From Pseudomonadota bacterium (GTDB lineage Bacteria; UBA10199; 2-02-FULL-44-16; JAAZCA01): a stretch of 23,200 nt of DNA. A model generated the notes under the pieces. It was not told the origin of the DNA and made no database searches. It saw only the letters and a program-made list of their open reading frames with translations. The stretch is taken from contig JAZDOG010000092.1 of assembly GCA_043798915.1 (NCBI GenBank), positions 1 to 23,200 of the forward strand, read 5' to 3'. Each line of letters opens with the position of its first letter. Within the stretch, counting starts at the first letter, position 1. Below, piece by piece: positions 1-23,200 of the stretch. A program made the position numbers and the translations under genes.

Positions 1-113
1 TCAAAGAACCTTTGCCGATCAGCATCAGCAAGAAATATCTTCCGCCGCCCAAAACCCCGGTGCATTACATGATACCATGCGCCAGCATATTCAACCCGTA
101 ACGGTCTCGCCAT
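1..113 (-). CDS. REP-associated tyrosine transposase (RAYT, IS200-like Y1 HUH family), 5' part only; runs off the window edge
   Basis: Not in the ORF track. Manual translation from ATG at 113 gives MARPLRVEYAGAWYHVMHRGFGRRKIFLADADRQRFF, matching the MARPLR-x-E-x-x-GA-x-YHV-x-x-RG...IF-x-x-D-x-DR N-terminus typical of RAYT proteins. Confidence 0.85.
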   Translation of the reverse strand, partial: MARPLRVEYAGAWYHVMHRGFGRRKIFLADADRQRFF

Positions 114-129
114 ACAGGCACCCTTACAC

Positions 130-210
130 AAAGACTGTCCAATGTCCAGACTTGACCCCTTTAATGACCCCTTTAAAAGACTGTCCAATGTCCAGACTTG
201 ACCCCTTTAA
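130..210. repeat. Perfect 35-bp direct repeat (130-164 and 176-210) with an intervening partial copy
   Basis: AAAGACTGTCCAATGTCCAGACTTGACCCCTTTAA occurs twice. TGACCCCTTTAA is repeated at 165-176, and CCCTTTAC/TTTAC stutters follow 210. Confidence 0.95.
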
Positions 211-237
211 CCCTTTACTTTACTTCGCATCCCTATT

Positions 238-1608
238 TTATGGGAGCAGATTTTGCAGACCCTCTAGTGCTTGGACCTTCTCAAGGTTGGCCTGGGCTAT
301 CTTTCGAAATCCATCTGATATCGTGGAATTGTTGCTAACCTCGGTCCAAAAGTCTTTGCCTGCCATCCATACATCGTTCCATATGTCAAAGTTGGACGGT
401 TTTGGCATAGGGGATGTGAAGATTTGCTGGGTGAGCTGTTCGTTCTGCGGGGCGTAAAGCATTGGGAGCATGTCATATGCCGGAGCCAGGCCTAATATTT
501 TTTCTGCGCTAAAATAAAATGAAATGTTGGCCAAATGCATGTCAGTGTTGGCAATCAATTGGCCGAACATTTCATGCCATCGAACAGCTTCATAAGCTTC
601 CTTGCTGATGATTTTTTGAACCAGTAGTTCCTTTGAAATATCTGTCCAATTTCCAGTTTTCCCTACATATTCTGCAGAAAGGGCTTCCAGTGAAATAAGT
701 CCCTTGCGACCGCGTTCCCCGATGCGATCGAAACGCTCAGTCTCCAGGAACACCTGGTCGTCACCATGGATAATGGTCGATACAGTTGTTGATCGGCCAT
801 ATCGCTTGAGGACCTTAAGGCCTGTGTGTTCACAGATGAGAAGGTCCGCACGTCTTTGGCCGACAGCACTTTCCACCTTAGGTGAAAATTTTACCAAAAC
901 AGGTTTCATTTCTGGTCCTACAACCGCAGGGAACTTAGGTTGTTCTCCTCCGGCAGAAGAGCCAGGATCTCCGAATTGCAATATGTTGATGGCAAGTTTG
1001 GGATATTCAATTTCACGTTCCTCGCGTCTCACATATTTTCGTTCGCCAATATATTGCTTCAAATAAAGGTTGAATGCCGTGTCTCCAAGAATAAGATTTC
1101 CAATAAGATCACATCCATATTGGGTGAGATATCTTATGGCATCATCCGCCGACCAATCCTTGATATTATTTGGAAGGCTCAGTTCAGGATGCGTTCTTGG
1201 AATCAGACGCCCCAAAAATCCCTTGGGCCGAAGGTCGTCGATAAAATATGGAAGGTCTTCAAAGAAGCGGCCTGATCTGCCGTTGGTATCGGCTGGCTCG
1301 AAGTAAAATCCCTTGGGATAAATGGCATGCAGTCTGCCGAATTGAGAGGCTTTTCCACTTTCGTCGATCGTGTAAATCGTCAAATTATCACCTGCGTCAG
1401 GAATATTTCTTTTTAAGGCATATGTTGTTTTGCGTGCATGTCCAATCACGACAATATCGTTCGGAAATCGGGCCGAGGCTTTGGAAAATGACGACTGACT
1501 GATACCCAAATGCGAGAAGGCATCGCTTGCCTTTAATGGTCCTTTAGCTAGAAGTTCTTGAAGCCCCAGAATAATTTTTTCAAGATCGATCAGAGGTCCT
1601 CTTGGCAT
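238..1608 (-). CDS. yjjJ: HipA-family Ser/Thr kinase toxin, YjjJ (HipH)-like, with N-terminal HTH-like region
   Basis: Motifs GSSAGGEQPKF (Gly-rich loop plus Lys), LIANTDMHLANISF (catalytic D-x-H-x-x-N) and LAPAYDMLP. Start moved to ATG 1608 (MPRGPL...) because the upstream 16 codons are promoter DNA. Confidence 0.88.
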   Translation of the reverse strand: MPRGPLIDLEKIILGLQELLAKGPLKASDAFSHLGISQSSFSKASARFPNDIVVIGHARKTTYALKRNIPDAGDNLTIYTIDESGKASQFGRLHAIYPKGFYFEPADTNGRSGRFFEDLPYFIDDLRPKGFLGRLIPRTHPELSLPNNIKDWSADDAIRYLTQYGCDLIGNLILGDTAFNLYLKQYIGERKYVRREEREIEYPKLAINILQFGDPGSSAGGEQPKFPAVVGPEMKPVLVKFSPKVESAVGQRRADLLICEHTGLKVLKRYGRSTTVSTIIHGDDQVFLETERFDRIGERGRKGLISLEALSAEYVGKTGNWTDISKELLVQKIISKEAYEAVRWHEMFGQLIANTDMHLANISFYFSAEKILGLAPAYDMLPMLYAPQNEQLTQQIFTSPMPKPSNFDIWNDVWMAGKDFWTEVSNNSTISDGFRKIAQANLEKVQALEGLQNLLP

Positions 1609-1614
1609 ATATAT

Positions 1615-1643
1615 AGAATAGATCGCAATTAACATATTGTCAA
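1615..1643 (-). promoter_or_regulatory. Sigma70-type promoter of the yjjJ-like gene (probably leaderless mRNA)
   Basis: TTGACA (1643-1638), 17-bp spacer, TATTCT (1620-1615), then 6 nt to the ATG at 1608. No Shine-Dalgarno sequence. Confidence 0.75.
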
Positions 1644-1767
1644 TATAAATTAACATGTTAGTGTTATGTAGTGCGTTTTTAGAATAGATATAGAATAGAT
1701 TTTACTAGATGACACAAAATTGCTGGCAACGCAGAAACCTCAAAACGCGGATATAGAGGAATCAAGC

Positions 1768-1791
1768 GGGTGCGCCCTGCCGGGCGCACCC
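1768..1791. repeat. Perfect GC-rich hairpin (10-bp stem, 4-nt loop)
   Basis: GGGTGCGCCC-TGCC-GGGCGCACCC. The minus-strand loop is GGCA, a GNRA tetraloop. Confidence 0.85.
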
Positions 1792-1822
1792 AAACGAAAA
1801 GGCCGCCGAGATCCCAGCGGCC
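1792..1822 (-). terminator. Intrinsic terminator, duplicated copy following the tRNA 3' fragment
   Basis: Minus strand reads GGCCGCTGG-GATC-TCGGCGGCC-TTTTCGTTT, with G-U pairs favouring this strand. Confidence 0.75.
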
Positions 1823-1860
1823 ATTTCATTTGGTGGAGCCTGCGGGAGTCGCACCCGCAA
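1796..1860 (-). repeat. attR-like direct repeat: 3' 30 nt of tRNA-Ala (T-arm, acceptor strand, CCA; 1831-1860) plus terminator
   Basis: 65 bp matching 7885-7949 with 2 mismatches (1805/7894 and 1816/7905). Confidence 0.95.
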
Positions 1861-1863
1861 AAC

Positions 1864-1934
1864 CGTCAGACGGAGCAAATATTACATATGTATTTCAGGG
1901 AGATACGTCTGGATGTTCTTTGCTCCGTCTGACG
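1864..1934. repeat. Long inverted repeat with 16-bp perfect arms, immediately inside the att repeat and downstream of phoU
   Basis: CGTCAGACGGAGCAAA (1864-1879) and TTTGCTCCGTCTGACG (1919-1934). An imperfect inner stem is formed by ATGTATTTC/GAGATACGT. Confidence 0.9.
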
Positions 1935-1972
1935 CGGCTTTGTCCAGCGACACGAGCGAAGCATCGGTTTGT

Positions 1973-2638
1973 TTACGTTGGTTTGCTGTGCCTCACGTCC
2001 TGCCCCTTGGCCATGAAGATAGCAAGCTCCGCGATATTAGTGGAGTGATCGGCAATGCGTTCCAAATATCTGACTATCGAAGTGGCTGGAAAAAATTGCC
2101 TTATGCTGCCCGGTTCTTTTACCGAGCGGTCGAGGAGTTCAGTGACGTAATACTCCGTCAAATCATCCACAATATCGTCGTTTTTCAAAACACCCTCGGC
2201 CTTCGCAACGTCGGCATTCACAAACGCATCAATACTGTCTTTCAGCATCATCTGGACGATTGACGACATCCGTGTAAGATCGACCGGGGAATCCCCCTCC
2301 TTCGCAATTTCGATTACGCGACTTGCCGTATTGACGGCAAGATCTCCCACGCGCTCCAAATCAGTCACGATTTTGAGTCCGCGGGTGATAAATCTCAAAT
2401 CTCCGGCGGCGGGTTGATAACGCGCCAATAATTCGATGCACTGCTCATCGATTGACACCTCCATCGCGTTTATCGCATGATCTCTCTCAATAATCTGATT
2501 CGCAAGTTTCGCGTCGCGACGGCCAAGCGCCACCATGCAATCGGCCACCATCCCCTCCACTCTCGAACCCATAGCGAGAATTTGCTGCTTGAGCTCCGTA
2601 AGCGCCTCATCAAAATGATGATCTATGTGACCGTCCAT
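1973..2638 (-). CDS. phoU: Phosphate signalling/transport regulator PhoU
   Basis: PhoU motifs LARYQPAAGDLRFI, DLERVGDLAVN and YLERIADHSTNIAE. Start set to ATG 2638 after a GGGAGG RBS. Confidence 0.95.
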   Translation of the reverse strand: MDGHIDHHFDEALTELKQQILAMGSRVEGMVADCMVALGRRDAKLANQIIERDHAINAMEVSIDEQCIELLARYQPAAGDLRFITRGLKIVTDLERVGDLAVNTASRVIEIAKEGDSPVDLTRMSSIVQMMLKDSIDAFVNADVAKAEGVLKNDDIVDDLTEYYVTELLDRSVKEPGSIRQFFPATSIVRYLERIADHSTNIAELAIFMAKGQDVRHSKPT

Positions 2639-2655
2639 ATTTTCCTCCCTATATT

Positions 2656-3402
2656 TTAACCGTATCTTCCCGAAATATAATCTTCCGTCATTTTGTTGCG
2701 CGGCGTCGTGAATATTTGATTTGTCTTTCCGAATTCGACCAGTTCTCCCAATAGCATAAAACCGCAATCTTCGGAAACCCGCGCGGCCTGCTGCATATTA
2801 TGAGTCACGATGACTATCGTGTAATCCTTCTTCAAGTCTTGCATGAGCTCTTCGATCCTCATTGTGGCTATTGGATCTAACGCCGAACACGGCTCGTCCA
2901 TCAAAAGGATTTCGGGTTTAACCGCGAGGAGCCTCGCAATGCAAAGCCTTTGTTGCTGTTCGCCGGAGAGCTTGAGCGCGCTATCCTTCAGGCGATCTTT
3001 CAAATCCTTCCACAGATCCACGCCCTCAAGGCTTCTCTGCACGGCCTCTTCCAAAATAGATTTCTTTTTTGTGCCGTGAATTTTGAGACCATATACAATA
3101 TTTTCAAATATCGACAACGGAAACGGATTGGGGCGTTGAAAGACCATGCCGACCTGTTTTCTTAAATTCGACAAACCCGTCTCCAAGATGGATTTGCCGA
3201 ACACCTTGACTTCGCCCGTGATTCTCACGCTGTCAATCAGGTCGTTCATCCTGTTGAAGACGCGCAAAAGCGTCGATTTGCCGCACCCGGAAGGACCGAT
3301 CATAGAGGTGATGCGCTTGGGTGTAATGGACATATTGACGTCTATAAGCGCCTGAAAATCACCGTAATACAAACATAAATATTTACATTCAATCACGCCC
3401 AT
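2656..3402 (-). CDS. pstB: Phosphate ABC transporter ATP-binding protein PstB (canonical Walker A/B, Q- and H-loops; signature LSGEQ)
   Basis: [43 protein letters not shown]-terminal YISGRYG. Confidence 0.95.
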
Positions 3403-3407
3403 AATTT

Positions 3408-4172
3408 TTATCCGAACTTGCCCGTTACGTATTCTTCCGTTTTTTTATGCCTCGGCCTCGTGAATATTATTTCAGTTTTATCTATCTCGATCAACTCCCC
3501 CATAAGCAGGAATGCGGTGCGATCTCCGACGCGCGCGGCCTGTTTTGTGTTGTTTGTTACGAGGATGAGCGTGTGGTTTCGCTTGAGTTCTTTCATTGCG
3601 TCTTCCACTTTTGCCGTTGAAATCGGATCGAGCCCTGAACACGGTTCGTCAAACATGATTATCTCCGGTTCGACAGCCAGCGTGCGTGCAATGCAAAGCC
3701 GCTGCTGCTGGCCACCGGAAAGACTCTGCGCCGGCATTTGAAGCCTATCTTTCACTTCGTCCCACAAATACGCTGCCTTAAGCGACGACTCGACAATTTC
3801 GTTTCCTCTTGTCCTGTTGATCCTGCACGAAAGTTTTGGCCCGAAAAGGACATTTTCGCGGATGCTCATCGGAAGCGGAATTGGCAGGGCATATATTATC
3901 CCAACACGACGTCTGAGTTCTTCGACGTCCCTAAATATGACCACGTCCTTTCCATCTAGTAAGATTTCACCTTCTATGACCGCGCCTGGAATTCGATCGG
4001 TCATCCTGTTTATTGCGGAGAGCAGGCTTGATTTTCCGGAATTTGCGGGGCCAATTATGCTCAATATCTCATTTGCGTAGACGGTCATCGACATATTTTT
4101 CACCGCGTAGATATCTCCAAAAGAGATATTGAGATTTCGGACCTCAATTTTTTTTGAAACTATCGTGGTCAT
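3408..4172 (-). CDS. pstB: Second PstB-like ATP-binding protein (canonical LSGGQ; divergent Walker A, Q-loop and H-loop)
   Basis: [45 protein letters not shown]-terminal YVTGKFG. Confidence 0.92.
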
Positions 4173-5011
4173 GCCGCGCGCCTCCCGCGCATAAGTCTGT
4201 GCATCAACGTGTACGCGCTGACATTGATAATGAGGATCGTAAAAATGAGTATCGCGGCGGTCGCATAAGCGTTGTCGTTGGACACGCCCTCGCGCGCGAG
4301 TATGTAGAAGTGCACCGCCATTGTCCTTGCGGAGTCGAAAATCGACTTCGGCATTTGGATGGCTGAACCGGCGGTGAATATCACAACCGCTGTTTCCTCA
4401 ATCGACCGGCCGATCCCAAGTATCACGCCAGTGAGGATACCCGGCAAAGCGCAGGGCAGCACAGATTTTGTGACGACCTGCCAGCGCGTCGCGCCAAGCG
4501 ACGCGGCTACATCCCTGTATTGCCGCGGAACTGACCGGAGCGCTTCCTCGGCCGTCCTGATGATTGTCGGGAGTACCATCGCCGCGAGAGAAAGGCCGCC
4601 GGACAATATCGACCAGCCGAATCCCAGAATCACGACAAAAAGTATAAAGCCGAAGAGGCCAAAGATTATCGAAGGGACTCCGGCCAGACAGTTAATGCCG
4701 AACCTGATTGTCTGCGTGACTTTCCCTTCCTTTGTGTATTCCGCAAGATAGATCGCACTCGCGATGCCGAGCGGAGCCGCGATGCCAATGGCGACAATGA
4801 CTATGAACACCGTGCCTGCGATCGCCGGCAATATGCCACCCGCCCTGCCCATGTCCAGAATCGGTTCAGTGAGGAACGAATATGATATGTGTTCAAAACC
4901 GTTCACCAGCACAAATCCTATTACCGATATAAGCACGCAGATCGCCAAGGCGCACGCGAGCGTCAGCATTACTTTTGCAATTTTCTGCGCCGTGGATGGA
5001 GAGATGACCAT
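4169..5011 (-). CDS. pstA: Phosphate ABC transporter permease PstA
   Basis: AIYLAEY, LAGVPSIIFGLFG and RTAEEALRSVP motifs; multiple TM segments; operon position. Confidence 0.95.
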   Translation of the reverse strand: MVISPSTAQKIAKVMLTLACALAICVLISVIGFVLVNGFEHISYSFLTEPILDMGRAGGILPAIAGTVFIVIVAIGIAAPLGIASAIYLAEYTKEGKVTQTIRFGINCLAGVPSIIFGLFGFILFVVILGFGWSILSGGLSLAAMVLPTIIRTAEEALRSVPRQYRDVAASLGATRWQVVTKSVLPCALPGILTGVILGIGRSIEETAVVIFTAGSAIQMPKSIFDSARTMAVHFYILAREGVSNDNAYATAAILIFTILIINVSAYTLMHRLMRGRRAA

Positions 5012-5014
5012 AAA

Positions 5015-5851
5015 TTAAGGTCTCTGTTTTGCAACTTTTAGCGCAATCGCATTTAAAATCATTATAAAGAAGAATAGAACGACTCCGGTTGCAAACAGCG
5101 CCTGTCTGTGCTCGCCCACTGCATAACCCATTTCAATCGCGATATTAGCCGTGAGCGTCCTGACGGAGTCGAGTATTGAATGAGGTATTCCAGTTGCGTT
5201 GCCAGATATCATTATTACCGCCATCGTTTCACCAATCGCCCTGCCCATTCCCAAAATGATTCCGGCTAGTATCCCGGAGCGCGCAGCGGGGATCATCACC
5301 CTCCATGCCGTCTGCCATTCGGTCGCGCCGAGCGCTAGCGCACCTTCGCGATAATTCTTGGGAACGGCATTGATGGAGTCGATCGAAACGCTGACAATTG
5401 TCGGCAAAATCATCACAGCCAGCACGCACGATGCGGCTAGAATTGAAAGACCTGGGCCCCAAAAATTCTCCCTGATGAACGGCGCAAGCCACATCACACC
5501 CATAAACCCGTACACGACGGACGGAATGCCCGCCAAGAGTTCGATCGCGGGCTTCAAAACCTTTACCCAATTTCGCGGCGCAAACAGGGCAAGAAAGGTT
5601 GCGCACGCGACGCCAAAAGGCATGCCAAAGACAAGCGCGCCTAAAGTGATGCAGAGCGACCCGATTATAAATGGAAAAATACCAAACTGACCTTCGAGCG
5701 GCGCCCAGTGCGTTCCGAAAAGGAAGTGGAAAAATCCACTCCGCAGCATGATTGGCAGGCCTTCCTTGAAAATGAAGAGCGCGATGAGCGCCAGAATACC
5801 GGTCGATGAGCACGCTGCGACAAACAGCAATTTAGATATGAAGCGATCCAT
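5015..5851 (-). CDS. pstC: Phosphate ABC transporter permease PstC
   Basis: ELLAGIPSVVYG, EGALALGAT and GRAIGETMAV motifs. Confidence 0.95.
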   Translation of the reverse strand: MDRFISKLLFVAACSSTGILALIALFIFKEGLPIMLRSGFFHFLFGTHWAPLEGQFGIFPFIIGSLCITLGALVFGMPFGVACATFLALFAPRNWVKVLKPAIELLAGIPSVVYGFMGVMWLAPFIRENFWGPGLSILAASCVLAVMILPTIVSVSIDSINAVPKNYREGALALGATEWQTAWRVMIPAARSGILAGIILGMGRAIGETMAVIMISGNATGIPHSILDSVRTLTANIAIEMGYAVGEHRQALFATGVVLFFFIMILNAIALKVAKQRP

Positions 5852-5854
5852 TAA

Positions 5855-6673
5855 TTATCTCGCGGCAATCAATCCTTCTTTTTCCAGGAGTTCCTGCCCT
5901 TCGTTTGAAAGGACATAGTCGATGAAATGTTTCACATACTCCTTGGGTTCGCCCTTTGTCAGGAAAAAGATGGGACGGGCAAGGGGATAGGTATTATTTT
6001 TTACATCCGCGTTTACAGGTTTGACGCCATTGTACGCCAAGGCTTTGACCTTACCGTTTACAAGTCCGATCGAGACGTAACCGATGGCGGAGGAGTCGTT
6101 TGCCACAGCTTCTCTGCACGTGCCGTTCGAGTTTTGAAACAGGGCATTCGAAGTGAGCTTCTCGTCGCCAAGCACGAGCTTGTCAAAAGACTTCTTCGTG
6201 CCGCTGCCTTCTTCGCGCGAAATTACCCTTATCGGAACGTCCTTGCCACCCAAATCCTTCCAATTTGATACTTTACCGGAAAAAATATCCTTCGCCTGTT
6301 GAGATGATACAGAGTTCACAGAATTTGCCGGATTGACTACTATTGCGATTCCGTCTTTCGCCACGATTGTTTGTGCAAGTTCTTTGGCTTCGTCCGGGAG
6401 TTTTAGCATATCTGCCATCCCAATGTCCGCCGTTTGCGAAAGTGCCGATTGTATTCCAACCGCCGACCCGCCACCCTGCACGTTGATCTGCACACCCTTG
6501 TTTATGATTAAATATCTCTCCGCCAGTTTTTCGGCAAATGGCTGAAAGGCCGTCGAGCCGGCAAGCGTTATAGTTTTACTAGACGAACGTGAACAGCTGT
6601 TTAGTGTTACACAAACGGCAATTAACCCAAAAATCAAACCAACCCCTGCCATTCTTAGAAACTTTGATTTCAT
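5855..6673 (-). CDS. pstS: Phosphate ABC transporter substrate-binding protein PstS (probable lipoprotein)
   Basis: AGSTAFQP, VQGGGSAVG, SREEGSGT and YPLARP motifs; signal peptide with LNSC lipobox-like site; AAGGAGG RBS upstream. Confidence 0.93.
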   Translation of the reverse strand: MKSKFLRMAGVGLIFGLIAVCVTLNSCSRSSSKTITLAGSTAFQPFAEKLAERYLIINKGVQINVQGGGSAVGIQSALSQTADIGMADMLKLPDEAKELAQTIVAKDGIAIVVNPANSVNSVSSQQAKDIFSGKVSNWKDLGGKDVPIRVISREEGSGTKKSFDKLVLGDEKLTSNALFQNSNGTCREAVANDSSAIGYVSIGLVNGKVKALAYNGVKPVNADVKNNTYPLARPIFFLTKGEPKEYVKHFIDYVLSNEGQELLEKEGLIAAR

Positions 6674-7101
6674 AAATCCTCCTTTTTATGTAAGTCACCT
6701 AGTGGAACAAAATTAGAAAAATGTTTGTAATTTGGTGACCATTCACGTGCCTATGGAGATATAAGCAGTATCCCATGAATCGGCAAGGGGTTTTTATAGC
6801 ACAAATTTTTTAAAGAAACAGGCTCTTTTTGAGGGTTGTAGTCGTGTAGCATCGCTTCATGGGAAATTTGCAATGTCCAGATCGGAAAATTTCAGGGTAG
6901 TTGTCGCTTGGCATTAGCGCTTCAGCTGAGCACTGAATAACCTCTTTCCCATGTTGGTATGCAGCTTTCACCTCCTCGTATGTTGCAGTTTGAGGTCCAC
7001 CTTATTACGCACACGTGATGCCGGTCGCCCGGAACGAATGACAGGCTCACAGCGGCCCTTGCTTGCGCAACATACGATCTGATCGTCTGAACATCCAGCC
7101 C

Positions 7102-7130
7102 TTGACATGTAATAGCCAATTGGCTATACT
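7102..7130 (+). promoter_or_regulatory. Sigma70 promoter of the TA operon with an embedded 16-bp palindromic operator
   Basis: TTGACA (7102-7107), 17-bp spacer, TATACT (7125-7130). Perfect palindrome ATAGCCAATTGGCTAT at 7112-7127. Confidence 0.9.
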
Positions 7131-7137
7131 ACCCATT

Positions 7138-7473
7138 GTGAAGGTTCTATTTTATGTCTCGGCTTCGGGGAGGTCGCCGGTCGAGGAATATATCCGCTCG
7201 CTTCCCAAAGCGGATCAGGCCCGCTTTGTAGACGTTTTCCACGGCATCTCTGCGTTCGGGCTTCAATGTCCCAGGATTGCATTTCGGCAGCTGCACGGGA
7301 AGCTCTGGGAGATCAAGTTTGCAGCAAGAGGAGGCGGATATCGCATCTGCTACGTCGTTGCCGATGGGGAAAACATGATATGGCTCCACGTATTCAGAAA
7401 AAAGACGAGAAAAACACCACTGCACGACGTGGCAGTCGCCGAACGGCGAATGAAGGAGGTTCTATGCGAGTGA
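7138..7473 (+). CDS. Type II TA toxin, RelE/HigB (Gp49/DUF891-like) family
   Basis: MKVLFYVSASGRSPVEEY...KLWEIK...YRICY...LHVFRKKTRKTP motif pattern. GTG start lies 7 nt after the -10 box. Confidence 0.88.
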   Translation: MKVLFYVSASGRSPVEEYIRSLPKADQARFVDVFHGISAFGLQCPRIAFRQLHGKLWEIKFAARGGGYRICYVVADGENMIWLHVFRKKTRKTPLHDVAVAERRMKEVLCE

Positions 7474-7778
7474 AGAAACACCGATCAAAAGCGGCTGGTC
7501 CTGTTTTCAAACGTCTGCTCAAAGACCCTGAGATCAGGCTGCACTACGAGGAAGAACATGCCAGAACGCTTATCGCCATAGCAGTCAAGACGGCGCGCGC
7601 TCGGGCCATGCTCACTCAAGCCTGCCTTGCCAAAAAGATCGGCACGACACAGAGCGTGATCGCCAGACTTGAAAGCGGCGAGGACAGGCGAATCCCGTCC
7701 CTTTCTCTCCTGGCACGCATCGCCACCGCATGCAAAGGTGAATTAGAGGTGGGATTCAAGTTCAACAAAGCCGCCTGA
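7464..7778 (+). CDS. Type II TA antitoxin, HigA-like XRE/HTH protein
   Basis: ARARAMLTQACLAKKIGTTQSVIARLESG HTH; AAGGAGG RBS before ATG 7464; overlaps the toxin stop, in toxin-first order. Confidence 0.9.
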   Translation: MRVKKHRSKAAGPVFKRLLKDPEIRLHYEEEHARTLIAIAVKTARARAMLTQACLAKKIGTTQSVIARLESGEDRRIPSLSLLARIATACKGELEVGFKFNKAA

Positions 7779-7878
7779 GAGGTCAGGCGCAGTCAGTTTT
7801 GGCAGGCGTGCCAGATGCAAGGCGCCCGACGAGTCAAGGCCGACCGGCTTGGCCAGCGGAGGGCAGGCCGCTTGGCAC

Positions 7879-7911
7879 AAAAATGAAAAGGCCTCCGAGA
7901 TCCCGGCGGCC
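7879..7911 (-). terminator. Intrinsic terminator of tRNA-Ala
   Basis: Minus strand reads GGCCGCCGG-GATC-TCGGAGGCC-TTTTCATTTTT, just after the CCA end. Confidence 0.75.
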
Positions 7912-7949
7912 ATTTCATTTGGTGGAGCCTGCGGGAGTCGCACCCGCAA
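7885..7949 (-). repeat. attL-like direct repeat overlapping the tRNA-Ala 3' end and terminator
   Basis: 63 of 65 bases identical to 1796-1860. Confidence 0.95.
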
Positions 7950-7993
7950 CTTGAGAATGCCATTCTCACGTGATCCTGCTTCACTAAGGCCCC
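7920..7993 (-). tRNA. tRNA-Ala(GGC), 74 nt, CCA encoded
   Basis: Cloverleaf folded by hand: GGGGCCT/AGGCTCC acceptor stem with G3:U70; GTGA/TCAC D-stem; TGAGA-ATGGCAT-TCTCA anticodon arm (A32/U38); GCGGG-TGCGACT-CCCGC T-arm; ACCA end. Confidence 0.95.
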
Positions 7994-8001
7994 TAAACTT
8001 C

Positions 8002-8036
8002 AGTTTAAAGTTAGAAGTTTAAAGTGTAAAATTAAA
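8002..8036. repeat. Degenerate heptamer tandem repeat (5 units) in the tRNA leader
   Basis: AGTTTAA AGTTAGA AGTTTAA AGTGTAA AATTAAA. Confidence 0.7.
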
Positions 8037-8085
8037 GCAACCCTTTATGTTATTTCGACATCAAACACCATCCCCAACCGAGAGG

Positions 8086-8114
8086 AATATCGTTTAAGCC
8101 GCGTCCATTGTCAA
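8086..8114 (-). promoter_or_regulatory. Possible sigma70 promoter for tRNA-Ala
   Basis: TTGACA (8114-8109), 17-bp spacer, GATATT (8091-8086). The -10 match is weak. Confidence 0.5.
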
Positions 8115-8137
8115 TCGCATTTCATGCATGCGCCCCT

Positions 8138-8902
8138 TCACCACTGGAAGAACACCCCCACCCTCGGGCCATGGAGTTTCTCGTCGCCCACGAGAAGCGC
8201 CCGATAGCCGGCGCGAACGCCGAAGAGCTTGTACTTGAATGATAAACCCGCCCCAAGGTCATATACGGTATTCCCCCTGAGTGTCGTGAAATACGGCAGG
8301 ACATCGAACACGAAGTTCCTGTTGAAGAAGATATAGAATGGCAATCCTATGTCCATGCCCGTGCGGCGCTGTCCCCCCTTAATCACCCTGGCGCCAAGCG
8401 CCAGATTCGTCCCGAAATGCCGCGTGAAGATCGACCGCAGGAGGCCGTGCACGGTCCACATATCAAGCGAATTGTTCGGGCTCTTCTCAAAAATGCGCGA
8501 ATACTCGCCGTCGACGCCGAGCACCAGGTACCCCGCCTCCGCCTTGACGGAAAAGCTACTGAGGCCGCCAACCAGGTACTGATATGACGGCTCGATGCGG
8601 ATCGTGGGCAGGGCCGGACTCCACTCCTTTTTGAGATCCTTGTAGAGGCCTTGGAAACCCTCCATGCCTGTCTGCATAAAGCCCATGAGGAGAAACTGCA
8701 TGAACATCTCGATGGCGCCCTGCATGGCTATATCCCCTGCGCTCACCCCGCTTGTATCTTGCGGGGTCTCAGCCGCCGGCTTCCCGATCTCCTCTTCGAA
8801 GGATGACAGTTTCCCACTCTTGTCTTCAGCGGAGGCAGCCGTCGCCAATGCCGTTGAGGAGAGAAAAAACACAGCCATGAGAAGCGCCAATGACCTCTTC
8901 AT
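8138..8902 (-). CDS. Hypothetical exported protein, probable outer-membrane beta-barrel
   Basis: ATG 8902 with GGGAG RBS; signal peptide MKRSLALLMAVFFLSSTALATAASA; alternating amphipathic strands in the C-terminal two-thirds; ends in GVFFQW. Confidence 0.65.
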   Translation of the reverse strand: MKRSLALLMAVFFLSSTALATAASAEDKSGKLSSFEEEIGKPAAETPQDTSGVSAGDIAMQGAIEMFMQFLLMGFMQTGMEGFQGLYKDLKKEWSPALPTIRIEPSYQYLVGGLSSFSVKAEAGYLVLGVDGEYSRIFEKSPNNSLDMWTVHGLLRSIFTRHFGTNLALGARVIKGGQRRTGMDIGLPFYIFFNRNFVFDVLPYFTTLRGNTVYDLGAGLSFKYKLFGVRAGYRALLVGDEKLHGPRVGVFFQW

Positions 8903-8909
8903 ATGCTCC

Positions 8910-10127
8910 CTATCCGAGCACGATGGCTCCGGAGACCAGCACCTTTGACACGAAGTTTGTCCCGTACCTGTAGAGGGGAAAATACTCGTCCGGGGCATCG
9001 AGGATTATGAGATCGGCGCGATTGCCAACAGCTACCCTGCCGCAGTCCGTGAGCCCCAGAACCGACGCGGCATTTTGGGTGACAGCGACGAGCGCCTCAT
9101 CGCATGTCATCCCCATCTGCGCGACCGCGATCGTCGCCGCCATCCACAGGTCGAGCGACGGGTTCGTGCCGGGGTTGTAGTCCGTGGCAATTGCAACCTT
9201 GAGGCCCAGATCGATCATCTTCCTCACATCCGGGTAGCGGCCCCGACCGGCGAAGAAACTGGCGCCTGGAAGGACGACGGCTCCGACCCCTGCCCTGGCC
9301 ATCGCGCGCATCCCTTTTTCCGAGGTATGGTCGAGGTGATCGGCAGAAAGGGCGCCAAGCTCCGCCGCGAGTTCCCCTCCCCCGACATCGCTGAACTGAT
9401 CGACGTGAAGGTGCATTCCCAGCCCCATCGCCCTGGCGGCCGCGCCTATTTTGCGCGCCTCGTCGGCCGTGTATGCCCCATCCTCCACAAAGACATCGCA
9501 TGCGCTTATGACCCCGGATTTTTTGGCCGCCGGGAGCATATCGTCGAGGATATGCTGCAGATATTCGCCACGGCGCCCCTTGAACTCCCGAGGCACGACG
9601 TGCGCACCGAGAAACGTTCCGACGATCCTCTGCGGCCCCCTGCCAGCAAGCGCACGGATGGCCTCCGTCATCTTCGCCTCGGCGGTTCTGTCCAAGCCAT
9701 ATCCCGTCTTTATCTCGATCGCCGTGGTGCCATGCGAGAGGGCCTCCATGGCGCGCTGCTCCGCAGAGGCAAAAAGCTCCTTAAGTTTCGCCTTGCGCGT
9801 GGCCTCGACCGTCGACATGATCCCGCCGCCTGAGGCCGCTATCTCCTGATAGCTCTTTCCCTGCGAGCGCAGGTTGAATTCACTTTGTCTGAAGCCGGCA
9901 TGGACAAGATGCGTATGGCAGTCGATGAGGCCCGGCATGACAACGCCGCCGTCCGCATCGACGACGGCTTCGCGGTCCGCCGCATCAGGCAATTTCTTGC
10001 GAGGCCCTGCCCATGCGATTTTTCCGCTTCGGACTCGCACCGCGGCATCCTCGATGACGCCGAGAATCCCTTCGCGGCCTGCGCCCGGTTCCAGCGTCAC
10101 CAACCGGCCTATGTTTTTTATCAGCAT
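8910..10127 (-). CDS. hutI: Imidazolonepropionase
   Basis: [38 protein letters not shown] and ATDYNPG motifs; follows hutU. Start set to MLIKNIG. Confidence 0.95.
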
Positions 10128-11776
10128 GTTATTCCCGGAATCTTCACGCCGCACCGTTTCGCACATTCTATTGCATCTTCATAACCCGCGTCCGCGTGGC
10201 GCAGGATGCCCATCGCCGGGTCGGAGGTGAGGACGCGCCCGATCCTGTGGGCCGCCGCATCCGTCCCGTCGGCGACGATCACCTGCCCAGCGTGGAGCGA
10301 ATACCCGATCCCCACGCCGCCGCCATTGTGGAAGGAGACCCACGACGCGCCGTTGACCGCATTGATGAGCGCATTGAGGATCGGCCAATCCGCGACGGCG
10401 TCGGAGCCGTCTTTCATCGCTTCGGTCTCGCGGTACGGGCTCGCGACAGAGCCGCAATCGAGATGGTCGCGCCCTATGACGATCGGCGCCTTGACCTTTC
10501 CCTTTTTGACGAGATCGTTGAAGGCAAGGCCGGCCTTCGCGCGCTCGCCGTATCCCAGCCAGCAGATGCGCGCTGGCAGGCCCTGAAACGAAACCCGCTT
10601 CGCCGCCATGTCGATCCACCGCGACAAGGCCGCATTTTCGGGAAAGAGATCCTTGATTGCGCGGTCGGTCGCATGAATATCGGCAGGGTCGCCAGAGAGC
10701 GCCACCCATCGAAACGGCCCCTTCCCTTCGCAGAAGAGCGGACGGATATACGCGGGGACGAAACCCGGGAAGGCAAACGCGTCGGCCACGCCCGCATGCT
10801 CTTTCGCCTGCGCGCGGATGTTGTTTCCATAGTCAAACGTCGGCACGCCGCTCGAGTGAAAAGAGAGCATGGCCCGGACCTGCTCACCCATTGCGCGCCA
10901 CGACTCTTTCCTGTAGCGATCCGGATCTTCGCTGCGAAGCCTTAAGGCATCGGCATATGAGATGCCGTTCGGGACGTAGCCATTCAGCACATCGTGCGCC
11001 GATGTCTGGTCGGTCACAAAATCAGGCCGGACGCCGCGCCTCACGAGTTCAGGATATATGTCCGCGGCGTTCGCGCAGAGGCCGATCGACACTACTTCCT
11101 TATTTTTCCGGGCCTTTTCGAGTCTCTTTAAAACTTCATCTAAAGTATTAACTTTTTCATCTAAATATCTAGTTTTTAATCTTTTTTCTATTCTATCACT
11201 ATCTACTTCAATTCCTAAAAAAGAGACGCCCGCCATCGTCGCCGCAAGCGGCTGAGCGCCGCCCATCCCTCCGAGTCCGCCCGACAGGATCCAGCGGCCG
11301 CCCATCTCTCCGCCATAGTGTTTCCTGCCGGCTGCGGCAAAGGTCTCGTATGTCCCCTGCAGGATCCCCTGCGTTCCAATGTATATCCATGATCCGGCGG
11401 TCATCTGGCCGTACATCATGAGCCCTTTTCGCTCGAGCTCATGGAAGTGGTCCCAGTTCGACCAGTTGCCCACAAGGTTCGAGTTGGCGATGATGACGCG
11501 CGGCGCATCGGGATGACTGCCGAGTATGCCAACCGGTTTACCGGACTGGACGAGGAGCGTCTCATCCTCTTCGAGATTCTTGAGGGATTCTATGATCCGG
11601 CGATAGGAGGGCCAGTCGCGCGCCGCCTTCCCCCGACCGCCATAGACGACCAGATCGCCGGGGCGCTCGGCCACCTCGGGATCGAGGTTGTTCATGAGCA
11701 TCCGCATGGCCGCCTCCTGCACCCACCCCTTGCAGGTAATTTCAGAACCCCGCGGCGCCCTTATGATCTCTGACAT
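10121..11776 (-). CDS. hutU: Urocanate hydratase
   Basis: [32 protein letters not shown] and [19 protein letters not shown] motifs. Confidence 0.98.
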
Positions 11777-11791
11777 TGACAGTTGAACCCC

Positions 11792-12313
11792 TTATTGCTT
11801 CCCCAAAATGAAATTGCTTACCTCTGCCCTCACCCCTTCGTCATCCCAATCGACGGAGTTGTTTATGCGCTTCGCTATGATGCCGCTCTTGTCTATGAAG
11901 AACGTCTCGGGGACACCGTAGCTCTGGTAGGTATCGGCGACCCGGCCGTCGAGATCGGTCAGAACCGGGAAGGGAGGTTCGGTCGCCCTGAGGAAGGAAC
12001 GAAGATCGCCCATGCCGTTCGGACCGTCCTCCGAGATGGCCACGACCGCCAGCCCCTCGGGCTCGAAGGCTCTGGCCAGCCGGGCGAGCGATGGAAACTC
12101 GCTCACACATGCCCCGCAGAACGTGGCCCAGAAATGGAGGATCACAGGACGGCCCTTGAACTCTGCCAGAGAAACTACCGGGCCCGCAACTGAGGAGAGC
12201 TCGACCGGCGGCGCTGCCTCCCCGACCTTCGGCCGATTCAGATACTGAAGCGCCGACATCGCCACGATGGCGATGCCGGCGATCAGGATAAAAATCCAGA
12301 AGCGCTTCATCAT
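11792..12313 (-). CDS. TlpA/ResA-family membrane-anchored thiol-disulfide oxidoreductase
   Basis: N-terminal TM anchor; LHFWATFCGACVSEFP active site; GVPETFFID cis-Pro motif. Confidence 0.9.
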   Translation of the reverse strand: MMKRFWIFILIAGIAIVAMSALQYLNRPKVGEAAPPVELSSVAGPVVSLAEFKGRPVILHFWATFCGACVSEFPSLARLARAFEPEGLAVVAISEDGPNGMGDLRSFLRATEPPFPVLTDLDGRVADTYQSYGVPETFFIDKSGIIAKRINNSVDWDDEGVRAEVSNFILGKQ

Positions 12314-12325
12314 TTTTGGACCTGA

Positions 12326-12892
12326 TTAATCGCCCGACTGAGGAGCCTTGCGCGCCGAGGCGGTCTTTCTCACAGCTGGCTTGCCCCCCTTGGCGGAGTG
12401 CTTTGCAGTCGCCTTATTGCTTTCGGCCGTGTGCGCAGCGGCCTTTTTTCCCGCCTTCTGAGCCCTCTTCTTCTCGACCCTGGCCTTCTTTTTGGCCTCT
12501 GAGTGCTCGCCGCCCTCGGCATGCGCGTGTTTTCTCTCACCGTCGATATACTCGATGGCGGCCATCGGAGCTGAATCGCCATGCCGCCAGCCAAGCTTCA
12601 GTATCCTGGTGTAGCCGCCGTTGCGATCGGCAAAGCGCTTTGCAAGCTCCGCAAAGAGCTTGTGCACGGCCTTCTTGTTGTGGATGATGGCAACCGCGCG
12701 GCGCTGTGCGTGGAGCGTCTTGCGCTTGCCCAAAGTCACGAGCCTGTCGGCGACCCTGCGGAGCTCCCTGGCCTTCGGCAGCGTCGTCTCGATGCGGTCG
12801 TTGAGGATCAGCGACGTCGCCATGTTGGCGAACATCGCCTTGCGGTGCGCTGACGTGCGGCCTAATTTTTTTCCATCGACATGATGTCTCAT
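12326..12892 (-). CDS. rplQ: 50S ribosomal protein L17 with Lys/Ala-rich C-terminal extension
   Basis: [17 protein letters not shown] and [10 protein letters not shown] motifs; follows rpoA. Confidence 0.97.
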
Positions 12893-12902
12893 TGAAGATC
12901 TC

Positions 12903-13913
<1,011 letters not shown>

Positions 13914-13994
13914 ATCGAACCTCCTCGCGCCACCACTCCCTGCTCTCGTTATCCTCAGGGATCCTCGGCGCTTGATTAATCATGCATGACGGAA

Positions 13995-14621
13995 TTATTT
14001 CGAATACAATTCAACAATGAGCTGTTCTCGTATCGGTATCGTGAGCTGCTCGCGCGACGGGAATGCCATCACCTTGGCGGAGAAAGTATTCTTCTCGAGC
14101 ATCAGCCATTCCGGAATCCCGCGGCGCTCCACAGACTCCATCGCCTCCGCGATGGCGGGCAGCTGCCGGCTCTTTTCCACGACCGTGACCGTGTCGCCCT
14201 GGCGGACGAGATATGACGGTATGTTAACACGGCGGCCGTTGACCTGGAAATGGCTGTGTTTCACAAGCTGCCTCGCCTGGCTGCGCGAGCGCGCGAAACC
14301 CATCCTGTAGACCATATTGTCCATCCTTCGCTCCAGAAGGAGGATGAGATTGTCGCCGGTCACTCCCTTCATCTGGTCGGCCATCTGGAAGCAGCGCCTG
14401 AACTGGCGCTCAAGCAGGCCGTACATCGCCTTGGCACGCTGCTTTTCGCGCAGCTGCATGCCGTACTCGGAGAACTTGCGCCTCCCCTGGCCGTGCTGGC
14501 CGGGGGCATAGGAGCGCCTCTCGAATGCGCACTTGTCGGTGTAGCAGCGATCGCCCTTCAGAAAGAGCTTCATGCCTTCACGGCGGCACTGCCTGCAGAC
14601 TGACTCTATATACCTTGCCAT
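13995..14621 (-). CDS. rpsD: 30S ribosomal protein S4
   Basis: [33 protein letters not shown] and LIVELYSK motifs. Confidence 0.98.
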
Positions 14622-14645
14622 GGTACAACCTCCTATGAAATCAGA

Positions 14646-15089
14646 TCAAACTCTGCGCTTCTTCGGCGGCCTGCAGCCGTTGTGCGGTATCGGCGTTATG
14701 TCCCTGATCGAGGTAACCCTCACGCCCGTCTTCTGGAGAGCGCGCAGGGCGGACTCCCTGCCCGACCCGGGGCCGTTTACCAGCACCGCTACGCTGCGGA
14801 GGCCGTGGTCCATCGCTTTTCTGATGGCACCCTCGGCGGCCAGCTGCGCGGCAAAGGGCGTGCTCTTGCGCGACCCCTTGAAGCCGCACATCCCGGCCGA
14901 AGACCACGAGATGACATTGCCGGCCGGATCGGTGACGGATATGATCGTGTTGTTGAACGTCGCCAATATATGAACGACCCCGACGGCGACGTTCTTCTTC
15001 ACCTTCTTCTTGCCCTTCTTCGGCGCTACCTTTTTGACTTCCTTTGTTTCCTGCGCCTCTTTTTTTACTTCCTTGACCTCAGTCGACAT
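14646..15089 (-). CDS. rpsK: 30S ribosomal protein S11
   Basis: [20 protein letters not shown] and [15 protein letters not shown] motifs. Confidence 0.98.
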
Positions 15090-15110
15090 TTATTACCTCC
15101 CAATTCATGA

Positions 15111-15497
15111 TCACTTGGTAACCGTCGCGATCTTCTTGCCGGCCACAGCTATCCTCTTGCGGCCCTTGGCTGTGCGCGCGTTCGTATGCGTCCTCTGGCC
15201 CCTGCAAGGCAGCCTGCGGATATGGCGAAGTCCGCGATAGGCGCCAAGATCCTTGAGACGCTTGATGTTTCCCTGTATCTCCCTGCGAAGATCTCCCTCC
15301 ACCTTGTAGCCGGCGTCGAGCACCTCGCGGATCTTCGCGACGTCTCCCTCTGAGAGATCATCGGCGCGAAGGGCTTCATCGATCCCCGCGCTCTTGAGAA
15401 TCCGTTTCGAGGTTGTGTGCCCTATCCCGTAAACATACGTGAGGGCTACAGCGATCCTCTTCTTGCCCGGGATATCTACACCTGCGATGCGTGGCAT
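15111..15497 (-). CDS. rpsM: 30S ribosomal protein S13
   Basis: [18 protein letters not shown] and [14 protein letters not shown] motifs. Confidence 0.98.
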
Positions 15498-15507
15498 ATG
15501 CCTCTCC

Positions 15508-15621
15508 TTATCCCTGCCTCTGCTTGTGTTTCGGGTTAGAGCAGATCACGCGCACGACTCCTTTACGGCGTATGATCTTGCACTTGGCGCAAATCTTTTT
15601 CACCGATGAACGTACTTTCAT
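15508..15621 (-). CDS. rpmJ: 50S ribosomal protein L36 (Zn-binding form)
   Basis: Not in the ORF track. Manual translation gives [45 protein letters not shown]. Confidence 0.97.
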
Positions 15622-15650
15622 TTGAAACCTCCAGCAGCCCGGGCGCCAAC

Positions 15651-15869
15651 TCACTTCGCCCTGTAAATAATTCTTCCCCTCGTCAGATCGTACGGAGACA
15701 GCTCTATCGTCACGCTGTCGCCGGGAAGTATCTTTATGAAATGCATCCGCATCTTGCCTGAGACGTGAGCAAGAACCTTGTGGCCGCTCGGGAGTTCCAC
15801 CCGGAACATGGCATTCGGCAGCGTCTCCAGCACCTTTCCCTCAACCTGTATCGCCTCTTGTTTAGGCAT
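15651..15869 (-). CDS. infA: Translation initiation factor IF-1
   Basis: [25 protein letters not shown] and [10 protein letters not shown] motifs. Confidence 0.98.
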
Positions 15870-15881
15870 ATGCTCCGTTCA

Positions 15882-16628
15882 TCAAAGTACGCTCAAAATC
15901 TCCGGCCCTTCGTCCATTATTGCCACGGAGTGCTCGAAGTGAACCGAGAGCCTCCTGTCCTTCGTGACGACCGTCCAGCCATCGGGGAGCACTTCCACTT
16001 CGTGCGTGCCCGCGTTGAGCATCGGCTCCAGCGCCAGGACAAGCCCTCTCCGAAGTTTCATCCCCGTTCCCGGCTCGCCGAAGTTGGGCACCTGCGGCTC
16101 CTCGTGCAGCTCGCGTCCCACCCCGTGCCCGACATAATCCCTGACCACCGAGAAACCCGCATCCTCCGCGCATCGCTCTATGGCCGCGGAGATGTCGCGC
16201 AGTCGGCCTCCTGCCTTCGCCGCTGCTACGCCGCGCATCAGCGCCTCTTCGCCGGCGGCCAGAAGGCGTTTCGCCTCAGAGCTCACCTTGCCCACCGGAA
16301 AGCTCCAGGCGTGATCGCCGAAGAAGCCGCCCAGGAGCACGCCGCAGTCGACGCTCACGACATCGCCCTCTTTCAGGCGCTTCTTGCCCGGGATCCCGTG
16401 GACCACCTCTTCATTCACCGAAACGCACAGCGTGTGGTGATAGCCGGGTACGGTCGGGAAAGCAGGCTTGGCGCGCCGCGCGAGGATCAAGCCGGTTGCG
16501 ATTTTCTCGAGTTCAGCGGTCCTGACGCCATCCGCTATGACCCCGGAGAGCTTCTCCATCACCTCTGCAGCGATGCGATTGGCTTCGCGAAGCTTGTCCA
16601 CCTCTTCTCGGGATTTCAGAATGATCAT
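15882..16628 (-). CDS. map: Type I methionine aminopeptidase
   Basis: SVNEEVVHGIP, GHGVGRELHEEP, LEPMLN and HFEHSV motifs. Confidence 0.97.
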   Translation of the reverse strand: MIILKSREEVDKLREANRIAAEVMEKLSGVIADGVRTAELEKIATGLILARRAKPAFPTVPGYHHTLCVSVNEEVVHGIPGKKRLKEGDVVSVDCGVLLGGFFGDHAWSFPVGKVSSEAKRLLAAGEEALMRGVAAAKAGGRLRDISAAIERCAEDAGFSVVRDYVGHGVGRELHEEPQVPNFGEPGTGMKLRRGLVLALEPMLNAGTHEVEVLPDGWTVVTKDRRLSVHFEHSVAIMDEGPEILSVL

Positions 16629-17302
16629 GCTCCCGCCGAAGGCAGTTCCTTATCAATCAAAGAGCGAATTCTTCCAAAGATATCGTCGATCGAGCCGTTC
16701 CCGGAAAGCCTGTGCAGCAAACCTTTGCCTTCATAATACGCAAGGAGCGGCGATGTCTGCCTGTTGTATACCGCGAGCCTGTCGCGGATCGTAGCTTCGT
16801 TGTCGTCGTCGCGCTGATACAGCTCGCCTCCGCACGCGTCGCAGATGCCCTCTTTCCTGGGCCGCTTGAACGACACGTGAAATCCGGTCCCGCATTCCCT
16901 GCACTGCCGGCGCCCAGAGAGCCTGGCCACGACCTCGTCGTCCGGGACGTCCAGACTCACCACGGCCGAGAGCTTCTGACCCATCTCTGAGAAGAGGCAG
17001 GTCAGCGCCTCCGCCTGGCCCACCGTCCTCGGAAACCCGTCCAGTATATAGCCCGAGGAGCAATCGGAAGACTTGATCCTGTCCTTCATTATGCCGACGA
17101 TCACGTCGTCCGGCACGAGCTCGCCGCGGTCCATGAACCGCTTGGCGGAAAGCCCCACTTCGGTCTCATCGCGGACGGCAGCGCGGAGCATGTCGCCGGT
17201 TGACAACTGCGGAATTTCATAGAGCGATTCCAGCATCTTTCCCTGCGTCCCCTTGCCGCACCCCGGGGGACCTATCAGTATCAATCTCAAACTCTGTCTC
17301 AT
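16625..17302 (-). CDS. adk: Adenylate kinase (Zn-lid type)
   Basis: [17 protein letters not shown] and LDGFPRT motifs; lid with CxxC...CxxC. Confidence 0.97.
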
Positions 17303-18606
17303 CCCCTTCTCCCCCTGAATCTCCCGCCCGCCTTTGCGCCGAGGAAGCCCTCGTAGTGCCTCGTGAGCAGGTGCGACTCGATCTGCGCCAGCGTATCCAT
17401 CGCGACACCCACGACGATGAGGAGCGACGTGCCGCCGAACGTGTACGCGAGCGACGACGGGATCCCGAACTGGCGGATCAAAAGCTCAGGCAGGATGCAG
17501 ATCGTGGCGACGTACAGCGCGCCGCCTAGCGTGATGCGCGTGAGCACCCTGTCTATGTAATCCGACGTGGTCTTGCCCGGCCTGATTCCCGGGATAAACC
17601 CGCCGTATTTCTTCATGTTGTCAGCGACGTCCACGGGGTTGAACGAAACGGCCGTGTAAAAATATGCGAAGAAGATTATCAGCGCTGCGTAGAGCGACGT
17701 ATGTATCCAGCCTTGTGAGAGCGCATCCGATATGTGCTGCATCGGCCCGTTTTTCACGAACTGCGCGATCGTCGCCGGGAACATGATGATGGAGGAGGCG
17801 AAGATCGGCGGGATCACGCCGGCCGTGTTGATCTTCATCGGCAGATGGGAGGACTGGCCCCCGTACATCTTGTTGCCGACCACGCGCTTGGCGTACTGCA
17901 CCGGGAGCCGGCGCTGCGCGCGCTCCATATATATGATCATGCCGATGATGAGCCCCACAAACGCCACCAGGAGCACGAAGCCGAAGAAGCCGCCGAACTG
18001 CTCCTTTGTGAACCACGCGTCGCGGAAGCCGACCGGTATGCGCGTCACGATGCCGGTGAAGATGATGAGGGATATGCCGTTGCCTATGCCGCGCTCGGTG
18101 ATCATCTCGCCCAGCCACATGAGGAAGGCCGTGCCGGCCGCGAGCGTCACCATCGTCGTCACATAGAACTGCCAGGCCGGAACGCCGGGGAGAACCGCCC
18201 CCTGCTGTTCGAGGCCGAAGCTGATCCCCAGGCCCTGTATGAGCGAGAGGACGACCGTGCCATAGCGCGTGTACTGGGTGATCTTCTTGCGGCCCGCCTC
18301 GCCCTCCTTGGAGAGCCTCTCGATCGCGGGGACCGCGACCGTGAGGAGCTGCAGGATGATCGATGCGCTGATGTAAGGCATGATGCCCAGCGCAAAGACG
18401 GAGAACTGCGAAAGCGCGCCGCCGGAGAACAGGTTGAAGATTTCAAAGACCGTGCCCTGAGAGATGATCCTCTTGACCGCCTCAGCGCTGATGCCAGGCG
18501 TCGGAACGAATACGCCCATGCGATAAATTGCGAGCATTGCGACCGTGAAGAGGATGCGTTTTCTCAGCTCGGGTATCTTCGCTATGTTTGTGAACCCGTC
18601 AGCCAC
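17299..18606 (-). CDS. secY: Preprotein translocase subunit SecY
   Basis: [32 protein letters not shown] and [11 protein letters not shown] motifs. Confidence 0.98.
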
Positions 18607-19048
18607 CTATCACCTCTGCCCGTCCGCCCGCGGACTCGAGTTTTTTCTTCGCAGACTCTGAAAAAGCCGCCGCCTTGACGGTCAACGCATTCGTTATTTC
18701 GCCGCGGCCGAGGATCTTGAGGCTCCGGGAGCCGCGGCCTATGATCCCCTGCTCGAGCAGGAGTTTTGCCGTCACCTCGGTGCCCGCCGGCAATTTCGCA
18801 AGCTGGTCGACGTTCACTATCTCGAACTCGCGGCGGAAGATGTTGGTGAAACCGCGCTTTGGGAGCCTGCGCTGGAGGGGCATCTGCCCGCCCTCAAAAC
18901 CGACCTTATGGTATCCGCCGGCGCGCGATTTCTGGCCCTTGTGGCCCCTGCATGAAGTGCCGCCATGGCCGGATGCATCGCCGCGCCCAACCCGCTTGGG
19001 ATGTCTTTTTTTCCGGCCAGCCGGTATTCTGATCTCATTGAGCTTCAT
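18599..19048 (-). CDS. rplO: 50S ribosomal protein L15
   Basis: [18 protein letters not shown] and [17 protein letters not shown] motifs. Start set to ATG 19048 after GGAGG. Confidence 0.96.
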
Positions 19049-19069
19049 CTTCCCTCCGAACACCTCAAC

Positions 19070-19270
19070 TCAAGCGCTCTTCGTTATTCCCTCTTCCACA
19101 ATCTGCACCAGATGAGGGATGCTCTTCACCATCCCGCGCGTTTGCGGTGTATCCTGCAGGACGCGTTCTCCCTGGAGGCGCGAAAGTCCCAGGCCGCGGA
19201 CCGTCTCGCGCTGCTTGGGATATCTGCCGCAGGGGCTATGGACGAGCTTGACTCTCATTAATTTCTGCAT
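19070..19270 (-). CDS. rpmD: 50S ribosomal protein L30
   Basis: VKLVHS, TVRGLGL and RGMV..IPHLV motifs; lies between rpsE and rplO. Confidence 0.93.
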
Positions 19271-19748
19271 TTCCGGACCTCATTCTCAGTTTCCGTTCGG
19301 GTGATATCAGCTGGCTCAGACCGTTTAAGGTGGCCCTGATCACATTGTGCGGATTGCTAGTGCCTATCGACTTCGTCAGGATGTTGCGTATCCCCGCCGA
19401 CTCGACGACAGCGCGCACCGGGCCGCCGGCTATGACGCCGGTTCCGAGCGATGCGGGCTTCATAATAACTTTACCGGCGCCGAAACGACCAAAGACCTCA
19501 TGCGGTATCGTGTCGCCGACGACCGGAATGCGTATCATCTCGCGCTTGGCATGGTCGGTCGCCTTGCGGATGGCTTGAGGGACCTCCTTGGCTTTGCCGA
19601 GGCCAACGCCCACTCGCCCGTTGCCGTCGCCAACCACCACGAGGGCCGAAAAGCTGAACCTCTTGCCGCCCTTGACCACCTTGGCGACGCGGCTGATGTG
19701 GACGACGCGTTCGATCAGATCGGATTTCTGTGACTGAAATCTTTCCAT
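19236..19748 (-). CDS. rpsE: 30S ribosomal protein S5
   Basis: [22 protein letters not shown] and GTGVIAGG motifs. Confidence 0.97.
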
Positions 19749-19749
19749 A

Positions 19750-20106
19750 TCAGAATTTCAATCCTTTCTGCCTCGCGGCATCTGCCAGAGCCTTGACCCT
19801 GCCGTGATAGAGGCAGCCGTTGCGGTCGAAAACCACTTGCTCTACACCCTTCAGCTTCGCGCGCTCGGCGATGATTCCGCCGATTGTTTTCGCTGCCTCG
19901 CAATTGCCGGTGCCCTTCTTCCCGTGAAAGTCCTTCTCGCAGGTCGAGGCGGAAGCGACAGTCTGCCCGGTGGCGTCGTCGATGATCTGGACGCTGATGT
20001 GCTTCAAGCTCCTGAAGACGCTCATCCTCGGCCTCGCAGCCGTGCCGGATATCTTCTTCCTGATGCGGCGTTTGCGCCGCCCGCGACCTGCCAGATAGAG
20101 AGACAT
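19750..20106 (-). CDS. rplR: 50S ribosomal protein L18
   Basis: RPRMSVFRS and [20 protein letters not shown] motifs. Confidence 0.97.
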
Positions 20107-20109
20107 ATT

Positions 20110-20673
20110 TTATCCTCCTGTCGTGCCAGCGGCGGCCTTGCCGACCTTCCGCTTCACGACCTCATCTGAATACCTCACGCCCTTGCCCTTATACGGTTCC
20201 GGCGGACGATACCTGCGTATGCACGCGGCCGTCTCGCCGACGAGTTTCTTGTCGATGCCCTGGATCGTTATTCTCGTCTGTTTGTCGACCATGACCGCGA
20301 TTCCATCAGGGAGCGCGAACTCGATCGGGTGCGAGAATCCAAGGCTCAAATTCAGGGCTTTGCCCTTCAGCTCGGCTCGATAGCCCACTCCCACGACGTC
20401 CAGTATGCGGCTGTATCCTGTCGTGACGCCGACCACCATGTTCTGGATGAGAGCGCGGACGAGCCCCTGTTCGGTGCGCGCGCGGCGGCCATCGTCTTTT
20501 CTCGTCACCGCGATCGCACCGTCGGTGATCCTGGTCTCGACGCCCGGGTACCTGCTGGCGTCAAGGATGAGTTTCAGCTCGCCCTTGGGCCCACGGACCG
20601 CAAGCTTCTCGTTTTCAATCTTCGCCGTGACTCCCTTAGGGAGAACCACCGGCTTTTTTCCTATGCGTGACAT
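20110..20673 (-). CDS. rplF: 50S ribosomal protein L6
   Basis: MSRIGKKP, GVGYRA, LGFSHP and PPEPYKGKGVRY motifs. Confidence 0.98.
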   Translation of the reverse strand: MSRIGKKPVVLPKGVTAKIENEKLAVRGPKGELKLILDASRYPGVETRITDGAIAVTRKDDGRRARTEQGLVRALIQNMVVGVTTGYSRILDVVGVGYRAELKGKALNLSLGFSHPIEFALPDGIAVMVDKQTRITIQGIDKKLVGETAACIRRYRPPEPYKGKGVRYSDEVVKRKVGKAAAGTTGG

Positions 20674-20700
20674 GACTTGCTCCTATTAAACCCGGAATGA

Positions 20701-21099
20701 CTACCACACGGTGCAAAGCACCTCTCCCCCCAAACCCTGCCGCTTCGCGTCGGTGTCCCTCATGACGCCCTTTGATGTCGAGAGGATCGCAACACCCACG
20801 CCCTGCCGGCTGGGCCGGATATCGCGTGCCCCGATATAGACCCTGCGCCCCAGCTTGCTCGTCCGGCTCAGATCGGTGAAGATGGGCTGGCCTTCCTCGG
20901 TGTACTTGAGCTCGATGATGAGCGCCTTGCGCCATCCTTCGCCTGCCACCTCCGCGCCTACGATGAAACCCTCGTCCTTGAATATCCGGGCGATGGCCTC
21001 CTTGAGGCTCGAGTGGGGCACGGACACCTGCGGATGCCCGGCATTTGCGGCATTCCTTATCCGCGTGAGCATGTCGGCAATCGGATCATTCACGACCAT
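20701..21099 (-). CDS. rpsH: 30S ribosomal protein S8
   Basis: DPIADMLTRIRNA, ILSTSKGVM and GGEVLC motifs. Confidence 0.98.
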   Translation of the reverse strand: MVVNDPIADMLTRIRNAANAGHPQVSVPHSSLKEAIARIFKDEGFIVGAEVAGEGWRKALIIELKYTEEGQPIFTDLSRTSKLGRRVYIGARDIRPSRQGVGVAILSTSKGVMRDTDAKRQGLGGEVLCTVW

Positions 21100-21148
21100 A
21101 TGATTTCCCTCTCCTTGATTGAGCTCGCCACTGTCATGAGGATGACAA

Positions 21149-21334
21149 TCACCAGCTCGACTTCATCACGCCCGGCAGTTCGCCCTTGAGCGCCATATTG
21201 CGGAAGCAGATGCGGCACATGTCGAACCTGCGCATGTACGCCCTGGGCCTTCCGCAGATCGGGCAACGGCTGTATTTGCGGACGCCGAATTTCTGCTTGC
21301 GCTTCGACTTCACCATTATCGATGTCTTTGCCAT
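21149..21334 (-). CDS. rpsN: 30S ribosomal protein S14, 61-aa Zn-binding type Z
   Basis: MAKTS...RCPICGRPR...MCRICFR...PGVMKSSW. Start set to ATG 21334. Confidence 0.97.
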
Positions 21335-21359
21335 TTTAACCCCGTCTCGTGACGTCTGT

Positions 21360-22067
21360 TCAGGCCGCTCTGAACGGCATTCCCAAAAATCCCAGGAGGG
21401 CCTTGCCCTCCTCGTCGTTGTCCGCAGTCGTGACAAACGTTATGTTCATCCCGTTCACCTTCGACACCTTGTCGAAGTTGATCTCCGGGAAGATGATCTG
21501 CTCTGTCAGCCCCAGCGTGTAGTTCCCGCGGCCATCGAAGGACTTGGGGGACACACCCTTAAAATCGCGGACGCGCGGCATGGCGACATTCACCAGCCTC
21601 TGCATGAACTCATACATCGCCTTTTTTCTGAGCGTCACCATCGCGCCGACCGCCTGGCCCTTGCGGAGCTTGAAGTTGGCTATCGATTTCTTCGCCCTGG
21701 TGATGACCGGCCGCTGACCCGCGATCACCGCAATTTCACCGGCCGCGGTCTCCAGTATCTTGATATCCTGCAGCGCCTCCTTCATGGAGGTGTTGATGAC
21801 GATGCTCCTCAGCCTCGGCACCTGCATGCGGTTCGTGAAGCCGAACTGCTTCATGAGCGCAGGGACACACTCCGTGTTATATTTCTTCTCGAGCTCCGAA
21901 GGGACCTTGGGCTTGAGTTCTTTCCGAGGCTTGGGGGTCGCTTCCTTTTCGTCCTGAGCTTCCTCAGGCTTCGCCTTGTGAGCAGCCTTCTTTTCCTTAT
22001 GCCCTTCGGCAGGCACAGCCTTGGGAGAAGCTTTTTTGTCCGCCTTTTTTGTCTTTTCGTCTGCCAC
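21360..22067 (-). CDS. rplE: 50S ribosomal protein L5 with ~55-aa charged N-terminal extension
   Basis: [19 protein letters not shown] and [10 protein letters not shown] motifs; GTG start with AGGAGG RBS. Confidence 0.96.
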
Positions 22068-22101
22068 GGCCTTCCTCCTTGCCAGTTACATGTTTCCTAA
22101 G

Positions 22102-22422
22102 TCACTTCACCGCAACCGCGATCACCTCGCCGGTCGCCTTGGCCACGCGGACCTTGCGCCCATCGACGATCTTCGCTCCGATGCGCGACGCCCTGCCCGC
22201 CTTCTCGTCATAGTACATGACATTCGAGATCTGGATGGGCGCCTCTTTATCGATGATGCCGCCCTGGCGGTATTGCTGCGTCGGCTTCTGATGCCGCTTG
22301 ACCATATTGACGCGCTCGACGAGCACCCGGCCCTTCTCGCGATCTATGCTGATCACCCTGCCGGTCTTGCCCTTCTCCTTGCCGGTGATCACCTTGACCA
22401 TGTCGTTTTTGTGGATCTTCAT
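22102..22422 (-). CDS. rplX: 50S ribosomal protein L24
   Basis: KOW motif [26 protein letters not shown]. Start set to ATG 22422. Confidence 0.96.
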
Positions 22423-22435
22423 TGTCGTTCCTCTC

Positions 22436-22804
22436 TCAAAGAACTTCCGGAGCAAGCGAGATGATCTTCGCGAATTTCCTGCCGCGCAGCTCTCGGGCGA
22501 CGGGGCCGAAGATGCGCGTCCCCACCGGCTCGCCCGTATCGCTTATCAGAACAGCCGAGTTCTCGTCGAATCGTATCGCCGATCCGTCGCTGCGCTTGAT
22601 CTCTTTTCTCGTGCGGACTATCACCGCTCTCTTGACGTCCCCCTTCTTCACCTTGGAATTGGGGATCGCCTCCTTGATGGAGACGACGATGATGTCGCCG
22701 ATCGTCGCATAGCGCCGGCGCGTGCCGCCCAGCACCTTGATGCAGCGCACGCGCTTGGCGCCTGAATTGTCCGCAACCTCTAGCTCGCTCATCTGTTGAA
22801 TCAT
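22436..22804 (-). CDS. rplN: 50S ribosomal protein L14
   Basis: [20 protein letters not shown] and IISLAPEVL motifs. Confidence 0.98.
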
Positions 22805-22822
22805 AAATTGCTCCCGCGCCCG

Positions 22823-23089
22823 TCACTCGACTGCGGACGCCTTCGATATTATCTGGTCAACGCGCCAGCGCTTCCGCTTGGACAGCGGCCTGCATTCGCG
22901 GATGAGAACCGTGTCGCCCACACGGCAGGCATCTTTCTCATCATGAGCCATGAATTTGCTCTTGCGCCTCACGTATTTCTTGTATGTCGGCTCAAGCACG
23001 GTGCGGGAGACCTCGACGGTCACGCTCTTCTCCATCGCATCGCTCACGACCACGCCCACCTTGGTCTTTCTCTTGATCTCGGGATTCAT
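22823..23089 (-). CDS. rpsQ: 30S ribosomal protein S17
   Basis: GVVVSD, AHDE and [11 protein letters not shown] motifs. Confidence 0.97.
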
Positions 23090-23200
23090 CGGCTCGCAAC
23101 CTTCCTTTCTTCCTTGAGCTTGCGCTCGCTCTGCGTGGTCTTCACCCTCGCGAGATCCCTCCTCGCCTTGCGGATGCCGGAGTTCTGCTTCAACTGTCCA
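23086..23200 (-). CDS. rpmC: 50S ribosomal protein L29, 3' part only
   Basis: Manual translation ...[41 protein letters not shown] overlap with rpsQ; expected operon position. Confidence 0.9.

Follow-up and report, generated by a model that had tools for sequence, protein, structure and literature searches.

An AT-rich codon island inside hutU, apparently inherited across a bacterial order and most extreme in one genome

What has written, and what maintains, a stretch of 96 bases at minimal G+C inside a catabolic gene whose other codons mostly end in G or C? The question is raised by the urocanate hydratase gene hutU (10121..11776, minus strand; 551 codons for 551 residues; TIGR01228, E 8.5e-283) on a 23,200-nucleotide stretch of a Pseudomonadota contig, here called the window. 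Its initial annotation proposed that a focal C>T/G>A mutator had saturated the patch, and named as alternatives an AT-rich element hidden in coding sequence and a short recombination tract from a low-GC donor. We have followed the patch through the source genome, through hutU of related and unrelated bacteria and through searches for embedded signals, and we weigh below what may hold it in place.

A minimal-GC patch in a G/C-ending gene

The source genome (2.34 Mb in 105 contigs, 57.7% GC, 97% complete, 3.3% estimated contamination) encodes a HutU with 60-65% identity to solved urocanases (1UWK/1UWL and others). Upstream of the gene lie an AhpC/TSA-type redoxin (11792-12313) and rplQ (12326-12892), together spanning 11792..12892 on the minus strand, and its end is overlapped by a gene for a hutI-like amidohydrolase (8910..10166, minus strand); the arrangement rplQ-(redoxin)-hutU-hutI is found again in other members of the taxonomic order. 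In one member of the class hutU is split, with an assembly gap at contig ends; an insertion as the cause of this split was rejected, the break being formed by the contig ends themselves.

Codons 185-216 (11129..11224, minus strand) form a run of 32 consecutive codons that all end in A or T and are each, in 32 of 32 cases, a minimal-GC choice for the residue, with the translation as first given; the initial hand count of 20 G+C in 96 bases proves exact, and the impression that the rest of hutU mostly ends in G or C is borne out by a third-position G+C content (GC3) of 0.76 outside the island, against 0.71 for the whole gene. All five leucines are written TTA and all four arginines AGA, in a genome where TTA makes up 1.5% of leucine and AGA 6% of arginine codons (usage from 2000 coding-like ORFs). 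Under this genome usage, and given the residues, the probability that all 32 codons end in A/T is 10^-18.2 and that of the exact patch codons 10^-29.1; mean log2 RSCU is -0.74 in the patch and 0.24 over hutU, and first and second codon positions are likewise AT-shifted. The third-position map reproduces both the abrupt edge at 11224 and the fading of the opposite side, which extends across codons 217-232. As had been supposed, the patch is in frame and the protein constrained; the island starts 555 nt into hutU and lies within a domain, directly after the NAD-binding glycine motif GGxGGMGGAQ.

This is the strongest tract of its kind in the 2.34-Mb genome. The longest run of A/T-ending codons in the 2000 coding-like ORFs is that of hutU, at 32, with a runner-up of 17; one 32-codon window of hutU has no G/C-ending codon at all (0), the lowest count elsewhere being 5; and three or fewer G/C-ending codons in an internal 24-codon window, among 430,348 such windows, occur in hutU and mutS only. 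The genome-wide scan for similar patches that the initial annotation had suggested therefore returned a single further case, mutS, and the remaining low-GC 96-base windows of the genome are either intergenic or placed inside ORFs that are low in GC throughout. Eight consecutive A/T-ending codons near the end of hutU (codons 531-538; 10163..10186, minus strand), which cover the hutI start codon at 10166 and the bases immediately before it, are an ordinary embedded translation-start region, separate from the island. Gene starts and embedded start regions tend to be A/T-rich or to use rare codons, which accounts for this short run and may contribute to the mutS tract at codons 33-64. The hutU island, unlike such regions, begins 555 nt into its gene, and in a codon alignment read by eye neither a start codon after the SD-like AAGGAA nor a Shine-Dalgarno pairing is conserved after it.

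Inheritance across the order and constraint on silent sites

For comparison we collected the hutU genes of all genomes of the same order in which one occurs (12 genes, 13 with that of the source; 75-84% protein identity), together with two outgroups: 16 hutU from other families of the class and 75 usable hutU from other phyla, the latter being 80 loci minus 3 partial genes and 2 copies of order genes. In all 13 order genes, codons 195-232 (11081..11194, minus strand) form an AT-shifted tract, which coincides with the maximum of synonymous codon identity in the gene. GC3 in these codons lies below that of the remainder in each of the 13 (differences of -0.14 to -0.50), falling for example from 0.79 to 0.37, from 0.82 to 0.45, from 0.62 to 0.24 and from 0.40 to 0.18, and from 0.76 to 0.26 in the source genome. 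Without the source genome, the deepest GC3 dip of hutU is found at residues ~196-225 (z -3.6), and in the closest relative A/T endings occupy 19 of 21 choosable codons between 195 and 216, against a GC3 of 0.79 in the remainder of its gene. Over the patch columns the 75 genes from other phyla stay within -0.15 to +0.16 of their gene means and none carries the tract; in the 16 genes from other families of the class the difference is -0.19 to +0.12 and the tract is weak or absent; and acidobacterial hutU with similar residues at the patch have a GC3 of 0.7-0.8 there. Judged from these alignments, the AT-rich codon island is inherited within the order and is not private to the source genome, and its retention at the same codons by related bacteria points to a lasting force on nominally silent sites, not to a recent burst of mutation.

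The silent sites themselves are unusually alike. Where order members share a residue, they also share the codon in 0.40 of cases gene-wide, but in 0.66-0.67 at the maximum, which is reached by windows beginning at codons 200-213 whether or not the source genome is included. We set this against a composition model in which a GC penalty, fitted per window, determines each sequence's codon choice, using one gene per genus (nine genes, none of them selected by motif): an identity excess of 0.19-0.22 remains at codons 205-234 (z 3.7-4.6; 9 genera), an excess that could partly reflect uneven AT pressure within the fitted window, and ten control genes of the class show no such excess under the same model. 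In each of the 12 pairs compared, the island shows a lower level of synonymous difference than the remainder of hutU (0.00-0.46 vs. 0.09-0.73), and amino-acid differences are higher there in 11 of the 12, by about twofold. Two assemblies of one species differ at 43 positions of hutU, with 0 differences in codons 185-232 (144 bases; ~4.5 expected). All of these z-scores and counts overstate their support, since the order relatives share ancestry and are not independent; ancestral states were taken by majority and not from a tree. Elsewhere in hutU, synonymous sites are about saturated among order members.

What is retained can be narrowed further. In G/C-rich members the tract belongs to the rarest-codon windows of hutU (e.g., rank 3-22 of ~510 in nine genes), whereas in five A/T-richer members its codons are as common as the average or more so (ranks 102-417 of ~500); as the tract codons are rare in the G/C-rich genomes only, it is A/T content and partly sequence that is kept, and not rarity. 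The best conserved 18 nucleotides (codons 212-217; 11126..11143, minus strand) have the consensus TTAGATGAWGCTTTAAAG, in which the source genome carries a T in place of a C, giving Val215, and a second TTAGAT at codons 205-206 (11159..11164, minus strand) lies 21 nt upstream of the first. Leu205 is TTA or TTG in 11 of the 11 order genes with Leu at this position, GCT is favoured over GCA at codon 215 by 10 to 1, and Lys217 is AAG in seven of the eight genes with Lys. At the four-fold sites of codons 209, 215 and 228, T further exceeds A by 24 to 3; we draw nothing from this excess, as it recurs neither at codon 222 nor in mutS.

Embedded signals and a second island in mutS

In light of these comparisons we favour, with a probability of roughly 0.55, an inherited island that is held AT-rich by nucleotide-level selection for a piece of mRNA or DNA that is rich in A/T and free of structure, with a putative function. 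Among the possibilities raised by the initial annotation, its AT-rich element hidden in coding sequence is the one that fits best. Searches for a sigma-70 promoter in the patch and for the H-NS and Lsr2 families found neither. More specifically, a sigma-70-like promoter search over 10000-12400 returned none, and an aligned scan finds a TAGAAT-like, -10-type hexamer in 7 of 13 genes with no conserved -35. A search for binding proteins that covered the H-NS (PF00816), Lsr2 (PF11774) and Hfq families found none of them in the 97%-complete genome, and an H-NS/Lsr2-type loading site, which calls for an encoded protein of that kind, was rejected on this result. An Rfam scan of positions 9000-13000 at E up to 1 gave 0 matches. 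Conserved RNA structure was not found by RNAalifold on the tract from 13 genes (-0.94 kcal/mol, 5 pairs, one of them with a double change), and in 7 of the 13 the mRNA is at its least structured in the tract. No alternative reading frame is open in all genes: stops occur everywhere except in one frame, which is closed in 5 of the 13.

Two known kinds of synonymous-site constraint offer partial parallels. With the FRESCo method, functional elements embedded in coding sequence are reportedly traced as regions of excess synonymous constraint, and viral regions of this type usually turn out to be RNA structures, overlapping ORFs, or packaging or regulatory signals. The hutU island resembles them in its local drop of synonymous change inside an ORF whose protein is not especially conserved at that place, and departs from the viral cases in that no structure, ORF, promoter or RNA family was found in it. 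In Streptomyces, the bldA tRNA-Leu(UAA) controls genes with TTA codons; by analogy, the source genome may be likened to this system in that TTA is rare in a G/C-rich genome (1.5% of Leu), TTA codons are conserved at fixed gene positions and a single tRNA-Leu(UAA) gene is present. Unlike in bldA-type control, the island spans all codon families and not Leu alone, and TTA is far commoner in the source genome than in Streptomyces.

The second island lies at codons 33-64 of mutS, where 26 of 32 codons end in A/T in a gene with a GC3 of 0.79, and the genome has no third internal tract of the kind. In 13 relatives from two families of the order these codons form the deepest GC3 dip of the 870-codon gene (z -4.3), and codon identity peaks there as well; the island is not seen in the third sampled family of the order, nor in 17 genes from other families of the class. 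Like the hutU island, it is strongest in the source genome. Both islands further contain, in frame, TTAGAT-N4-(C/T)TTTAA, coding for Leu-Asp-x-x-Leu. By our estimate such a coincidence would have odds of about 1 in 100 to 1 in 1000, for a bipartite motif that was defined after it had been seen. The 16-nt motif occurs at 19 places against 4 for the control, 6 of them in hutU and 5 in mutS; in the source genome alone it occurs at 3 places, against 0-1 for four shuffled controls, and the third of these is in another frame of an unrelated gene. The conserved hutU 18-mer, with up to two mismatches, is found at 21 places in 22 genomes against 9 for its reversed control, and 10 of the 21 are hutU. 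As repeated genomic motifs, both the 18-mer and the 16-nt motif were rejected.

Competing accounts and the case for selection

A real if rather small possibility is that the island has no function and records a long-standing local mutation process biased towards AT, order-wide and strongest in the source genome, with selection on the protein as its filter. The DNA at this place would be prone to deamination or would mutate towards A/T by another route, which amounts to the mutator of the initial annotation recast as old and inherited. The changes specific to the source genome bear most directly on it. We counted these at sites where at least five of seven family members agree, 73 in codons 185-217 and 1095 in the rest of hutU, and the source genome differs at 13 (18%) of the former and 114 (10%) of the latter. 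The 13 comprise 8 GC>AT transitions, 1 GC>AT transversion, 3 AT>GC changes and 1 neutral one; GC>AT transitions make up 8 of 13 changes in the patch and 32 of 114 elsewhere, and GC>AT exceeds AT>GC by 9 to 3 in the patch, compared with 51 to 42 in the rest. As the changes are mostly GC>AT, the island has in this lineage moved further towards A/T, and upstream to codon 185, a reading of the alignment that is based on small numbers. The tabulation against relatives called for at the outset hence yields the anticipated lean to GC>AT, together with four transversions among the 13 resolved changes, and the coding strand carries C>T as well as G>A changes.

Residues have been affected as well. Codon 215 (11132..11134, minus strand) is GTT for Val, by C>T from GCT, at a position that is Ala in 110 of 111 other HutU sequences, and codon 184 (11225..11227, minus strand), just outside the abrupt edge, is GTC for Val, again by C>T, where 100 of the 111 have Ala. 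The replacements that the initial annotation had proposed thus partly hold: A>V is confirmed at 215 and at 184, the latter outside the patch, and may have occurred at 209; the case for D>N at 210 is ambiguous, and E>K is not seen. Its observation that transitions alone suffice to reach every codon but ATA is right by the genetic code, but the codons that relatives actually use (CTC/CTG at Leu187, CGC at 193) require transversions too.

Several of these features are what a biased mutation process would produce: the elevated rate of change with its 8 GC>AT transitions, the C>T loss of an Ala kept in 110 of 111 other sequences, the AT shift of first and second codon positions, and the fact that both islands are strongest in the same genome. 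The roughly twofold divergence of residues in the island fits it too, and a saturating bias would likewise leave little synonymous and much residue change, so that fast residues with A/T-fixed silent sites fit both composition selection and saturating mutation bias. Against it stand the occurrence of C>T and G>A on one strand alongside transversions, the retention of G-ending codons at fixed positions (e.g., AAG at Lys217) and of GCT over GCA at codon 215, and the species-level pair without a single island difference. Only two islands in 2.3 Mb would, moreover, still require a site-specific cause, and a lone C5 methyltransferase would act on a short motif and not on 96 contiguous bases; one gene for such an enzyme is present in the source genome, and its presence says nothing either way since 9 of 14 control genomes have one too.

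The more specific proposal of a focal C>T/G>A mutator in the source genome keeps its lean towards GC>AT and its two conserved Ala-to-Val changes, but it loses most of the tract, which is inherited in 13 of 13 order genes, and it is at odds with the presence of both strands' change types and of transversions and with the unchanged species pair. Deaminase clusters, whether kataegis-like or from DddA/SsdA-type toxin mutagenesis, are strand-coordinated and recent, and hit non-synonymous sites alike. The hutU patch shares with them its shortness and its enrichment in GC>AT transitions, and differs in being inherited across the order, strand-mixed and filtered to synonymous sites. With both C>T and G>A on the same strand, and transversions besides, there is no strand-coordinated deaminase signature, and clustered hypermutation of the deaminase type was rejected on this mixture (4 of 13 being transversions) and on the order-wide distribution, which is not that of a private event.

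It also seems unlikely that the island is a position-conserved cluster of rare codons, slowing ribosomes after the NAD-binding glycine motif for cotranslational folding or cofactor loading. Conserved rare-codon clusters are reported often to lie within domains, and it is their rarity that is conserved, codon identity following host usage (Chaney et al. 2017, PLoS Comput Biol, PMC5438181). By that description the hutU island is similar in using host-rare codons beyond chance at the same place in homologues (13 of 13 order genes) and, like many reported clusters, within a domain, here after GGxGGMGGAQ, and its rank of 3-22 of ~510 windows by codon rarity in nine G/C-rich genes agrees with it. 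Where that study defines the class by conserved rarity (PMC5438181), the island instead keeps its codon identity and its A/T content, its codons are not rare in the five A/T-richer members (ranks 102-417 of ~500), and it is confined to one order; with the feature of conserved rarity looked for and not found, we file it as a variant and not as a member of this class. Other phyla fold the same protein from hutU that lack the tract, and the mutS island, at codons 33-64, would be translated before any domain emerges.

Decidedly speculative, and improbable in our estimate, is the idea that a putative lineage-specific factor recognises TTAGAT-N4-CTTTAA in both islands, with its sites kept at synonymous positions across genera, and either co-regulates a catabolic gene and the mismatch-repair gene from within their coding sequences or exposes the DNA to local cytosine deamination. 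Were such a DNA-exposing factor to exist, this would amount to site-targeted bacterial mutagenesis, in which AT islands are written around the factor's own binding sites.

There is little to recommend a short recombination tract from a very low-GC hutU, even as an explanation of at least the private codons 185-194 and the abrupt edge at 11224. Besides that edge, it can draw on a metagenomic relative that matches 27 of 32 patch residues by hand count at an overall identity of 77%, and on the conserved 18-mer at the other edge, which could serve as microhomology. The low-GC donor suggested by the initial annotation nevertheless fails to appear among the sampled genomes that the comparison covered: of 111 other hutU, the one most similar to the patch in nucleotides comes from the closest relative, with an identity of 0.77 (0.76 in the flanks), none exceeds 0.77, and low-GC members of the order reach only 0.69-0.71. 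A metagenome scan with a pattern fitting the patch returned seven loci, none of them close (three of the seven were left out of the constraint statistics because they had been chosen by the motif itself), and the GC3 of any donor would have to be below ~0.1.

Among sequencing runs containing the stretch, no RNA run is listed and one public DNA run, probably that of the source sample, contains 23% of sampled words. Its single 255-nt contig matches 11203-11457 without a difference; it thus crosses the abrupt edge and covers 22 nt of the patch, which lends this junction weak support, and the fading edge lies outside it. An assembly or binning artefact in the form of a chimeric contig is hardly credible, for all that the assembly has 105 contigs and an estimated 3.3% contamination and that the sole independent contig has a depth of 3.2 and ends 22 nt inside the patch, given that frame, residues and nearest-relative signal run on continuously through the patch, that the island occupies the same codons in independently assembled relatives, one of which comes in 3 contigs, and that the public-run contig reproduces the abrupt edge without a mismatch.

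Returning to nucleotide-level selection for an AT-rich stretch, we infer both the role of the island and that selection rather than mutation bias is what holds it; on our own assumption of a neutral equilibrium with at least 0.2 G/C third positions, the probability of 0 in 32 is below 1e-3. We propose that the ancestor of the order already wrote hutU codons ~195-232 A/T-rich, and that its descendants would have kept this tract as the rest of hutU rose, in several lineages, to 70-80% G/C third positions. The force would act on nucleotides and not on the protein, with residues changing about twice as fast and silent sites less, staying A/T, and the tract would be a candidate cis element affecting translation or mRNA fate. 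In the source genome, the island would then have been lengthened upstream to codon 185 and saturated by GC>AT changes, at the loss of two conserved Ala residues.

For annotators, the island is a warning that a sharp intragenic patch of low GC need not mean foreign DNA or an assembly error. With its mutS counterpart, a dozen genera and a broad span of GC content, it also provides a natural test case in which a hidden RNA or DNA signal, translation control and site-specific mutation are the candidates. The usual view of bacterial genes is that their silent sites drift along with the composition of the genome; in hutU, some 100 bases appear to have resisted the shift towards G/C since before the families of the order split, and in the source genome to have reversed it, even at the cost of a near-invariant Ala.

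Further AT-rich codon tracts in the source genome

A second AT-rich codon island was located in mutS, where it spans codons 33-64 (contig C28 of the source genome, positions 29162-29257, equivalent to compared locus L121, positions 663-758). Of its 32 codons, 26 end in A or T, in a gene with a G/C share at third codon positions (GC3) of 0.79, and the island is conserved within two families of the order. The in-frame motif TTAGAT-N4-CTTTAA is common to the mutS island and the hutU island (codons 185-216; window 11129-11224, minus strand). Separately, an Ala/Pro-rich linker within a 798-codon open reading frame (contig C83, positions 27868-27963) is encoded almost entirely by GCT, GCA and CCT, with only 4/24 codons ending in G or C as compared to a GC3 of 0.78 for its gene. 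The tRNA complement of the same genome, as predicted by ARAGORN, includes tRNA-Sec and features single-copy anticodons throughout, with the exception of Met-CAT, Thr-TGT and Val-TAC.

Variation among related hutU genes

Two hutU genes, one from the order (locus L093, the same gene as that of L086) and the other from another family of the class (locus L110), carry an in-frame insertion of ~25-30 residues in the same loop, at HutU residue ~155; both inserts resemble palindromic repeats that have been translated. In addition, sequencing run X2 yielded a 1472-nt contig, less than 90% identical to the window, which matches it in the flanks only (10701-10772 and 11394-11456) and features in its middle 636 differing letters where the window has 621. 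This contig is probably the hutU of a related organism from the same study.

The hutU-hutI junction and its genomic context

At the 3' end of hutU, a run of eight successive A/T-ending codons (window 10163-10186) both covers and directly precedes the hutI start codon, the two reading frames overlapping by 46 nt as called; this run looks like an embedded translation-start region. Downstream of hutI lies a 286-codon open reading frame (window 8138-8998, minus strand) with no Pfam match, which could encode the pathway's final enzyme, otherwise missing, or be unrelated. Directly upstream of hutU-hutI is the S13-S11-S4-rpoA-rplQ ribosomal cluster (window 11792-15497; loci L005, L011 and L012), with a small AhpC/TSA redoxin gene intervening in some cases and absent in others. 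This arrangement, shared by members of two of the order's families, places hutU in a neighborhood that is unusual for a catabolic gene.
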